This document shows, piece after piece, positions 1 through 64,000 of a stretch of 64,000 nucleotides of DNA. The DNA lies in the NCBI GenBank assembly GCA_026396015.1, contig JAPLXP010000002.1, forward strand, positions 5,502 to 69,501, in the 5' to 3' direction. A model generated the notes under the pieces. The model searched no databases and was not told where the DNA came from. It saw only the letters and a program-made list of their open reading frames with translations. This stretch comes from Candidatus Nomurabacteria bacterium. GTDB taxonomy: Bacteria; Patescibacteriota; Minisyncoccia; Phycocordibacterales; UBA9973. A program made the translations under genes and the position numbers. Position 1 is the stretch's first letter, and each line of letters starts with the position of its first letter.

Positions 1-55
1 GAAACTGGAAAAAACATCAGTTGAAACTCCTCTGATTATTGAATTTCATAAAATT

Positions 56-634
56 ATGAATTCAAGAGAAATCCGGGATGAGATTGTTTCTCTTATTTGC
101 CAGCAAAACCAAAAAATAGTGGACAAAATAACTACACCAGAAGTTCCAATTTTACCAAAAGACGTAACATTCATTGGAATCGGGATGATTGGATCGGCCT
201 TAGCTGTATTGGCATCTAAAGAACACAACAATCATGTTCTATTTGTAGACGAAGGAGATACTAAAAGTATGGAATTCTACCGTGGAAATAATTGCCTTTT
301 TATTAAAGATGAGATTGTTAATGGAACAAAAACCATCGAAATAATAAGCGAAGCCCAAAGATTAGGACACAAAACACTGGGAATCATAACCATCATGAAT
401 GAAAATTTACCCTTAACAAGAGAAAGATTTATGGGTAAATCTGGGGTTGATAAAACTAAATTACCGATTCCTTGTCCAATATATTCAATATTGACTCCTC
501 AAAAAATATACAAGGAATTAATTGAATTAGAACAAAAAGAAACAGCAGACAGGTACCAGGCAGCATCAAATTTTGATATTACAGATAACGAAGAAATATC
601 CAAAAATGACACCCAACAAGGGGCAGCGAGCTAA
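56..634 (+). CDS. hypothetical protein (192 aa)
   Basis: Intact ORF with a glycine-rich GIGMIGSALA segment; no confident family match by eye; followed by a palindromic terminator. Confidence 0.5.
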   Translation: MNSREIRDEIVSLICQQNQKIVDKITTPEVPILPKDVTFIGIGMIGSALAVLASKEHNNHVLFVDEGDTKSMEFYRGNNCLFIKDEIVNGTKTIEIISEAQRLGHKTLGIITIMNENLPLTRERFMGKSGVDKTKLPIPCPIYSILTPQKIYKELIELEQKETADRYQAASNFDITDNEEISKNDTQQGAAS

Positions 635-646
635 TCAAATTAATAA

Positions 647-680
647 GTGCTATCAAGATTTATCTTGATAGCACTTTTTT
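647..680. terminator. bidirectional rho-independent terminator
   Basis: Perfect 28-bp palindrome GTGCTATCAAGATTTATCTTGATAGCAC followed by a T-run; lies between convergent genes. Confidence 0.6.
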
Positions 681-1935
681 ATTCCTTATTTAGGGCTTGT
701 ATTGGATCCATGCGGGCGGCATTGCGAGCTGGGAATACTCCAAATATGATACCGATGATCATAGACACAGAGATGGCCATGACTACACCCCATAGCGGCA
801 CCACGAATGCCCAAGCAAAACCAAAGCTCTGGGCGACTTTCGATATCAAGAATGCGCCAGCCGCCCCACCGAGGACTCCAACGACTCCTCCGAGTAGTGT
901 CAGGAGTACAGCTTCTATCAGGAATTCATAGAGTATGTCATTGTATTTAGCACCTAGAGCCTTTTTTAATCCAATCTCACCGATACGCTCTGTGACTACC
1001 ACATACATGATATTCATCACACCTACTCCACCCACGAGCAGTGATATAGCAGCAATAGCGATCAGGAGAAAAGTGACCGCACGGAGAATAGTATTAAAAG
1101 TATCCAGACTCTGAGCCTGAGTTTGCACTTTAAAATCATCTTTGGCTGGATCTTGGATATAGTGATTGCGTCGCAATACATCAGCGATATCAAGTGATGT
1201 AGCATCAGCCTTTGTATTATCACTGAGTTCTGCTACTGCATAGAATAAATAGTCCACTCCCAATATTTTTTTCTGTAATGTAGTGATAGGGATAAAGACT
1301 TGTTCATCATCATTTGAAAAACCAAAGCTACCCCTACGTGCATAGGTACCGATCACTTCAAAATTGTATTCACCAACACGTATGATTTTTCCAAGTGGAT
1401 CATTCTCTCCAAAGAAATCTACTGCTATATCGTGACCTAGTACTGCCACCTGAGCAAGTGATCTATCTTCATCAGAGCTATACCCCCTGCCTTTTTCGAT
1501 GACACCCTTATCAATATCAAAACGATTTGAATCTGCTCCAAAGATAAAAGTGTTTTTAGAAATATTTCCATAGCTGACTACTTTTTGACCCAAGGCAGCG
1601 CCGTATGAATTCTTTACATTAGGCAGTGATCTCATATCCAATACGTCTCTATTTTTCAGAGTTGTGATAGGCACAGCATTCGAGGCTGAGTTGTTAGCTG
1701 AGCCATCAGATCCTGAATTACGAGACTTTGTAGAAGCAGGAACAGAGGTCTGGATAATCACAGTATTTGAACCAAAGGCATCCACCTGCGCATTGATATA
1801 ACTCTTGAATCCCTCACCTGCAGACAAGACCAGCACCACAGTACCGATACCAATCATGATGCCCAGAGTCGTCAAAATAGTCCTAGATGGATTTGAAGAT
1901 ATTCCGCGTTTTACTTGTTTTAAATAAGTGCTCAT
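679..1935 (-). CDS. ABC transporter permease, FtsX/MacB family
   Basis: N-terminal TM helix, large extracytoplasmic domain, then three C-terminal TM helices; FtsX-like C-terminus (GVGVMNIMYVVVTERIGEIGLKKALGA). Confidence 0.85.
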   Translation of the reverse strand: MSTYLKQVKRGISSNPSRTILTTLGIMIGIGTVVLVLSAGEGFKSYINAQVDAFGSNTVIIQTSVPASTKSRNSGSDGSANNSASNAVPITTLKNRDVLDMRSLPNVKNSYGAALGQKVVSYGNISKNTFIFGADSNRFDIDKGVIEKGRGYSSDEDRSLAQVAVLGHDIAVDFFGENDPLGKIIRVGEYNFEVIGTYARRGSFGFSNDDEQVFIPITTLQKKILGVDYLFYAVAELSDNTKADATSLDIADVLRRNHYIQDPAKDDFKVQTQAQSLDTFNTILRAVTFLLIAIAAISLLVGGVGVMNIMYVVVTERIGEIGLKKALGAKYNDILYEFLIEAVLLTLLGGVVGVLGGAAGAFLISKVAQSFGFAWAFVVPLWGVVMAISVSMIIGIIFGVFPARNAARMDPIQALNKE

Positions 1936-1944
1936 ATATATAAA

Positions 1945-3210
1945 TTATTCGTATCTTAATGCATCGATAGGGTCGAGCTTCGCAGCTTTTAGCGCCGGGA
2001 AAATTCCGAATATCAATCCAATCAAGACAGACACTCCAACCGAGATGATAATAGCAAAAGGAGAAATAATAAATGACCAATCATATCCCGCATACTGTGC
2101 ACCGATAGATATCAAAAATGAGACGATACTGCCAAAGACAATACCGACGAGACCACCGAGTGATGTCAGGATAATAGCTTCAAATAAAAATTGGTTTTGA
2201 ATCTGTTTTCTTGTAGCACCTAGAGCTTTACGTAGTCCGATCTCGCGAGTACGCTCCGTCACTGTTACAAGCATTATATTCATAATACCTATACCACCGA
2301 CGATCAGTGAAATACCAGCCATCAATCCTAGGAACATACGCAATACATCCGTGATACTCGTGAGCACCTTGATAGCATCAGCTAGGTCTCGTACAGAAAA
2401 ATCGTCATCATCATTACCACCTATACGATGTTGGCGTCGTAGAGTATTTTGTATATCAGAAATTGTGGATTTTACATTTGCTGTATCGTTTACCTTAGCA
2501 CGGATAAATTGAACATAGTCGATACCTAGAATTTGTCTCTGACCTATAGAGAAAGGAATAAATACTTGATCGTCTTGATTCTGGAATGCTACAGTCCCCA
2601 TCTTTTTCTGAATACCAATAACTCGAAATGGAATACTTCCTCCTGAATTTCCAGAAGATTTTATCTTTACGATATTTCCAATAGCTCCTCCATTTGGGAA
2701 GATAGCAGTGGCCACATCATATCCGAGCACGATAACATTTGCACCAGAATTTGCCTGATCATCAGAAAAGAATTCACCGCTCTCCATCTCCACATTTTGT
2801 ACGCGAGGATAGCTGCCGTCTGTCGCAGTAAAGGATGTATCTATACTCTCTCCATTACCTATCACGGTAGTATTACCACGTACAAAAGCTGCGACATCTG
2901 TCACATTTGGAGCATTGCCTATGTCACGAATTGCTGCTACGTCTGACAATGTTAATGTTTTTATTTGCACACCGAATACTGCTGCAGGAGGACCACTGTC
3001 ATTACTCTTGCCAGGTAGTACACCAACTAGATTGCTGCCGAGTTTAGTGATCTGACCCAATACCAGAGACTGAGCTCCAGCACCCAGCGAGATGATTATT
3101 ATCACACCGGCCACTCCTATCACCACACCGAGTATCGTCAAAAAAGACCTGACCTTGCGGGCCAGTAGTGTCCTCCATGTCATACTAAATGTTGCAATAA
3201 ATGTTTTCAT
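1945..3210 (-). CDS. ABC transporter permease, FtsX/MacB family (second paralog)
   Basis: Same architecture as the neighbouring permease (IMNIMLVTVTERTREIGLRKALGA). Start taken at MKTF immediately after the ATPase stop, because the long ORF's N-terminal extension overlaps the upstream gene. Confidence 0.85.
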   Translation of the reverse strand: MKTFIATFSMTWRTLLARKVRSFLTILGVVIGVAGVIIIISLGAGAQSLVLGQITKLGSNLVGVLPGKSNDSGPPAAVFGVQIKTLTLSDVAAIRDIGNAPNVTDVAAFVRGNTTVIGNGESIDTSFTATDGSYPRVQNVEMESGEFFSDDQANSGANVIVLGYDVATAIFPNGGAIGNIVKIKSSGNSGGSIPFRVIGIQKKMGTVAFQNQDDQVFIPFSIGQRQILGIDYVQFIRAKVNDTANVKSTISDIQNTLRRQHRIGGNDDDDFSVRDLADAIKVLTSITDVLRMFLGLMAGISLIVGGIGIMNIMLVTVTERTREIGLRKALGATRKQIQNQFLFEAIILTSLGGLVGIVFGSIVSFLISIGAQYAGYDWSFIISPFAIIISVGVSVLIGLIFGIFPALKAAKLDPIDALRYE

Positions 3211-3211
3211 T

Positions 3212-3928
3212 TTAAGCTTCCTCTTCTTCTTTTGAATGCAATCTCTCTGCCTCAGCGACAGCCTCATCGGCTACGATGTCTCCATCACGAATAGTCACGA
3301 TGCGCTTTGCGTGCATTGCCACACTAGTGTCATGAGTCACCAGGATTATAGTCTTGCCTTCATTATTTAATCTCTCCAATATGTGCATCACGGTAGATCC
3401 AGATTTTGAATCCAGATTTCCTGTAGGCTCATCAGCAAAGATTACCTTTGGATCACAGACTAGTGCACGTGCTATAGCTACGCGCTGCTTTTGACCACCC
3501 GATATTTGATTGCTCATAAAATCTAGACGATGACCTAGTCCTACAGCTTCCAGAGCACTCTTTGCACGTGCCTGTGCATCCCCTTTTTTAGAGCTGTATT
3601 GTAGTGGTAGAGCCACATTGTCCAATACCGTAGTACGTGGCAATAGATTGAATGACTGAAAGACGAATCCAATACGCTCATTTCTAATACGAGCCAAATC
3701 ATCATCACTAAAATTTTTAGTATCCACATTATCAAAAAGATAATCACCAGTAGTCGGACGATCGAGAAATCCTATTATGTGCATCATTGTAGATTTACCA
3801 GATCCAGAAGGACCCATAATCGCGACGAATTCCCCTTCTGCGACAGAAAGATTTATACCCTTGAGAACATTTGTCACGACACCACCGTTGTCATAACTTT
3901 TAATTATATTTTTAAGTTGTATCAACAT
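3212..3928 (-). CDS. ABC transporter ATP-binding protein (MacB/LolD-type)
   Basis: Walker A GPSGSGKST, ABC signature LSGGQKQRVAIARAL, Walker B IFADEPTGNLD. Confidence 0.9.
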   Translation of the reverse strand: MLIQLKNIIKSYDNGGVVTNVLKGINLSVAEGEFVAIMGPSGSGKSTMMHIIGFLDRPTTGDYLFDNVDTKNFSDDDLARIRNERIGFVFQSFNLLPRTTVLDNVALPLQYSSKKGDAQARAKSALEAVGLGHRLDFMSNQISGGQKQRVAIARALVCDPKVIFADEPTGNLDSKSGSTVMHILERLNNEGKTIILVTHDTSVAMHAKRIVTIRDGDIVADEAVAEAERLHSKEEEEA

Positions 3929-3931
3929 AAA

Positions 3932-5476
3932 TTATTGTTTGATCAGCAAGACAAATTCTTCACCATTTGATATTCCAGAAGTCACATCTACTAGACCACC
4001 ATCACCCTCTAGTCCAGTTGTCACAGGAACTTCCTTATATGTTTTCTTTTTTGTGTCAGTCACGATGCGGATAATCTTGCCTGTATCTTTTGTGATCAAT
4101 GCACGAGAAGGCACGACGATCGCACCAGCTTTTTCGGCAATCAATATAGTCATATTTGCAGTCATACCAGGGCGCAATCCAGGAACCTGCTCAATTGTTG
4201 ATTTTATTTTATAATTTACAACACCAGATACAACAGTAGAAGAGGGATCGACTTCTGTGATAACACCAGTAAAGACCTTGTCTACACCAAATGCATCAAA
4301 ATTTACAGACACAGTTGCACCCAGTTTAACATTGGCAATATTTGCTTCATTTATATTTGCTTCTAGATACATATTCTTTATATCTTGCAAAATCATGACT
4401 TCTTTTTGAGGTACAGCCAATTCTCCAATTTTAATATCAAGAGATGTGATAGTACCATCTGCAGGTGCACGCAATATTGTATTTTCATACACGGCACTCG
4501 CCTGCTCGAACTGACCCTGAGCCTGGAGAATATCTGCCTTTGCTAGATCAATGTCTGCAGGGCGAGCCTGAGACTTCTTGAGGGCCAACTCTGCAGTCCT
4601 CTGATCTATAACTGCAGAAGCAGTAGCCAATGCAGCAGACTGAGTTTTTAGTGCACTCTGATAAGCATTGTAGTTTGTAAGATAATTTGATGCCTTTTTA
4701 TTTGGAATACTTACAGTCCAGTCATTTATAGTCACAGAGCCCGTAGCTGGCAACGCAATATACAATCCTGAATTACCGATTTGTTGAGGACTAGATGTAT
4801 TCAAAGTACCAGACCCAGAAACCAATCCTGATGTACTAAAGTAAAGACCATTACCAGTCTGATACACAGATATCTTGATATCACCTTCTTTACCACCAGA
4901 ATAATTACCAGAGATTACTAGAGGTGTATAATTTTGAGTATTAGAAGATGGAACAGCTTCTGGATATGAATTCAATAAATTATTATAAGCATTTTGAACC
5001 AGAGTATCTTGTGTTAGTTTTATATTTTGAAGATCGCGGTTCGCATTGTCTAATGCAATTGTTGAAATAATTATTTCTTCATTTGATGCGCCGGATAATA
5101 TTTTGTCATATTTAGCTTTTGCTGCAGCTACAGCACCACGAGCAGAAGTCAAAGATGCCCCGACTGTACCCTGATCAAGAGTAGCGAGTATTTGCCCTTT
5201 TCGCACTACGTCCCCCACCTTTACTCGAACAGAAGTCACAATACCACTACCATTGAAAGATAATTTTAAATCAGTATTCGAAGTCACTTGCCCTGTGGCC
5301 AGTACGGTCTGCTTTAGATCTACTGTCTTTGCAAAATCTGTGGTTGTATTTTTGGCTGCATCATTCATATGCATTAGCTTGTACCCTCCCCAAATAACCA
5401 CGATTAATCCGAGTGGAATTAGAATTCTTTTTCTTAGAGTAAATTCTTTAATTTTTTGTATAAATGTTTTTTCCAT
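3932..5476 (-). CDS. HlyD/MacA-family periplasmic adaptor (membrane fusion protein) with a large Ser/Thr/Asn/Gly-rich insertion
   Basis: N-terminal TM anchor, coiled-coil and lipoyl/beta-barrel-like segments (VRKGQILATLD ... ILRAPADGTITSLDIKIGE); first gene of a four-gene efflux operon. Confidence 0.75.
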   Translation of the reverse strand: MEKTFIQKIKEFTLRKRILIPLGLIVVIWGGYKLMHMNDAAKNTTTDFAKTVDLKQTVLATGQVTSNTDLKLSFNGSGIVTSVRVKVGDVVRKGQILATLDQGTVGASLTSARGAVAAAKAKYDKILSGASNEEIIISTIALDNANRDLQNIKLTQDTLVQNAYNNLLNSYPEAVPSSNTQNYTPLVISGNYSGGKEGDIKISVYQTGNGLYFSTSGLVSGSGTLNTSSPQQIGNSGLYIALPATGSVTINDWTVSIPNKKASNYLTNYNAYQSALKTQSAALATASAVIDQRTAELALKKSQARPADIDLAKADILQAQGQFEQASAVYENTILRAPADGTITSLDIKIGELAVPQKEVMILQDIKNMYLEANINEANIANVKLGATVSVNFDAFGVDKVFTGVITEVDPSSTVVSGVVNYKIKSTIEQVPGLRPGMTANMTILIAEKAGAIVVPSRALITKDTGKIIRIVTDTKKKTYKEVPVTTGLEGDGGLVDVTSGISNGEEFVLLIKQ

Positions 5477-5479
5477 ATT

Positions 5480-5863
5480 TTATTTAATACCAGTTAGTTC
5501 TACGTCGAAAATCAAAGTTGCATTTGCAGGTATGACCGGTGGTATTCCAGCCGCTCCGTATGCTTTTTCAGGTGCGATAGTTAATGTCTTCTTTTCTCCC
5601 ACCTTCATACTAACGAGACCTTCATCCCAACCTTTTATAACCATTCCTGAGCCTAATTTAAATTCAAAAGGTTGAACATGGCCAAACTTAGGATCTACAT
5701 TTGAATCAAACACGGTGCCATCTACAAGGCGACCAGTATAATTCATTGATAATACATCTCCATTTTTTGATATTTTTTCCATAGGTTTATATTTTAGTAA
5801 AAAGTAAAAAGCGACAAAAGTTAAAACAATGATTAATAATGAAATAATTAATTTTTTATTCAT
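5480..5863 (-). CDS. FKBP-type peptidyl-prolyl cis-trans isomerase, membrane-anchored
   Basis: FKBP domain motifs (YTGRLVDGTVFDS ... GMVIKGWDEGL ... LIFDVEL) after an N-terminal signal/TM segment. Confidence 0.85.
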   Translation of the reverse strand: MNKKLIISLLIIVLTFVAFYFLLKYKPMEKISKNGDVLSMNYTGRLVDGTVFDSNVDPKFGHVQPFEFKLGSGMVIKGWDEGLVSMKVGEKKTLTIAPEKAYGAAGIPPVIPANATLIFDVELTGIK

Positions 5864-5931
5864 ATAGGGTTAAATTAAAATGCTACTATAAGCATATAGT
5901 AGCATTTTGGGGACATTTTTTAAAGCTAAAT

Positions 5932-6087
5932 TAATCCCATTAGTAGAGCAAAAGTAAATGCTACACCGAGAATTCCAAGCACAGGATGTATCTTCCATAG
6001 AATAATATCGATAAGCAAAAGAATACCAAAATATAGATATCCGATGTGACCAATAGTGATTAGAACTTTTGAAAAAATTGTATTCAT
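5932..6087 (-). CDS. small hydrophobic ORF (about 51 aa) immediately downstream of the P-type ATPase
   Basis: ATG lies 3 nt after the ATPase stop; translation MNTIFSKVLITIGHIGYLYFGILLLIDIILWKIHPVLGILGVAFTFALLMGLI. Below the 60-aa ORF-track cutoff. Confidence 0.3.
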
Positions 6088-6090
6088 ATT

Positions 6091-7938
6091 TTATATAATA
6101 TCACGCCCAGCACGCAGTGCATAGAGTATAACAACAATATCAATACCCTCTTGAATCAAAGCGCCATATAGTGGTAAAAGCTTTCCAGACAGAGACACAA
6201 ACATACAGACAGCAGAAAGTCCAATACCGATAAAGATTCCCTCTCGAGCTACTCGTACAGTACGTACAGCAATCTTATAGGCTTCAGGAACCTTCTCGAT
6301 AGATCCAGACACTATTACGATATCAGCGCTCTCTGATGCAGCAGTAGCTCCATGTGAACCTAATGCAATACCAACGTCCGCTTGTGCCAATGCTGGTGCA
6401 TCATTCACACCATCACCGATCATAGCTACTTTTAATCCGCTCTTTTGAAGATCTCGAACAACAGTCAATTTTTCATCTGGAAGACATTCTGCTTTGTATT
6501 CATTTATCTTCATAGATGAAGCTATCGAAACTGCAACACTCTCCTTGTCTCCAGAGAGCAACATGAATCTTTTAATTCCCAAAGTTGATAAATCTGAGAA
6601 AACTTTTCTTGCCTCTGGACGAATTTCATCCTTAAAAGATATCATTCCAATTAAATTAGTCCCCTTGCCCAGATAGACAGGAATGACTCCTTCATTTCTA
6701 GTCTTCACATATTCTTTATTTAGCTCATCACTCACGACAATTCCATTCTTTACAAGGTAAGCCAACTTTCCAAAGAAATATTTTTCACCATTTACTATAC
6801 CATTCACGCCGTCGCCAAATACTTCTTTGAAATCATCTGGGTAGATTAATTTATGAGACTTTGAATGAGCATGATCTACGAGTGATCGTGCAAAAATATG
6901 AACAGACAATTGATCCAGTGACGCAGCTATTTTTATAACTTCATCTTCTGCAATACCAGCAAAGCCTTTTATTTCGTGTATAGCGGGAATACCCATTGTG
7001 ATAGTGCCTGTCTTATCGAATACGCACATATCTACTTTTGAGAGTAGTTCTAGCGCGCCACCATTTTTGACTATGATACCTACGCGAGACGCACGGCTCA
7101 TGCCAGACATGAATGCGATAGGAGTAGCTAGTATGAGTGGACATGGAGTAGCTACTACGAGCACAGCGAGCATTCTAATCGGTCCACCAAAATAATATGC
7201 GAGTGCTGCCATGATGATAGTAAATACAGTAAAGTAAACACTGTATTTATCTGCCATTCGCACAAAAGGAGCTTTATTTTCTTCAGCTTGACGCACCATA
7301 TTGATAATCGTGTGAAGTCTTGAATCAGACAATTCTTTTGTGACACGGATTTCCAATGCCGCATCAGTATTTTTTGTACCAGCGAGGACTACACTACCAA
7401 CTTCTTTTTTATTTGGCACAGACTCCCCTGTCATCACAGATTCATCTACGTAAGATTCTCCATTTTCAACCACACCATCAGAAGGAATAATTTCTCCGGC
7501 CTTTACTATTATGTAGTCATTTATTTTAATTTCAGAGCTATCGATATCCACTACTCCGTTATCTTTTTTGACATGAGTCTTCTGTGGTATCAGATTCAGC
7601 AAGTCAGAGAGTGCGCGTCGAGCACGATTCATAGCATATGATTCCAATGCCTCTCCACCTGAGAGCATGAGCAGTACGATAATACCTGGGAGATACTGTC
7701 CGAATATCAATGAACACAATAATGCCAATCCAGCCACAAGATCTACACCAAAATGTTTTTTAATAATACTCGATACTATCTCGTACCAAAGGGGTATAGA
7801 AAAAATACAAAGAATAGCTAATGATAACTGTTGGGCAAATAAATTTATTTTAAAAATGTAGGAAATAAAAACAAGCAGCAATGCACTCAGTGCGACAAAA
7901 GGAGTCCATGATCGGACCTTGGAAATAATATGTATCAT
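6091..7938 (-). CDS. P1B-type heavy-metal-translocating P-type ATPase (no N-terminal metal-binding domain)
   Basis: CPC motif in a TM helix (ATPCPLILATP), phosphorylation site DKTGTIT, hinge GDGVNDAPALAQADVGIALG. Confidence 0.85.
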   Translation of the reverse strand: MIHIISKVRSWTPFVALSALLLVFISYIFKINLFAQQLSLAILCIFSIPLWYEIVSSIIKKHFGVDLVAGLALLCSLIFGQYLPGIIVLLMLSGGEALESYAMNRARRALSDLLNLIPQKTHVKKDNGVVDIDSSEIKINDYIIVKAGEIIPSDGVVENGESYVDESVMTGESVPNKKEVGSVVLAGTKNTDAALEIRVTKELSDSRLHTIINMVRQAEENKAPFVRMADKYSVYFTVFTIIMAALAYYFGGPIRMLAVLVVATPCPLILATPIAFMSGMSRASRVGIIVKNGGALELLSKVDMCVFDKTGTITMGIPAIHEIKGFAGIAEDEVIKIAASLDQLSVHIFARSLVDHAHSKSHKLIYPDDFKEVFGDGVNGIVNGEKYFFGKLAYLVKNGIVVSDELNKEYVKTRNEGVIPVYLGKGTNLIGMISFKDEIRPEARKVFSDLSTLGIKRFMLLSGDKESVAVSIASSMKINEYKAECLPDEKLTVVRDLQKSGLKVAMIGDGVNDAPALAQADVGIALGSHGATAASESADIVIVSGSIEKVPEAYKIAVRTVRVAREGIFIGIGLSAVCMFVSLSGKLLPLYGALIQEGIDIVVILYALRAGRDII

Positions 7939-7956
7939 ATGTGCATTATAGCATAA

Positions 7957-9252
7957 CTACTTTTTGCCCCGAGAGATCCAATAAATAACAAGAATATAAA
8001 GGGAAATAACAACATATATAGGAAAAGAATGAATTATAATACTGGCGAGTGGTAAAGATGCAAAAATATGAATAGTTTTTAATATATAAAATAGTGATAT
8101 ATAAGCAACATATCCAAATATTATAGATAAACCAGAGCTAATAAATCCAACAACACCCACGATAAACGCCGAGAGCATTGTAATAGGAATAAATGGCAAA
8201 ATTAAAACATTGGCTGGGAATGATACGAGAGACAATACTCCAGTGCTATAGAGTAGCAGTGGCAGTACTGCAATCTCGGCTGCAATAGTAGTAGCAGCTA
8301 TCTCTCTTATTCCAAACCGGCTAGGCAACCAAAGTACCCAGATCCCTACCCGAGGGGTAATATACAGAATTCCAAATGTCGCAAGAAATGATAATTGAAA
8401 CGAGGAATCAGTCACAACTCTCGGGTCGTAAGCAAACATCAAGAGACCTGCTACCACCAATGCCCTACCCGCATCATATTCACGTCCATGAATCCTACCA
8501 AGAAGTGCGATACATGCCATGACCCCAGCACGCACGGCAGAAGCACCAGACCCAGCCATCACTACGAATAGGATTATCATAAATATTCCAAATCCAGCAG
8601 AGATAGTTTTTGATAAAAATAAATTAAATATGCGCATGACCGATGTGGCGACTATGGTCACATTGTATCCCGAGAGTGCGATGATATGTATAGTACCTGT
8701 CGTCACAAATTCATCACGAGTCTCATTGCTAAAGTTCCCCTTCGATCCGAGGAGTAGTCCTCCTGCTAAATCACTTTCAGGTGAACGTAATGCTCGATTG
8801 ATATTTTTTGTAAAAGAATTTCTTAATTTAAATAAATATTTTTTAATAAAATTTCCATTATTGTGAGACAAAACATCCACCCCTGCATACTGCACAATAA
8901 AATAAATATCTCTATTAGATAGGTATCTTTGGTAATTAAATTCTTTGCCAGTATTGGTTATAAAATTTTCTGGAGTTTCCAATTTGCCTACTACATGTAT
9001 CTCATCTCCGTATTCTATATCTGTATCAATACTTGCCACTACCAATATATTAGTGTCTGTACCTTTTGGATTCACAATCAGTCTCTGATTCCCAGTACGA
9101 ACATCTGGTGCATCTACGACCACTCCATCAAATTCTATCCTCTTCCCTACACTATCAAAATACCCACGCGGTGACGTAGGTATAAAATACAAAAAGCGTA
9201 TGAGTGCTATAGATAAAAGTATTATTACAATTATTATTTCACGAGTTCGCAT
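7957..9252 (-). CDS. comEC: ComEC/Rec2-family DNA internalisation channel protein (no C-terminal metallo-beta-lactamase domain)
   Basis: Polytopic membrane protein with the competence-domain core (GTIHIIALSGYNVTIV ... FQLSFLATFGI). Confidence 0.75.
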   Translation of the reverse strand: MRTREIIIVIILLSIALIRFLYFIPTSPRGYFDSVGKRIEFDGVVVDAPDVRTGNQRLIVNPKGTDTNILVVASIDTDIEYGDEIHVVGKLETPENFITNTGKEFNYQRYLSNRDIYFIVQYAGVDVLSHNNGNFIKKYLFKLRNSFTKNINRALRSPESDLAGGLLLGSKGNFSNETRDEFVTTGTIHIIALSGYNVTIVATSVMRIFNLFLSKTISAGFGIFMIILFVVMAGSGASAVRAGVMACIALLGRIHGREYDAGRALVVAGLLMFAYDPRVVTDSSFQLSFLATFGILYITPRVGIWVLWLPSRFGIREIAATTIAAEIAVLPLLLYSTGVLSLVSFPANVLILPFIPITMLSAFIVGVVGFISSGLSIIFGYVAYISLFYILKTIHIFASLPLASIIIHSFPIYVVISLYILVIYWISRGKK

Positions 9253-9701
9253 TTGCCTGTACTTGAAAAACTTGTAGCTATTTGATCAGCGCGTTCGTTG
9301 TAAATGTGGCCACTGTGGCCTTTTACTTTTTCCCATGAGAGTTTGCCCTGGTATCCACGTACCAGACCGATGAGTTCCTGCCAGAGATCTTGATTCAATA
9401 CAGGTTTTTTATTTGCAGTTCTCCAGCCATTGCGCTCCCAGTTTGCGACCCAAGAATTCACTCCACCTAGTACATAGGCAGAATCAGCACAGATATTTAC
9501 CTCAGGGAAACTTTTTAGACTAGACAAATATCGCAGTGTCTCAATCACTCCTTTTAATTCCATTCGGTTATTTGTAGTAGCCTTTTCATAACCACCTAGC
9601 TCATATACAATTTTATCTCCCTCCACCATCACAGCACCATATCCCCCAGGTCCAGGATTCCCTAGTGAAGATCCGTCTGTATATACATCAATTTTTTTCA
9701 T
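9234..9701 (-). CDS. rnhA: ribonuclease HI
   Basis: RNase H fold motifs: VYTDGSSLGNPGPGGYG, MELKGVIETL, ADSAYV, GHSGHIYNERADQIA. Confidence 0.85.
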   Translation of the reverse strand: MKKIDVYTDGSSLGNPGPGGYGAVMVEGDKIVYELGGYEKATTNNRMELKGVIETLRYLSSLKSFPEVNICADSAYVLGGVNSWVANWERNGWRTANKKPVLNQDLWQELIGLVRGYQGKLSWEKVKGHSGHIYNERADQIATSFSSTGKCELVK

Positions 9702-9709
9702 ACTATTCA

Positions 9710-11374
9710 TTATACTATATCTACTATTCTTAATCGTAATTCTGTCCTACCAGCAAAGAAACTCTTTTCAAATGTCGCCAGTAGATTTATCTTGTCCCCA
9801 TCATTTAATTTAAAAGTCTCGCGAGTTTTGAAGAATGCAATAGCTTTGACTGCCCTCCGGCGAGAGTCCATGAATACTATTTCGAGGTGATTCTTCTCCT
9901 TTCCAAATTCTTTCAATGCAGCGATTTGAATATTTTCAAATTTAAAAATTGGTTTTGGGTTCCCCATTCCAAATGGGGCCATCTTTTCAATTACTTTATA
10001 ATTCTCGTTATTTACATCATCTAGTGTTATCGATGCATCTATCATGTAGGAATTATTATTTTCTTCTACCTCATCTGTTTTATTTGAAATAATATTCGCA
10101 TGCACAATATTGAGTCTCTCTTCGAGAAAATGAACTTCAGAATGCGACACAGCAAATCCCCCCGCCCCCACGTGACCACCGAATTCAAGAAGACTATTTT
10201 CTGGTAGCCCTGTCATCAGTTCTACAACATTCACTGATCCCCAAGTTCTACATGATCCACGGATAGTGTCACTACCCTCTTGCCCCCAGACAAAGACTGG
10301 CTTTTTGTATTCCTCTGCGATTTTAGATGCCACGAGTCCGAGTACTCCTACGCGCCAATCAGGATTACCGATCACAATTATTTCTTTTTCCTCGCGCGCG
10401 GACATTTTGTGCTTCACATCTTTCATAATGTGCGCGACTATTGTCTTTCTCTCTGTATTTATTTTATCCAGATGAGTGGCAAGAGTTTTTGCTTGAACGA
10501 GATCAGTAGTAGAAAGAAGTTCAAAGGCACGCATTGGACTATCCATGCGTGATGCTGCATTTAGCTTTGGAGCAATAGTAAAACCAACATCATCTTCAAT
10601 AATATTTTTAGGATCTACACTCGCCTTCTTTAGCAATTCAGCGAGTCCTGGTCTTCGAGCCTTTTGTAATACTTTCAAACCATAGTATGCAAGAACTCTA
10701 TTCTCGTGGAGCAGTGGAACTTGATCTGCAATAGTAGCGAGTCCTGCCATGTCCAATAGCCACTTCTCCCAGCCACTTTGAATATTCCAATACTCTCCAT
10801 ATTTTTTAATCAAACCCTGCACAAGCTTGAAGGCCAGTCCTGCGCCGCAGAGCATGTCATCTGGATAGCTACAATCATTCTGTTTTGGATTGATTATCGC
10901 ATAGGCCTTTGGTATGTGCTCGTGTGGAAGGTGGTGGTCTGTGATAATCACATCGATGCCATTCGCAGTCGCAGTAGCGACCTCATCTACTGCAGTGATA
11001 CCCAGATCAAAAGTAACCACGAGTTTTACATCTGTCTTAATAAATTCATCGACAGCCTCTTTGTTTAGACCGTACCCTTCTAGGTGCCTGTCTGGTATGT
11101 AAACTAGAAAATTCTCATATCCAATCTTTATAAAAAAATCATGCATTATCACAGCAGCAGGAATACCATCACAATCATAGTCACTATAGACCACTATTTT
11201 TTCTTTTGCCTCTACAGCTTCAAATATTCGTATGCAAGAACGCTCCATGTCTTTCAATAGATATGGGTCATAAATATCGGTCTCGTAATTTGGATTTAGG
11301 AATTTATCTGCATCTTCAATACTTATCCCTCTATTCTTCAAAAGTATTCCTAGTAGTTCAGTATGGTTTGGCAT
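9710..11374 (-). CDS. recJ: single-stranded-DNA-specific exonuclease RecJ
   Basis: DHH motifs (VVYSDYDCDGIPAAV ... ITDHH) and a DHHA1-like C-terminus. Confidence 0.9.
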   Translation of the reverse strand: MPNHTELLGILLKNRGISIEDADKFLNPNYETDIYDPYLLKDMERSCIRIFEAVEAKEKIVVYSDYDCDGIPAAVIMHDFFIKIGYENFLVYIPDRHLEGYGLNKEAVDEFIKTDVKLVVTFDLGITAVDEVATATANGIDVIITDHHLPHEHIPKAYAIINPKQNDCSYPDDMLCGAGLAFKLVQGLIKKYGEYWNIQSGWEKWLLDMAGLATIADQVPLLHENRVLAYYGLKVLQKARRPGLAELLKKASVDPKNIIEDDVGFTIAPKLNAASRMDSPMRAFELLSTTDLVQAKTLATHLDKINTERKTIVAHIMKDVKHKMSAREEKEIIVIGNPDWRVGVLGLVASKIAEEYKKPVFVWGQEGSDTIRGSCRTWGSVNVVELMTGLPENSLLEFGGHVGAGGFAVSHSEVHFLEERLNIVHANIISNKTDEVEENNNSYMIDASITLDDVNNENYKVIEKMAPFGMGNPKPIFKFENIQIAALKEFGKEKNHLEIVFMDSRRRAVKAIAFFKTRETFKLNDGDKINLLATFEKSFFAGRTELRLRIVDIV

Positions 11375-11402
11375 ACCAGCAATTGTAACATATAATACAT
11401 TT

Positions 11403-11807
11403 ATGAATGAAAATTGTATTTTTTGTAAAATAATTAATGGAGATATACCGTGCGCAATGATTTATCAAGATGAGGAAACTTTTGCTTTTTTAGATATAAA
11501 CCCTATAAATGATGGACATACACTAATAATACCAAAACATCATCATGAAAATATATTTTCAACACCATCAGATATATTTGCAAAAATGGCAATAACTGCT
11601 CAAAAAATAGCAAAAAGACAAAAAGAAATTTTAGGTGCAGATGGCATAAATATTGGAATGAATAATGAACCAGACGCAGGCCAAGTAGTATTCCATGCTC
11701 ACATACATGTAATGCCCCGATTTAAAAATGACGGATATGATTTATGGAAAGGAAAAACATATAAAGAAGGTGAAATAGAAAAAATCCAAAATAAATTAAA
11801 ATTTTAA
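11403..11807 (+). CDS. HIT-family (histidine triad) nucleotide hydrolase
   Basis: Histidine triad HAHIHVMPR near the C-terminus. Confidence 0.85.
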   Translation: MNENCIFCKIINGDIPCAMIYQDEETFAFLDINPINDGHTLIIPKHHHENIFSTPSDIFAKMAITAQKIAKRQKEILGADGINIGMNNEPDAGQVVFHAHIHVMPRFKNDGYDLWKGKTYKEGEIEKIQNKLKF

Positions 11808-11814
11808 TAAAAAT

Positions 11815-11845
11815 AAAAAATGCCCCATAGGGCATTTTTTATTTT
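11815..11845. terminator. bidirectional terminator between HIT and pgk
   Basis: AAAAAA-TGCCC-CATA-GGGCA-TTTTTTATTTT hairpin flanked by an A-run and a T-run. Confidence 0.6.
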
Positions 11846-12963
11846 AGAGCTTTAATTCCTGGTAGAGTCCCCTTTGCAAGGAATTCTAGTGTAGCACCGC
11901 CACCGGTCGATACAAAAGTAAAATCTTTTTCCATTTTTAATTTTGAAATTATTTCTACAGTATCTCCTCCACCAATGACTGATATAGCACGACTTGCGGC
12001 AATTGCTTTTAGTAATGCCTTTGTTCCAGCATCGTATCCATCCTCAATTCTTCCAAGAGGCCCATTCCAGAGTATTAATTTTGCCTTGCTTATTTCTTCT
12101 TCTAATTTTTTTATAGTCTCGGGACCTATATCATATATATGTTCATTCTTTGTGATATTGTTTGGTTTTGTAAAATGAGTTTTTTTGTTTTCTGATACAA
12201 GCAAATCAATAGGTAATATAATCTTTGGATTTTTGACTAGCTTTGGGAGATTATAATTCTTTTGCTCAACCAGTGATAGACCCACTTCATAACCCTGCTC
12301 TACAAAGACCTGATTTGAAAGTGCACCACCAATAAATAGTGAATCTGCTGTCGGTAAATATTTTTTAATTAAAGGTAATTTTGTTTCAAATTTTGCACCA
12401 CCTAGTATAAATAGGAATGGATGCTTTGGATCTTCAGATACGACAGAGAGATGCTTTACTTCATCGATCAATTGCAATCCAGCGAAGCTAGGCAAGAACT
12501 TTGCCACAGACACTACAGATGCGTGAACACGGTGAGATACAGAGAATGCATCATTTACATAAATGTCACCTAGACGAGAGAGTCCTCGTGCAAATGAGAC
12601 ATCATTCTTCTTTTCTCCTACTTCACGACGAATATTTTCAAGTAGTGTGACACTTCCTGGCTTTAATTTCTTAACCAATTCTTCTGTCTCATCGGAAAGG
12701 ATCGTTGATTTTATAAATGTAGAATTATCAACATATTTCTTAAGAACCTTGGCTATTATATCTAGGCTCTGTGTACCATCCTCACCTGCATGAGATATCA
12801 ATATCACAATAGCACCCTTCTTTGCGAGGAAATTAATAGTAGGAATAGCCTTTTGAATTCTAAAATCATCTACAACTTTATTATTTAAAATAGGAACATT
12901 AAAATCAACTCTTACCAAAATTCTCTTACCCTTTATATTCTCTATTTCTTTTATTGATTTCAT
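11839..12963 (-). CDS. pgk: phosphoglycerate kinase
   Basis: Full-length PGK with conserved N-terminus RVDFNVP and domain order. Confidence 0.95.
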   Translation of the reverse strand: MKSIKEIENIKGKRILVRVDFNVPILNNKVVDDFRIQKAIPTINFLAKKGAIVILISHAGEDGTQSLDIIAKVLKKYVDNSTFIKSTILSDETEELVKKLKPGSVTLLENIRREVGEKKNDVSFARGLSRLGDIYVNDAFSVSHRVHASVVSVAKFLPSFAGLQLIDEVKHLSVVSEDPKHPFLFILGGAKFETKLPLIKKYLPTADSLFIGGALSNQVFVEQGYEVGLSLVEQKNYNLPKLVKNPKIILPIDLLVSENKKTHFTKPNNITKNEHIYDIGPETIKKLEEEISKAKLILWNGPLGRIEDGYDAGTKALLKAIAASRAISVIGGGDTVEIISKLKMEKDFTFVSTGGGATLEFLAKGTLPGIKALK

Positions 12964-13718
12964 TTTATTTTGTCAGCACAAATTAAAATCTTGCTGAATT
13001 TTTTAGCATTTAAACTGTCTCGGCCAACTAATAAACCTGAGGCACGTCCTTCTATTAGGAAGGACTCTGCATTTTCAGGGTGAACAGAACCACCATACAA
13101 TATTCCGATATCATGAGCAGTTTTTACATCATACATATCTCCAATAATTTTTTTAATAAAAATACTCATTTCAATAAACTCAGAAACATCTGCTTCTCGA
13201 AGGGCATCTACCCCAATCGCCCAAATAGGCTCATAAGCTATCACAATATTTTTAATTTGTGATTTTGATATTCCTGCCAGGCATTCATGAAGTTGTTTTT
13301 TTATAAATGAAAGATAGAATCCATTGTGATCTCTTTCCTTTTCCCCAATACAAAGAACTATATTTAATTTATTTTTTAATAGAAGATTTATTTTTTTATT
13401 TATTAGTTCATTACTATCACCGCTTGCGCGAGATTCAGAGTGACCAACGATAGAATAAGTAATATTTTTATCCTTGAGCATTTTTGCAGATATCTCACCT
13501 GTATATGCACCATCAGAAAAACCAGAAACATTCTGAGCTCCGATTAAAATTTTGTTATTCTTTTTTAAATTTCCAATAAATAAGGACGGGGGGCAGACAA
13601 CTACACTAGTATTTTTTATATTTTTTACAGAGAGTAAAATACCAGAAAAAATTTTATCCGCTTCTTTTTGTGTCTGCGGGTTCATTTTCCAGTTGGCAAT
13701 TATAAGTTTTTGAGACAT
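12960..13718 (-). CDS. tpiA: triosephosphate isomerase
   Basis: IANWKMN start, AYEPIWAIG, GGSV motifs. Start set at MSQK; the longer ORF's extension would overlap the upstream gene. Confidence 0.9.
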   Translation of the reverse strand: MSQKLIIANWKMNPQTQKEADKIFSGILLSVKNIKNTSVVVCPPSLFIGNLKKNNKILIGAQNVSGFSDGAYTGEISAKMLKDKNITYSIVGHSESRASGDSNELINKKINLLLKNKLNIVLCIGEKERDHNGFYLSFIKKQLHECLAGISKSQIKNIVIAYEPIWAIGVDALREADVSEFIEMSIFIKKIIGDMYDVKTAHDIGILYGGSVHPENAESFLIEGRASGLLVGRDSLNAKKFSKILICADKIK

Positions 13719-13743
13719 GTGTCTATTATAGCACAAAATACGG

Positions 13744-15525
13744 CTATTGAACCTCTTTCCAAGAAGACACGCTCCATGACCCAGAAGGCCCACTTGAGAA
13801 GTTCATATCAGATAGGCCTGATTCATATGTCACGGTAGATCCTCCACTTATCGTTATTCTATAACCATTTGCCTCTTTGAGAGATGCACCGCCGTTTACA
13901 TCCAATGTTCCATTGGGAGTACACACTATCACAGCCCCTGCCCCACCGTTTACAGAGGCAGCATTGCCTGTTGCTGTAGACAATAACATTATATAGGAAC
14001 CAGCAGTTCCAGATCCTGTAGCATTTCCACCACCATTGATTTCCATACTTCCGTCAGCAACAAGCACTCCATCGTTTGCTCCATAACTAGAAGCTAATTT
14101 AATTGTCCCCCCACCATTAAGAGTAATCTTTCCTGTGACCCACAATGTACCAGTAACGGTGAGAGTCCTACCGCTAGATACAGTCAGATCCCCTACTATT
14201 TTCTTTGGACCAATAGATGCTCCACCATTTGGCACTGTGTAATCACCATTGTTTACACCACCCGCCAATGCGTCGGTCTTCCAAGCTGTAATATTTGCAT
14301 CAGATATTGGATCCGCAACATAAGTGGGATCTGCTTGTGAAGTACAAGATTTATTATTTCCAGTACCAGATTGACAATAAATATTACCAGTGGCATTTGT
14401 GTAATTCACTACATGAGCTTGAGCTGTTCCTGATACTGTGCCGATATGGAGTTGATTCCATTGACTACCAGAAGACCCTGCTATCGAGCCAGTCACACCT
14501 CCGAGGTAAATATTAAAGAAATAATCAAGTCCTACAGGAGTAGTACTATTCCAAGTTCCACCGGATTGACCAATCTTGCCTATCCCATTTGAATACCCAG
14601 CACTATTTGCACCTAAAATATAATTATTACTTGATGATCCAGTTCCTCCATCAATGACAACCCAGTAAGTAGTCCCCACATCCAAAACTGGATTCGTCGA
14701 AAAAGAAACTGTAATCCACCCATAGTTTGTAGTCACAGATGAAGCAGACAATGTACCCGTCGCGATGACGGTAGATCCAGGGTTGCTTCCACTATTATTC
14801 ACTATTTTTACAGTAGCATTTGCAGGGCTACCTAATTTTTTAATATAAAAAGATACACTATTTACAGGATTATTATCTATTGATACCTGAAAGCTTTGAG
14901 CTATATCCTGAGTACCAACAGTATTACCAAATGTAATATTATAGTCAGGTGTTCCTGTGCCATTAGACTGATCAGCAGCTAGTGCTGGACTATTTGCAGA
15001 TATAGCCGTTCCAGTAATGACAGCAGAACTACTACCAGTAATTGGACCATTTGAGTACACATTTCCATTCACCGTACCACTGTTTATATCCATACCCCCA
15101 AGACCAACCTGCACACCATAATTGAAAGACGCACCTGATGAAGTAGACAATACAAGATCCACCTTTCTCTGATATGATCTAGTATCCCCAAGAGAGCTTA
15201 TCTCCTTTTTTCCACTTCCTAAATCTGTAATAGTAGTAGCGGCCGTGGACGTACCTAAAACAATATTTTCGGTTGAGCTAATTTTTTTATTATTCTTGAG
15301 TCTGTACATAGCATCTTCTACACCTGACTCAGATGCAAAATATGACTGTTTTGATTTGAGGCTATTTGTCGCAATTTTGAACTCTCGAACAACAGGAGTG
15401 ATAATACCCGACAGGACAGTGATACTGATAAACAAGAAAAAAAATACCAATATCATTATTGCAGCACCTCTATTTTCTTTAATTTGTATTTTTTGTTTTA
15501 TCATCTTGAATAAATTAGTACCCAC
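13744..15525 (-). CDS. large pilus-associated protein (PilX-like hydrophobic N-terminus; Gly/Ser/Thr-rich, probably beta-rich extracellular domain)
   Basis: N-terminal basic stretch plus TM (KENRGAAIMILVFFFLFISITVL) without Glu at +5; first gene of a pilin/pilC/pilB operon. Confidence 0.5.
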   Translation of the reverse strand: MGTNLFKMIKQKIQIKENRGAAIMILVFFFLFISITVLSGIITPVVREFKIATNSLKSKQSYFASESGVEDAMYRLKNNKKISSTENIVLGTSTAATTITDLGSGKKEISSLGDTRSYQRKVDLVLSTSSGASFNYGVQVGLGGMDINSGTVNGNVYSNGPITGSSSAVITGTAISANSPALAADQSNGTGTPDYNITFGNTVGTQDIAQSFQVSIDNNPVNSVSFYIKKLGSPANATVKIVNNSGSNPGSTVIATGTLSASSVTTNYGWITVSFSTNPVLDVGTTYWVVIDGGTGSSSNNYILGANSAGYSNGIGKIGQSGGTWNSTTPVGLDYFFNIYLGGVTGSIAGSSGSQWNQLHIGTVSGTAQAHVVNYTNATGNIYCQSGTGNNKSCTSQADPTYVADPISDANITAWKTDALAGGVNNGDYTVPNGGASIGPKKIVGDLTVSSGRTLTVTGTLWVTGKITLNGGGTIKLASSYGANDGVLVADGSMEINGGGNATGSGTAGSYIMLLSTATGNAASVNGGAGAVIVCTPNGTLDVNGGASLKEANGYRITISGGSTVTYESGLSDMNFSSGPSGSWSVSSWKEVQ

Positions 15526-16042
15526 CTCTCAAAATAACAGTATCATAAAACTTTTCTGAAATTGTTCCGTTATTCAATGTTAATTCGATTTTCACTGCCT
15601 CTCCTGCACCAGTAGATATGCGCCTAAAAATCAGATTAGTAGCAGTAACATTTTGATTCAATAAATCATCCAATAAAGAATTATTTTCATAAATATTCAA
15701 AGATCCACTTAAGACAGAAAATTTTACAACACGAGCACTGCCACCTGAATCCTTGCCATTAAGAGTGAGCACTCCTGGATTCGATCCAAAGGTACTACTT
15801 GCAATATCTATACTGTTCGCCTGACGTATTTCTCGTGTGATACGTTCCATTCCATTGTTTCCAGATTCAAGTAAATTACGAGTTACACGAGTCTTATTAA
15901 AGGAAGAATTTACAACCATTGATGAAGCTATTATGGCAACAGAAACAATACCAAGTATAGCAACGTATACTAAAACTTCGATAATTGTGAATCCTTGGTT
16001 TAACTTATTTTTTATATTTTTTTGAGATGTGAATTTATGCAT
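15515..16042 (-). CDS. type IV prepilin-like (minor pilin/pseudopilin) protein
   Basis: Class III signal peptide QG|FTIIEVLV with Glu at +5. Confidence 0.75.
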   Translation of the reverse strand: MHKFTSQKNIKNKLNQGFTIIEVLVYVAILGIVSVAIIASSMVVNSSFNKTRVTRNLLESGNNGMERITREIRQANSIDIASSTFGSNPGVLTLNGKDSGGSARVVKFSVLSGSLNIYENNSLLDDLLNQNVTATNLIFRRISTGAGEAVKIELTLNNGTISEKFYDTVILRGGY

Positions 16043-16043
16043 A

Positions 16044-16541
16044 TTAATTAAAAATATTTGAAATATAAAAAGGTACAGACTTTGATATTGTATTACCGTT
16101 TGAAGTCCATGATGTCGTAACTGTTACTTTTTTTGTACCAGCATCGAGTGTACCAGAACTTGCAATATCATCATTAGAATCACGGTAAACAGGAGAGAAT
16201 ACTATGACACGAGTGAATGAATCAACTTTTGACGGAGTAGCAGAAAGAGACCATACATTGGTCGTGTTATTAAAAGCCAAATAATAATTAGTGTTATCAG
16301 TAACGCCAGAAATATTTGTCCAGTTTGTGTCTCTTAAGGATTTTACTGCTTCTGATCCTTCTTCAAGGAGAAAACTGGCTTGAACTTCATCTAAGGCTTG
16401 ATTAGATAAAATTATACCCTTATTTGTTGAAGACATTAGAATTACTGCCAATACTCCCAATACAGAAGTGGCAATCAACACTTCAATCAAAGAAAATCCT
16501 TGAATATATTTTATATAATTTTTTTTATTTAATTTAGACAT
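16044..16541 (-). CDS. type IV prepilin-like protein
   Basis: Class III signal peptide QG|FSLIEVLI with Glu at +5. Confidence 0.75.
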   Translation of the reverse strand: MSKLNKKNYIKYIQGFSLIEVLIATSVLGVLAVILMSSTNKGIILSNQALDEVQASFLLEEGSEAVKSLRDTNWTNISGVTDNTNYYLAFNNTTNVWSLSATPSKVDSFTRVIVFSPVYRDSNDDIASSGTLDAGTKKVTVTTSWTSNGNTISKSVPFYISNIFN

Positions 16542-16542
16542 T

Positions 16543-17022
16543 TTAATTTGAACTCACAATACCTGTTTTTCTAATTGTGATAGTTTTTGTCTTACTGTGA
16601 TCACTATTTAATTGTACAACAATCGTACCATTATCAACAGTATCTCCAGTTAGTCGAGTAAAATTTACATCAGATACTCCCCCATTTAAATTAATACCTC
16701 CAGTTGCAGAAAGAGACACCTTGCTATCAAAAATAATCTCAGTATTTGAACTATTTGGCTCACTAAACGTACCATCAGTAAACAGAATAACTCTACCACT
16801 TTCAATATGAACACTATAGTAATGTGAATTCTGAGAGGCCAAAGTCTGAGACCTAGCTTGATTCAGTAGTGTAACAATATCTTCTGCAGTATTTTTTAAA
16901 ATCTGCTGATCTCTGAATGTATACAAGGATGGCATTACTACTGCCAAAATCAAAGAAATAATTGCTATAACAATCAATAATTCTAAAAGTGTAAAAGCTC
17001 GATTTTTAATTAAATTCTTCAT
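16543..17022 (-). CDS. type IV prepilin-like protein (GspH/FimT-like)
   Basis: Class III signal peptide RA|FTLLELLIV with Glu at +5. Confidence 0.75.
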   Translation of the reverse strand: MKNLIKNRAFTLLELLIVIAIISLILAVVMPSLYTFRDQQILKNTAEDIVTLLNQARSQTLASQNSHYYSVHIESGRVILFTDGTFSEPNSSNTEIIFDSKVSLSATGGINLNGGVSDVNFTRLTGDTVDNGTIVVQLNSDHSKTKTITIRKTGIVSSN

Positions 17023-17023
17023 A

Positions 17024-18256
17024 TTATTTTATATTTTCCAATACTGAGTACATTGGTGTGAGCATAGACACTGCAAAGAATCCAACAGCTGCACCAATAA
17101 ATATCATCAGAACTGGCTCTATAATAGTAGACAAGTCTTTTGTTTTTGCATCAACTTCACCTTCATAAAATGAAGCAATATCTACAAGCATGGCGGCTAG
17201 ATTACCCGTTTCCTCTCCGACTTCCATCATTTCCCCCATCATGATAGGATACAGGTCAATTTTTTCCTTGAACACAGAAGAGAGCGGTAGACCTTTTTCT
17301 AGGTCAAAGATAGCTTTCTCTATTGTTTTCTTGTATTGATAATTTTGCAGTACATCTTTTGTAATATCCAAAGCTCTAGACATGTTTACTCCAGAAGATA
17401 ATAGTGACGATAAAGTACGAGCAGTTCTTGCCGAATTTGTCTCCTTGATCAAATTACTGATTACTGGCAATTTCAAAACTATATAATCTAACATTATTTT
17501 AGTTTTTTCAATTTTACCCAAAAAATAAAATACAGCAACAATACCTGCAAAGAAAAGAACCACAAGTCCTATGTTATGACTAACTGTATCTGACAACCAG
17601 ATTATAAAACGAGTAGAAGCAGGGAGACTCGCTCCCACATCCTTGAAAGTCTTTGTAAGAGTTGGAACTACGAACATCAGCATCAATACACCAATTAGGA
17701 TCATCGCACTAAATATCACACCTGGGTACATGAGTGCTCCTTTTATTTTTTTATTTAAATCATAAGATTTTTGAAGACTTGCACCAACCTCCCCTAGAGA
17801 CTTTGGTAGTGAACCAGATTCTTCTCCTGCACCAATCATCGCCACAAAAAGAGTAGAAAAAACATTTGGGAATTTTTTCATACCATCTGAAAGAGAGCTA
17901 CCTTTACTAATACTCTCAGATAATGACTTGAGAATATCTTTATAGGTAACGTTAGTCGATTGCTTTTCTAAAATAATTAATGATCGAGACAAAGATAAAC
18001 CAGCCTGAAGCATTCCTGATAAATTACGAGTGAAAATTATCTTTTCTCGCAATTTGATAGACCCAAAACTAAGATGGGACATTTTAGCTAAAAAAGTCTG
18101 CTCATCTATGGGCTTCAAAAATAAAGGCGTCTCACCTAATTCATGAACTTGTTTTGCTGCAGCAAATTTATCTACAGCATCAATAATGCCATTATGAATC
18201 TCGCCTGTTTTTGTTTGTGAAGTGTATTTAAATTTCATATTATTCTGAAACAACAC
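17024..18256 (-). CDS. pilC: type IV pilus assembly platform protein PilC (GspF family)
   Basis: Two GspF-type repeats, three TM helices, about 410 aa; directly downstream of the pilB ATPase. Confidence 0.9.
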   Translation of the reverse strand: MLFQNNMKFKYTSQTKTGEIHNGIIDAVDKFAAAKQVHELGETPLFLKPIDEQTFLAKMSHLSFGSIKLREKIIFTRNLSGMLQAGLSLSRSLIILEKQSTNVTYKDILKSLSESISKGSSLSDGMKKFPNVFSTLFVAMIGAGEESGSLPKSLGEVGASLQKSYDLNKKIKGALMYPGVIFSAMILIGVLMLMFVVPTLTKTFKDVGASLPASTRFIIWLSDTVSHNIGLVVLFFAGIVAVFYFLGKIEKTKIMLDYIVLKLPVISNLIKETNSARTARTLSSLLSSGVNMSRALDITKDVLQNYQYKKTIEKAIFDLEKGLPLSSVFKEKIDLYPIMMGEMMEVGEETGNLAAMLVDIASFYEGEVDAKTKDLSTIIEPVLMIFIGAAVGFFAVSMLTPMYSVLENIK

Positions 18257-20000
18257 GCAAAACTTCTTCAGCAGATGTTATCCCTTGCACTGCAAAGAAA
18301 ATTCCATCTTCAAGCATAGTCATCATACCCTCACTCTTGGCCTGATTCTCTATTTCATCAGCAGATGAGCCTTTAATAATTAATTCTTTAATAGTATTTG
18401 TTATTTTAAAAACTTCATGTATTCCAATACGTCCTTTATACCCTTCCTTATTATCATCTGTTATTACTGGTTTATAAAAAGGTATAGTGTCCCAATTGTC
18501 TTTCTCTCCAACGATATTTTCCTTTTTTAGCCTTGCAAGCATTTTATCCATATCTATTTTTTTTGCCATAGCCTGCTTTTCAACACCATTCATAAAATAT
18601 TTTTCTTTATTTTCAGTTAGCTTACGAACAAGACGCTGTGCAATAACAGTTTTTACAGTAGACACTATCAAAAATGGCTCCACACCCATATCAATAATAC
18701 GTGGTATCGTACCTGCAGCAGAGTTTGTATGGATAGTAGACAATACAAGGTGACCAGTCAGTGCTGCATTGACACCCAATGATGCAGTCTCACCGTCACG
18801 AATCTCCCCTACCATTATAATGTCTGGATCCTGACGGAGTAATGTACGTAGGCCGTTTGCAAAAGTAAGACCAATCTCGGATTTTGTCTGAGTCTGATTT
18901 ATTCTTGGCATTTGATATTCGATAGGGTCTTCAATAGTTGAAATATTTACATCAGGTGTATTTAAAATATCGAGCATTGTATACAATGTTGTAGTCTTAC
19001 CAGATCCAGTCGGACCAGCACAGAGGAGCATTCCTGTTCTCTGCTTCATGCCATCGTGAATCATCTCAAGTGCATCACCATGAAAACCTAACCCCTCTAG
19101 AGTAAAACCTTTTGAACTTTCCTTCAAGATACGAATAACTGTTTTCTCTCCAAAATATGTCGGCAACGTAGACACACGAAAAGAAACACGACCTTGTTCG
19201 TTTGCAATTTTAAATCTACCATCTTGAGGAAGACGCTTTTCGTCAAGTTTCAAATTTGATAATACTTTTATGCGTGCAGTCACACCAGAAGACATGTCTT
19301 TGGGTAGGACCATAGCGTCATGTAAAATACCGTCGATTCGATAGCGGATTATCAACGAATCTTCACATGGTTCAATATGCACATCAGAAGCACCCTGAAA
19401 TATTGCATGAGAAATTAGAGTATCCACAATCTTCACGATAGGTAGATCCTCAACTATTTCTCTTAATTCTTTTTCAGTTTTCTCTTCTCCATCTTTTCCT
19501 TCACTATTTATATTTTTTACAGCATTTCTAGTTTCTTTTTTGATGATATCTTCAAAATCGGCCTGCAGACTTTTTTTATACTGAGCTAGTGCTAATTTTA
19601 GAGATTCACTATCTGTTAGGCGTGGCAGAATTCTGAGCCCAATTTTCTTTTTAATAAAATCAATAACAGGAAGATTGGCTACATCCAGCATCGCGACTTC
19701 TAGTGTGTCATCACTTTTTTTATAAGCGATAATATTACTATTACGAGCAACCGGCTCTGGAATCAGAGACAAGACACTAGGATCAATTTTTTCGCCTTTT
19801 AAAGATACAAATGGAATACCCAATGCTTGCGCTTGCATATTTATCCAATCTTTTTCTGTAAGTTTTCCGAGAGATACCAATACATCCCCTACTGGCTGAT
19901 TCTTTTCCGCGGCTTTTTTCAAAGCAAATGCAAAATCAGTCTTTGTCACAAGACCTGACTCACGAATAAGATCCAATATCTTGGCATCATTGATATACAT
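18240..20000 (-). CDS. pilB: type IV pilus assembly ATPase PilB (GspE family)
   Basis: Walker A GPTGSGKTT, Asp box, His box; GspE-type N-terminal domain. Confidence 0.9.
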   Translation of the reverse strand: MYINDAKILDLIRESGLVTKTDFAFALKKAAEKNQPVGDVLVSLGKLTEKDWINMQAQALGIPFVSLKGEKIDPSVLSLIPEPVARNSNIIAYKKSDDTLEVAMLDVANLPVIDFIKKKIGLRILPRLTDSESLKLALAQYKKSLQADFEDIIKKETRNAVKNINSEGKDGEEKTEKELREIVEDLPIVKIVDTLISHAIFQGASDVHIEPCEDSLIIRYRIDGILHDAMVLPKDMSSGVTARIKVLSNLKLDEKRLPQDGRFKIANEQGRVSFRVSTLPTYFGEKTVIRILKESSKGFTLEGLGFHGDALEMIHDGMKQRTGMLLCAGPTGSGKTTTLYTMLDILNTPDVNISTIEDPIEYQMPRINQTQTKSEIGLTFANGLRTLLRQDPDIIMVGEIRDGETASLGVNAALTGHLVLSTIHTNSAAGTIPRIIDMGVEPFLIVSTVKTVIAQRLVRKLTENKEKYFMNGVEKQAMAKKIDMDKMLARLKKENIVGEKDNWDTIPFYKPVITDDNKEGYKGRIGIHEVFKITNTIKELIIKGSSADEIENQAKSEGMMTMLEDGIFFAVQGITSAEEVLRVVSE

Positions 20001-20035
20001 ACAAATATTATATCATATAAATAATTTATAAAAAT

Positions 20036-20074
20036 AAAAAACAGCTTCGATATTATTCGAAGCTGTTTTTTATT
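20036..20074. terminator. bidirectional terminator after pilB
   Basis: ACAGCTTCGA-ATATTAT-TCGAAGCTGT hairpin flanked by A-runs and T-runs. Confidence 0.6.
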
Positions 20075-20498
20075 TTAAATGCCCTGGATGATAACCTGCG
20101 TCAGCAATATATTCTTCTTTTTTTTCACCTTCTTCTGGAGTCATCAATTCATCTTTTTTGGAAAGCGTCTTTTCTAGCCAGATTTTATACAATTCACTCG
20201 TATAGACAGATGCAGTCGTCACAAACATTGGTACATCATAAGAATGAAGTCCTTCCAAAAATCCAATCAACTTTTCTGATAGTTCTTTTTGTGTTGTGAT
20301 CATGAGCATATATTGATCTACATCTTCGAGTACCCCATTCCATGGATACACTGATTCAATTGCCCAAAAATCTCCACATACTGCGAGATTGTTTTCTACC
20401 GCTGAACGAGCGAGACTCCTAGCCTCATCTGCATCACTACATGTCGTATATACAAAAACTGTATCTTTTATATTAGGATCTATTTTATCTGTAATCAT
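20070..20498 (-). CDS. CutA1 divalent-cation-tolerance family protein
   Basis: VFVYTTCSD..EA..LA...VE..LAVCG ... SVY.W.G ... HSYDVP matches the CutA pattern. Start set at MITDK. Confidence 0.65.
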   Translation of the reverse strand: MITDKIDPNIKDTVFVYTTCSDADEARSLARSAVENNLAVCGDFWAIESVYPWNGVLEDVDQYMLMITTQKELSEKLIGFLEGLHSYDVPMFVTTASVYTSELYKIWLEKTLSKKDELMTPEEGEKKEEYIADAGYHPGHLK

Positions 20499-20514
20499 AT
20501 ATAAATTATAACTC

Positions 20515-21741
20515 TTAATCTTTTTTATACAATAAAATAAAAAACACACCAGATAATATTATAGTCAAAGCGGCTATCAACAATGGAGTAGTCGGTGCGA
20601 GTGCAGCAGCGATGAACCCTGAGAGTATTGCTGGTATAGCTTGGGCTAGTGCCTGCACAGAAGAGCTAATACCCATGATTTCCCCTCTTTGATCAGCGGG
20701 TGCAGATTTTGAAAGCAGACTATTGATATTTGCCATTGTGAGTCCTGTACACACAGAGAAAAATGGAGGGATCAAAAGTAGCTGCCAAGTGTGATTTGGA
20801 AGAAAGTATGCCAATACCATGAACCCTGCACCAGATAGTGAGTATTTCAATATCTGCGGCTCAGTAAATTTCTTTGAAAATGCACGAGTTAGCACTGCTT
20901 GAGTAAACACACTCCAGATACCTACATAGGCAAAGAAGTCTCCGATATTACCTTGAGTAAAAGAAAATTTATTGATCAGGAATACACCAAAGAAAGTAGT
21001 GAAAAATGTAAAACCTCCAAAGAATAAAAAGTTTGTAAAGAATAATGCACTCATACCCTTCATCTGCATCGCACGCTTTATGTTTGATATTGATTTACCC
21101 CAAGTCAAATCTTCTGTTCGTAAATTTTTATTTGTCTCAGGTACTAGGAACAATACAGACAACATATTCACAAAAGCCAAGAATGCAGCAAAATAAAATG
21201 GTACAGCAGCAGTAAACCAAGACACGACTGATGGATCAGACAATTTACCTCCTATATATGGTCCAAATATAAAACCAAGACCAAATGCTGCACCTAGCAT
21301 TCCAAAATTCTTTGCTCTATTCTCTGGAGTAGATACATCCCCTATCATAGCCTGAGCGATAGAGATATTTCCACCAGTGATACCATCGAAAAATCTTGAA
21401 GCAAATAGCAATGGAATATTTTTTGTGATTATAGCTATGGCAAAGAGCACGTATGATATTGCAGTACCTAGTAGCGCTATGCTGAGTATCTTCCTTCTTC
21501 CGTATTTGTCAGACAACTGCCCTAGTATAGGTGTAGCTATGAACTGACCGATAGGATAAACAGCTATCAGCAATCCGAGCAGCATATATCCCTGATTCAG
21601 AGTGTAGCCAAATGGCAACATATAATCAGTAGATAGAGGGTTTGCAAATAATTGTGGTATGACTGGGATTAAAATACCGACCCCCAATAGATCGATAAAT
21701 ACGGTTAGAAAAATTGTAATTAGTATTTTATTTTTGAACAT
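20515..21741 (-). CDS. MFS transporter
   Basis: 12-TM profile with the MFS loop 2-3 signature ([11 protein letters not shown]). Confidence 0.85.
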
Positions 21742-21804
21742 TGTTCCACTGTACCACAAATATCGCCAATTCAAAATTGACGATACGATACAGGAGTTAC
21801 TATA

Positions 21805-24800
21805 TTATTCTACAGATGATGTGATAGTTTCTATTGTTTGTTCTGTTGATGGTATTATTGGAATTTCTGCTGGGGATACGACTCCTATTGCTGTTGTATT
21901 TGTAGGGGGGGCTACTTCTGTTACGGGACTTAAATTACTTGATCCCCCTGCCTGCAAAAGTAGTGCTTTGAATTGTTCTTTTGTAGCACAGACATCATCC
22001 ACACAAATTTTATCATCTATATGCAATACTCCTATTGTCATTTCTTTTGCAAAAGTAATTTGATCTTTCAAAAAAGAAACAATAAGTGTTCCCACAGAAT
22101 TTGATTTAGTTAAATCTAAAGATACAACATTTGATAATTTTAAATCTAAATCTTGTATTGATTTCACAAGCAGTGGAGTAAGTCTACCGTAGTCTACCAT
22201 CCATGGGGTAGATTCTGGTCCAAGAGGTACTAGACCATCGTCTCCATTTGTAGATACAGCGTATGGATACACTGTATCTAATTGCTGAGCAATAAAACCT
22301 TGTGTGGAAACATGACTTGAATCATTAATAAAATCAAAATCTACAACCTTTATTTTCAACAAATCATTGAGTCCTTTTGTAGTCAAAGGATTATTTAAAT
22401 CAAAATTTTCCTTCAAGCGAGCATCTGATGTTGTATTGTATGCAATAGTAGTAGCAGCATTTTGAGAAATACTTCCAATAACAGTGGCGTCTGGTCTCTG
22501 GAAGGTAATCATTTCTGATGAAGCTACTCCTGTATTATTACCTGCTAAAACAAGTAGTCCGTTGTTTTGAGTTACACCACCAAGAGTATTCGCGATTCTT
22601 GCTGTATGTGTACCTGCAGCTGGAGTATTGGTGACATGCAATCTATTTAAAATACTTCCACCATTTGTACCTATTCCTACATTTGCATTCGCATCAAAAT
22701 TCATAACATTAGTAGCACTACCAGATAATTGGAAGGCCAACTCAGCAGAATTACCTTTTACGGTATTAACTTTAACGGTAGACCCCGTAATACTACTAAC
22801 TGCCCAAAAATTAGTAGCATGAACATCACCAGAAACATTTAATTTATAACTGGGATCATAAAGACCTATTCCAACATTGCCATTAAAATAGGAAGGAGCT
22901 GTTGTCGCATTATAAAAAGCAAAACTTGTACCTGTCACAGTCGGCATTCCTGAAACATACACTCCATAACTGTTTACCACAGTACCACTTCCTCCGTTAT
23001 TAGAATTTGATACGTATAATCCATATTGATTGGTCACAGGGTTTATTGTCATATTTCTTGTTCTCAACTGAACACCATAAAGATTATCAACTGTTATGTT
23101 TTCACCGGTATTTCCAGCATCAGCAAAAATACTTGAACCAATAGCAGAACCCGTAGTACTATTGGTGGTTTTTTGATATTGCATAAAAAAGCCAACATTA
23201 GATGTATTTAAACCTGTATCTTGTGAATTAAATTGAATAAACCTACTACTCAATGCCCCAGACCGAACTGAATTTACATAGAGAGTAGAAGCAGTATTAT
23301 TATTATCCACATTATTTAAATACATATTACCTGCTGAATCAACTTTTAATTTACTTACACCATATGTCTGCATATTAAATAAATCCCCCACATAACCATT
23401 TGACTCATTTATTGCAAATGATGTACCAGAAGATGATCCGACAAAATGACCTGAGGATGTCCCATCAAACAGTCCACTACCGAGTGATACAGTTCCATAA
23501 CTACTAGAACTAGAAGAAGCATTAATATGTAATTCAGAAACAGGATCAGTAGAACCTAAGCCAATATGACCAAGTCTATCAATAGTCATGGCTGTATTAT
23601 TAATACCAGAACCATACGTATTTGTGGTACCAAATTGTAATTTACTTCCACCACCAGTTTGAATTGAAGCAATTCTAGATGAAGCGCTAGTTTCGTTTAC
23701 ACCACCCTGAAAATCAATTGTTGTGTAATTATTTGTACCAGAGATATTTCTAAGAAGAAGTGTACCAAAACCTGTCCCAGTAAAAGACGTGCGAGGTGTA
23801 CTCTCTTGTATTTGGAATTTTGTAACTGGTGTTGTAGTTCCAGCCCCGATATTCCCATTTCCTAAAACAGAAAATATTTTTCCTCCAACTAAAGAATATG
23901 GGGAGTAACTATTTGAATTAGTCCATGTGGTATCTGTTGTGAGACTCGTACTTGAATTAATTGCTGAAATTGTATGAGTCTCTCCATTTACTGTTATTGT
24001 GTCCCCTACTTTAAATGTATTAAAAAACAATGTGCCAGTATTACTTCCTGAGTTGCCTGTGACAGTCGCACTCCCTGAAACAGTATTTACAGTTCCTGGG
24101 CCAGTAGTACTTTGGCCAACTTGAAAGTTTGTATCTGGAGAAGAAGTCCCCACACCAACAACTTTATTTTGAGATACAGTCAAAATTGAATTTACATCAA
24201 GCAATCCAGCTGGACTATTGGTTCCAATACCAACATTTCCACTCACAATCATTCCGTTTAAAGGAGAAGCATTCACTCCGGCATAGCTACCAACAGACAT
24301 ACCACCATTTATATCAAATTTGGAAAGTGGACTTATTCCGACTCCAACTTTTCCTAATAACAAAGAATCTCCACTTGAATTCAAGGCAGAACCTACAACA
24401 GGACTAAATGTAGCAGTATTGTATATAAGTGTCCCAACTGCTTCATATCCAGCAGTATTAAGATGAATATTGTCCCCTGAATCATATTCAATTTTCAATG
24501 CATTAGGATTTTCAGAATCAACAAGAGCGGAGTAAGCATCTACTCGATAGTCAACATTGCGGGCGCTATTTTTAATCCAAGTATTTACATTATCAACAAC
24601 ACCTTGCCTTTGTATTGTCCAATAAGTACTTCCTTTCCAAGGGGTTATAGTAACAGCAATCACTTTCAATCCTGCAGCAGAAGCAGAGTCATACATAGCT
24701 TGCAAATTTTCCTCTATAATAGAAGCTGTAACATTACCTGAAGCATCATTTACCCCACCCCAAACAATCACATACTCAGCATCAGAATGAGAAGTAACAT

Positions 24801-25320
24801 CACTATTAAAACGTGCCAGCATTTGTCCTGTACCCTGACCAGGAATACCTTTATTATTTTCAGCCCAAGAAGAACCAAGTAAGGAAATTAATTTATTTTC
24901 ATAAACTCCACCGCTAGCAATATTACTATTACTGTAAGTCAAACTATCCCCCATCGAATATATCTGATGAGGTGAATTAAATTTATTTGAGGCTACAATA
25001 GATAATTTATTAGTTGGGCTATTTGTTCCTATACCCAATCTTCCATTAGTCGAATCCCAATACAACGAAGATGCCCATGCTGGATTGGTGCCATTGGTAT
25101 AGAAGAGTTTTCCTGCATTTCCTGTCTGATCAGGGAGAAGAGAAACATAACAAGTCGCATCGCTTGGAGGACAACTTGGATTTGTGATATGGTCAGCAGG
25201 ATAATAAACAGCGTAAACTTTTATTGCAGTGTAATTTGTGAATGAAAATACTGCCAATACAATAAATATACGAGTTAAAACATATTTGAATTTTTTCATT
25301 GACACAGTTTGTTTACTCAT
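21805..25320 (-). CDS. giant secreted surface protein: N-terminal SGNH/GDSL esterase domain, long Gly/Ser/Thr-rich region (possibly beta-helix), C-terminal intramolecular-chaperone (Peptidase_S74-type) domain
   Basis: Signal peptide; GDSL block MGDSLTYS; catalytic DNIHLN (DxxH). C-terminus TSDARLKENF...GFIAQQLDTVYPYAV matches the autoproteolytic chaperone domain of phage tail-spike/endosialidase proteins. Confidence 0.7.
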   Translation of the reverse strand: MSKQTVSMKKFKYVLTRIFIVLAVFSFTNYTAIKVYAVYYPADHITNPSCPPSDATCYVSLLPDQTGNAGKLFYTNGTNPAWASSLYWDSTNGRLGIGTNSPTNKLSIVASNKFNSPHQIYSMGDSLTYSNSNIASGGVYENKLISLLGSSWAENNKGIPGQGTGQMLARFNSDVTSHSDAEYVIVWGGVNDASGNVTASIIEENLQAMYDSASAAGLKVIAVTITPWKGSTYWTIQRQGVVDNVNTWIKNSARNVDYRVDAYSALVDSENPNALKIEYDSGDNIHLNTAGYEAVGTLIYNTATFSPVVGSALNSSGDSLLLGKVGVGISPLSKFDINGGMSVGSYAGVNASPLNGMIVSGNVGIGTNSPAGLLDVNSILTVSQNKVVGVGTSSPDTNFQVGQSTTGPGTVNTVSGSATVTGNSGSNTGTLFFNTFKVGDTITVNGETHTISAINSSTSLTTDTTWTNSNSYSPYSLVGGKIFSVLGNGNIGAGTTTPVTKFQIQESTPRTSFTGTGFGTLLLRNISGTNNYTTIDFQGGVNETSASSRIASIQTGGGSKLQFGTTNTYGSGINNTAMTIDRLGHIGLGSTDPVSELHINASSSSSSYGTVSLGSGLFDGTSSGHFVGSSSGTSFAINESNGYVGDLFNMQTYGVSKLKVDSAGNMYLNNVDNNNTASTLYVNSVRSGALSSRFIQFNSQDTGLNTSNVGFFMQYQKTTNSTTGSAIGSSIFADAGNTGENITVDNLYGVQLRTRNMTINPVTNQYGLYVSNSNNGGSGTVVNSYGVYVSGMPTVTGTSFAFYNATTAPSYFNGNVGIGLYDPSYKLNVSGDVHATNFWAVSSITGSTVKVNTVKGNSAELAFQLSGSATNVMNFDANANVGIGTNGGSILNRLHVTNTPAAGTHTARIANTLGGVTQNNGLLVLAGNNTGVASSEMITFQRPDATVIGSISQNAATTIAYNTTSDARLKENFDLNNPLTTKGLNDLLKIKVVDFDFINDSSHVSTQGFIAQQLDTVYPYAVSTNGDDGLVPLGPESTPWMVDYGRLTPLLVKSIQDLDLKLSNVVSLDLTKSNSVGTLIVSFLKDQITFAKEMTIGVLHIDDKICVDDVCATKEQFKALLLQAGGSSNLSPVTEVAPPTNTTAIGVVSPAEIPIIPSTEQTIETITSSVE

Positions 25321-25324
25321 ATGG

Positions 25325-26248
25325 TTATTGCATTAAATTTTTAATAAATTGATAAAAGCTTAGCGGAGTTGATTTGATATAATTTACAATTATACGAAAC
25401 CACGATTTTTTACTAAAATTGACATCTTGGGGTATTTCATTTTTCTCTGTAGTATTTTTAGGTTTAGTAATCTTTGGAGGCTGTTCGGGTGGAATAAATG
25501 AAGATAATATTGGTCCATCTGATATTTTTATTGATGTTTTTTTTGAATTTGTATTTTTTGTGTTTTTGTTGGTGGGAATTTTATCAATTAAAGCTGTCTT
25601 ATTTTTATTTGGATCTGGGTTTATCTCTGGTGTGATTATTGGGTGTCCACCGCTATTACCCCTTGGTCTGACTGAATATGGGATATAATCAGTCATTGTT
25701 TTAAAATTTATCGCTCCACAAGAATTATCATTACTGCAATTAAAAGAAATATATCCAAAAGATTGCGCCCAAGCATAACCAGCAAAAGTTCCATCAGAAT
25801 TAATTTTAACAGTTTGATCTCCAGCTCCAGTTGGAGCAAAATTTACCCAGCCAGTCTGCGGACCCCAAGCATAACCAGATAAATTACCATATTGATCCAC
25901 AGTCACCTTGTAATCCGAAGAGATACAAGACCCTGGAACATTTGAACAATTATAACTAATCCATCCAGTAGCAGAACCCCACATCCAACCATTTATTTCA
26001 AAATCAAAGATGTTTGCATTTTGTTCAGGTTGTACAGTAAATTTTCCAACATTTATTTCCTTTGAAATATTATTTAATCCACTATTAGTAATAAGATACG
26101 CCCTGTTGTAACCTAGATTAGTTGGATCAAATGTACCATTCGAATTACTGGCAAGGACGGATACAGGAGATATAAAAAGTGTACAAAAAATAAACAAAGA
26201 TATGTGGAAAATAAATTTTTGTTTTTCAGTAGAAAATCTGTATAACAT
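25325..26248 (-). CDS. secreted hypothetical protein with three G[WY]xWxxxxG[WY][IV][SN]F repeats and a Pro/Lys-rich C-terminal tail
   Basis: Signal peptide MLYRFSTEKQKFIFHISLFIFCTLFISPVSVLA. Repeats: GWMWGSATGWISYNC, GYAWGPQTGWVNFAP, GYAWAQSFGYISFNC. Confidence 0.5.
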   Translation of the reverse strand: MLYRFSTEKQKFIFHISLFIFCTLFISPVSVLASNSNGTFDPTNLGYNRAYLITNSGLNNISKEINVGKFTVQPEQNANIFDFEINGWMWGSATGWISYNCSNVPGSCISSDYKVTVDQYGNLSGYAWGPQTGWVNFAPTGAGDQTVKINSDGTFAGYAWAQSFGYISFNCSNDNSCGAINFKTMTDYIPYSVRPRGNSGGHPIITPEINPDPNKNKTALIDKIPTNKNTKNTNSKKTSIKISDGPILSSFIPPEQPPKITKPKNTTEKNEIPQDVNFSKKSWFRIIVNYIKSTPLSFYQFIKNLMQ

Positions 26249-26304
26249 AATAGTATTATACCTTTTTGTATGACAAAAAACAAAAATATGTCTATAATAC
26301 AAAA

Positions 26305-27228
26305 ATGCAAATAGGAACAATGATTTTAACAGTTTTAGGTCTTTGTCTTTTTGAGATAATCTCAAGTATAGACAATGCAGTTATCAATGCCGAAGTATTA
26401 GGGACAATGGGTAAAACGGGTCGTAGATGGTTTTTGACTTGGGGATTTTTCTTTGCCGTATTCGTAGTGCGAGGACTACTCCCATGGATTATAGTTTGGG
26501 CTACAGTGCCGTCTCTCGGACCAATAGGAGCATTTACTGCGACATTCTCCAATGACCCAAGTATTCACAATGCAATCGAGTCTTCATCACCAATACTACT
26601 GATGGGTGGTGGAATATTCTTAATATTTCTATTCTTTCACTGGCTATTCCTCGAACCAAAAAATTTCGGATTACGAGGAGAAAGATTCTTTCAAAAAAAT
26701 GGTGTTTGGTTCTTTGCTGTAGTCTCTATCATCCTATCTATCGTAGTATGGAACACATTAAAGATAAATAGTATGCTAGCTTTTGGAGCAATCATTGGAT
26801 CTACTGCATTTTTTATCACACATGGATTCAAAGAAAACGCTGAAAGAAGTGAGAAGAAATTGCTTTCAGGTGATAACAAAATGAGTGATCTATCAAAGAT
26901 TTTATATCTAGAAATCATAGATACTACATTCTCTATCGATGGAGTGCTCGGTGCATTTGCCTTTACGCTGTCTATACCACTGATTATCATTGGTAATGGA
27001 TTGGGTGCTTTTGTCCTCAGGCGTCTAACAATGCACAATATAGATCGCATAAAAATGTATGCGTACCTGAAGAATGGAGCGATGTATTCTATTGGAGCAC
27101 TCGGTATAATCATGATCGCTGATGGATTCGGTATTCATATTCCAGCATACATCTCCCCTATTATTACTTTTGTTATCATCGGATATTTCTTCTGGAAATC
27201 AAAAATAGCTCTAAATACTAAAATATAA
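26305..27228 (+). CDS. TerC/DUF475-family integral membrane protein
   Basis: EIISSIDNAV motif in TM1, polytopic; an alternative start lies at 26266. Confidence 0.5.
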   Translation: MQIGTMILTVLGLCLFEIISSIDNAVINAEVLGTMGKTGRRWFLTWGFFFAVFVVRGLLPWIIVWATVPSLGPIGAFTATFSNDPSIHNAIESSSPILLMGGGIFLIFLFFHWLFLEPKNFGLRGERFFQKNGVWFFAVVSIILSIVVWNTLKINSMLAFGAIIGSTAFFITHGFKENAERSEKKLLSGDNKMSDLSKILYLEIIDTTFSIDGVLGAFAFTLSIPLIIIGNGLGAFVLRRLTMHNIDRIKMYAYLKNGAMYSIGALGIIMIADGFGIHIPAYISPIITFVIIGYFFWKSKIALNTKI

Positions 27229-27232
27229 AATA

Positions 27233-27270
27233 AAAATATCCCCGGATAAAACCGGGGATATTTTTATTTG
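27233..27270. terminator. bidirectional terminator
   Basis: ATATCCCCGG-ATAAAA-CCGGGGATAT hairpin followed by a T-run. Confidence 0.6.
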
Positions 27271-27274
27271 TATA

Positions 27275-27820
27275 TTATTTCCTAGACATGTATTTATAAT
27301 TTGAAAGAATCAAAATCATAAATACACCCATAGAGAATGCCATCACAGGCATAGTCACATATCCAAATTCATATATATATCGAATTGCACATGACACTTC
27401 AGTAGTACTACCTGTAGAACAGGCCAGATTTGCAGCACCACCATTCTCTACATATATATGGAACAATGAAATCATAGTCCCCACAAAAGCTAATACTAGA
27501 GAATAATCTACAATCATCTTTTCCTTTTTATAAAGTTCCATACCAAATAAAATCACTTGTGGATAAATAAATATTCTCTGCATCCAACACAGTTCACAAG
27601 GAGGAAATCCTACAACACTCGAATAGAACAATGACAAAGCTGTAGCACCCAATGCAGTAAGAAATCCAATAATGAAAGTATAATCATGCAGGAATTTCAA
27701 AAATGCATTGTCTCTTTTTCTAAAAAAAAGAAAATTAGCAACTATAATAAAACAAAATATTTGGAGTGCGATAGTACCTAGGGATAAAATGTAGTTTAAA
27801 TTTTCTACGTATGCAGGCAT
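27275..27820 (-). CDS. disulfide bond formation protein DsbB/BdbC family
   Basis: Four TM helices with a CxxC pair in the first periplasmic loop (PCELCWMQR). Confidence 0.7.
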   Translation of the reverse strand: MPAYVENLNYILSLGTIALQIFCFIIVANFLFFRKRDNAFLKFLHDYTFIIGFLTALGATALSLFYSSVVGFPPCELCWMQRIFIYPQVILFGMELYKKEKMIVDYSLVLAFVGTMISLFHIYVENGGAANLACSTGSTTEVSCAIRYIYEFGYVTMPVMAFSMGVFMILILSNYKYMSRK

Positions 27821-27821
27821 A

Positions 27822-28406
27822 TTACTGAGGAAGTGTAAATTTAATCTGCTCTGCTAAAAAGTTAAGAGGAATTTCTCCTGTAGCAAAAGAACTATTGTCG
27901 AACTTCCATGTACCAGCGGTTACTATCGGATCCTTTACACTTTTAATTGAAAATTTGTAATCTGAAAAAATCCAAGTACGAGCATATGCAGAGTGAACAT
28001 TGGCACAAATATCGGGTTCACCTTTTATTGATTCTCCTGTTGGACTCGCAGCACACACAGTAGGATTCTTGTCAGAAGAAGTAAGTGATATACCATCTTT
28101 AAATCTCCATGATGGGAAACTTTCAATTTTGTTATCTAGACAGATTTGAGTTGTCTTTCTGTCTGCAGTTGAACATTCAACATATGGCAAATACTGTTTT
28201 GCACTACCAAATTCTGCTTTTTGAGCCTGACAATGCGGGCACCAGAATGCACCGAAGAACTCTGCTCCATTACTCTTTAAAGCTTTTGCAAAGTCGTCAT
28301 ATTTACTAGGACCAGCAGCCCTATTAGCAAGAAAACCCAATCCAACAACCAGAATAATAATACCAACAATAGAAACGATAAATATAGCCTGTTTTGATTT
28401 CATCAT
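27822..28406 (-). CDS. membrane-anchored thioredoxin-fold thiol-disulfide oxidoreductase (DsbA/BdbD-like)
   Basis: N-terminal TM anchor and WCPHC active site; immediately upstream of the DsbB-like gene. Confidence 0.7.
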   Translation of the reverse strand: MMKSKQAIFIVSIVGIIILVVGLGFLANRAAGPSKYDDFAKALKSNGAEFFGAFWCPHCQAQKAEFGSAKQYLPYVECSTADRKTTQICLDNKIESFPSWRFKDGISLTSSDKNPTVCAASPTGESIKGEPDICANVHSAYARTWIFSDYKFSIKSVKDPIVTAGTWKFDNSSFATGEIPLNFLAEQIKFTLPQ

Positions 28407-28428
28407 ATATGTATTATATCAAAATTAG

Positions 28429-30552
28429 CTAATTAAAAATAGATACGAAACTCTTAAAAGCATGAGCTATACCACTGAATATACCACCCATAAACTTGTA
28501 AATCTTGTCTGAAACATCAGAGTTAGCAGCACTAGCAGATAGATTTACCTTGCTTGATTGATCTGATGATTTTACTGCATCTTTGTTTTGGATTGTTATT
28601 GTTTTATTTTGTACAACCTGATTAGTCTTTTGAATTTTAGCAATTTCCTTTGTTTTTATTGGAAGAATTTCTTTGTTTGTTATTTCAGGAATTTTTTCAA
28701 CTAAATCATCTTTTTTAACGGTGACTTCCTCTTTTTTAATTTCCTTTTTTATCTCAATTGAGCCGCCGCCAGAAGCAACAATCGGTGTAATATATTTACC
28801 AAAATTATTTAAACTATTACTAAAACTCTTGTGCATTATTGCTGGTATGGCGTAGCTAGTAGACCAAATACGATTAGATATATCGGAATTTATATCCTCC
28901 ATTCCCCCATCTATTTGTTGATTTTTTGCTAAATAATTTTCTGCTCGTGTCACATTCAAGGACAAAGAATTATTTAGACTCATTGCCTGAAGAGCCCAGC
29001 TAGTAGAAAAATTATTACCAAAACCACCGTTTGATTGATTTTGATTTATTATCAAATAATTCTCAGCTCTATTAATCGCATCAGAATTACCTCCATAAAA
29101 TCTTAAAGCTTGAAGGCCAGCAGCAGTCATATCAGCACTATCACTCCAAGATCCATTTGGCAGTTGATGTCCGACAAGATACGATATATCTTTTGATATA
29201 AAATCATCTTCTTGTGTATATCCAGATTTTCCGAGAATTATCAATCCAAAAATATCATCATTGATTAAATTTGCGTCCCCAATCTGAGTACCATCAAAAG
29301 ATTTTACTATTTTATCTATATAGTTAATACTTGTACCATTATAAGGACTAATTCCTAGCGCTGATAGTGCCATAGCATGACGCTCATTGTCTGTAATAAC
29401 ATCTGAGTTGAAAGCATTATTCTGTAAATAATTTTTTAATTTCACAACAAATGGTGCATTGGAAATACCAGCAGAAATAGCAACCCAATCGGTATAGAGA
29501 GTATCACCAAACGAGCCATCTGGATTCTGTTTGCTCAACAAAAAATTATTTGCATTTGATATTGAAAAAGTTGGAACTGGAATTCCACCTCCTCCACCTG
29601 AAGATACAGGCAGTATAGTGATATCCAAAGAATATGGAACATACAGTGTTTTAGATCCGGTAGCTTTAAATGCGCCATCTTCATTCATAATAAGAGAACA
29701 TGTTCCATCTGATACAGTAGAACAAGATTGACCTCCAATTGAGATTACAACATCCGAAGATGGTGTCCAAATCATATTAAAATTTGAATCATAAGTACTC
29801 TTTTCCTCAGCAGTGAATACAATAGTATCACCAATAGTACCAGAATATTTATCTGCAGAAATTTTCAATGGATAAGAATTGTAAGTTAAAACAATTTGCT
29901 CTTCATCCTGTAATATGTGTTGATTTAGTCCAGTAGAACCAGAATTTAAATCTTCATATTTTATTTGATAAAACCAGCCCCAGTATTTTGAATAATCAGA
30001 AGCAGTTGAATAAGTACCAAGCTCGTCCATCCAACCACTTGGTGCATAATCCCAAGTCCAAGTATTTGATAACCCAGATTGTTCTACAGCACATTTACCA
30101 TTGATTGTTCGAATACCACTATTTGGTGATTCTTCGCAAGCATTCACAGTCTCAGTGCCGTCAAACAATACTGCATCCCCCGCATATGCCTTCAGTACTA
30201 TTGTCACAGGAGTCGGGTCTACTATCACTGTCCTCTTTACCTCAACGGCAGAATTTAATGAAAAATCTTTCACATTATAGGAAACAGAATAATGGCCGAC
30301 AGTATTTGTATCTATACTACTAATCGAAATAATATTTGAGGAAATATCACCATCAACATCATCGAGGGCTGTCGCACCTGAATCAACATATACATCACCT
30401 TTATTTATATAAACAATTGAATCCCCTGATAGTGAAATGATTGGGGCCGTAGTATCTAATGGCGGATTAGAAGCTGGCTCTTCTGCCTGAGCAATAGATC
30501 CGATAAAAATAAAAGCTAGTATCAATATTGAGTTTAAAAATTTGTTTTTCAT
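28429..30552 (-). CDS. large secreted protein: signal peptide, Ig-like (DUF5011-type) domain, beta-rich region, then a prenyltransferase/squalene-cyclase-type alpha/alpha-toroid repeat domain
   Basis: Signal peptide MKNKFLNSILILAFIFIGSIAQA. DVDGDISSNII...GHYSVSYNVKD Ig-like block. Four repeats of the Q..DG[SG][FW] type (KQNPDGSFGD, HQLPNGSWSD, NQNQSNGGFGN, NQQIDGGMED). Confidence 0.6.
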   Translation of the reverse strand: MKNKFLNSILILAFIFIGSIAQAEEPASNPPLDTTAPIISLSGDSIVYINKGDVYVDSGATALDDVDGDISSNIISISSIDTNTVGHYSVSYNVKDFSLNSAVEVKRTVIVDPTPVTIVLKAYAGDAVLFDGTETVNACEESPNSGIRTINGKCAVEQSGLSNTWTWDYAPSGWMDELGTYSTASDYSKYWGWFYQIKYEDLNSGSTGLNQHILQDEEQIVLTYNSYPLKISADKYSGTIGDTIVFTAEEKSTYDSNFNMIWTPSSDVVISIGGQSCSTVSDGTCSLIMNEDGAFKATGSKTLYVPYSLDITILPVSSGGGGGIPVPTFSISNANNFLLSKQNPDGSFGDTLYTDWVAISAGISNAPFVVKLKNYLQNNAFNSDVITDNERHAMALSALGISPYNGTSINYIDKIVKSFDGTQIGDANLINDDIFGLIILGKSGYTQEDDFISKDISYLVGHQLPNGSWSDSADMTAAGLQALRFYGGNSDAINRAENYLIINQNQSNGGFGNNFSTSWALQAMSLNNSLSLNVTRAENYLAKNQQIDGGMEDINSDISNRIWSTSYAIPAIMHKSFSNSLNNFGKYITPIVASGGGSIEIKKEIKKEEVTVKKDDLVEKIPEITNKEILPIKTKEIAKIQKTNQVVQNKTITIQNKDAVKSSDQSSKVNLSASAANSDVSDKIYKFMGGIFSGIAHAFKSFVSIFN

Positions 30553-30556
30553 ATAA

Positions 30557-31027
30557 TTAAAATGATTCTTGCTTCCAGGTGACGACATCGCCTGATTTAA
30601 TTTTATTTTTGGACACTCCCATACTTGCCTTTTTACCATCCAGATAATAGAGCCAATATTTCCCCGGTGTACCAGGTACTCCATTGATACTATCCACAAA
30701 ATTCCCCAAGCTACTGTACTCCTTTGAATGAAAAGAAAATCCCGAATTTTTATCATTGTTTAGCTTTTCCATGGCATTGTATACTGTACTACCTGGATCA
30801 ACCATTATTTGATATGAATTGTCCCCTACTTCTATCTTTACACTCTCTGTATTTTTATCAACTTTATCTATACTTTTTTTCTCTTCAGTCGGTTTTACGA
30901 TTTCTTTTTTAATAACATTTTTTTGAATGATACTTTTGTTTTTTGTCTTTGCAAATGCAACGTTCGAAAAAGACAAAATCATTACCAAAAAAATGAAAAC
31001 TATTTTATTTATTTTTTTATATGTCAT
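30557..31027 (-). CDS. small secreted protein with a DUF4430-like (transcobalamin C-terminal beta-domain-like) module
   Basis: Signal peptide. C-terminal GKYWLYYLDGKKASMGVSKNKIKSGDVVTW matches the W.Y.VNG...G...LKDGD.V.W hallmark from memory; domain assignment not computed. Confidence 0.5.
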   Translation of the reverse strand: MTYKKINKIVFIFLVMILSFSNVAFAKTKNKSIIQKNVIKKEIVKPTEEKKSIDKVDKNTESVKIEVGDNSYQIMVDPGSTVYNAMEKLNNDKNSGFSFHSKEYSSLGNFVDSINGVPGTPGKYWLYYLDGKKASMGVSKNKIKSGDVVTWKQESF

Positions 31028-31257
31028 TTTTATGCGGAATTAATCCTGTTAAATAATAAAAACTCCTGCGCGAGCAGAAGTTTTTATATCCTTTTTAACA
31101 AAGAGATTTCCTGCTCGGGTAAACAATTTATATATTAAGATCGGACTTGTCTCTTGCGAGCTTTACCGTTGCGGCACAGTGGAGGAATGTATCCGTCTAT
31201 TTACATAGATTAGGATGAACCTCACTTCCAAACATATAAACTTAAATTTTAAATGAA
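31028..31257 (-). promoter_or_regulatory. long structured leader ending in an intrinsic terminator, directly upstream of the DUF4430 gene; possibly riboswitch-like
   Basis: Minus-strand transcript carries blocks resembling the cobalamin-riboswitch core (CCGCAACGGTAAAG; CCCGAGCAGGAAATC), then a CTTCTGC-TCGC-GCAGGAG hairpin plus U-run about 30 nt before the start codon. No canonical B12 box seen. Confidence 0.3.
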
Positions 31258-31779
31258 TTACACTCGGACAATTTCAGGGATACTTACCAATATATCACTT
31301 TCCTTCATCACCCATTTTTCAATCATTGGTGAGAGAACTATAGCAAAGGATACATTGGAAAGCAAATGAATAGCAGTGAATGGAATCTGCCCAAGAACTG
31401 CAGACATGAATGGCTGGCCAAAGAATATCGGACCCATAGTCAAACCTGTAGCAGCATCAAATGCGATAGTCGCTACGAATGCGTATTTTGCATAATTCTT
31501 CCAGCCAGTACGATTCTTGAAATAGAGACTAGCCCCAATACCTACCAATCCATAGGATAGACCTGCGATGAGTGTCCACACACCGAATCCTGCAGTCACA
31601 GAATCATATAGTACGATAGACAAAAAGCCAAATAGGAATGCATACACACTTCCGTATTTACGTGATAGTGGCATTTGCATAGCCATAATAGGCTCCAGAT
31701 TTGGAGCCCTAAATGGTACTAGTCGGACTAGTAGTCCTACTATAAACAGAGATATAATTTTGATCGGATTTTTCTTCAT
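31258..31779 (-). CDS. small five-TM membrane protein, possibly an ECF-type substrate-capture (S-component-like) vitamin transporter
   Basis: 173 aa with five predicted TM helices and no other domains; directly downstream of nrdJ and upstream of the DUF4430 module. Confidence 0.3.
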   Translation of the reverse strand: MKKNPIKIISLFIVGLLVRLVPFRAPNLEPIMAMQMPLSRKYGSVYAFLFGFLSIVLYDSVTAGFGVWTLIAGLSYGLVGIGASLYFKNRTGWKNYAKYAFVATIAFDAATGLTMGPIFFGQPFMSAVLGQIPFTAIHLLSNVSFAIVLSPMIEKWVMKESDILVSIPEIVRV

Positions 31780-31792
31780 ACGTTTTTATAAC

Positions 31793-34162
31793 TTACACTA
31801 TATCGCAAACTCCTGCAACACAAGCCAGTTCTTTCTTTACTTCTGTCTCATCACGTAGCTCATAAGTCACAATCTTTGAGAAATCAAATTCTGGCATACG
31901 ACTTGTGAGTTCGTTGTACATCTTTTCACTGATAGCCTCGTACGGAGCTAGTTGATACACGTGATTTGAGCGTGGAAGGAATGATAGACCTCCTACGATA
32001 TCCCAGTTCTGATATAGCCAGTGTGCGACTTTGATCCATTCATTTTCCCCTACTGAGATAGTCACAGAAGGATTGTGCTCTGTATAATTTACCTTTACGA
32101 TCTTCCAGTGTTCTAGCTGATCAATAGCAGAGATGTCATCCTTACAGATAGCACCATCTGGAGCCTTCATTGGGAATTCCAATACAAAAGTATTCGCATC
32201 TTCATGAGACTGCCCTACTTCTGGATGAAATGGTACCCCTTGATCCTTCATCATCTTGAATAGTGAGTCAGTAGCAGAGATACGCACACGACGGATATAG
32301 AATGGTGAGTGACGTGGGTGCATACCTGATGCACAGTCCACAGTCTGGGACACAGTACCAGAAGGCTTTACAGCTGTGATACATGTTGACTCACTTACAC
32401 CAAATTTCTTTGCATAAATCTTGTTGATACGGATAGACTCAAGGCGGAGCTTTTCTAGCATTTTTGCATCACGAGCAAGAGTTGAGTCCCATTGTCCAGT
32501 CACAGATACACCAAGGAGTCTTTCCTCATCACAATTCTCTTTCCATTCCTTTGAAAGGTATCCAAATTTTGTAAGAGTAGATTGGTATGTACCTAGTATT
32601 GTAGCTACACGAATTTTTCTCATTAAAGTTTTTTCAGTATCCTCTGCACGAGCTACAACTTCTGAAAGATTACAGAATTGTTTTGAACGGAGGATGATCT
32701 CTCCACAAGGATTTGTACCCATCTCCCCTATAAAATCTGCAGACTTTTCTACACGTCTTTTTGGTAGTGATGTAGTTAGTGATCCACGGTTAAATATTCC
32801 ACGTTCACCTGTACCTGATTCCATCAATGCGATCCATTCTTTTAGGAATTCAGTCTCTGTTGGTTTTGTATTGTAAACTGCTGAGTTATTTGCAAGCATT
32901 CTCTGGCCTTCTGCATTCCAGAACTGACCATTCTTTGCATCACGCATATCCTGATCATCTAGATCAGATAATGATATTAGAGCTGAACGACGTACTCCTC
33001 CAGATACTACACATTCACCAATCTTACAGATGATATCGTGCGCATCGATATTTCGAAGATGTCTTCCTTGACGACGAATTATTCTCTCCCTAGTAAAACC
33101 TAGTAGGTCAATGAGTGGTTTTGGACCAGAACTCTTGCCTCCCATAATCTTAAGTCTTGCGCCAGATGGACGAAGTTGTGAGAAATCAAAATTTACATCT
33201 TCACCGTTGAACCATGTCTTCATACCAAATACGAGTGCATCTGCCCATCCTTCTTTTGTATCAGGCACTACATATGTAGGAACTTTTTTACCTGTCTGAG
33301 TTTTTATCTGAGGTAGTGATTGGATATTCTGACTCTCTACAGAGAATCCTACTCCTGTACCACACATAGAGATATAAACTATCTCTCCGAAGTCTTGGAA
33401 TTTTGAAGGTGCGATGAATGAACAGTTGTATGCACACACATTTGTCTTCTCTGCTGCAGGACCTGCAAATTGAAGTAGACGCATAGAAGGCATAGCCTCT
33501 TGCTTTAGAATACCCTCACGAACTTCTGCATACTCTTCAGCAGATAACATGTTTGAAAGTTTACCCTTCATGAATTCCATATAGCGATCTACCGTCTCGA
33601 TCCATGTCTCTCTGCGATTCTGATCCTCAATCCATTTTGCATAAGTACGGTAATAGACGAATTCAGAAAGTGGATTTCTAAAATATTGTTTACTATCATC
33701 TGCAAGTTTCTTTACGCGAGCTGGTACAGACATACTATGTGAACGGAGACGTGCACGCTCCTCACGATACAATATGTAGTGCTTTGAAGTTCTGACATAA
33801 TCAGAGAGCATCAATTCTTGTTCTACACTATCCTGTATACCCTCTACTGTAGGGATAAAGTTTTTGTATTTCTTTGCAATTTTTATCATGTCCATCAAAA
33901 CACGACTAGCCACTAGATGCGCCTCTTCTATTGATCCCTCACCTGCGGCAATCATAGCTTTATTAATAGCATTCGTAATTTTTTCAATATCAAATGCTAC
34001 AGTTGATCCGTCACGACGTTGAACACTCTTAATAAAATTATTTTTTATTTTTATTTCTGTTTTTTTAACAGGAGCTGCCTCTACTTTTTCAACAACCTCT
34101 ACTTTTTTCGCGACCACTTTCTCCCTCTTTGTAGCTTTAACTACTTTCTTTTTTGATGGCAT
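31793..34162 (-). CDS. nrdJ: class II (adenosylcobalamin-dependent) ribonucleotide reductase with N-terminal ATP-cone and a Lys/Glu/Val-rich N-terminal extension
   Basis: Active-site TNPCGEI, ATP-cone (VQRRDGSTVAFDIEKITNAINKA). Start set at MPSKKK downstream of a near-consensus promoter. Confidence 0.85.
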   Translation of the reverse strand: MPSKKKVVKATKREKVVAKKVEVVEKVEAAPVKKTEIKIKNNFIKSVQRRDGSTVAFDIEKITNAINKAMIAAGEGSIEEAHLVASRVLMDMIKIAKKYKNFIPTVEGIQDSVEQELMLSDYVRTSKHYILYREERARLRSHSMSVPARVKKLADDSKQYFRNPLSEFVYYRTYAKWIEDQNRRETWIETVDRYMEFMKGKLSNMLSAEEYAEVREGILKQEAMPSMRLLQFAGPAAEKTNVCAYNCSFIAPSKFQDFGEIVYISMCGTGVGFSVESQNIQSLPQIKTQTGKKVPTYVVPDTKEGWADALVFGMKTWFNGEDVNFDFSQLRPSGARLKIMGGKSSGPKPLIDLLGFTRERIIRRQGRHLRNIDAHDIICKIGECVVSGGVRRSALISLSDLDDQDMRDAKNGQFWNAEGQRMLANNSAVYNTKPTETEFLKEWIALMESGTGERGIFNRGSLTTSLPKRRVEKSADFIGEMGTNPCGEIILRSKQFCNLSEVVARAEDTEKTLMRKIRVATILGTYQSTLTKFGYLSKEWKENCDEERLLGVSVTGQWDSTLARDAKMLEKLRLESIRINKIYAKKFGVSESTCITAVKPSGTVSQTVDCASGMHPRHSPFYIRRVRISATDSLFKMMKDQGVPFHPEVGQSHEDANTFVLEFPMKAPDGAICKDDISAIDQLEHWKIVKVNYTEHNPSVTISVGENEWIKVAHWLYQNWDIVGGLSFLPRSNHVYQLAPYEAISEKMYNELTSRMPEFDFSKIVTYELRDETEVKKELACVAGVCDIV

Positions 34163-34265
34163 ATTTTTTCTAAAATTAATGATAAATTGCACTTTTAATA
34201 CTTTGGACTATTATTATACCGCCGTCAAAATTGCATGCCAATACCCAAAACAACCAAAAAAGCAC
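34141..34265. repeat. copy A of a 125-bp direct repeat (nrdJ 5' region including the first six codons)
   Basis: About 85 percent identical overall to 35141-35266, with a 48-nt perfect core ATACTTTGGACTATTATTATACCGCCGTCAAAATTGCATGCCAATACC. Confidence 0.85.
34204..34232 (-). promoter_or_regulatory. sigma70-type promoter of nrdJ (copy A)
   Basis: On the minus strand: -35 TTGGCA, 17-nt spacer, -10 TATAAT, about 40 nt upstream of the nrdJ ATG. Confidence 0.55.
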
Positions 34266-34385
34266 TATGTCCGACACTTCCAAAGCCGTCAACAGCTCCC
34301 CAGATAGAGCAATAAAACAAAAGTTATTTTTAGAAAAAAATTTTCAAACTAAAAAACTACAAAAAATTTCATTTTTTGTAGTTTT

Positions 34386-34826
34386 TTATCCAATTTTTTC
34401 AATTTTACAGCTCTTTACGTTATAGCTCTCATCAAAAATTGTCTCCCCTTCAAAATATTCTCTTTTCAAAAAGTATGGATACCAGGCGACATCACTGCGC
34501 CACATTTTTCCATAAGGGATCTCGTTTACATTGAACCAAAAGGGTGACATCTCATCAGTCTCTACCAATTCCCCCGTCCAATCTTGCCCTTCATATATAT
34601 GGACTTCTTTAAATGAATCAGTTAATTCGAATTTCATTCTTCCACGAAGCTCGTATTTTAATAAATCCAAACCTGATTCTTCTTTCATCTCACGCACTAG
34701 TGCCTGCTCCACCGTCTCCCCCGCGTCAACCTTGCCACCATAGCCATTGTAGTTCCCAGCGCCAAAACGAACCTTCTTCAAACCCAGCAAAAACTCATCC
34801 CCTTTTCTTAATATACAGAGAGTCAT
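34386..34826 (-). CDS. NUDIX hydrolase (MutT-like)
   Basis: Nudix box GGKVDAGETVEQALVREMKEESGL. Confidence 0.8.
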   Translation of the reverse strand: MTLCILRKGDEFLLGLKKVRFGAGNYNGYGGKVDAGETVEQALVREMKEESGLDLLKYELRGRMKFELTDSFKEVHIYEGQDWTGELVETDEMSPFWFNVNEIPYGKMWRSDVAWYPYFLKREYFEGETIFDESYNVKSCKIEKIG

Positions 34827-34866
34827 GACTTGTGTAGGTTTTTGAATGTTGTTTTGCATATAATTT

Positions 34867-35157
34867 TTAAAACAAATCTGCATGACTACCTATATCTAAT
34901 AAAATTAATATCAAAATATTTTTATCTATCTTGTAAATCAGTAGTAAGTCTGGTTTTATATGGCATTCCCTGTATCCATCATACTCCCCATGCAATTTGT
35001 GATCTTTATGCTTTAAATGTAAAGAATCACCCGAAGCTAATGTATCTAAAACTTTATCAATATCAGTAATTTTAACCTTTCCACTAGAAAGTATTTTCTC
35101 GAGAGATTTTTGATATCTTTTATTCTGAATTATTAAATATTTCTTTTTTGATGGCAT
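34867..35157 (-). CDS. yafQ: type II toxin-antitoxin system toxin, YafQ/RelE family
   Basis: C-terminal YDGYRECHIKPDLLLIYKIDKNILILILLDIGSHADLF matches the YafQ signature. The N-terminus MPSKKK is identical to nrdJ because of the duplicated 5' region. Confidence 0.75.
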   Translation of the reverse strand: MPSKKKYLIIQNKRYQKSLEKILSSGKVKITDIDKVLDTLASGDSLHLKHKDHKLHGEYDGYRECHIKPDLLLIYKIDKNILILILLDIGSHADLF

Positions 35158-35266
35158 AGTTTTTTATTGTTAATGATAATGTATCCTCCGATACTTTGGA
35201 CTATTATTATACCGCCGTCAAAATTGCATGCCAATACCTAAAACGGACAAAAAACACTATGTCGGA
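35141..35266. repeat. copy B of the 125-bp direct repeat, between the dinJ-like and yafQ-like genes
   Basis: Carries the same -35 TTGGCA / -10 TATAAT promoter (35205-35233) and CTTTTTTGATGGCAT (MPSKKK) start as copy A. Confidence 0.85.
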
Positions 35267-35273
35267 CACATTT

Positions 35274-35549
35274 CTATTTATAAAAATCTTTTCCAATTAT
35301 ATCTTCATGCATTTCACGAGCACTATTATATCTTTTCCCATTCTTAAGAGCATCCTCCACTTCCCTATCCCATTCTGCACGAATAGCAGCAGGATTCTTA
35401 GTCGGCTTGAAAGGTATACCATTCTCATTTACAACTTGATTTAAAAACAATTTAATTCCAGACGACAAATCCAGACCCATAGACTCGAGAGTCTTTTGAG
35501 CTTTATCTTTAGTCTTTTTTTCTATTCTTATATTAATTGTTGTATTCAT
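35274..35549 (-). CDS. dinJ: type II antitoxin, DinJ/RelB family
   Basis: MNTTINIRIEKKTKDKAQKTLESMGLDLSSGIKLFLNQVVNENGIPF matches the RelB/DinJ ribbon-helix-helix antitoxins. Confidence 0.75.
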   Translation of the reverse strand: MNTTINIRIEKKTKDKAQKTLESMGLDLSSGIKLFLNQVVNENGIPFKPTKNPAAIRAEWDREVEDALKNGKRYNSAREMHEDIIGKDFYK

Positions 35550-35603
35550 ATTACTAGTATATACAATGTACATACATTGTCAAGACATTACTCATGTATA
35601 ACA

Positions 35604-35629
35604 AAAACCACCCAGTTGGGTGGTTTTTG
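35604..35629 (-). terminator. fusA terminator
   Basis: AAAAACCACCC-AGTT-GGGTGGTTTTT hairpin about 100 nt after the fusA stop. Confidence 0.6.
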
Positions 35630-35728
35630 TCTAATTTTGTAAATTATTTTCTTGCTTCAATAATACTTGTCGCCATTCCAAAGGAAAGAGTACTTCCTAC
35701 GGGACAGACATTTTGAGGTGTGAGTATA

Positions 35729-37870
35729 TTACTTACGTGCCTCAATAATTGCTGTCGCAACGTTCTGGGGTACTATGTCGTAACGTAGGAATTCCATAGT
35801 GAATCCTGCGCGACCCTCTGTCATAGAACGTAGAGTTGTCATATAACCGAACATTTCAGATAGTGGAACGACAGCTTTCACTGCTTGGTTCATACCACGT
35901 TGTTCCATACCTTCGATCAATCCACGCTTTGAAGATAGACTTCCTGTCACATCTCCCATGAATTTATCTGGAGTCACAACTTCAACATTCATCATAGGTT
36001 CGAGTATTACTGGGCGAGCCATCTTACATGCATCCTGGACTGCCATACTAGCTGCGATCTTGAAAGCCATTTCGTTTGAGTCCACATCGTGGTAACTTCC
36101 ATCCCATAGCTCGACAGATACATTTTCCAATTTGAATCCTGCGAGTACTCCACGATCAAGACCTTCTTTGAATCCTTTTTCACAAGCTGGAATATATTCT
36201 TGTGGAATAGCACCTCCCTTGATTGTGTTAACAAATTCAAATCCTTTTTCACGCTTTGTATTTCTTGGTAGATCTTCGATTGCAATACTCTGATCCATTG
36301 GCTTGATGCGAATCTTTACGTGACCATAGTTTCCACGTCCTCCTGATTGCTTGATGTACTTACCTTCTACACTTGCCTCACCTGTGATTGTCTCACGGTA
36401 TGCAACCTGTGGCTTACCTACATTTGTCTCCACTGCGAATTCACGCTTCATACGATCAACAATGATTTCAAGGTGGAGTTCTCCCATACCTGCGATTATT
36501 GTCTCGTTTGTCTCCTGATCTGTAGCAACACGGAATGTAGGATCTTCTTGTGCAAGACGATTCAATGCCATACCCATTTTCTCTTGGTCAGCTTTTGTCT
36601 TTGGTTCTACACGTAGAGAGATAACTGGCTCTGGGAAGATGATACGTACTAGCTCTGCTGGTGCATTTTCATCACAAAGAGTATCTGAAGTTATAGTATC
36701 TTTCAATCCTACTGCAGCTGCGATTTCTCCAGCGTACACCTTCTTTACTTCTTCACGATCATTGGCATGCATACGCAAGATTCGTCCGATACGTTCCTTG
36801 TTTCTTGTACGAGGGTTGTATACATATGAACCTGCAGTTACAGATCCAGAGTAGACACGGAAGAATATAATCTGTCCTACGAATGGGTCAGTAGCAATTT
36901 TGAATGCTAGAGCTGAAAATGGTGCATCATCAGATGCCTCACGTACTAGTGGCTCGTCTGTATTTGGATCGATACCTGTGATTGGAGGAATATCTGTAGG
37001 AGCTGGTAGATAGTCTACAACAGCGTCAAGCACTAGTTGAACTCCCTTATTCTTTAGAGCTGATCCAGCGAATACTGGGAATACATCGTTGGCGATAACT
37101 GCCTTTCTCATCAATTTCTTCAAAGTAGCATAATCAGGAATCTTTCCTTCAAAGTATGCATTCATCACAGCTTCATCTTGCTCTACGATCTTTTCGATCA
37201 ATTCTGCATGATATTTTTCTGCTTCTGCTTTATATTCTTCTGGAATTTCCTTTTCAATAACTTTGTTACCCATCTCCCCTTCAAAGTAGAAAGCCTTCAT
37301 CTTCAATAGGTCGATCACACCTTCGTGATGCTCTTCAAGACCAATTGGGATTTGCATACGGATAGCTTTTTTAGTAAGTCTATCTAGGATAGTTTTATAT
37401 GAGTGCTCAAAAGATGCGCCTGTACGGTCAAGCTTGTTTACGAAACAAATACGTGGCACATTGGCCTCGTCAGCATAACGCCAGTTTGTCTCTGATTGTG
37501 GTTCTACACCAGCAACTCCATCGAATACAACTACAGCACCATCGAGTACGCGAAGTGAGCGCTTCACCTCCACAGTAAAGTCGATGTGACCTGGTGTGTC
37601 GATAATGTTGAAGCGGTGCTTCTTGTTCTTGTCGCCTGGTGCGTATGTCGGTGTCCAGAAACATGTAACAGCAGCAGATGTGATAGTGATACCACGCTCT
37701 CGCTCTTGTTCCATCCAGTCTGTTGTCGTCTCGCCATCATGCACTTCACCTATCTTGTGTGATACACCAGTGTAAAACAATACACGCTCTGTTGTTGTAG
37801 TCTTACCCGCATCAATGTGGGCAATAATACCTATATTTCTAACTTTTTCTAAAGGATAATCTCTTTCCAT
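35729..37870 (-). CDS. fusA: elongation factor G
   Basis: G-domain [21 protein letters not shown]; full five-domain length. Start set at MERDYPL; the longer ORF's N-terminal extension is spurious. Confidence 0.95.
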
Positions 37871-38012
37871 ATATATAAATCTTACTAATAAAATAAAAAA
37901 CCCCGTAAGGCATTTGTCCCTAGAATATACCACATATGGACTTTTTTGCAACAAAAAAGTGCTATTTATTTTTTGTAAATAAACAGCACTTTGAGCTACT
38001 TTTTTAGAATAC

Positions 38013-38564
38013 TTAACAAGTGATAATGAAATGTCGGGCAGATTCTTCAGAGAGGGCTTGTTTGCGTCTGAATTCTCTACGGAATTCCATAAGTTCATCA
38101 TTCATCTCTTCCATTTCTTTAAAGAATTTAGGGTCTGATTCATAAACCTTACCATTGTATATGAAGATTGAATTTTTTGGCTTCTTAGATTTTTTTAATC
38201 CTTCTTTGAGCCAATAATTAATTGATTCCTCAGCCATTGGTACGATCTTTTCAATGGCATTGTTGTCGAGATCTTTTTTTGAATTAAATTCAATTAACCC
38301 ACTGGTTTTTTGAGAAAATACATTATTAATCAATTCCCCTATCTTTTGGATCTGTTCAAATTCGTTTTCAGGAAAATCGATAGTTTTCAAATCAAACAAG
38401 GTGTGACCTATAAGACTAGCAGTTGCCCAAATATTTTTACCTCTTTTTTGAGGGTCAAGATTACTCCTCGAGCAAACTTTGACCAATTCATCATGTGTAA
38501 GCATTTTTTTAAGATTTATTTTGTTTTTCTTCAGATTACCACTTTCAGGTTTTTTGTCAAACAA
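38013..38564 (-). CDS. hypothetical protein (183 aa) inserted between rpsG and fusA
   Basis: No recognisable family; sits just after an intrinsic terminator, so the true start may be the internal MLTHDEL. Confidence 0.5.
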
Positions 38565-38571
38565 AAAAAAG

Positions 38572-38605
38572 CCTGCATAAAATACAGGCTTTTAAAATTC
38601 TAGTT
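38572..38605 (-). terminator. intrinsic terminator after the 242-aa hypothetical gene
   Basis: AGCCTG-CATAAAATA-CAGGCT hairpin with an 8-nt U-run on the minus-strand transcript. Confidence 0.6.
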
Positions 38606-38611
38606 GGTACA

Positions 38612-39340
38612 TTAGGATTTATTTAATTCAAATAAATGATGAGTATCATTTTTAAATGATATAGCCAATTCACTATCAAGAGCATCTAAAATAATTTTAA
38701 CTCGCTCAATAATTAAAAGCTTGTAATAAAAAAATTCAGAGAATTTATCAGGGGTAATTAATCTTATATAAACACTAGACACCTCAACTAGTTTTAAAAC
38801 ATAGTTTTTCATCTCGATTGATGTTTTTACTTCATCTTTAAGAGAATCAAAAACCTTCTTTTCAAATGCAGATTTATTCTGATAATCAATTAAAGCTATC
38901 CGACAATCAGTCACCGCTTTATGTATATTCAAGCGAGCATTAGCATATGCCTTGCCCATTGACTGGTCCATCTCATCTATCATACCCAAGGTTGGGTCAA
39001 AAAAAGGATTTGCCCTTGAAGGCATATTTTCTATTTCTAGATATATCTCTTTTTTTGCTATCTCAGCATTGACTAATACATCTTTGCGAAGAATATCAAG
39101 TTTCAATGAATTTTCTTTGCAGATATTTTCACTTTCAAGAAGAAGTGCTAAATTTTCGGATGAATACATATCTACTCTCTTTGTATTTATGTAATGCTTG
39201 ATATTTTGAATTTGATCCTCAATATCATTTTTTAGTTTTATTTTACGAGACCGTGCTTGTAAACTTTTTACTAAGGGTAAAACCCAATAATGACATACTA
39301 TCACGATGATAATAATGCCTGTTATTATTCCTATTTTCAT
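38612..39340 (-). CDS. hypothetical membrane-anchored protein (242 aa; N-terminal TM, helical/coiled-coil body)
   Basis: No confident family; not LemA (the motif after the TM helix is missing). Confidence 0.5.
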   Translation of the reverse strand: MKIGIITGIIIIVIVCHYWVLPLVKSLQARSRKIKLKNDIEDQIQNIKHYINTKRVDMYSSENLALLLESENICKENSLKLDILRKDVLVNAEIAKKEIYLEIENMPSRANPFFDPTLGMIDEMDQSMGKAYANARLNIHKAVTDCRIALIDYQNKSAFEKKVFDSLKDEVKTSIEMKNYVLKLVEVSSVYIRLITPDKFSEFFYYKLLIIERVKIILDALDSELAISFKNDTHHLFELNKS

Positions 39341-39388
39341 ATTTAAAATTGTTTGTTTATTTTCAATGTACTCTTTTATTTTAAATTG

Positions 39389-39418
39389 TCAATAAAAATA
39401 AAACAGCAAAACTCCCCA
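39389..39418 (-). terminator. terminator after rpsG
   Basis: CTCCCC-GAAT-GGGGAG hairpin plus U-run on the minus-strand transcript. Confidence 0.55.
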
Positions 39419-39450
39419 TTCGGGGAGCCTTGTGTTTGAGTCTATTTTTA

Positions 39451-39921
39451 TTACCAAGCAAAGTGAGCGAACGCTTTGTTTGATTCTGCCATCTTGTGAG
39501 TATCATCACGCTTCTTGATAGCGATACCTTCGTTCTTTGAAGCAAGGATTATTTCTTCAGCTAGCTTTTCAGCCATTGGAGCTCCTTTCTTTCCACGAGC
39601 AGCATCGATGATCCATCTCATAGCTAGTGATGTTCGGCGGTCTGGGCGTACTTCACGAGGAACCTGGTAGTTTGCACCACCGATACGACGTGAGCGAACC
39701 TCAACTAGAGGACCTGCATTTTTGATTGCAGTGTCGAACACTTCTAGAGGATTTGGATTACCAGTCTTTTCTTTGATGATATCAAAGGCACCGTATACAA
39801 TCTTTCTTGAAGTCTCCTTCTTTCCGTCCCACATAACATTGTTTATGAACTTTCCAAGCTTTTGGGAGTTATAAACGATATCTGGTTCAACAATATTTCG
39901 ATTTTTTACTTTTCTTCGCAT
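39451..39921 (-). CDS. rpsG: 30S ribosomal protein S7
   Basis: Full-length S7 with a conserved C-terminus. Confidence 0.95.
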
Positions 39922-39926
39922 AAATT

Positions 39927-40355
39927 TTATTTCTTAGCTGCAGCGGCTTTCGGACGCTTGTTACCATACTTACTTCTTGCTTTTCGACGCTTTTCAACAC
40001 CAGTAGCATCTAGACGTCCACGAACTATGTGATAACGTACTCCGATCAAGTCCTTTACACGACCACCACGTAGCATAACTACAGAGTGTTCCTGGAGGTT
40101 GTGACCTTCACCTGGGATATAAGCTGTAACTTCCATACCATTTGTAAGACGTACACGAGCGATCTTTCGGAGAGCTGAGTTAGGCTTCTTTGGAGTAGTT
40201 GTTGTAACTTTTGTACAAACACCACGCTTGAATGGAGCTGGATAATAAACAGGCTTGTTTTTAAGCGAGTTGAAACCGCGTGCGAGAGCAACGGCCTTTG
40301 ATTTTCTTTTTATTATTGTACGGCTCTTGCGAACCAATTGATTCATTGTAGGCAT
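39927..40355 (-). CDS. rpsL: 30S ribosomal protein S12
   Basis: [10 protein letters not shown] start and [10 protein letters not shown] region. Confidence 0.95.
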
Positions 40356-40408
40356 ATATTTAAAAATAGGTCGTAAAGACCAGTACGAGTACTTTACTAT
40401 ATACCAAT

Positions 40409-40446
40409 AAAAAAAGCAAGCCTGTATCGACAGGCCTGCTTTTTAC
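40409..40446 (-). terminator. terminator after the DoxX gene
   Basis: GCAGGCCTGT-CGAT-ACAGGCTTGC hairpin plus U-run on the minus-strand transcript. Confidence 0.55.
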
Positions 40447-40458
40447 ATCTACAAATAG

Positions 40459-40875
40459 CTATTGGATCGTACTTGTTTCCTCACTTATGAACTCATCTAC
40501 TGAAAATGGACCAGCTCCGAGTAGTGATATTGCGAATGTAGCACCTGCTAGTCCTATATCTCTCACACCAGTAGGATCTATGCCTATAGATGCAGCTATA
40601 CCAAACAAATGCAGAGCCAGCAATAATGCTACAGGTCGCACATATGCACCCAGCACTAGCAATACAGCACTGATAATCTCGAACCATCCATTGAGTAATA
40701 CAAATTTGTATTCTGATATAGGTAGACTCCCTACCCAACTTGGTAAGTAGCTCGTCCACATACTAGCATTCCCTAATTGAGCAAAACCAAAGTAGAAAAA
40801 CACAAATGCAAACACTAGACGTAGAATAACAGGAGCACTAGCTTTTGCAATTAAATTTAATTTAGAATTTTCCAT
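40459..40875 (-). CDS. DoxX-family membrane protein
   Basis: Four-TM DoxX profile. Confidence 0.7.
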   Translation of the reverse strand: MENSKLNLIAKASAPVILRLVFAFVFFYFGFAQLGNASMWTSYLPSWVGSLPISEYKFVLLNGWFEIISAVLLVLGAYVRPVALLLALHLFGIAASIGIDPTGVRDIGLAGATFAISLLGAGPFSVDEFISEETSTIQ

Positions 40876-40878
40876 ATA

Positions 40879-41376
40879 TTAATTCGTGAGATTTCCTATT
40901 TTAAAACTTGCGAGTTCTGACGCTGGACGACGCTGACCACCATGCTGACCATTGAATGCATCTGACCCATCAATACCACAAAGAGAAAGGATTGCTCTTG
41001 ATCCTCCTGGGTGCTGACTGATAAATGAAGTCACGTCGTACACATTGCCATTCACAGCCGTCCAACAAGATGAAGCAGAGGCGTGCTTTGCAACATCATC
41101 CAATGTGTATCCTGACTTTACAACTGGAGCTGGAGTAGGCTTTGGTGTCGGTGTCGGTGTTTTTGGAGTATTAGTAGCTGGGGTATTAGAAGCCGGTACA
41201 TTATTCACCACAGGGACATTGGATGCCGGAGTAACACTTGAATTAACAACATCAATATTTTTGTATTGGTTATTAAAATTACCGCCCTTAGATGCGGGGT
41301 CTGACTTTAATAAAATAACACCACCTCCAATAATAAATATCGCAATAGCGACTAAACCAATCATTTTTTTATTCAT
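40879..41376 (-). CDS. membrane-anchored cytochrome b5-like heme/steroid-binding domain protein with a Pro/Thr-rich linker
   Basis: C-terminal domain HASASSCWTAVNGNVYDVTSFISQHPGG...GQHGG matches the cyt-b5 fold signature. Confidence 0.7.
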   Translation of the reverse strand: MNKKMIGLVAIAIFIIGGGVILLKSDPASKGGNFNNQYKNIDVVNSSVTPASNVPVVNNVPASNTPATNTPKTPTPTPKPTPAPVVKSGYTLDDVAKHASASSCWTAVNGNVYDVTSFISQHPGGSRAILSLCGIDGSDAFNGQHGGQRRPASELASFKIGNLTN

Positions 41377-41452
41377 AAATATATTATATCTTAATATCTT
41401 AAATTTTAATCAGTAACACAACTATATATACGTATTCAACTACCTTTTGGTG

Positions 41453-43192
41453 CTATTTTTCTAGGAATAGTCGAGCGAGGCGAAGAGTGTCATAGGAATG
41501 CTTGCCATCAAAATGCTCAAATACTGCGGACAGTGATCTGGTGTCTAGTTTATGGAATGCTTTATGAATAGCAGGTAGTGCCTTCTCTGTTTTCTTATCT
41601 AAAATTCTAGACAGTGCTCCGACAGGAATTTTCTCTTCTACCACTAGCTCCTCGATGTGTGTAAATATTGTACTCTCTTTTAATTTACGGATCTTTGCTA
41701 TCTCTACGATATCCTTTCCTTCATTCCACATATCTAGAGTCAATTCTTTTGTATCTACTTTTACGACTTTTTTCTCTTTAGCCTTTTTCTGAAAGTCAGA
41801 GCTCGGGTTCACTACCCCTCCTGATGCACGGATAAAATTGTCATGCATTTTTTGCAATTCTTTTTTATCTAATTTTGTAAATTCTATTTCTGCAGCACTT
41901 GATTGCTCTTTGAAGATTTGATCTTGGGAGAATATTTGTGGGTGAACTTCAAAAGCTCTCCTATTCCATCCGAGGAGATGTAGGCCTGAGAGTCGACGCA
42001 CACGAGATAGCGCCACATACCCCTGACCGTATTCAAATACATCAGACAGATCCATCACCGCCTCATCCAGACTCATACCCTGACTCTTGTGAACAGTGAT
42101 AGCCCATGCGAGGCGCAATGGAATCTGCGATATACTTGCACGTACTTTTCCATTCTCTTCGAGCGCCCACTCTGCAGGCTCGACTGTGAATTTCCTACCA
42201 TTACGATTCTCTACTATCGGATATCGAGTCCCCGATGCAAAGCCGACGATAGTGCCGAGTGTGCCATTCACATAGCCTTCCTTTTGATTGTTCTTTGTAC
42301 ACATAACCTCGGCCCCGAGCTTGAGCACTAGTGTATCCGGAGAGAGGCACCCCTTCTTCAATGTCTCTACGATAATATCTCGCCCTGTACCTACCATACG
42401 ATAGAATTCTTTTTCTTCTTTTATTTTCTCGAGCATTGCACTGTTTACACTATCCACATCTACATTACGAGAAAAAAGTTTTAGCATTTTATTTGAAGTC
42501 TTACCCACCTCTACCCTACGGGCCTCGAGGTGCTCGAACATGTCTTCGTCAAAAGTATTGGATCGAATAGAAGAAAGTATAGATAGGAATACATCGTCAT
42601 CCTGACGATACTGCTCGGACAAGTAGCAAGTGATCGGATGCGCTCTCTCCCAAGAGCTTGCCTCGTATGCAAATATCCCCAGTGGCTTCGCCTCAAATAA
42701 TGCATCCTGATTATAATCATCCTCTGGTACTTTTATATTTGTGATATCTCTCTTTGTAATAGGTGGGAGCTGGAAAAAATCTCCGACGAATATTACCTGC
42801 AATCCACCAAAAGCCTCGGTACTACGCCGCACCTCCCTACACACTGCATCTACCATATCGATAGTATTGGGTCCGAGCATGGACACCTCATCTATCACGA
42901 GGACTTTTGCTTTTGCTACACGACGAGTGACATATTCACTAGTAGATATTTTATCCAGATCATATTTAGTCAGAGTTTTACGAATACCAATACCACTCCA
43001 TGAATGGATAGTCATCCCTCCGATATGCGTGGCTGCGATACCAGTCGATGCAGTGATAGCCACCTCTACCCCACAAGATCGCAAATAAGACACATACTCA
43101 TTTATCGTATGTGTCTTCCCAGCCCCAGGCTCCCCTGTCAGGAAAACATTGGCACCAGTCCGCAATATTTGCAATGCCTCACTTTGAATCAT
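41453..43192 (-). CDS. PIF1/RecD-family ATP-dependent DNA helicase with a C-terminal HTH-like extension
   Basis: Walker A GEPGAGKTH, VLVIDEVSMLG, Pif1-type FVGDFFQLPPI, and later helicase motifs. Confidence 0.8.
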   Translation of the reverse strand: MIQSEALQILRTGANVFLTGEPGAGKTHTINEYVSYLRSCGVEVAITASTGIAATHIGGMTIHSWSGIGIRKTLTKYDLDKISTSEYVTRRVAKAKVLVIDEVSMLGPNTIDMVDAVCREVRRSTEAFGGLQVIFVGDFFQLPPITKRDITNIKVPEDDYNQDALFEAKPLGIFAYEASSWERAHPITCYLSEQYRQDDDVFLSILSSIRSNTFDEDMFEHLEARRVEVGKTSNKMLKLFSRNVDVDSVNSAMLEKIKEEKEFYRMVGTGRDIIVETLKKGCLSPDTLVLKLGAEVMCTKNNQKEGYVNGTLGTIVGFASGTRYPIVENRNGRKFTVEPAEWALEENGKVRASISQIPLRLAWAITVHKSQGMSLDEAVMDLSDVFEYGQGYVALSRVRRLSGLHLLGWNRRAFEVHPQIFSQDQIFKEQSSAAEIEFTKLDKKELQKMHDNFIRASGGVVNPSSDFQKKAKEKKVVKVDTKELTLDMWNEGKDIVEIAKIRKLKESTIFTHIEELVVEEKIPVGALSRILDKKTEKALPAIHKAFHKLDTRSLSAVFEHFDGKHSYDTLRLARLFLEK

Positions 43193-43238
43193 TCTACTAG
43201 TATAGCAAATAAAAACCCTCCTGTTTGGAGGATTTTTA

Positions 43239-43656
43239 TTAATCTACAAAAATTATTTTATTTATAAATGCAGGGATTATTTTAGCATGACCGATAAAAA
43301 TATTTGAGGGCAGGCTGTCAAACGGAAAAAATTTCCATTCATAGCATTTCTCAGGTTCTACTAGTGTCGGCTCACCCACTACGTTTGATGCTAAAAAATT
43401 CAGATGAATATAATGTACATTTTCCATTGGATCATTCACAACATTTGAGAATTCTAGGTCAGCGACTAGGCCAGTCTCCTCAAATAGTTCCCTTTTGGCC
43501 CCCGAGATAGCAGACTCACCAAATTCAAGATGGCCACCAGGCAGACCCCAGTCTCCAGTCTCCATCGCCTGCAGTGTTGCGTCGTTGCCCGAGCAATAAC
43601 ATTTTGTCTTTTACAACAATCACATTCACCCCTACCTTTGGCCTTTGTTTATCCAT
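43239..43656 (-). pseudogene. NUDIX hydrolase gene disrupted by a +7 frameshift near codon 33
   Basis: Frame 1 from the ATG at 43656 reads MDKQRPKVGVNVIVVKDKMLLLGQRRNTAGDGDW and then stops. The Nudix box (GGHLEFGESAISGAKRELFEETGL) continues in the +1 frame; removing one copy of the tandem repeat restores a 139-aa protein. Confidence 0.8.
43551..43564. repeat. 7-bp perfect tandem duplication GTCTCCA-GTCTCCA (minus strand TGGAGAC x2) causing the NUDIX frameshift
   Basis: Read directly from the sequence. Confidence 0.9.
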
Positions 43657-43703
43657 ATATAAATTATATCACGTAGATAAAAAAAATATGATATTATAAA
43701 TGT

Positions 43704-44132
43704 ATGGAAAAATCACTATTCATGATCAAACCAGAAGGAATGAATCACAAGGAAGAAATTATGTCTTTCATCGAAAAGAATGGCCTAAAAATTACAAAGT
43801 GGAGAACTATGATACTAGATGAGGATCAGCTTAAGAAAATTTATCACGATACAGATGGGTATCTTTGGGATAAGACAAGGGAGCATTTTCTGGGTAAGGA
43901 GGTACTAGCTGCTGAAGTAGAAGATCCTGAAGCCATAGAAAAATTAAAGACTATCTGTGGTTCAAAGACCGACCCAGTGATGTGTGAAGCCAATTCTATT
44001 AGAAAATATTTTAAAGATATTACAGAAAGAGATGTATCCAAATATCACAAAAATATAATTCATAGAGCTGTGGACGAAAAAGAAGTTGAAGACCAGACAC
44101 TCATTTTCTTCCCTCCTGGAAGAGATATATAA
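43704..44132 (+). CDS. divergent nucleoside-diphosphate-kinase-like protein
   Basis: MIKPEG (compare NDK MIKPDG) and NIIHRA (compare the NDK active-site NIIHGSD); otherwise poorly conserved. Confidence 0.5.
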   Translation: MEKSLFMIKPEGMNHKEEIMSFIEKNGLKITKWRTMILDEDQLKKIYHDTDGYLWDKTREHFLGKEVLAAEVEDPEAIEKLKTICGSKTDPVMCEANSIRKYFKDITERDVSKYHKNIIHRAVDEKEVEDQTLIFFPPGRDI

Positions 44133-44134
44133 TA

Positions 44135-44161
44135 AAAAAGCCTCCGCAACGGAGGCTTTTA
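44135..44161. terminator. bidirectional terminator between the ndk-like and CDPS genes
   Basis: GCCTCCG-CAAC-GGAGGC hairpin flanked by A-runs and T-runs. Confidence 0.6.
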
Positions 44162-44164
44162 AAT

Positions 44165-44821
44165 TTAAATTGCTGTAATAAATCCAAAACCGCGACTGAA
44201 TTTAAAATCATAAAAATCGCTCAAGATATATCTGATGATGCAAATATCCCTGTGATACACATAAGCCATTTTTTCTTTTTCAAAAATACGATCTGCATGA
44301 GATATAAAAGCCAATTCTTTCAATAAGAATTGAATACCTATTTCTACTGCTTCCCCACTCGGAGCCAATACCCCATTAGACAACAGAACTTCGATAGTTG
44401 TTGTCCTCACTGCATTCATAAAATTCTCATCTGATTGATATGCATTCCTTAAATCAAATAGTGCCTCTGTATAATAAATATTGGAATTGAAATTCTTCCA
44501 ACGCAACACCCTAACAGAAGTGGCGACATCAAGAGATTCAATAATCTGATTGCATTTGTTTTCTAAAGCATTGGATTTCTTTTTCGATTTCCTTTCTGCT
44601 TCTTTTTCTGTGTACCCTAGTGCCATCATCGTATGGACTGCTGGCTCGTCGGGTATCATAATATAAACAGAATTCGACCTCTTTGAGGCCCAAGATATTA
44701 GCCTGATTAAATTCTCATCTTTAAAGTAGCTGTTGTTGATACTTACACCGATAATGAGTGCTGTGTCCCTATTGGCTAGGGCTTCTTCGTTCAGAGACGA
44801 ATCTTTGATTTGTATTTCCAT
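44165..44821 (-). CDS. tRNA-dependent cyclodipeptide synthase (CDPS), NYH subfamily
   Basis: ALIIGVSINNSYF (compare AlbC ALIGISAGNSYF and YvmC VLVGISPFNSRF) with conserved Ser and Asn. YTEKEAERKSKK segment parallels YvmC. LLKELAF (the catalytic-Glu region Y..AE.P.F). VYHRD (Tyr-His of the NYH type). Length 218 aa, monocistronic. Confidence 0.8.
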   Translation of the reverse strand: MEIQIKDSSLNEEALANRDTALIIGVSINNSYFKDENLIRLISWASKRSNSVYIMIPDEPAVHTMMALGYTEKEAERKSKKKSNALENKCNQIIESLDVATSVRVLRWKNFNSNIYYTEALFDLRNAYQSDENFMNAVRTTTIEVLLSNGVLAPSGEAVEIGIQFLLKELAFISHADRIFEKEKMAYVYHRDICIIRYILSDFYDFKFSRGFGFITAI

Positions 44822-44854
44822 ATTTTTGTATTTAGTTTTTGAAAGATGTTTTAA

Positions 44855-44882
44855 CTATTTGAAACCGTGCGGTTTCAAATAG
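44855..44882. promoter_or_regulatory. palindrome P1, CTATTTGAAACCGTGCGGTTTCAAATAG, in the divergent CDPS/wHTH promoter region
   Basis: Perfect 13-bp arms around a single central G; 34 bp upstream of the CDPS start codon. Shares an 18-bp core with P2 at 45857-45888. Confidence 0.6.
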
Positions 44883-45003
44883 TTTGATTTATTGTTTTTG
44901 TTTTATTTAAAAGAATCATAATCTGCATATTTGACAATGTATATTTTATGTGGTTATTTAATATAATAGTGTCAAAAAATGACACTTGTGATATACTATA
45001 GAA

Positions 45004-45852
45004 ATGTTACTTTCACTTCATTCTGAAGAAAAAATTGAAGAGACTATTGTAGAGATATTACACAAGGGTGGGCAGACAGGCCCTACCCTACTTGAGAGTG
45101 TCAGAGTAAAGGATAATAAAATTTCAAAGGAAACTTTTTATAGAGTGATACGTAGATTATTGAAAGAAGAAGTTTTAAATAAAAATAAAAGCATCTATCA
45201 ACTCAATAGATACTGGCTACAACGAATATACCAATTCGGAAAAAAGCATATTAAAGAAGAAGTTGTCACAGACAATGACCACATCCTATCTTTCAAGGAC
45301 GGAGACAAAATCAGATACAAGTTCAAAAATCCCAATACTATGGGTATATACTGGACTCATATATACGATATGGTTTATGAAAATCATGACCCAAAGATTC
45401 CCATACTTGTATTCCACCCTCATGAATGGCTGATCTATACTCGAGTAAAATCTGAATTATTTTTCTTGAGTAAATTTAAAGATGAGAAAAAACTAGCATT
45501 ATTCTCTATCGGAGGAAATACACCCCTAGATAAAAAATTTAAAAATGATTGGAATGATGAATATATACAGATAAGTACTGGGACCAGTCATGGATTCAAA
45601 AAGACTGAATACATAAATATCTTAGGCGACTATATATTCAAGATCACAGTTAGTAAAAAATGGAGTGATGATATAGAAAAATTCTTTAACACTCACACAG
45701 AGATGGATAGTAAATCTCAGGCAGAGCTTTCAAAGCTCTGCAATAGAAATGATGAAGTACGGATGCTATTCACTAGATCAAAAAAGGAGGCAGACAAATG
45801 GCGAACAAAATATAAAAAACATTTCTATATACCAAAAGGATACACAAAATAA
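45004..45852 (+). CDS. hypothetical protein with an N-terminal winged-helix-like DNA-binding domain (candidate regulator)
   Basis: N-terminus TIVEILHKGGQTGPTLLESVRVKDNKISKETFYRVIRRLLKEEVL resembles a wHTH; remainder unknown. A TTGACA -35 box and a GTGTCA-N5-TGACAC palindrome lie just upstream. Confidence 0.5.
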   Translation: MLLSLHSEEKIEETIVEILHKGGQTGPTLLESVRVKDNKISKETFYRVIRRLLKEEVLNKNKSIYQLNRYWLQRIYQFGKKHIKEEVVTDNDHILSFKDGDKIRYKFKNPNTMGIYWTHIYDMVYENHDPKIPILVFHPHEWLIYTRVKSELFFLSKFKDEKKLALFSIGGNTPLDKKFKNDWNDEYIQISTGTSHGFKKTEYINILGDYIFKITVSKKWSDDIEKFFNTHTEMDSKSQAELSKLCNRNDEVRMLFTRSKKEADKWRTKYKKHFYIPKGYTK

Positions 45853-45856
45853 AAAA

Positions 45857-45888
45857 TTACATCTAAAACCGTACGGTTTTAGATGTAA
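45857..45888. terminator. palindrome P2, ACATCTAAAACCGTACGGTTTTAGATGT, acting as a bidirectional terminator; sister of P1
   Basis: Flanked by an A-run upstream and a T-run downstream, between convergent genes. Core TAAAACCGTACGGTTTTA versus TGAAACCGTGCGGTTTCA in P1. Confidence 0.65.
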
Positions 45889-45892
45889 TTTT

Positions 45893-46795
45893 TTATTTTA
45901 ATAAATTTAAAGTTCTTTCTTTTATGGATTCATACTTATCCTTTTGCTCCGAGTAGGCATAAAAGGCGAGCGAACCTAATCCTATTCGGAGTTTGTAGCA
46001 GAGTAGGCGCTCTTCGAAATTTTCTAAATTCATGTCTCTATAAGCTTGCTCTGCATTTTTATTTGGGTCATTTTTTATTGACCAAAAGGATAACCATGCG
46101 ACATCATAAATAAAATCTCCATACATAGATTCACCCCAATCTAGGATTCCGGTAATTTTTCCATTGTTCGAGACTACATTATTTGATCCATAATCCGAAT
46201 GAATAAGAAATCTCTCCTCTGGGCAGAATTCCACCAGTTCTTCTATTTTAGAATAAATTTTATCCCACACATCTTTTTCCAAAAAAGATGTGTTAAATAA
46301 TTCATCTTTATTAATATGAGTTCCTACGGCCAAAATAAAATCTTTCCAACTTTCAGACTCCCCTAGACCATCCTTGTTCCATTTCCCAAAACCATTTGAA
46401 TCGCTTATATCTATAGAATTTATTTCTCCCAAGATAGAGATCAGCTCTGGAAGAATTTTCTGATATTCCTCTTCAGGTAGAAGATTGATGGTCTGCCCTA
46501 GAGCTCTCTTGGAAATACAAACATAATGTATATCATCCAATTTGACAGTCTCTATTATTTCGGGAATTGGTAAATCTTTTTTGGTAAAATATTTTGAAGC
46601 ATATTCATCTTTATAAAAACTACGAGCACCTTTATTCACCCGAGCCACCAAATCCAGCCCTTTTGAGTTAAAAGCAAAAGCCTGTGAAGACTCCCCGCCT
46701 TTGAGAAATTCCAATTCTTTTATTTCTGGATCAAAATTTTCTCTCAAAAATGAAAGAACTAGATCCTGATCAATTTTTGTTTTTACTGTAGACAT
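45893..46795 (-). CDS. aminoglycoside phosphotransferase (APH)/choline-kinase-like small-molecule kinase
   Basis: Brenner motif HSDYGSNNV (HxDxxxxN) and ILDWGESMYGD (DWG/DxG region). Confidence 0.7.
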   Translation of the reverse strand: MSTVKTKIDQDLVLSFLRENFDPEIKELEFLKGGESSQAFAFNSKGLDLVARVNKGARSFYKDEYASKYFTKKDLPIPEIIETVKLDDIHYVCISKRALGQTINLLPEEEYQKILPELISILGEINSIDISDSNGFGKWNKDGLGESESWKDFILAVGTHINKDELFNTSFLEKDVWDKIYSKIEELVEFCPEERFLIHSDYGSNNVVSNNGKITGILDWGESMYGDFIYDVAWLSFWSIKNDPNKNAEQAYRDMNLENFEERLLCYKLRIGLGSLAFYAYSEQKDKYESIKERTLNLLK

Positions 46796-46802
46796 ATTAT
46801 TT

Positions 46803-47378
46803 CTATACTAATATCCCAAAAGATTTTAATTCTTCAACAACGTCAGATACTGGTAGACCGATTATATTGTCCATGTCGCCTTCGGTACGGTCGATGAATT
46901 TTGCACCGATTAGTTGGATTGCGTATCCACCGGCTTTTTCTAGTGGCTCTCCTGTGGCTATATATTCATGAATTTCTTCGTCAGTCATTTCTTTGAAAAA
47001 TACTTTTGATTCTACTGATTTTGAAATACTCTGATTTGTGTCTGTATCAATAATAGTGAATCCTGTGATCACATAGTGCATATTTCCCGAGAGCATTTTT
47101 AGCATTTCGTAGGCACGCTCTGGTGTATGAGGTTTGCCGAGGACCTTGTCCTCAAAAGCTAGAAATGTATCCCCTGAGATAATTATTGAATTTGGAAAAT
47201 CAGATACGAGCGATTCTGCCTTCCCTCTGGATAGGAATTGTGCCAAATCATGTGGACTCATGGGTAGAGTCATGTCCTCTTCGTATTTACCTGGGACGAC
47301 CTCGAAAGGTAGACCTGTCTTTGATAGGATCTCTTTTCTGCGTGGTGATGTAGATGCTAGTATAATTCTCTTGCTCAT
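46803..47378 (-). CDS. maf: Maf-family nucleoside triphosphate pyrophosphatase
   Basis: IILASTSPRRKEIL N-terminus and Maf-fold conservation. Confidence 0.85.
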   Translation of the reverse strand: MSKRIILASTSPRRKEILSKTGLPFEVVPGKYEEDMTLPMSPHDLAQFLSRGKAESLVSDFPNSIIISGDTFLAFEDKVLGKPHTPERAYEMLKMLSGNMHYVITGFTIIDTDTNQSISKSVESKVFFKEMTDEEIHEYIATGEPLEKAGGYAIQLIGAKFIDRTEGDMDNIIGLPVSDVVEELKSFGILV

Positions 47379-47419
47379 ATATTTATATATACTATCATTT
47401 TCTTAAATTGCAATAAATT

Positions 47420-47758
47420 TTAGAACAACACCAGCCCTAACAATATTGAGCAGATATTTGCAACCAGCGACACAAATAATGACTGGCTAAATTTAAGATT
47501 GAGTAACCTCCAATATATTACTGCCTCAGATATAAAGATAATCAATTCCCCACCGATCAGATAAGACAGCCGATGAGAAAAATATACAGGAAAGATAAAC
47601 CAAAAATAAGGAAGTGTCAGGGTTGAGGCTAGGATTCCAACAAAGATTATATTTTTATTAATAATCTTGTATCTAAACTTACAAATAAAATACAAGATGG
47701 GTACCTCTACTGCAAGTGTCGTAGTCAGGGCTAATAAAAATTTTATTTCATAAATCAT
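47420..47758 (-). CDS. small hypothetical membrane protein (112 aa, 3-4 TM)
   Basis: Hydrophobic ORF in an operon position. Confidence 0.45.
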   Translation of the reverse strand: MIYEIKFLLALTTTLAVEVPILYFICKFRYKIINKNIIFVGILASTLTLPYFWFIFPVYFSHRLSYLIGGELIIFISEAVIYWRLLNLKFSQSLFVSLVANICSILLGLVLF

Positions 47759-47763
47759 AAATA

Positions 47764-48477
47764 CTACTTCATGAGCATGAGGGTTTGGAGTCCAACAGAT
47801 CCATCAGATTTGAGTTGGTGATTCTTCTGGAACAACATAACTGCCTTTTTTGTTTGTAATCCAAAATTTCCATCCTCCTTCATATTAGTCTTAAAAAAAT
47901 TATTCAAATATTTTTGTACCATCCTCACACTTTCATCATTCTTCATACCTACCTTCAATGTCTTTTTTATTTTTGATATATCAGATGAGTTCGAAGGTGT
48001 ATCTGTAAAATTTTTAATTTGTATTGGACTTCCGTTGTTGTATTCTGAAGTGTCACTAATTTTTACTAATTTAAAACCACTTCCTGATGATACAAGAGAA
48101 TACTCTATGGTCTGCTTTTTTATTGGATTCTTGTCATCAACATAACCACCATAAACATCCATATCTTTAACTAGTCGTTTGTCAGCATCTATAACTTCTG
48201 GATTTTCTTTTGTATTCCAATACAAATCCAAACTATTAAATTTATACCCTTTTGAAATACATGTATTATTTTTTACAAGGAAGACGCCATTTGAGCTAGC
48301 CATAGGGCCACTAGTCTTTCCGATCAAAACAATATGTGAAAAAGAATCCAAATTTATAACCTTCGCACAAAGATCGAGATAATGTGTGCCGGGCATGATA
48401 ACATCCGCCGAAGCAAAAAATGGAGACAATATTAAACCGAAGAGAAATACAAAGCTAAATATTTTAAATTTATTCAT
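47764..48477 (-). CDS. secreted protein with a C-terminal peptidoglycan-binding (PG_binding_1) domain
   Basis: Signal peptide. C-terminal VQKYLNNFF...DGNFGLQTKKAVMLFQKNHQLKSDGSVGLQT matches the PG-binding repeat. Confidence 0.65.
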   Translation of the reverse strand: MNKFKIFSFVFLFGLILSPFFASADVIMPGTHYLDLCAKVINLDSFSHIVLIGKTSGPMASSNGVFLVKNNTCISKGYKFNSLDLYWNTKENPEVIDADKRLVKDMDVYGGYVDDKNPIKKQTIEYSLVSSGSGFKLVKISDTSEYNNGSPIQIKNFTDTPSNSSDISKIKKTLKVGMKNDESVRMVQKYLNNFFKTNMKEDGNFGLQTKKAVMLFQKNHQLKSDGSVGLQTLMLMK

Positions 48478-48506
48478 AATACACGTATTATACTCCAAAA
48501 ATAATA

Positions 48507-48540
48507 AAAGGCCCTCAACACTGAGGGCCTTTTATTATTT
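48507..48540 (-). terminator. terminator after the PAP2-like gene
   Basis: GGCCCTCA-GTGT-TGAGGGCC hairpin plus U-run. Confidence 0.6.
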
Positions 48541-49209
48541 ATCAAAAACTTCTATATAAATATCATTTTCAAATAGGTTCAAATCTTTTTTGAAAAGAAT
48601 TTTTGATATGTGATAGAGAGTATATGTGATGAAGAATGCAGAGAAAACATCAATAGAATAGTGGAGGTGTCCGAGTAGGACAACAGTCGCGAAGAAAACA
48701 GAAGATCCCAAGAATATAAAACGAAGAGGCTTTATGTCCCAGAAGATCAAAGCAAGTAAAAATGGTATCCCAGTATGACCAGAGAAAAATAGATCCCCCG
48801 CAAAAGAGAACTTGCTAATCATATCAAGTGGTGAAATAAATATCTGACTTGGAAATGGGGCGATGTGTGTGAGATTTATAAAAAACGCACGCACTACGAT
48901 AAACAAACTGACAGACTTAAAAATAAAAGGAAATCTTTTAATATAAAGTAGACAGATGATTATAGAGAAGATGAAAAAATAAAAAGTACCTTCAACAAAC
49001 AAACCATTCACTGCAAAAGCACGTATATTGTTCAAGACTAGATCTGTCACTGAATTACTTGCCTTTAATGTGGCATAAGTGCCAGCATAAAAATTAATAA
49101 TCAATGCAAAAGTAATCATTGCCAATGAAGCAAAAAATGAGATCAAAAAATCTCTTTGTCTAAAGTGTGTCGAATATGATTTAATTAATATTTTTAATTT
49201 TTCATTCAT
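48535..49209 (-). CDS. PAP2-superfamily-like membrane protein (paralog 1)
   Basis: FSGHTG (PSGH-type motif) and LGHLHYSIDV (HxxxD motif); six TM helices. Confidence 0.6.
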   Translation of the reverse strand: MNEKLKILIKSYSTHFRQRDFLISFFASLAMITFALIINFYAGTYATLKASNSVTDLVLNNIRAFAVNGLFVEGTFYFFIFSIIICLLYIKRFPFIFKSVSLFIVVRAFFINLTHIAPFPSQIFISPLDMISKFSFAGDLFFSGHTGIPFLLALIFWDIKPLRFIFLGSSVFFATVVLLGHLHYSIDVFSAFFITYTLYHISKILFKKDLNLFENDIYIEVFDK

Positions 49210-49213
49210 AGTA

Positions 49214-49885
49214 CTATGATACCACATTCATGGTAGTTTCATTTTTATACATATTTAGATCTTTACTGAATAATATTTCTGATATGTGGAATATTGTATA
49301 TGTTATAAAGAAAGCAGACAATACATCAATAGAGTAATGTAGGTGCCCCAATAAAACTACAGTGCCAAAAAATACTGAAGATAATAAAAATGTTATACGC
49401 AAATATTTAATGTCCCAAAAGATAAGCATCAGTAGGAATGGTATTCCAGTATGACCAGAAAAAAATAAATCTCCACCAAAAGAAAATTTACTAATCAGAT
49501 CTACTGGTGATATAAATATCTGACTGGGGAATGGACCTATATGAGTCAAACTAATAAATACAGAACGTATAATAATAAAAAGACTTAATGTTTTAAAAAT
49601 AAAAGGAGCTCTTCGTATATACAATAAACATACCAAAATTAGAAAAGCCCAAAAAACAAAAGTTCCCCAGACAAACAATCCATCTACGTCAAATGCTCGA
49701 ATATTGTTCAACACTACATCCGTCACAGCATTACTGGCGTGCACTGTAGCATATGTGCCTGCGTAAAAATTTATAATCAGAGCAACACATATCATTACCA
49801 GTGACAAAATAAAAGATTGTAAAAAATCTTTTTGACCAAAGTGCGACTTATATGACGACCACAATGTATTGAATTTATTTTTCAT
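49214..49885 (-). CDS. PAP2-superfamily-like membrane protein (paralog 2, tandem duplicate)
   Basis: About 50 percent identical to the downstream paralog, with the same FSGHTG and LGHLHYSIDV motifs. Confidence 0.6.
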   Translation of the reverse strand: MKNKFNTLWSSYKSHFGQKDFLQSFILSLVMICVALIINFYAGTYATVHASNAVTDVVLNNIRAFDVDGLFVWGTFVFWAFLILVCLLYIRRAPFIFKTLSLFIIIRSVFISLTHIGPFPSQIFISPVDLISKFSFGGDLFFSGHTGIPFLLMLIFWDIKYLRITFLLSSVFFGTVVLLGHLHYSIDVLSAFFITYTIFHISEILFSKDLNMYKNETTMNVVS

Positions 49886-51297
49886 TATCTTATGTCTTTA
49901 TAATTATTTGTAAATGGCTTGCCTCGTAGTGATATAGCTAAAAAATTTATTATGTATTTCCATCCAGTAGATACGAACCCCTCACCCTCAAAACGTCGAT
50001 CTGAAGTAAGGATATAAAATCTTCTTTTAAAAATAATCCTTCCAACCTTAGATAGCCTGCGAGCAATATCAGTATCTTCACCGTAAAAAGAAATATTTTT
50101 ATTAAAACCACCTATCTTCAATATTGCATCTCTCTTTACTACAAAATTCCCTCCTACCATCATATATCCGGTAAAAAAATATGATATTCGAGCCAAGACA
50201 TTCCAGTACACCCAGACTATGTATTTTTTTAATGAAGAAACATTTTGATACACATATGGGCCACTGAATGCCACAGCTCGTTTGTCTTTATTTATTAAAT
50301 CCAACAGAATCTCACTCCAATTCTCCGGCATAACAGTATCTGCATCTATATACGCGACATAATCCCCTTTTGATGCATCGAGGCCCCTCTGGCGAGCTTT
50401 TGTTAAACCTTTGTCTCCTTCATAAACAACTCTAACCTCAGAAAAACCCTCTGCTACTTTTTTTGTATTATCAGTACTAGCATTATCTACTACAATAAGC
50501 TCAAAAAAAATACCTTGAGAATTTTTAATAACAGAATCTAGACATGCTCCTATATATTTCTCTTCATTAAAAGCTGGTATTACTAAAGAGATTTTTGGGT
50601 TAATATTTTTATTTTTCTTTATGAGTTGTATTAGTTTTATGTTTTGATAATACATTTCAAAAATTGAAATTGTACACAATATATCCGACCATACACCCAA
50701 AATAACTCTACTCCCTTTCCATATACCACGTTTATCTTGACTGAAATTATTTTCAACATTCTTCCACTCTACTACTGTTATACTTAATTTATTTTTAATA
50801 ATTATTTTATTTAAAAAAACTTCTAATCCATAGCTAGGCAACAATTCCATCTCTGCTATCTTTTCCATAAAACAAAACCTAGGCAATATTCTTTCTCCTG
50901 AGAGGTAGTCAATTTTTTTAAAAGGAAAAAGTGGCCATGAGTTTTTTCTCATACTAATAGATACATCAGAAATATTTTGTTCTATAGGATACAGTATATC
51001 TCTAATATTCTTTTCATTTAAAAATTTCAAATCAGCATCAAGCATAAAAATAAAATCTCCTCTTGCCGCTCGAATACCATCGGCAATGGTTTTACTCTTG
51101 CCCATATTTTTTGGGTGCTCTATATAATCAGCACCAGAAAAACTTTTTACAATTTGTTTTGTTTTATCCGAAGACCCATCATCTACCACAATAACTTCAT
51201 GTAGATATTTTCCAATCAGAGGCACGACGACAAACAAAACATCACCGATACCTTTTTCTTCGTTATATGCTGGTATAATACAGGAAATTTTCTTCAT
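49885..51297 (-). CDS. tandem double glycosyltransferase family 2 (two DPM-synthase-like GT-A domains in one protein)
   Basis: Two copies of the IIPAYNEE/VIPAFNEE ... VVDDGSSDKT/VVDNASTDNT ... DAD/DADT GT2 signature. Confidence 0.75.
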   Translation of the reverse strand: MKKISCIIPAYNEEKGIGDVLFVVVPLIGKYLHEVIVVDDGSSDKTKQIVKSFSGADYIEHPKNMGKSKTIADGIRAARGDFIFMLDADLKFLNEKNIRDILYPIEQNISDVSISMRKNSWPLFPFKKIDYLSGERILPRFCFMEKIAEMELLPSYGLEVFLNKIIIKNKLSITVVEWKNVENNFSQDKRGIWKGSRVILGVWSDILCTISIFEMYYQNIKLIQLIKKNKNINPKISLVIPAFNEEKYIGACLDSVIKNSQGIFFELIVVDNASTDNTKKVAEGFSEVRVVYEGDKGLTKARQRGLDASKGDYVAYIDADTVMPENWSEILLDLINKDKRAVAFSGPYVYQNVSSLKKYIVWVYWNVLARISYFFTGYMMVGGNFVVKRDAILKIGGFNKNISFYGEDTDIARRLSKVGRIIFKRRFYILTSDRRFEGEGFVSTGWKYIINFLAISLRGKPFTNNYKDIR

Positions 51298-51902
51298 ATA
51301 TTTTCTAAATGATCTATTTCTTCGACTTTTTTTCGAGTATATTTTTGAAGCGCAAAAAATCCAAAAATAAATACAGTAGCAATTATGGCGACTAAAATTC
51401 CTGCATCTTTCACATAAAATGTTGCATTGGAATATGAACTACCTAGATAATACCCGAGGGTCATCAAAATTCCATATTGAATTACTGTCACACAAAGTGC
51501 CCATCTAACAAAACGCCAGTACTCAAGCTTTGCGAGACCAGCTGTTATCAAAAGAGGTGTAGATAAACCATATGCAATTTTACTAATAAACATTGTTTTT
51601 GTTGTATGCTCTTTCCAAGCTTTTTCAATAAAATTAAAATGGGAAGAAATAATTTTTGATTTTGTGTCAAAGCGTGCAAGTATTTTTTCTTTATTTCCAA
51701 ATCGTCCTAGTGCATAATAAGCTGAATCTGGCAAAAAATCACCTAAAATAATTATAATGAGGGCATAGATAAAATTAAAGTACCCGATATGAGCCATAAA
51801 CCCGACAGCCAGGGCAAGAATAGGACCTTCTACAAGAGCTAAAGGGAGTAACGTCCAGTAGCGATTAGCTAGAAAAAATTTTAGAAAAAATGAGCCATGC
51901 AT
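51294..51902 (-). CDS. DedA/VTT-domain family membrane protein
   Basis: LALVEGPILALAVGF and the DedA core. Confidence 0.65.
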   Translation of the reverse strand: MHGSFFLKFFLANRYWTLLPLALVEGPILALAVGFMAHIGYFNFIYALIIIILGDFLPDSAYYALGRFGNKEKILARFDTKSKIISSHFNFIEKAWKEHTTKTMFISKIAYGLSTPLLITAGLAKLEYWRFVRWALCVTVIQYGILMTLGYYLGSSYSNATFYVKDAGILVAIIATVFIFGFFALQKYTRKKVEEIDHLENI

Positions 51903-51974
51903 GTTATATACTATACATCTTTTTATAAAAAAATTCCCAGACGTATGCCAAGCAGTTGGAATGATTAGTCCCCT

Positions 51975-52010
51975 AATAGAAAAAACGTCTTTAAAGACGT
52001 TTTTTCTATT
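51975..52010. terminator. perfect 36-bp palindromic terminator abutting the tRNA-His 3' end
   Basis: AATAGAAAAAACGTCTTT-AA-AGACGTTTTTTCTATT. Confidence 0.65.
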
Positions 52011-52084
52011 GGGGGACTACTGGGAATCGAACCCAGATCGAAGGTTCCACAAACCTCAGTGTTAACCGTTACACCATAATCCCC
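52011..52084 (-). tRNA. tRNA-His (anticodon GTG) with an encoded G-1; no CCA encoded
   Basis: Manual fold: 8-bp acceptor including G-1:C73, D-stem GTGT/ACAC, G18G19, anticodon loop TTGTGGA, T-loop TTCGATT. Confidence 0.7.
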
Positions 52085-52096
52085 ATATATACAATC

Positions 52097-52651
52097 CTAC
52101 TTATAAGTAGGAGGTTCTTCCTTTATACCAGAAAAGTGGTTAGAAAGTCTAGCTAGAGCATAAAGTAGTGAAGACAGACGATTCAAATACGCTTTTGTAT
52201 AATCACCCACTTTTACCTGACCCTCATCAGCTACGCCTATCACCCTCCTCTCTGCACGGCGTGAAATAGTACGTGCCACATCAAAAAATACAGCCAATTC
52301 AGATCCACCAGATATAAAGAATGAAGTAATTGGTGGCAATTCTTTTTCAATTGTATCTACATAGTTTTCTATTTCTTTCACCTTGTCCTCACCTATGGTC
52401 ATATCACTACCAGCAAGCTCGGCCTGAACGATAAATAAATTCTGCTGCACAACATGCACAACTTTCTCAAAATTTTCTCCTGTTGGGACTTTGAATCCGG
52501 CATCAGCACTCTTTACCTTGCACACACCAAGAAAAGAATTGATCTCGTCGAGTGTTCCTAATGCTTCTGCTATATTTGAACTTTTGGATATACGTTGATC
52601 GCAACCAAAAGTCTTTGTAGTTCCGTTGTCCCCTTTTCTAGTGTAAAGCAT
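52097..52651 (-). CDS. PduO-type ATP:cob(I)alamin adenosyltransferase
   Basis: MLYTRKGDNGTTKTFG N-terminus, EALGTLDEINSFLG and other PduO/MMAB motifs. Confidence 0.85.
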   Translation of the reverse strand: MLYTRKGDNGTTKTFGCDQRISKSSNIAEALGTLDEINSFLGVCKVKSADAGFKVPTGENFEKVVHVVQQNLFIVQAELAGSDMTIGEDKVKEIENYVDTIEKELPPITSFFISGGSELAVFFDVARTISRRAERRVIGVADEGQVKVGDYTKAYLNRLSSLLYALARLSNHFSGIKEEPPTYK

Positions 52652-52652
52652 A

Positions 52653-53081
52653 TTATATAAATAAATGAAGATAAGATAATAAAAATATAATGGTGGATAT
52701 AAATGCAGAAGATATACACCAAATGCACCACTGCTTTATAACAAAACCTTGCAAAAATAACAAATACAAAGAAAAAGCTACAGAAAATCCCGCAAATATA
52801 AAAAGTAATTCCTTAAATAAAAAATTCCACGTCAAAAATAAAGAGATAAATGAATATAAAAATAGCGTCACAGTATAGTAACTGATACCTATTACTTCTA
52901 CAGAAAAAGGACCAATGTGTGAATAACTACTATTCACAACGAGCTCACAATTCGTACGTATTGGGCAAATTAATTTCTTTTTACTTTTCTTTTTCTGATA
53001 AATATAGGATGCTATCAAAAAACCAATACAGGCAAAAATTAAAGTCCAACAAGCAAGAACTGAAGATACATCTATTTGCAT
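52653..53081 (-). CDS. vitamin K epoxide reductase (VKOR)-family membrane protein
   Basis: Loop cysteines CPIRTNC and a TM CIWC (CxxC) active site. Confidence 0.65.
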   Translation of the reverse strand: MQIDVSSVLACWTLIFACIGFLIASYIYQKKKSKKKLICPIRTNCELVVNSSYSHIGPFSVEVIGISYYTVTLFLYSFISLFLTWNFLFKELLFIFAGFSVAFSLYLLFLQGFVIKQWCIWCISSAFISTIIFLLSYLHLFI

Positions 53082-54373
53082 ACTGTTCCACTTAAAATAT
53101 TTTTTGTATAAATTTTAGAACTATTACTATCTAGGCAGACATATGAATTCTCGTCAGTAGCCAATGGGAATGACATTGCCCAAGATTTTGTATTTGAAAA
53201 ACAATAACCTTTACTACTCTCCAATTCTAGTAGTGGGTTTAGGAAGTGAGCAATAGTCTTGTCGCTAGTATCAGCAGGGTCTGCATAGAAAAGAGAATCT
53301 TTTATAGGAGCCACACAATCCCCTTTTGCATTTGCCACTGTTCCGTATTTATTTTTATTCAAAGCATATTTTTTATAAATCTGCAGCTCAATACTTGAAA
53401 CATAATTTTCAATCATACTATCCTTTCCTTTCAATTCATCTGCTGTTGAAATTTCCACTGCGACAACTTGATTTGCAGGATCAGAGACATCAACTTTTGA
53501 TTCAATAGGCGAAATATCATTAGGACTTTGATTGTCCGGAGTAGAATCATTATTTTGGCTAGAAATGGGTGTTGTGTCTGCGGGAACAATCTCACTTTTA
53601 TTTGAATTACTTATATTTTTAGTAAAATCAACAGTAACTGCATTTGGATTTACTTTTGGTAAAAAAGGTATGTTTATTAGTCCATTTGTATATGCAAAAG
53701 AAACACCTGCTGCAATACAAAGTATTACCACAAACACAAAAATCCAGACTAAGAATTTTGGTACGCCGTGCTTCTTTTCCCCTTCAAAAACAAAATTATT
53801 CTTTATGTCTTTAGGATATGAGGATATCATCGCCTTATTCGCAAATGAATTGTTTGCAGGTGCTGAAGAAATAGAAGGAATTGGATTTATAGTTGGCTCA
53901 GGTGTAGCATGAACTTTTGCTAATTCCATTTTTCTCTCTGGAGAGAATGGTGGTGGCAATGTTTTATTTTGAGCAGGAATTACTTCTGGAGTAGAGATTT
54001 TAGGCATTAGAGTCGGCATCGGTTCGTGCTTCTCCTCTACTGCGATTGGAGTATTTGCAGGTGCCCACACTTTTGGTAGACTCTGACTTGGATTTGGGGT
54101 TGAAAAATTATCTTTTATCGCAACTTTATCTATGGGTGCTTCACGATATGGATCAACTGCGGGCCTCACGACAGAAATAGAAGCTAATGTGGAAATATCT
54201 TTTTGAACGCTAGTCACGACAGGAAAATCATAAGCTGGTACAACCTTTGCAAGACCCTCTTCTATGTCTTCAGAATTCCAACCAGCCTCTAATAGACGTG
54301 ATTTTATCACGTCGTTACTTACATCTTTCTTTTGTTCTTTTTCAATAAATTCTACAAGATCAAGAGTAATCAT
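53072..54373 (-). CDS. hypothetical single-pass membrane protein with Pro-rich regions (433 aa)
   Basis: Central TM helix PKFLVWIFVFVVILCIAAGVSFAY; no recognisable family. Confidence 0.5.
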   Translation of the reverse strand: MITLDLVEFIEKEQKKDVSNDVIKSRLLEAGWNSEDIEEGLAKVVPAYDFPVVTSVQKDISTLASISVVRPAVDPYREAPIDKVAIKDNFSTPNPSQSLPKVWAPANTPIAVEEKHEPMPTLMPKISTPEVIPAQNKTLPPPFSPERKMELAKVHATPEPTINPIPSISSAPANNSFANKAMISSYPKDIKNNFVFEGEKKHGVPKFLVWIFVFVVILCIAAGVSFAYTNGLINIPFLPKVNPNAVTVDFTKNISNSNKSEIVPADTTPISSQNNDSTPDNQSPNDISPIESKVDVSDPANQVVAVEISTADELKGKDSMIENYVSSIELQIYKKYALNKNKYGTVANAKGDCVAPIKDSLFYADPADTSDKTIAHFLNPLLELESSKGYCFSNTKSWAMSFPLATDENSYVCLDSNSSKIYTKNILSGTVCK

Positions 54374-54425
54374 ATAATTAAATTATAACATGCCAACAAA
54401 AAAAATTCACACTCAAGTGTAAATT

Positions 54426-54995
54426 TTAAAAATCATATAGATAAAGATGTCGGGCATTTTGATATTTTCCATCTCTTTCCAGATCAATCTCTGCTTTTGG
54501 TTTTTTGTTTGTAAATTTAAAAGAAACAGATACCATCCTCACCCCCGCTTTTATTTCTTTATCGAATTTCGTGAGTATATCATCCATATCATTCGGATAT
54601 ATATACATCACCAAATGTGTAGCATTACTCAAGTCGTAATCAAAAAAATCTTTTTTAATTAATTTAATTGTCCCTCTACCCCCAACCTTGCGAATAAAAT
54701 TTCTAAACACAGATATCATAAATGGAAACATCTTTTTTTCAATACCAACAAATTCTACTTTGGGATGCTTGTCTTTTAGATAAAAAAGAATTCGCCCGTC
54801 ACCAGAGCCTAGATCATAAACTATAGATCCATCTACTAGCTCGAGCCCTTTGTCTACATAAGGTAAGACTTTATTTGGTGTACGTATAAATGGTGTCCCC
54901 TTTCCTACAAAAGAAAACGCCCACATACAAGTAAAGACGAATACTGCAATCACAATTGCAGTTAAAAGATAAATAATTATAGAAATAAATATCAT
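54426..54995 (-). CDS. class I SAM-dependent methyltransferase with an N-terminal TM anchor
   Basis: VYDLGSGDGRIL (GxGxG motif I). Start set at the ATG adjacent to the tRNA-Leu 3' end. Confidence 0.6.
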   Translation of the reverse strand: MIFISIIIYLLTAIVIAVFVFTCMWAFSFVGKGTPFIRTPNKVLPYVDKGLELVDGSIVYDLGSGDGRILFYLKDKHPKVEFVGIEKKMFPFMISVFRNFIRKVGGRGTIKLIKKDFFDYDLSNATHLVMYIYPNDMDDILTKFDKEIKAGVRMVSVSFKFTNKKPKAEIDLERDGKYQNARHLYLYDF

Positions 54996-55080
54996 TGGTG
55001 CCCGGGACTGGACTCGAACCAGCACATCTTACGACACACCCACCTCAAGGGTGCTTGTCTACCAATTTCAACACCCGGGC
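54996..55080 (-). tRNA. tRNA-Leu (anticodon GAG), type II with long variable arm, CCA encoded
   Basis: Manual fold: acceptor GCCCGGG/CCCGGGC, anticodon stem-loop CACCC-TTGAGGT-GGGTG, T-loop TTCGAGT. Confidence 0.75.
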
Positions 55081-55164
55081 AAAACACTCACAAAAAGAGC
55101 ATATCAGATTCAAGCCTTTTTTTCAATATAAAAAATAAAATCACCCATTGGGTGATTTTATTTT

Positions 55165-55575
55165 TTATTCAGCAGATGTTACTTCTGTGTCTTTTGTGTT
55201 TGTAGATTCCTCTTTTGAAAGAGTAATACTCTTTAGACGCTTTTTAACTTCTTTCACAGCCTTTGTACGGATGAAGTAAAGCTTACTGCGACGAGTCTTT
55301 GAACGTTTTATGATTTCAATCTTGTCGATGTTTGGAGAGTATAATGGGAAAATTCTTTCTACACCGATTGTTGACGCAACTTTACGAACTGTAAATGTAG
55401 CACCAATCTCGGCACCGTGCTTGCGAGAAAGAACGAGGCCTTCAAAAGCTTGAAGACGAACTTTTCCTTTTTCCAGAATCTTTGACCAGACTTTAACAGT
55501 GTCCCCCGCCTTAAAATCAAGGTTTTTTCGAGAGTCTCTATCTACTGGAGTTAATTTCATTTTGGTATTTTCCAT
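55165..55575 (-). CDS. rplS: 50S ribosomal protein L19
   Basis: FKAGDTVKV ... RLQAFEGLV ... FTVRK; start set at MENTK. Confidence 0.9.
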   Translation of the reverse strand: MENTKMKLTPVDRDSRKNLDFKAGDTVKVWSKILEKGKVRLQAFEGLVLSRKHGAEIGATFTVRKVASTIGVERIFPLYSPNIDKIEIIKRSKTRRSKLYFIRTKAVKEVKKRLKSITLSKEESTNTKDTEVTSAE

Positions 55576-55619
55576 AGGCGTTAATATAGCATAAGAATAT
55601 CTTTTAAGCAAGAATATCT

Positions 55620-56411
55620 CTAAAGACTATAATTTTCTATTACTTTAGTAAAGTCAGCTGGTAATGGGGCTTCGACTGATATTTCCCTACCTTTTGGTAA
55701 TCTGAATTTGATTGATCGGGCATGAAGGGCTAGTCTATCAAAACCTAGAGCCTTGTCTTTCTTGCCGCGATATATAGGATCAGACACAATCTGGTGATTT
55801 ATATATCTTAGATGCACGCGGAGCTGGTGAGTACGGCCAGTTTTTGGATAGAGTTCAAGGTATGAGAATTGGTGACTATTGTCTTTCATCTCTTTCTCAT
55901 CAGCAGTATCCGTAAAGCGAGACAAGACTAGGTAATAGGTAGAAGCCTCACGAATAGGATCACGTGCACCACGGCCTGCTGTCCACATTCGTACATCCCC
56001 TGGTGAACGCCCTATGGGTGCGTTTATAAGGCCCATCTTGCCGTTTAATAGTGAAGCCTTGGGATCTGCTACATATCCGTACACAAAGGCCTGATAAATC
56101 TTTTCTATCGTATGATTCATAAATTGATTTTTGACGGACAAGAATGCTTCTTGATTCTTTGCTAGGATTATCACACCTGAGGTCTCTCGATCTAGGCGAT
56201 GCACTATTCCTGGGCGCATTATTGCCTTTCTCTCTCCGCCTTTTGCGTCTACCATAAGTGGCTCACCTACATCAGCTGAACCTGGATAAGTCTTGATGAA
56301 CCAGTCTGCCAAAGTCTCATCTTTATTCTTGCCATCGTTGTGCACAGAAATACCCGCTGGTTTATCAACGACAACTACATCATTATCTTCATAGAGTATT
56401 TTAACTTTCAC
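55620..56411 (-). CDS. RluA-family pseudouridine synthase (probable GTG start)
   Basis: Catalytic VHRLDRETSGVIILAKN. The long ORF's N-terminal extension overlaps tRNA-Val, so the start is taken as the GTG right after the tRNA (VKVKILYEDNDVVVVDKPAG). Confidence 0.7.
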   Translation of the reverse strand: MKVKILYEDNDVVVVDKPAGISVHNDGKNKDETLADWFIKTYPGSADVGEPLMVDAKGGERKAIMRPGIVHRLDRETSGVIILAKNQEAFLSVKNQFMNHTIEKIYQAFVYGYVADPKASLLNGKMGLINAPIGRSPGDVRMWTAGRGARDPIREASTYYLVLSRFTDTADEKEMKDNSHQFSYLELYPKTGRTHQLRVHLRYINHQIVSDPIYRGKKDKALGFDRLALHARSIKFRLPKGREISVEAPLPADFTKVIENYSL

Positions 56412-56486
56412 GGTGCGCGATGTAGGACTTGAACCTACGACCTTCCCGGTGTAAACGGGTTGCTCTACCAACTGAGCTAATCGCGC
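56412..56486 (-). tRNA. tRNA-Val (anticodon TAC)
   Basis: Manual fold: acceptor GCGCGAT/ATCGCGC, D-arm AGCTCAGTTGGTAGAGC, anticodon loop TTTACAC, T-arm GTAGG-TTCAAGT-CCTAC. Confidence 0.75.
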
Positions 56487-56601
56487 ATAAAAATTTGAAA
56501 ACAAATTAATAGATAAACAATAACCTATTTTCATACTTTTTTCAAGTCCCACCTTGCGATAAAGGTAATTTTAATGTATTTTAATAATATACTCCTGATA
56601 T

Positions 56602-56675
56602 GCCCTTGTAGTTAAATGGATATAACTGCGGACTTCTAAGCCGTTATTGCAGGTTCGATTCCTGCCGAGGGCACC
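56602..56675 (+). tRNA. tRNA-Arg (anticodon TCT)
   Basis: Manual fold: acceptor GCCCTTG/CGAGGGC, D-arm GTTA/TAAC, anticodon loop CTTCTAA, T-arm GCAGG-TTCGATT-CCTGC. Confidence 0.65.
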
Positions 56676-56687
56676 TTATACAATAAA

Positions 56688-56719
56688 ATAAACACCCTCA
56701 TTGAGGGTGTTTATTTTTG
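56688..56719. terminator. bidirectional terminator between tRNA-Arg and the pil operon end
   Basis: AAACACCCTCA-TTG-AGGGTGTTT hairpin plus T-run. Confidence 0.55.
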
Positions 56720-57037
56720 TATTCTTGGGTCCTCTAGATTTATACCTTCCTTTTTTAAAGAATTCATTTTAGTTTCTTTTTCTGAAAAATAGTCAGACAC
56801 TTTATCAAGCAATTTTTGATTTCTTGTAATTAGATTATTCTCTGGAGTACTTACGTTCTTTTCACGAAAAATTTTTTCATCTTTAATTTGATTAAAAAAA
56901 TAAACACTAGCTATAACAGCTAAAATAAATAATACGGAAAATAGGCGCACCAGCATCATCCAATGAACATGGGGGTTGAATACCTTTACTTCCCTCTTAC
57001 TAAAAAACTTTTTAAATTCTAAGTTGTATTTTTCCAT
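56711..57037 (-). CDS. small membrane protein in the PilP position of the pilMNO operon
   Basis: One TM helix; last gene of the pilM-pilN-pilO-like operon. Start set at MEKYN. Confidence 0.4.
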   Translation of the reverse strand: MEKYNLEFKKFFSKREVKVFNPHVHWMMLVRLFSVLFILAVIASVYFFNQIKDEKIFREKNVSTPENNLITRNQKLLDKVSDYFSEKETKMNSLKKEGINLEDPRIQK

Positions 57038-57038
57038 A

Positions 57039-57569
57039 TTAAAAAGTAAAAATATTAAATGATATGGTTGATGACCAAGGATAAAAAGTTTCTTTTGAAT
57101 CTTTCTGATTAGTATTTGCACTCAAATTCAATGAATTGATATTAATAGCAAATGGCATATACTCAATCATTTTAATAACTTTTACCACTGAATTAAAATT
57201 ACCTTCTACCAGTAGAACAATAGTGATGACCTTCTTGTTGTCTTTAGAGAACTCTACAGACTGTACTTCTGCTCGTGTACCTAGTCCAACTGAATTTTTT
57301 TCTAGATCACTCACAAAATAATCAATTGAATTTGCATTTACAAAGTATGAATTTATTTGCTTATTTTGATTTTCCGCTTCGTGTATAACCTTTATTAGAC
57401 TACTCCCCTGTTTTTTCTCCTTTATTCGATCTTCCAATGTCTTATTTACAGACTCTGTGTGAATATTCTTGTTTCTAATTACAGTAAAAAAGAAAAAAGT
57501 AAAACCTACCAGCAGGATGGTAACTATTGTATATATGATCAATAAAGTTGTAGTGCGTGATAATTTCAT
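57039..57569 (-). CDS. PilO-like type IV pilus alignment protein
   Basis: N-terminal TM helix then a periplasmic domain; operon context. Confidence 0.5.
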   Translation of the reverse strand: MKLSRTTTLLIIYTIVTILLVGFTFFFFTVIRNKNIHTESVNKTLEDRIKEKKQGSSLIKVIHEAENQNKQINSYFVNANSIDYFVSDLEKNSVGLGTRAEVQSVEFSKDNKKVITIVLLVEGNFNSVVKVIKMIEYMPFAININSLNLSANTNQKDSKETFYPWSSTISFNIFTF

Positions 57570-57570
57570 A

Positions 57571-58110
57571 TTATTTTAAATAAACTGAGAGGCTGTAGTC
57601 TATATTAGAAGGTTTAACAAAATTTGATATAGGCAAATCTACTGCAGAAAAAGTACTATTCCCTAAAATAGAATCATTGAATGTATGCAATGCAGATCTA
57701 TCACGAGCCTTGCCTATAATTTGTATTGGGGCGGCACCATCAGAACGATTCATATAATTTATTTGAGTAAAACTAACACCAGATGTCCTTACTGAAAGGA
57801 GCGAATCTATTACAGATTCAGATACACTGTATTTGGGTTTTTTAGCTACGAGAAAATCCAAGCGATCATTCGTAGCGGATATCTCATCATTTAATTTATT
57901 TATATTTATTTCAGGATTTTTCTTATTAAAATTTTCAAGATTGTTTTCGGCTGTAATCTCCTTCGTAGCAGAGTATTTATAAGAAGGAATAAGGAGCAAT
58001 AATACCACAACAGAAAAAAATGAAATAAAAATCAAAACAACAATAATAAGCCGTATAATATATTCATGCTCTAAATTACTCTTTTCTTTTTTAGGTAAAA
58101 TATTTATCAT
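57571..58110 (-). CDS. PilN-like type IV pilus alignment protein
   Basis: Short cytoplasmic N-terminus, TM helix, periplasmic coiled-coil region; directly downstream of pilM. Confidence 0.55.
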   Translation of the reverse strand: MINILPKKEKSNLEHEYIIRLIIVVLIFISFFSVVVLLLLIPSYKYSATKEITAENNLENFNKKNPEININKLNDEISATNDRLDFLVAKKPKYSVSESVIDSLLSVRTSGVSFTQINYMNRSDGAAPIQIIGKARDRSALHTFNDSILGNSTFSAVDLPISNFVKPSNIDYSLSVYLK

Positions 58111-59192
58111 ACAACATAATCCCCCAATGCTAATCCGAGCATTGTCACATATGATAATGATTCTCTCTGTGTCATGTTGGGGATGGACTCTTCCATACTA
58201 GAAATATTAACCCAAGCTTTTGCATATTCAACTTTTGTCTTAAAACTAGCAGATAGATACAATGACAATCCTGGAATATTTGCACCTCCTCCACACAAAA
58301 TAATGCGAGAGATAGGATCTCTAGTTTTTCCATTCTCATCCTGGTGTGTAGTCCAATATGAAAAATGCTTGTTTATCTCATCACGCAAAACTGCCATCAC
58401 ATTCAGAGTTATTGGGAACAAGTCTTCTCCAGAATCAGAACTATTACCACTAAAAAAGATCTTTTTATCTTCTGCTTCAGAAAATGATATGCCATAATTT
58501 TTTGCAATCATTTCTGTAAAGACATTGCCTCCCATATCAAAAGTAGAAGTAAAAATAACCTTACCATCTACTGCGATAGATATACCCGTGCGAGCCTCAC
58601 CAAAGTCCACGATCATAACAGTATTCTTTTCCCCTCTTGGAATAACTGATTCAGCGATTGACTGTGCTTCCAACTCAAAAGCCACAGGAACTAAATCGGA
58701 TTCCTTAAAAGCATTCATATAAGAATTGATAGTCTCTGCTGCTATAGCCACCACCTCGATAAAAAAACTATTATCTTTTTCCGATAAGATATCGTAGTCA
58801 AAAAGAGTATCAATTGCCAAGAGAGGAACATGATCTTCCAACTGAAGTAATATCATCTCTCTTAGATCACTCCCCTCTATTTTAGGTAGAGACAAAGTGA
58901 AAAGATACACTTGTTCTTCGGGTAGAGCCACACGAACAAATTTAATATTTTCTTTTTTCTTTAATTCTTTTAAAACTTTCACTAGTTGATCCTTTATTAA
59001 AATTTTACCAGACTCAATAACCCCTTTTGGTATTTTTACTGTGCCATAAGTACCCAGCTTGAGTCCATTTTTAGTGAGATTCAATTGTCCGTATTTTATA
59101 GATTGGTCTGATATGTCCAGAGAATAAGATGACATAGCCAAGAATTGTGGTGTTGGAAAATATTTACTATACAACTGTTTCATTGTAATCAT
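58107..59192 (-). CDS. pilM: type IV pilus assembly protein PilM (actin-like ATPase fold)
   Basis: Actin/FtsA-like motifs (LDIS ... IVDFGEARTGISI ... ILCGGGANIPGL). Confidence 0.8.
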   Translation of the reverse strand: MITMKQLYSKYFPTPQFLAMSSYSLDISDQSIKYGQLNLTKNGLKLGTYGTVKIPKGVIESGKILIKDQLVKVLKELKKKENIKFVRVALPEEQVYLFTLSLPKIEGSDLREMILLQLEDHVPLLAIDTLFDYDILSEKDNSFFIEVVAIAAETINSYMNAFKESDLVPVAFELEAQSIAESVIPRGEKNTVMIVDFGEARTGISIAVDGKVIFTSTFDMGGNVFTEMIAKNYGISFSEAEDKKIFFSGNSSDSGEDLFPITLNVMAVLRDEINKHFSYWTTHQDENGKTRDPISRIILCGGGANIPGLSLYLSASFKTKVEYAKAWVNISSMEESIPNMTQRESLSYVTMLGLALGDYVV

Positions 59193-59265
59193 ATTATACG
59201 ATACATAAATATTATATGAAAGTATATTTTATTTATTTATACGTTTAAGTATATTTTATTTATAG

Positions 59266-59865
59266 TTACATATTTTTGCGAGCAAAATAGTTTCGAACAA
59301 AAGATATAATCACAGGTAGTAGCGAAATAAAAACAATAGCAATGATAATAGGCAAAATATATCTATCTGGGTTCGGAATTATATTCCCCAAAAAGTAACC
59401 CAAAGACAATACTGAGACAGCCCATAAAATACCTCCAATAATATTGTAAGATAGGAATGTCTTATAATCCATACGAGCTACACCAGCTACGATAGGTGCA
59501 AATGTGCGAATGATCGGAATAAATCGTGCCAAAATAATAGTATACTTTCCATGCTTTTGATAAAAAGTCTCAGCCTGATGTAATCTCTTTTTTTTGAAAA
59601 AGAATCCTGCTTCTTTTTCAAAAAGAGCACGACCCATATTTTTACCAGTCCAGTATCCTGCACTATCCCCTGCGATAGCAAAAATAGAACAAAATACAAA
59701 TAAAATTGTGATACTTAAAAAACCTTGTGAAGCGAGTAATCCTGCAGTAAAGAGCAATGAATCACCTGGCAAGAAAAAACCAAAAATTATTCCTGATTCA
59801 AGGAACACAATCGCACAGATTCCAGCCACACCAACAATCTGAATAAAGTGAATTATATCGAACAT
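59266..59865 (-). CDS. DedA/VTT-family membrane protein
   Basis: FLESGIIFGFFLPGDSLLFTAG DedA signature. Confidence 0.7.
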   Translation of the reverse strand: MFDIIHFIQIVGVAGICAIVFLESGIIFGFFLPGDSLLFTAGLLASQGFLSITILFVFCSIFAIAGDSAGYWTGKNMGRALFEKEAGFFFKKKRLHQAETFYQKHGKYTIILARFIPIIRTFAPIVAGVARMDYKTFLSYNIIGGILWAVSVLSLGYFLGNIIPNPDRYILPIIIAIVFISLLPVIISFVRNYFARKNM

Positions 59866-59866
59866 A

Positions 59867-60241
59867 CTATCTCACGCGGCTACCAGCCTCCACCTGCGTA
59901 TCAGGTGTGATAAATACAGGCGATCCATCCTGACCATCTACTGCCATGAGCATTCCATTACTTTCAAATCCTTTTATCTTTCTTGGTTCTAGATTCACGA
60001 TATACAAAACTTGTTTGCCAATTAATTTTTCATAATCTGGAAAAAATTCTCGGATACCTGATATTATCTGTCTATATTTTTGTTCAACTTTCTTTTCATC
60101 CCCTTCACCTACTTCTACAGTCTCACCGAAATCTATCTGACAGCGTAGAAGCTTGTCTGTATCTGGTACAGGTTCTATCTCCTTTATCGTGCCAAATCTA
60201 ATATCCATTTTTTTAAATTCTTCGTATGATACGTATTCCAT
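59867..60241 (-). CDS. tRNA-binding domain protein (CsaA/Trbp111/EMAP-II-like)
   Basis: FKKMDIRFGTIKEIEPVPDTDKLLRCQIDFGE ... GKQVLYIVNLEPRKIKGFESNGMLMA matches the OB-fold tRNA-binding domain. Confidence 0.75.
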   Translation of the reverse strand: MEYVSYEEFKKMDIRFGTIKEIEPVPDTDKLLRCQIDFGETVEVGEGDEKKVEQKYRQIISGIREFFPDYEKLIGKQVLYIVNLEPRKIKGFESNGMLMAVDGQDGSPVFITPDTQVEAGSRVR

Positions 60242-60250
60242 AAATTAATT

Positions 60251-60679
60251 TTAATTATTTTGTAAATTTTTCTTTTCTAAAAATCTTGCGAGTATCAATG
60301 CTGCAGCAGACGCATCTGCGGGATTTTGTTTTTCTTTTGTAATCTTGCGTGCATTATTCACCTCCTTGCCACCCCTACCCCGAGCCTCTATAGTAGTCAT
60401 GAATTCTTTTTGTAAAAATACTGGCATGTCAGTCTCTACCTCAATATTTTTTACAAATTCTTCAATACTACCCATTATTTTATTTGGCTTACCAGATAAG
60501 TCATGCGATTCACCAATAACTATTCCAGAAATATTTTCTTTACTACAAATATCAGAGATATTTTTTATCAAATTCATATCATTTGAAACAATAGAGTGAG
60601 GAAAAGCCATCATGCCCATATCGTCAGACATAGCCAAGCCAACTCTCTTTGAACCATAATCAATTCCTAAGTATTTCAT
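60251..60679 (-). CDS. ruvX: Holliday-junction resolvase-like YqgF/RuvX
   Basis: MKYLGIDYGSKRVGLAMSD N-terminus and GIVIGES motif. Confidence 0.85.
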   Translation of the reverse strand: MKYLGIDYGSKRVGLAMSDDMGMMAFPHSIVSNDMNLIKNISDICSKENISGIVIGESHDLSGKPNKIMGSIEEFVKNIEVETDMPVFLQKEFMTTIEARGRGGKEVNNARKITKEKQNPADASAAALILARFLEKKNLQNN

Positions 60680-60731
60680 ATATACAGGATAGCATAAATC
60701 TGCTGCGTTGCGATAAAATAGTTTTTTTGCT

Positions 60732-60968
60732 ATGATACACTATATGGCAATCAGCATTTTAAAAATTATGATTCTTGTTATCGTATTAATATGGGTTTTG
60801 TTTTGGAAGGGTTATTCTGTATGGACAGCAGCACGAAATGGACAAAAGAGATGGTTCATCGCGCTTGTCATCCTAAATACCCTATCAATACTAGATATCG
60901 TATACATTTTTTACGTAGCAAATAAGACGCCGGAGGATATAAAGAATGTTTTGAAGTCTAAGATATAG
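60732..60968 (+). CDS. small hypothetical membrane protein (78 aa, two TM helices)
   Basis: Hydrophobic ORF only. Confidence 0.4.
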   Translation: MIHYMAISILKIMILVIVLIWVLFWKGYSVWTAARNGQKRWFIALVILNTLSILDIVYIFYVANKTPEDIKNVLKSKI

Positions 60969-61130
60969 ATTTTAAAATAAATACGGAGGTGTGGCTATGA
61001 AATATGAACTGCTTCATATTTCATCCGATCCTGAATAATTCTAATTCAGGACTGACTATTACGAGCGAGAGCGAGTAGGTCAGAGGGAAGGGTCCGAGAG
61101 GACACGAAGCCACGCCGACAATGTACACAT

Positions 61131-61217
61131 GGAGGTGTGGCTGAGTGGTTGAAGGCACTTGTCTTGAAAACAAGAGACCGTTTACGCGGTCCGGGAGTTC
61201 GAATCCCCCCGCCTCCG
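61131..61217 (+). tRNA. tRNA-Ser (anticodon TGA), type II
   Basis: Manual fold: acceptor GGAGGTG/CGCCTCC, anticodon stem-loop CTTGT-CTTGAAA-ACAAG, long variable arm, T-loop TTCGAAT (one mismatch in the T-stem as read). Followed by a terminator. Confidence 0.7.
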
Positions 61218-61218
61218 C

Positions 61219-61252
61219 AAAAAAAGAAAACCCGAAAGGGTTTTTCTTTTTG
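61219..61252 (+). terminator. terminator after tRNA-Ser
   Basis: AAAACCC-GAAA-GGGTTTT hairpin plus T-run. Confidence 0.6.
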
Positions 61253-61426
61253 CGTGGCGAGAAAGTGACCTGCGTCACTCTCGTGGGGGATTCGAAAGAC
61301 TTTTCGTTCTCTGGTTTACCAGAGCGAAAAGTACCTGGCTATGTAATAGCCGAATCCCCTCTTTGATTACGAAAGGTGTACTGGTCCTGTAAGGACAGAA
61401 AAGCGTAATAGCGGTCCCCCATTAGT

Positions 61427-62332
61427 CTATTTAAAATTTTGTGAGATTTGCATTCCTAGTTCTTTCATCTCTTGTCTTAATTTTGCAATTTTTTCTTTAT
61501 CATCTTTTGTTTGATTTTTATTTATCTCTGAATATCTGCTGTTGATATTACTATCTTTCTCTACACCAATTGCTTTTTTAGATTCACCCATAGAATAACT
61601 GAGTTTCATTTTCTCATTAGCTGGATTTCTATCGTCTTCATAAATATCAACAACCTTTCCAATATTTTCACCCGGGACATAATTATCTTCCTTACTTCCA
61701 AATATACTAAAATATGGAACTTCGTAACCAAAAGCATAATTTATTTCTTTGCTAGTGTGTCCATTGCTTGAATATTCATCTATGACTGCTATATTAGCTT
61801 TAGTATCATTTTCACTTATTTTTTGATTATAATTATCTATCTCGATCGCTCGCTCTTTTTCAGTATGCCTTTTTTCAAAAGTCCTATTGAAATCATCTTT
61901 TTGATTTTTTTCATATTCATCATACTCCCCTTCAGCAAAAAGATTACTATGAGAATAAAGGCTTCTGTTTCGAGCCAACTCTTTTAACAAAAAAACTTCA
62001 GCTTCTTCTTTCCCAAGTTCTCTTTCCTCTGTGCTTTCATATACAGAAGTGTTTCTATCCGGACCATGAACCTTTAAAAAAAAGATTTTAGGTTTATTTA
62101 TTTTTTTATTTTTTGCTATTTCTGAAAAAATAGGATCGAGCAAATAATACAAAGGGCGAGCAGATGTATCAGGATAAACAATAGCATCCGGCAATTTTCC
62201 ATTAAATTCACTTAAAATCTTGGTGACAACATTTTTACAACCTTCTAGTAGTATTTTTTTATCCCATTCATTTAGAATATTTTCAGTGGTCTGCTTCTTT
62301 TGATTAAATTGTGATTCAAAGTTATTTTTCAT
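61427..62332 (-). CDS. hypothetical acidic protein (301 aa) with weak phosphoribosyltransferase-like motifs
   Basis: IAVIDEYSSNGHT resembles the PRTase PRPP-binding motif; otherwise unrecognised. Confidence 0.4.
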   Translation of the reverse strand: MKNNFESQFNQKKQTTENILNEWDKKILLEGCKNVVTKILSEFNGKLPDAIVYPDTSARPLYYLLDPIFSEIAKNKKINKPKIFFLKVHGPDRNTSVYESTEERELGKEEAEVFLLKELARNRSLYSHSNLFAEGEYDEYEKNQKDDFNRTFEKRHTEKERAIEIDNYNQKISENDTKANIAVIDEYSSNGHTSKEINYAFGYEVPYFSIFGSKEDNYVPGENIGKVVDIYEDDRNPANEKMKLSYSMGESKKAIGVEKDSNINSRYSEINKNQTKDDKEKIAKLRQEMKELGMQISQNFK

Positions 62333-62338
62333 ATTTTT

Positions 62339-62758
62339 TTACCAACTAGCCAATATTGCACCTATCACAGACATCACTACTAATGAGCATCCACATTCAA
62401 ACAACCACAGCTTGTAATTCTTGCCCATCCAGATGACATCAATAGATGAAGACGTGACCAGGAATCCGAGCCATAGCAATACACCCATGATAGCCCCTCG
62501 TAGCCATGTAGCCGGACCCATCAATGATGAAGAAAAAACTAAACCAAAAATCATAGCCATCACAGCGGCAGTGACTATATTAGAAAAAAGATTCCATGCC
62601 ATCTGAGGGATCATATCAGAGAGCTTCTCGTTCCCTGTCGGATGAATGTTTGCCAACTTCATCCACAACTTTCCAGACACTGGACCATGGAATAAAAACC
62701 CAAGAATAAAAGCGACAACTGCTGAAACAAGAACTGCAATAAAATTTATTTGTAGCAT
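62339..62758 (-). CDS. small four-TM membrane protein (DUF-type)
   Basis: Hydrophobicity only. Confidence 0.45.
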   Translation of the reverse strand: MLQINFIAVLVSAVVAFILGFLFHGPVSGKLWMKLANIHPTGNEKLSDMIPQMAWNLFSNIVTAAVMAMIFGLVFSSSLMGPATWLRGAIMGVLLWLGFLVTSSSIDVIWMGKNYKLWLFECGCSLVVMSVIGAILASW

Positions 62759-62770
62759 ATATTTTGTATA

Positions 62771-63751
62771 TTATTTGTTTTCTAATTTTTTATCCACACT
62801 CCAGAGCCCTCCCCCTTCGATGGCCAATATTGCCAATGCTGAGAACAATGTCACATGAGAGTACACGGCCTCCTTAAAATAAAAGAACGTCATAGATATA
62901 ACGAGGAATGCTACGAATGCTACTGTGCGTGTATAGAATCCGATGATGATCAATATGCCTAGCAGTAATTCTATCAAACCTGCAGATAGTACCCACATAG
63001 ATGGATCAACAGGAACAATAGAAGCCAAATTATACTGATGCACTACTAAATCAGAAAATCCTGGATTCAAAAGTTTTTCATAAAGAGCCAAATAAACAAA
63101 AGCGAACCCGAGACCCAAACGGAGTATTGGTGCTAAATATTTTCTATCTATTTTTATAAACTTAAACATTGAGATTCCAAACATATCATCTACACCAGGA
63201 CGTGCACTATGAAATACTAAGAATGAAACTGCGAGCACCAAGAAATCCATATTTCCAATCAAGTATGAATTTGTAAAAAGCCCATAAAGAAAAATCAATA
63301 TAGATGTGATTGTTGTAGGTATCAACAAGAATCCGGACAAGAAGAAAAATCCTAGTGTAATCTGTATTAAGGAAAATACATGAGCGTCTGTATATGTAGG
63401 TGAGATCAAAACATCAGACATACCAGCACCAAGCAGTGATATACCTAATGCAAGACGGATTATCCATGGAATCAATTCGTGATAGGAAGAAAGCTTGTCT
63501 TTTATTTTATTTAAAAACTTGATGATAGTTTTGTTTTTATTGCAGAAGATTGCTACAGCCAATACAAGAACTGCTGTACCAATCATGAGCACCCAATCCA
63601 TAGGGATAGATAGTGCATGTTCTAGATACGCAGGATTCTCCCCTGCTACTCGAACCATATCTTCTTTTTTAATTACATAGGAAACATGAGCAGAAGCAAA
63701 AACTGGAACAATAGAAGCTAATAAAATTAAAAAATGACTAAAATATTTCAT
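62771..63751 (-). CDS. polytopic membrane protein with signal peptide and a DoxX-like C-terminal region
   Basis: Signal peptide MKYFSHFLILLASIVPVFASA, then at least eight TM segments. Confidence 0.5.
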   Translation of the reverse strand: MKYFSHFLILLASIVPVFASAHVSYVIKKEDMVRVAGENPAYLEHALSIPMDWVLMIGTAVLVLAVAIFCNKNKTIIKFLNKIKDKLSSYHELIPWIIRLALGISLLGAGMSDVLISPTYTDAHVFSLIQITLGFFFLSGFLLIPTTITSILIFLYGLFTNSYLIGNMDFLVLAVSFLVFHSARPGVDDMFGISMFKFIKIDRKYLAPILRLGLGFAFVYLALYEKLLNPGFSDLVVHQYNLASIVPVDPSMWVLSAGLIELLLGILIIIGFYTRTVAFVAFLVISMTFFYFKEAVYSHVTLFSALAILAIEGGGLWSVDKKLENK

Positions 63752-63851
63752 GCCATAATTATAACATAACTTTATTCCGGATGATTTTGAATTTGAACAA
63801 AAAAAAGTTATTATTAAAAAATAAACAACAATTATCATTTAATTTTAATTC

Positions 63852-64000
63852 TTATGAAAAAAACAATACAATATAGCATTTCAAGCTTACTTATCCTTAC
63901 TAGCGTTATGCCATTCTTCGCTTTTGCAGAGGAAGCTATACCAGAAACCACAAGCATAAAAACTACTCCTGCAACAACAATAGCAATCCCACAGGGCAAC
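63852..64000 (+). CDS. 5' end of a secreted protein gene, truncated by the window edge
   Basis: MKKTIQYSISSLLILTSVMPFFAFAEE signal peptide, then a Thr/Pro-rich segment. Confidence 0.4.

Follow-up and report, generated by a model that had tools for sequence, protein, structure and literature searches.

The locus raises the question whether a 218-aa open reading frame on the minus strand of a Candidatus Nomurabacteria contig encodes a genuine tRNA-dependent cyclodipeptide synthase (CDPS) and, if so, whether this enzyme stands alone, as an earlier note on this DNA had claimed, or is part of a larger functional unit. All coordinates given here refer to the window, that is, to the whole stretch of 64,000 nucleotides that was analysed. 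The features on which the argument turns are the following:

44136..44160, no strand assigned: bidirectional intrinsic terminator, a GC-rich hairpin (11-bp stem with 6 GC pairs and a T-run after it) common to the CDPS gene (minus strand) and a convergent NDK gene (plus strand)
44165..44821, minus strand: CDPS gene, 218 aa, NYH subfamily, assigned on profile, fold and residue evidence
44853..44884, minus strand: palindrome P1 (AACTATTTGAAACCG tg CGGTTTCAAATAGTT), a hairpin in the predicted 5'UTR of the CDPS gene, specific to the window
44915..44943, minus strand: predicted sigma-70-like CDPS promoter, TATACA-17-TATGAT, read from the sequence
44930..44936, minus strand: predicted third operator half-site, TGTCAAA (TTTGACA on the plus strand), invariant in 10 loci
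44968..44986, no strand assigned: predicted conserved palindromic operator, AGTGTCA-N5-TGACACT, overlapping the -35 element and the spacer of the regulator promoter
44969..44997, plus strand: predicted regulator promoter, GTGTCA-17-TATACT, with a TGn extended -10 element and the same layout in most related loci
45004..45852, plus strand: partner gene, 282 aa, with a winged helix (residues 8-67), a linker helix (69-84) and a domain of the PLD-superfamily fold (100-272)
45851..45894, no strand assigned: bidirectional terminator with a 20-bp stem between the regulator gene and a convergent APH-family gene, marking the right-hand end of the module

That the 218-aa protein is a CDPS, as the earlier note had proposed, is borne out by profile searches, by its predicted structure and by its residues. 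Both family profiles match well above their cutoffs (Pfam PF16715 with 110.1 bits, cutoff 27, E=1.7e-31, over profile positions 14-215 of 220; TIGR04539 with 152.6 bits, cutoff 45, E=1.1e-44), and solved CDPSs are the top matches in a sequence search against the PDB. The AF2 model of the protein (pLDDT 93.6) retrieved CDPSs as all of its 50 best Foldseek matches in the PDB, with structures of the NYH subfamily (TM 0.82-0.87) ranking above those of the XYP subfamily. The block G-[IV]-S-x-x-N-S-[YR]-F is present as G25-V-S27-I-N-N30-S-Y-F (GVSINNSYF), in which Ser27 occupies the position of the catalytic serine (AlbC S37); Glu169 aligns with AlbC E182, and the predicted Y-H pair of the NYH subfamily is Y189-H190, aligned with AlbC Y202-H203. 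With N30 at AlbC position 40 the NYH signature (positions 40, 202 and 203) is complete. None of G25, S27, N30, E169 and Y189 varies among 51 homologues, at least 90% of which also have H190, and the same residue mapping, when applied to CDPS 98, 100, 102 and 103, recovers their published pocket motifs. The tRNA-binding patch on helix alpha4, which in AlbC consists of R87, K90, R91, K94, R97-R99 and R101/R102, is partly retained in the alignment: R77, K80, K81 and K89 are kept, K73, K78 and K82 are additional, and AlbC positions 94, 97, 98, 101 and 102 are occupied by N, E, N, N and Q, respectively. The gene thus encodes a bona fide member of the NYH-subfamily CDPSs. Horizontal transfer gave no signal by composition, the GC content at the locus (0.30-0.36) lying inside the local range, and PADLOC and PHROGs searches for a defence-system or phage origin returned nothing significant.

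The presence of such an enzyme in a CPR bacterium is less unusual than had been supposed. The identical protein is deposited at NCBI as 'tRNA-dependent cyclodipeptide synthase [Candidatus Nomurabacteria bacterium]', from a Ca. Nomurabacteria MAG, which also confirms the CPR origin that had been guessed for the gene. The overview by Gondry et al. 2018 (PMC5816076, Data Set 4) contains more than 10 CPR CDPSs, including members of the NYH clade with the same type of pocket P1, such as Ryanbacteria OGZ44804.1 (LGMPWFIY), and CDPS 90 of Parcubacteria RAAC4_OD1_1 (ParcuCDPS) is known both from an activity assay (cHP/cHE) and from a crystal structure (7QB8; PMC7613923). On a CPR-wide CDPS clade or on CDPSs of Saccharibacteria the literature search yielded only ParcuCDPS and BGC-count tables. 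Since the protein is already annotated, CPR CDPSs are catalogued and one of them is characterised, the CDPS by itself adds little.

Would this enzyme be active? The question arises from the catalytic-glutamate block, which had been given as Y..[AK]E..F and in fact reads F165-L-L-K-E169-L-A-F (FLLKELAF), so that the glutamate is in place and the first residue, at the position of AlbC Tyr178, is phenylalanine. Of the proposed Ser/Tyr/Glu constellation, Ser27, Glu169 and Tyr189 therefore stand and the equivalent of Tyr178 does not. Tyr178 of AlbC positions the first aminoacyl moiety, and the Y178F variant of this enzyme is described as 'poorly active', with far less acyl-enzyme formed (PMC3105412); in MD simulations of the same variant the dipeptidyl group is misplaced. 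Together with the fact that Phe165 is unchanged in 51 of 51 close homologues, and that several characterised CDPS candidates show no activity in E. coli, this lends itself to the reading that the protein is an attenuated or repurposed CDPS relative, which would release cyclodipeptide inefficiently and might instead transfer aminoacyl groups to another acceptor or bind aminoacyl-tRNA. We consider this quite unlikely, as the residues of both half-reactions (S27, E169, Y189, N30, H190 and G25) are invariant or almost so and pocket P1 is very strongly conserved ([IVL]GMPWFIY), as in a working substrate pocket. Moreover, among the 150 nearest cluster representatives the Tyr178 position holds Phe in 52 and Tyr in 92, with the other catalytic residues all kept, from which it follows that Phe is tolerated there in nature; the free alternation of the two suggests that this branch can do without the hydroxyl. 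Judged from these alignments, Phe at position 178 is natural variation inside the CDPS family and gives no ground for exclusion from it; by analogy with AlbC Y178F, the chemistry of the Phe165 enzyme may be reduced or altered compared to other CDPSs. That a whole CPR clade and about one third of its nearest relatives have Phe at the 'essential' Tyr178 bears on the accepted four-residue model of CDPS catalysis. Two further ideas about this site were dropped: Phe165 is no marker of proline specificity, as CDPS 100 and CDPS 98, which make cPP and cPM, respectively, both have Tyr, and D58 (IPDEP motif) is no clade-specific compensation like D58 of ParcuCDPS, PD(E)P being common in characterised NYH enzymes.

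The earlier note had also suggested that the product be predicted from the substrate pockets. The motifs read IGMPWFIY for pocket P1 and TEVSRIC for pocket P2, and the closest characterised pair is that of CDPS 100, the cyclo(Pro-Pro) synthase of Nocardia concava (CGHPWLLY / TDVHRIP), with which the G, P, W and Y of pocket P1 (at 35, 67, 119 and 200) and the T, V, R and I of pocket P2 are common and the D/E pair similar. The cPX group is close as well, its motif x-G-x-P-W-x-x-[FY] (examples are CGHPWLLY, LGFPWFMF, VGLPWFFF and LGLPWLFF) being one that the pocket P1 found here fits. CDPS 100 is 24% identical to the 218-aa protein, has Tyr178 and an Asp for Glu182, and is phylogenetically distant, which makes transfer of its specificity unsafe. 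Identity to the closest characterised CDPSs is 24-29%, so that the protein is not phylogenetically near the cPX members, and according to Gondry et al. 2018 cPX prediction is unreliable beyond close relatives, similar pocket P1 motifs yielding cFI or cLV (PMC5816076). The pockets therefore suggest, weakly and with low confidence, a prolyl-containing diketopiperazine, possibly cyclo(Pro-Pro). The name cYY synthase, automatically attached to the homologues P0002, P0039 and P0051, does not fit, as pocket P1 of cYY synthases is VG[IV]TMLFN, with an Asn at position 200 that is essential for tyrosyl recognition (consensus and role of N251/L200; PMC5816076). P0002, a homologue of 80% identity, is called a cYY synthase by one source.

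The gene arrangement shows that the enzyme does not stand alone. The CDPS gene is indeed monocistronic, with the bidirectional terminator at 44136..44160 on one side and a divergent gene on the other. This divergent gene, whose 282-aa product was correctly taken for a winged-helix protein, as its model and fold search bear out, is paired with the CDPS gene in all ten independent loci that have enough upstream DNA (the window and L002, L004, L005, L006, L010, L017, L019, L021 and L022), at a distance of 108-182 bp. It is better conserved than the CDPS, and among the database matches to the two proteins at least 18 pairs lie on contigs of equal length. All other neighbours vary among the loci, including the APH-family gene, which is indeed convergent on the winged-helix gene and is not kept beside CDPS genes; nor are there conserved tailoring or transport genes near the CDPS across the loci compared. 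Because tailoring enzymes are lacking, an unmodified cyclodipeptide would be the end product. The partnership is frequent, not obligate: the partner gene is absent from a sister CDPS subclade (L007-L009), and one partner homologue is paired with an SDR gene and not with a CDPS. The module occurs in unrelated genomic contexts in Saccharibacteria, Paceibacteria/Nomurabacteria and other CPR lineages, and in L019 it is placed within a ribosomal-protein operon. This movement between unrelated contexts suggests a portable, selectable function, which plausibly serves to signal to hosts or to antagonise them.

The intergenic region between the two genes points in the same direction. In a 10-locus alignment with a mean column identity of 48%, the two arms AGTGTCA and TGACACT and the half-site TGTCAAA are the sole invariant blocks, and each of the 14 core-clade loci has a single exact match to AGTGTCA-N5-TGACACT, nine other loci having none. 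A divergent subfamily of the partner has both arms altered symmetrically (AGTGTTA-N5-TAACACT), and the SDR-paired homologue has another 7-N5-7 palindrome at the same position. In the predicted CDPS promoter the spacer contains the TGTCAAA half-site, whose centre is about 43 bp away from that of the palindrome at 44968..44986; a TAnnnT hexamer follows the half-site at a distance, counted by eye, of 14-16 nt, the value being 16 in eight of the ten loci. The predicted promoter on the other side ends 6 nt before the ATG, for which reason the regulator mRNA is probably leaderless.

A different palindrome, P1, had been singled out by the earlier note as operator-like. It exists, with arms of 14-15 bp, and its perfect 15+2+15 symmetry and its place 31 nt before the ATG, the CDPS gene's own terminator and the fact that the APH gene is unrelated to the module would all fit a monocistronic CDPS that is controlled via palindrome P1, was acquired exceptionally by a CPR bacterium and has the winged-helix and APH genes as incidental neighbours. 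As a conserved operator, however, it fails, since none of the nine other independent loci of the core clade has it between the two genes. It folds into a stable hairpin of 14 bp (dG -17.6 kcal/mol, z -8.35) that scores as terminator-like and has its core, AAACCGTRCGGTTT, in common with the terminator at 45851..45894, and it explains about 60 extra bp by which the intergenic region of the window (182 bp) differs from those of the nine other loci (108-137 bp). Palindrome P1 is a lineage-specific hairpin insertion. With the winged-helix gene as the one conserved neighbour and CPR CDPSs already numerous in databases, a solitary synthase under the control of palindrome P1 is very improbable.

What, then, would the partner do? 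The 282-aa protein matches no Pfam or NCBIfam family above threshold and has only E>1 in a PDB-sequence profile search; Pfam TrmB (PF01978)/Regulator_TrmB is reached only below threshold (best E=0.0043, in 9 of 54 members), with no family match for the C-terminal part. Its AF2 model (pLDDT 89) nevertheless has the TrmB-like architecture, with a winged helix at the N-terminus and a PLD-fold domain behind it. TrmB and TrmBL2 of Thermococcales have the whole arrangement of wHTH, linker and PLD-fold domain in common with the partner, and in them the PLD fold is non-catalytic and binds an effector; they differ in that there is no significant sequence similarity, and the partner is shorter than TrmB, is devoid of its C-terminal sugar-binding subdomain and has a His/Glu/Asp/Trp cluster of its own. 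In the partner family K42, Y46 and R50 of the recognition helix are invariant, as is the cluster H119/H140/W142/R147/E151/D176 of the C-terminal domain. From the model we infer that the partner acts in the manner of a TrmB-type regulator while lying, by sequence, outside the TrmB family.

The invariant His/Glu/Asp cluster could then again be catalytic rather than ligand-binding. The partner would in that case serve mainly as an enzyme or in immunity, for instance as a hydrolase or transferase of the PLD superfamily acting on the cyclodipeptide, nucleic acid or lipid, with the winged helix as an accessory and the palindrome bound by another factor. The hallmark of catalytic PLD-superfamily members is the HxKx4D (HKD) motif, which the partner does not have: the equivalent stretch is H138-P-H-E-W-L-I-Y-T-R147, which lacks both a Lys at +2 and an Asp at +7. 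The effector-binding role of this fold in proteins of like architecture and the invariant recognition helix also speak against an enzyme, and so does the palindrome, which co-varies with the divergence of the partner and stays at the partner's promoter when the paired gene changes. We therefore regard this possibility as unlikely.

Taken together, the reading that we favour, and hold to be probable, is that of a self-contained, mobile two-gene module of CPR bacteria, composed of an active NYH CDPS and a TrmB-like regulator with a conserved operator. By homology, the CDPS would use two aminoacyl-tRNAs, loading the first aminoacyl group onto Ser27 in pocket P1, where Phe165 naturally stands in place of the usual first-substrate-positioning Tyr; a dipeptidyl-enzyme would be formed with the second aminoacyl group, and Tyr189, Asn30 and His190 would cyclise the dipeptide for release as a 2,5-diketopiperazine. 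The winged helix of the partner would bind AGTGTCA-N5-TGACACT over its own promoter and thereby repress its own synthesis, binding to the TGTCAAA half-site in the CDPS promoter would place the synthase under the same control, and the PLD-fold domain would bind a small-molecule effector. More tentatively, this effector may be a diffusible cyclodipeptide, the CDPS product itself, in which case the partner would switch both promoters through the operator and the half-site in a minimal synthase-receptor circuit with a logic like that of LuxI/LuxR; we offer this analogy as a conceivable extension, to be held with considerable reserve. If true, a CDPS product would for the first time be matched with a dedicated transcription factor as its cognate receptor, and ultra-small episymbiotic CPR bacteria would possess a horizontally mobile two-gene device for autoinduction or host signalling. 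The papers searched describe neither the Phe178 clade nor a regulator-paired, tailoring-free module nor its mobility. The module brings with it a family of TrmB-like regulators that had not been classified before and an invariant operator that is readily tested. To our knowledge almost no regulators of CPR bacteria have been characterised, and the partner and its operator offer a rare tractable transcription-factor/operator pair.

How does this system compare with known ones? ParcuCDPS is likewise a CPR CDPS, is active and has a Tyr178 equivalent that stays out of the active site, but it belongs to the XYP subfamily, has the pockets GAYAWELY / FEWKYTR, reaches a TM of only 0.61-0.71 to the model of the 218-aa protein and was not detected in the sequence search against the PDB. 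Nearer are the uncharacterised NYH proteins OGZ44804.1 of Ca. Ryanbacteria and OGY31047.1 of Ca. Andersenbacteria, which fall in the same wider group, share the FLKELAF block and have very similar pockets P1 (LGMPWFIY and LGMPWLIY as against IGMPWFIY), their pocket P2 being T-x-V/C-x-R-M-P as compared to T-E-V-S-R-I-C here. The Andersenbacteria-type subclade, of which the relative in L008 is 42% identical to the 218-aa CDPS, differs by GLSIRNSYF, by a C-terminal extension and by the absence of the partner regulator gene. With AlbC (Streptomyces noursei), YvmC (Bacillus), Shae-CDPS (6EZ3) and Rv2275 the protein has in common a Rossmann-type, class-Ic aaRS-like fold (TM 0.82-0.87 at 21-23% identity over the aligned structures), the catalytic Ser and Glu, the Tyr of the cyclisation step, the N40/Y202/H203 signature, a size near 220 aa and, in part, the basic residues of helix alpha4. 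Different from the AlbC type, however, it has Phe for Tyr178 and Ala171 for the conserved Pro184, and instead of an adjacent cyclodipeptide oxidase, P450 or methyltransferase gene it is accompanied by a dedicated regulator.

The genes and elements of the window that concern us here are the following.
40879..41376, minus strand: gene for a 165-residue protein with a cytochrome b5 domain
44165..44821, minus strand: gene for a 218-residue tRNA-dependent cyclodipeptide synthase (CDPS)
44853..44884: palindrome P1
44930..44936: TGTCAAA block
44968..44986: AGTGTCA-N5-TGACACT palindrome, the candidate operator
45004..45852, plus strand: gene for the 282-residue partner protein, divergent from the CDPS gene
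45851..45894: terminator hairpin
45893..46795, minus strand: gene for an APH-family kinase

The product of the 218-codon reading frame, which has an ATG start and is present as the earlier note had described it, is almost certainly a CDPS. It covers nearly the entire Pfam profile PF16715 (E=1.7e-31, 110 bits against a cutoff of 27) and matches NCBIfam TIGR04539, 'tRNA-dependent cyclodipeptide synthase' (E=1.1e-44, 152.6 bits against a cutoff of 45). Its top relatives in the PDB by sequence are CDPSs throughout, namely Shae-CDPS (6EZ3, E=6.7e-17), AlbC (3OQV, E=2.6e-12), YvmC (3OQH), BtCDPS (7AZU) and Rv2275 (2X9Q). An AlphaFold2 model computed from 51 homologues (pLDDT 93.6, pTM 0.88) likewise retrieved CDPSs as all 50 of its top 50 Foldseek matches in the PDB, with members of the NYH subfamily in the lead (TM 0.82-0.87). 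Both checks proposed at the outset, a CDPS HMM and a comparison of the predicted fold with solved CDPSs, therefore returned the family that had been claimed. The NYH assignment holds as well, because in a HMMER alignment with AlbC residues Asn30, Tyr189 and His190 fall on N40, Y202 and H203; Ser27 and Glu169 correspond to S37 and E182.

The catalytic block described earlier as Y..[AK]E..F is correct for its glutamate but not for its first letter, as the protein reads F165-L-L-K-E169-L-A-F and thus carries Phe165 at the position of AlbC Tyr178. An alignment artefact can be dismissed on three lines of evidence: three independent pairwise alignments, all anchored on the invariant Glu, place Phe at this position; a MAFFT alignment that includes six characterised NYH enzymes gives Tyr for each of them and Phe for the query; and an hmmalign mapping that recovers the published P1 and P2 pocket motifs of CDPS 98, 100, 102 and 103 gives Phe165 too. 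The residue is invariant in the close homologues (51/51). Since Y178F in AlbC yields far less phenylalanyl-enzyme and is 'poorly active' (PMC3105412; also PMC5935735), Phe at this position might mean attenuated or altered chemistry. We consider this quite unlikely, for Phe occurs naturally here: the 150 nearest 50%-identity cluster representatives from a library of 1.84 billion proteins comprise 92 with Tyr, 52 with Phe, 2 with His and one each with Ala and Ser, the remaining 2 being fragments that end short of the position. The representatives that reach the position all retain the invariant Glu and the cyclisation Tyr, and most of them retain Ser, Asn and His as well; a few carry Cys, Asn or Arg where the query has Ser27. 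This Phe/Tyr split with retention of the other catalytic residues suggests that the Tyr178 hydroxyl is dispensable in this branch and that the enzyme is probably active. In several representatives Cys stands where the catalytic Ser is expected, within a 'PCN' or 'ACN' block, and natural variation at the 'invariant' CDPS catalytic residues is greater than the literature summary suggests.

As to the product, the substrate pockets in AlbC numbering (P1, positions 33-35-65-67-119-185-186-200; P2, positions 152-155-156-159-204-206-207; PMC5816076) read IGMPWFIY and TEVSRIC. In the core clade of nearest relatives pocket P1 is nearly invariant ([IVL]GMPWFIY) while P2 varies, which suggests a fixed first substrate. 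Among characterised enzymes, the NYH 'cPX' group (x-G-x-P-W-x-x-[FY]) comes nearest in motif, foremost the cyclo(Pro-Pro) synthase CDPS 100 of Nocardia concava (CGHPWLLY / TDVHRIP). A prolyl-containing cyclodipeptide is thus a tentative prediction, and cPP specifically a still more doubtful one, because identity to the query is only 24-29% even for the nearest characterised enzymes, and similar P1 motifs also yield cFI or cLV, as the authors themselves warn (PMC5816076). The label cYY, attached automatically to some homologues, can be discarded, given the cYY consensus P1 of VG[IV]TMLFN with its essential Asn at position 200 (PMC5816076).

The gene had been regarded as stand-alone, a view that did not survive comparison with related loci. 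Whereas NDK, NUDIX, Pif1, APH and Maf genes were never conserved beside the CDPS gene when the window's neighbouring genes were compared with these loci by tblastn, the divergent 282-residue gene was, at 53-62% identity, which exceeds that of the CDPS itself. The two are paired in 10/10 independent core-clade loci with sufficient upstream sequence. At four of these loci, in otherwise unrelated neighbourhoods, the divergent gene encodes 274-279 residues and lies 114-138 bp upstream of the CDPS gene, and more distant partner homologues (40-47% identity; L024/L025 and L027/L028) are likewise divergent from a CDPS gene. A protein search with the partner returned 76 proteins of 40-96% identity, without Pfam domain, at least 18 of which have a longest contig equal in size to that of a CDPS match. 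There are exceptions: a sister CDPS subclade (GLSI[RN]NSYF; L007-L009) has no partner gene, and at L026 (3050..4843) a 41%-identical homologue is divergent not from a CDPS gene but from an SDR-like Rossmann gene (weak Epimerase match; GxxGxxG). The claimed absence of tailoring genes stands, as no tailoring oxidase, P450, methyltransferase or transporter was conserved at the CDPS loci compared.

At one locus (L019, 5051..7515) the pair lies, together with a SIS-domain gene, within the conserved ribosomal-protein (spc-type) operon between L5 and S14, an unusual insertion site that argues for mobility of the module. In another Ca. Nomurabacteria MAG (L013, 7931..8318) only the C-terminal half of the CDPS (residues 111-216) is left, abutting the final ~30 partner codons; this looks like a decayed module in which one deletion took both 5' halves and the shared control region. 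A Saccharibacteria MAG (L006, 9509..10330) has a second regulator paralogue, 30% identical, ~900 bp downstream of the CDPS gene and without an AGTGTCA-N5-TGACACT palindrome of its own.

By sequence methods the partner gave only sub-threshold winged-helix matches in residues 10-75 (FUR, PadR, TrmB, HxlR) and no match for the remainder. Its AlphaFold2 model (pLDDT 89.1) comprises a winged helix (8-67), a linker helix (69-84) and an alpha/beta domain (100-272), and the modelled arrangement is TrmB-like. The HKD catalytic motif was not found in the protein, the conserved segment being HPHEWLIYTR, and a pocket is outlined by a cluster of invariant residues (Y105, F107, W117, H119, H140, W142, R147, E151, D176). 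On the recognition helix, K42, Y46 and R50 do not vary.

Alignment of ten CDPS-partner intergenic regions (mean column identity 48%) revealed the invariant blocks AGTGTCA and TGACACT, separated by 5 nt and located 18-20 nt from the partner ATG, and a third, TGTCAAA, ~50 nt nearer the CDPS gene. The exact 19-mer pattern occurs once per locus in 14/14 core-clade loci, including two (L003, L020) where the partner gene is lost at the contig end, and in 0/9 other loci; the window holds a single match, against a chance expectation of 0.17 at up to 2 mismatches. In the window, the palindrome overlaps a predicted promoter of the regulator gene (GTGTCA-17-TATACT with TGn extension) that ends 6 nt before the ATG, implying autorepression and a probably leaderless mRNA. 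In the predicted promoter facing the CDPS gene (TATACA-17-TATGAT) the TGTCAAA half-site lies within the spacer, and in ten loci the distance from the start of the half-site to that of a TAnnnT hexamer, counted by eye, is 14-16 nt (16 nt in 8/10). A 47%-identical partner subfamily has AGTGTTA-N5-TAACACT, with the identical base change in both arms, and at the SDR-linked homologue the palindrome in this position is AGTAAAC-N5-GTTTACT, the half-site being kept. This co-variation of palindrome and protein, together with the invariant recognition helix, is strong comparative evidence from which we infer that the 282-residue protein binds the palindrome; that it is an operator-binding regulator is likely.

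Palindrome P1, described earlier as operator-like, does exist, but it is unique to the window and scores terminator-like on the plus strand, and we do not take it for the operator of the module. The intergenic region measures 182 bp here as against 108-137 bp at the other loci; the extra length is the stretch that holds P1, on the downstream side of the predicted CDPS promoter. On the CDPS strand its RNA forms a 14-bp hairpin (dG -17.6 kcal/mol, z -8.35), and we read the element as a lineage-specific 5'UTR hairpin or insulator. Its core AAACCGTGCGGTTT (44862..44875) recurs as AAACCGTACGGTTT (45866..45879) in the bidirectional terminator between the partner and APH genes; the window has no other match (0.09 expected by chance). 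The regulator gene lies between the two hairpins, which may be members of a small family of palindromic elements with a terminator or insulator role.

Taken together, we favour, with some reserve, a scheme in which the NYH CDPS would use aminoacyl-tRNAs to make a diketopiperazine that is untailored and perhaps prolyl-containing, and the divergent, autoregulated TrmB-like factor, responding to a small ligand, would set transcription of the CDPS gene. That this ligand is the CDPS product itself, giving a two-gene synthase-receptor circuit, appears improbable. Three features are of modest novelty and can be tested directly: the Phe178 variant, the partner regulators as a family along with their operator, and the module's mobility. 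Of the neighbours, the 45893..46795 product is an APH(4)-like phosphotransferase in a CPR genome; with the APH(4)-Ia hygromycin-B kinase model it reaches 167.8 bits (E=3.7e-49), far short of the cutoff of 725, and its gene is not conserved beside the module at related loci. The 40879..41376 product, anchored in the membrane at its N terminus, carries a Pro/Thr-rich linker and a haem-binding domain, Pfam Cyt-b5 being found on the identical gene at L001, and is an extracytoplasmic b5-type protein; the organism that encodes it is expected to lack respiration.

The CPR origin guessed for the CDPS was right and the gene had already been annotated, since the identical protein at NCBI is 'MAG: tRNA-dependent cyclodipeptide synthase [Candidatus Nomurabacteria bacterium]'. 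In a scan of one genome per GTDB species, close relatives (39-50% identity) are confined to CPR MAGs (Saccharibacteria, Andersenbacteria, 'Patescibacteria group'), with Peribacteria at 34-35%. Five near relatives (P0193, P0196, P0209, P0225, P0237; 448-478 aa) have roughly double the length, and their CDPS domain is N-terminal; they are probably of the CPR CDPS-ABC-transporter fusion type that Data Set 4 of Gondry et al. 2018 (PMC5816076) records from Kerfeldbacteria and Moranbacteria, in which case the product exporter would be built into the CDPS. Contrary to what had been supposed, a CDPS is not unusual in CPR. CDPS 90 of Parcubacteria bacterium RAAC4_OD1_1, of the XYP subfamily, makes cHP/cHE (Gondry et al. 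2018, PMC5816076) and has been crystallised (7QB8; PMC7613923). In Supplemental Data Set 4 (June 2017) of Gondry et al. there are more than ten other CPR CDPSs, among them four unclassified NYH enzymes, two of which have essentially the P1 pocket of the query (PMC5816076). These two, from a CPR NYH clade without characterised member, are OGZ44804.1 of Ca. Ryanbacteria (LGMPWFIY / TGCGRMP) and OGY31047.1 of Ca. Andersenbacteria (LGMPWLIY / TGVGRMP). The CDPS described here is of a known kind, already annotated and catalogued at clade level.

Follow-up and report, generated by a model that had tools for sequence, protein, structure and literature searches.

Genes and palindromes at the CDPS locus

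The window, by which we mean the whole 64-kb stretch of DNA that was analysed, contains a gene for a tRNA-dependent cyclodipeptide synthase (CDPS) that is divergent from a gene for a 282-aa winged-helix protein, and the latter converges on an APH-family gene. An earlier, sequence-only reading had named both members of the divergent pair, and both assignments hold: the winged-helix open reading frame occupies positions 45004-45852, and the CDPS at 44165-44821 matched Pfam PF16715 (1.7e-31, 110 bits; cutoff 27) and TIGR04539 (1.1e-44, 152.6 bits; cutoff 45). The elements considered here are as follows.

44136-44160, no strand assigned: separate predicted terminator common to the convergent NDK and CDPS genes, with a folding energy of -16.8 kcal/mol and a sequence unrelated to P1 or P2
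44165-44821, minus strand: CDPS, 218 aa, divergent partner of the regulator gene
44847-44853, plus strand: left copy of the 7-nt direct repeat TGTTTTA, which brackets the inserted block
44853-44884, no strand assigned: P1, a perfect inverted repeat (15+2+15) with the potential to form a 32-nt hairpin, AACTATTTGAAACCG tg CGGTTTCAAATAGTT
44854-44905, no strand assigned: lineage-specific block of ~52 nt, made up of the P1 hairpin, a T-rich tail and the second direct-repeat copy, and found in no relative
44899-44905, plus strand: right copy of TGTTTTA, bracketing the same block
44915-44920, minus strand: TATGAT, candidate CDPS -10 element, in the arrangement TATACA-17-TATGAT on that strand; a TAnnnT block is conserved here in the alignment
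44931-44936, plus strand: TTGACA, a -35-like hexamer 30-32 nt upstream of the dyad, present in all CDPS-bearing loci and in L010 and L022
44968-44986, no strand assigned: AGTGTCA-N5-TGACACT, candidate operator of the 282-aa regulator, with an inner GTGTCA-N5-TGACAC at 44969-44985
44989-44997, plus strand: TGaTATACT, putative extended -10-like element 6 nt before the ATG, in the pairing GTGTCA-17-TATACT with the TG present
45004-45852, plus strand: gene for the 282-aa protein, with a predicted N-terminal winged helix and PLD-like C-terminal domain in a TrmB-like architecture
45846-45899, no strand assigned: P2, a perfect 54-nt palindrome (27+27) between the convergent 282-aa and APH-family genes
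45893-46795: APH-family gene, convergent to the 282-aa gene

The two similar palindromes that the earlier reading had placed on either side of the winged-helix gene are present, and each is longer than had been described. P1 lies 31 nt from the CDPS start codon, on its upstream side, and P2 encloses both convergent stop codons (45850-45852 and 45893-45895). Their 18-nt cores are identical at 15 of 18 positions. A search with AAACCGTRCGGTTT, allowing up to two mismatches, recovered just the P1 and P2 sites in the 64-kb window, where 0.41 matches would be expected by chance, and the count was matched in 1 of 100 shuffles. Judged from the window alone, the likeness of P1 and P2 is not compelling. 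The window also holds 20 perfect hairpins with stems of at least 9, among which three pairs, P1/P2 included, have a common 6-nt loop-proximal arm, compared with ~0.07 pairs expected. This excess suggests that the terminator cores of this genome are not independent of one another, and hints that they have been copied around or else are strongly constrained. A blastn-short comparison of the window with the P1 block and with P2 returned nothing beyond T-rich low-complexity matches, and an Rfam scan of positions 43500-46500 (E<=1) gave sub-threshold generic hairpin or terminator matches only.

P2 has the layout of most of these 20 hairpins, in which an A-tract and a T-tract flank a long stem whose G+C core is short. 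It was terminator-like on both strands (20 pairs, with T-tails), and RNA folding gave energies of -28.5 and -29.3 kcal/mol (z -10.6 and -9.2). A stable stem-loop followed by a U-tract is thus present in both directions, in an element that overlaps the stop codons of two facing genes. The proposal that P2, immediately after the winged-helix stop codon, doubles as a bidirectional terminator is in keeping with all of these sequence features, which support the assignment of P2 as a putative bidirectional intrinsic (rho-independent) terminator for the 282-aa regulator gene and the APH-family kinase gene.

The regulator itself was examined by structure prediction. An AlphaFold2 model built from a 26-sequence alignment had a pLDDT of 86.6, and its best Foldseek matches in the PDB were TrmBL2 (5bpi; E 3.4e-7, probability 1.0) and TrmB (3qph; E 3.9e-4), with low TM-scores (0.29-0.36), so that the domain arrangement may differ. 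The N-terminal domain resembled winged helices of the PadR, Fur, MarR and ArsR types and the C-terminal domain the PLD folds of Zucchini and Nuc; the predicted model thus combines the winged helix-turn-helix and PLD-like C-terminal fold expected of the TrmB family. At the sequence level, Pfam returned no TrmB match (PF01978) and no family above threshold for the 282-aa protein, and neither NCBIfam nor a PDB profile search gave a TrmB match. One of ten distant relatives had a sub-threshold match to Pfam TrmB (17.5 bits; cutoff 25.6), and hhalign against a neighbouring TrmB protein matched 49 N-terminal columns only. On the basis of its predicted fold, we therefore describe the protein as TrmB-like in architecture and not as a proven family member. 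Its own family comprises 1,567 clusters at 50% identity (E<=1e-3), nearly all of ~280 aa. Among the matches listed, homologues with a taxon name belong to Patescibacteria or Paceibacterota, and the listed homologues have no Pfam domain on record save for one partial sequence. A tblastn search of the window found no paralogue of the 282-aa gene.

Distribution of P1 and P2 in related genomes

Related loci were collected in several ways. A genome scan with the protein alignment yielded 16 homologue-encoding loci (L002-L017), besides a single spurious match (L018). L020 and L022-L024 came from further look-ups, and the two sister lineages from proteins that cluster with the 282-aa protein at 90% identity. 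In all, 28 related loci were collected, and the window and related loci together provided 347 kb for the motif search. A further ~5 kb of this genome (L029), reached through a flanking protein, brought the part of it covered to ~69 kb and contained no P1/P2 motif. The regulator genes of the two sister lineages are 89% identical to that of the window in nucleotide sequence and 96% in protein sequence (L019 and L028), or 87% and 95% (L025, L026 and L027). The three lineages lie at almost equal distances from one another, and a slight signal joins the window and L019. In L025 and L026 the synteny is that of the window: PIF1, CDPS, regulator, APH, Maf.

The CDPS is divergent from and adjacent to the regulator in 8 of 14 closer GTDB loci, in L020 and in the L025-L027 lineage; in L019, the CDPS N-terminus lies at the contig end. 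The two genes have stayed together even where the regulator retains no more than 46-65% identity and the partner CDPS 24-50% identity with the window enzyme, and none of the other flanking genes is conserved. Retention of the pair despite CDPS divergence, when other neighbours were not kept, indicates that CDPS and regulator constitute a conserved two-gene module.

P1 is not part of what is conserved. A clean gap of 51-53 nt occupies its place in five contigs from the two sister lineages (L019, L028, L025, L026 and L027), and the junction there reads as one GTTT(T)A in place of the two TGTTTTA copies. The CDPS-regulator spacer is 182 nt in the window versus 108-141 nt in the other 12 loci measured, and in more distant relatives no P1 was found. 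Since P1 is missing with clean junctions from both sister lineages, the most parsimonious account is a single insertion in the lineage of the window, and P1 would then be a young insertion of ~52 nt, known only from this strain. The TGTTTTA repeat brackets P1 alone and not the segment running from P1 through the gene to P2; it is T-rich and fits microhomology as well as target-site duplication.

Two other origins for P1 were rejected. It does not appear to be an assembly artefact, as it differs from P2 of the window at several positions and is also present in L001, a second assembler's contig from an independent Logan assembly of the same strain. Nor does it appear to be a rearrangement of the native TTTGAA..TTCAAA dyad seen in L025, since two insertions would then be needed where a single one suffices, and since the sequences on either side of the block align cleanly with L019 and L025. 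Weak, unrelated dyads lie near the CDPS start in several relatives.

P2 has a different history. Its outer stem and flanks are kept in relatives, and its core is found in the window and in L019/L028 and is absent from L025-L027. In L019 and L028 it reads CTTACATTTGAAACCGTACGGT, at the contig end. In L025-L027 the terminator at this place is AAAAAACCTTACAGG-tctgg-CCTGTAAGGTTTTTT, which resembles P2 in nothing but its A/T tracts and outer TTACA/TGTAA stem. Assemblers typically break at long perfect palindromes, and two Logan assemblies (L001 and L019) do so exactly at the P2 centre. Because the L019 and L028 contigs both end there, comparison with them covers the left arm of P2.

This comparison was informative in two respects. 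First, the P1 arm ATTTGAAACCGT is identical at 12 of 12 positions to the L019/L028 P2 arm CATTTGAAACCGT, for which the chance probability is ~1e-7 at this base composition, and the match extends to the AC...GT of the outer stem if one symmetric single-base indel is allowed. On the strength of this identity we regard P1 and P2 as homologous. The earlier contention that two such palindromes are unlikely to be alike by chance, which the window by itself had not made compelling, is borne out by this sister-lineage arm. Second, the P2 left arm has TCTA in the window and TTTG in L019/L028, as in P1, and the right arm of the window P2 carries the bases complementary to TCTA, so that pairing is perfect over all 27 bp. 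It follows from the alignment that both arms of the window P2 have changed at two positions with pairing kept. Such paired changes point to structural constraint and not to a protein recognition sequence. The outer stem of P2 is common to the otherwise unrelated L025 terminator, and part of the same stem is contained in P1; on these grounds P2 looks like the original and P1 like the copy.

A wider mobility of the palindrome was also considered. A unit of ~24-30 nt, ATTTGAAACCGTRCGGTTTCAAAT, might represent a REP- or MITE-like family of mobile palindromes, one copy of which entered the loop of an older terminator to give P2 and a later one the CDPS leader to give P1. Both copies are lineage-restricted (the P2 core to the window and L019/L028, P1 to the window), the L025-L027 terminator retains only the outer TTACA/TGTAA stem, a 7-nt direct repeat surrounds the P1 block, and the hairpin pairs with common 6-nt inner arms exceed chance by far. 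However, just two copies, 1 kb apart, occur in ~69 kb of this genome and in 347 kb overall, and so T-rich a direct repeat could reflect chance or microhomology. The pattern TYTRAAACCGTRCGGTTTYARA had no match in the JGI metagenomes and none in IMG/VR, a result of little weight given that the carrier lineages come from NCBI and Logan data. We consider a mobile family unlikely.

The sequence-only reading had offered, as one of two explanations, that P1 and P2 are the terminal inverted repeats of a small mobile cassette carrying the regulator gene. Similar sequences on either side of one gene, and a 7-nt direct repeat adjoining P1, are what such a cassette might leave. Yet relatives without P1, and relatives without the P2 core, carry the gene in an unchanged order of neighbours, PIF1-CDPS-gene-APH-Maf. 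The unit that is conserved is the CDPS-regulator pair, which P1 splits, and the direct repeat is confined to the surroundings of P1. The synteny comparison proposed for this idea revealed no displaced unit: among the 28 related loci, P1-gene-P2 was not seen at a non-homologous site. A cassette is, in our estimation, scarcely credible.

Whether the P1 copy has acquired a role in this strain depends on where it is transcribed. P1 RNA folds into a stable hairpin on both strands (-17.5 and -17.6 kcal/mol). It sits between two divergent start codons and not at the end of a transcription unit; its plus strand has a T-rich but interrupted tail and a terminator-like score, and its CDPS strand has no T-tract. 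Because P1 lies downstream of the -10-like TATGAT block on the minus strand, it is probably transcribed within the CDPS 5′ leader, as a hairpin of -17.6 kcal/mol with no U-tract behind it. One could imagine that P1 stabilises the CDPS leader or modulates its translation, or that on the plus strand it terminates antisense read-through and so shields the regulator promoter. The stable hairpin, the T-rich tail with its terminator-like score and the conserved minus-strand -10-like block would all be compatible with a function of this kind, which we nevertheless find doubtful. No relative has P1, so the module works without it, the T-tail is interrupted, and on the plus strand there is little left for P1 to terminate, NDK being served by the predicted terminator at 44136-44160. 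As relatives manage without it, P1 is most likely neutral or at most mildly modulatory, as an extra stable hairpin in the CDPS 5′ leader.

A conserved dyad in the putative regulator promoter

The other explanation offered for P1 and P2 was that they are operators of the winged-helix protein, providing autoregulation and control of the CDPS. Two related dyads do flank the gene, and P1 falls within the divergent intergenic region. An operator is expected to be a conserved site, whereas P1 is missing even where regulator genes are 87-89% identical in nucleotide sequence: the sister lineages encode a protein 95-96% identical, behind a nearly identical promoter, with no P1. An unrelated hairpin replaces the P2 core in L025-L027, and P2 retains its pairing while its sequence changes. 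The AAACCG..CGGTTT dyad was found at none of the 16 more distant homologue loci (L002-L017), nor at L020 or L022-L024, and extending the AAACCGTRCGGTTT search (up to two mismatches) to the 347 kb of window and related loci uncovered no site beyond P1 and P2. With the motif missing at every orthologous locus, and with another dyad conserved in all close orthologues, a role for P1 and P2 as operators of the 282-aa protein is not supported by these comparisons, and we hold it to be very improbable.

That other dyad is AGTGTCA-N5-TGACACT. The sequence-only reading had noted its inner part, GTGTCA-N5-TGACAC, and a consensus TTGACA box upstream of the winged-helix gene; both are present, and the dyad proved to be the element that is actually conserved. 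It is unique in the window. In a pattern scan, L001 and ten orthologous GTDB loci each contained the perfect dyad exactly once, and the dyad is perfect in the window as well as in L002-L004, L006-L011, L014, L015, L019, L020, L022 and L025-L028. Wherever the upstream sequence of a close orthologue could be read, the dyad lies 5-25 nt before the ATG. The arms vary only in L012 and L013, where one arm position has changed from C to T, in a single arm of L012 and in both arms of L013; the spacer is always 5 nt long and variable in sequence. In most loci the dyad is followed by TGnTATACT or TATAAT and then, 6-8 nt on, by the ATG. Among the three close lineages, the block from TTGACA to ATG has ~3 differences in 73 nt, compared with 11-13% for the regulator genes.

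More distant paralogues carry dyads of their own. The one in L007 has a different dyad, ACAGTAAAC-N5-GTTTACTGT, at the same promoter position, followed by TGGTATACT, and L016 and L017 each have their own dyad at this position. Differing dyads in distant paralogues would be the pattern expected of regulator/operator co-evolution.

TrmB proteins bind palindromic promoter motifs. AGTGTCA-N5-TGACACT at 44968-44986 shows the conservation expected of an adjacent regulator's operator, and we propose it as the candidate operator to which the 282-aa regulator is predicted to bind. The -10-like TGaTATACT only 6 nt before the ATG would imply that the regulator mRNA is leaderless or near-leaderless and that the dyad is situated between the -35 and -10 positions. 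Its centre would then be near -27 of a leaderless-mRNA promoter or, if transcription starts from an upstream promoter, the dyad would cover approximately +1 to +20. Autorepression is predicted for either position. In its general form, the proposal that a palindromic operator next to this gene serves autoregulation may therefore stand, at AGTGTCA-N5-TGACACT and not at P1 or P2. An RNA hairpin is another conceivable function of the dyad; the one-sided change in L012 keeps a wobble pair, and that in L013 is two-sided.

Proposed model and comparison with known systems

We propose that P2 is a terminator, that P1 is a young copy of it, that neither is an operator, and that the dyad at 44968-44986 is the predicted operator of the regulator; we assign this explanation as a whole a probability of roughly 0.7. 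According to the model, P2 would terminate two convergent genes, with selection acting on its pairing and not on its sequence. The P1 block would consist of a 30-nt copy of the P2 stem and a T-rich tail within a 7-nt direct repeat, and would have landed between the CDPS start codon and the common divergent promoter region. The 282-aa TrmB-like regulator would bind the AGTGTCA-N5-TGACACT dyad, which overlaps the putative core promoter of its own gene, and binding would repress that gene.

P1 and P2 are, in this analysis, ordinary features, and the TrmB-like regulator-CDPS module is a modest new observation. They nonetheless carry a caution: similar dyads around a regulator gene resemble operators, and comparison of close strains revealed what looks like a terminator and its young copy. 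An unannotated Patescibacteria family of ~1,500 clusters at 50% identity, for which there is no Pfam model, gains a predicted TrmB-like fold, a precisely delimited candidate operator and a conserved partnership with CDPS. The module offers a testable way into gene regulation, and possibly into diketopiperazine signalling, in organisms not yet grown alone. A bolder version, which we advance only tentatively, is that the TrmB-like protein detects the cyclodipeptide that its divergent partner CDPS makes and controls both genes from the dyad, in a self-contained diketopiperazine signalling module widespread in ultra-small Patescibacteria, and that, separately, P1 and P2 could be a first example of a REP-like mobile palindrome in a CPR genome.

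Among known elements, P2 is closest to the bidirectional rho-independent terminators found between convergent genes. It has their long stem, flanking A- and T-tracts and facing stop codons, very favourable folding energies on both strands, and pairing that is kept as sequence changes. It differs from them in its unusually long stem of 27 perfectly paired bp, which is A/T-rich save for a short G+C core. With REP/BIME and MITE-like repeats, P1 and P2 share the occurrence of a short palindromic unit at more than one intergenic site, its variable presence between close strains and the short direct repeat at the P1 insertion. Their two copies, 1 kb apart in ~69 kb, set them apart from such repeats, and the element is far smaller than typical MITEs.

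The predicted regulator resembles TrmB, TrmBL1 and TrmBL2 of the Thermococcales in its predicted winged helix, long helix and PLD-like C-terminal domain, and in having a dyad-symmetric site that overlaps the putative promoter. Unlike them, it has no sequence-level membership of the family, it is bacterial (Patescibacteria), and its partner gene is a CDPS and not a sugar-metabolism gene. For the synthase, the nearest point of reference is the Parcubacteria enzyme RAAC4_OD1_1, a biochemically characterised CDPS from the same candidate-phyla radiation, which makes cyclo(His-Pro) and cyclo(His-Glu) (PMC5816076, PMC7613923). The word "regulator" is absent from both of these papers.

The CDPS-regulator pair and its neighbourhood

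The divergent pair formed by the cyclodipeptide synthase (CDPS) gene and the gene for the 282-aa TrmB-like regulator (44165-45852) is kept across lineages. It was found in the window and in the related loci L002, L003, L004, L006, L007, L012-L014, L020 and L025-L027. Across these loci regulator identity is 46-96%, CDPS identity is just 24-83%, and the pair has no further conserved neighbour. In this strain, PIF1 and CDPS are separated by the NUDIX and NDK genes (43239-44132); L025 and L026, of a sister lineage, lack both, and there PIF1 directly follows CDPS (L025 2027-2078). At CDPS-less loci, uncharacterised proteins of ~560-600 aa flank the regulator gene (L008 4220-5914 and 6824-8575; L022 8849-10627), and two of the three scanned carry treble-clef zinc-finger motifs.

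The PLD-like C-terminal domain of the regulator contains an HPHEWLI motif together with a cluster of several charged and aromatic residues that are invariant or almost so. The motif and this cluster may be a pocket for a ligand or what is left of an active site.

Conserved regulator residues (gene at window 45004-45852)
H119, H138, H140, E141, W142, R147, E151, D176, Y203, D209

Hairpins and palindromes of the window

P2, the perfect palindrome and predicted bidirectional terminator at 45846-45899, has at its centre the end of three Logan contigs, the same-strain L001 (6401) and L019 and L028 from a sister lineage. Because P2 is a long perfect palindrome, these ends are an assembly break rather than a biological boundary.

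Besides P1 (the hairpin near the CDPS start) and P2, two pairs of terminator hairpins have a common 6-nt loop-proximal arm (CACCCA, CCCTCA).

Terminator-hairpin pairs with a common arm (window)
35601-35630 and 55128-55168
48499-48540 and 56685-56717

With P1/P2 included, the 20 window hairpins contain three arm-sharing pairs, where about 0.07 would be expected. Of all inverted repeats in the window, the longest is a 54-nt near-perfect palindrome, TAGTCCCCTAATAGAAAAAACGTCTTTAAAGACGTTTTTTCTATTGGGGGACTA, at 51966-52019.

Dyads near CDPS start codons and at regulator promoters

Two loci have, 14-17 nt away from the start codon of CDPS, a second dyad of 7-N5-7 geometry: TGTGAAA-aatga-TTTCACA.

TGTGAAA-aatga-TTTCACA dyads
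L020 7891-7909
L007 about 5891-5906

The same CDPS-side place in L012-L014 holds TTGTTGGT-N9-ACCAACAA. Each of these may be an operator on the CDPS side or may have arisen by chance in A/T-rich DNA.

Regulator paralogues and distant homologues each have their own, differing dyad at the same promoter position; one example reads ACAGTAAAC-N5-GTTTACTGT, followed by TGGTATACT and, 6 nt on, by the ATG.

Dyads of regulator paralogues and distant homologues
L007 4373-4450, minus strand
L016 5935-5958
L017 5971-5985

This change of dyad at a constant position suggests that regulators and their candidate operators evolved together.
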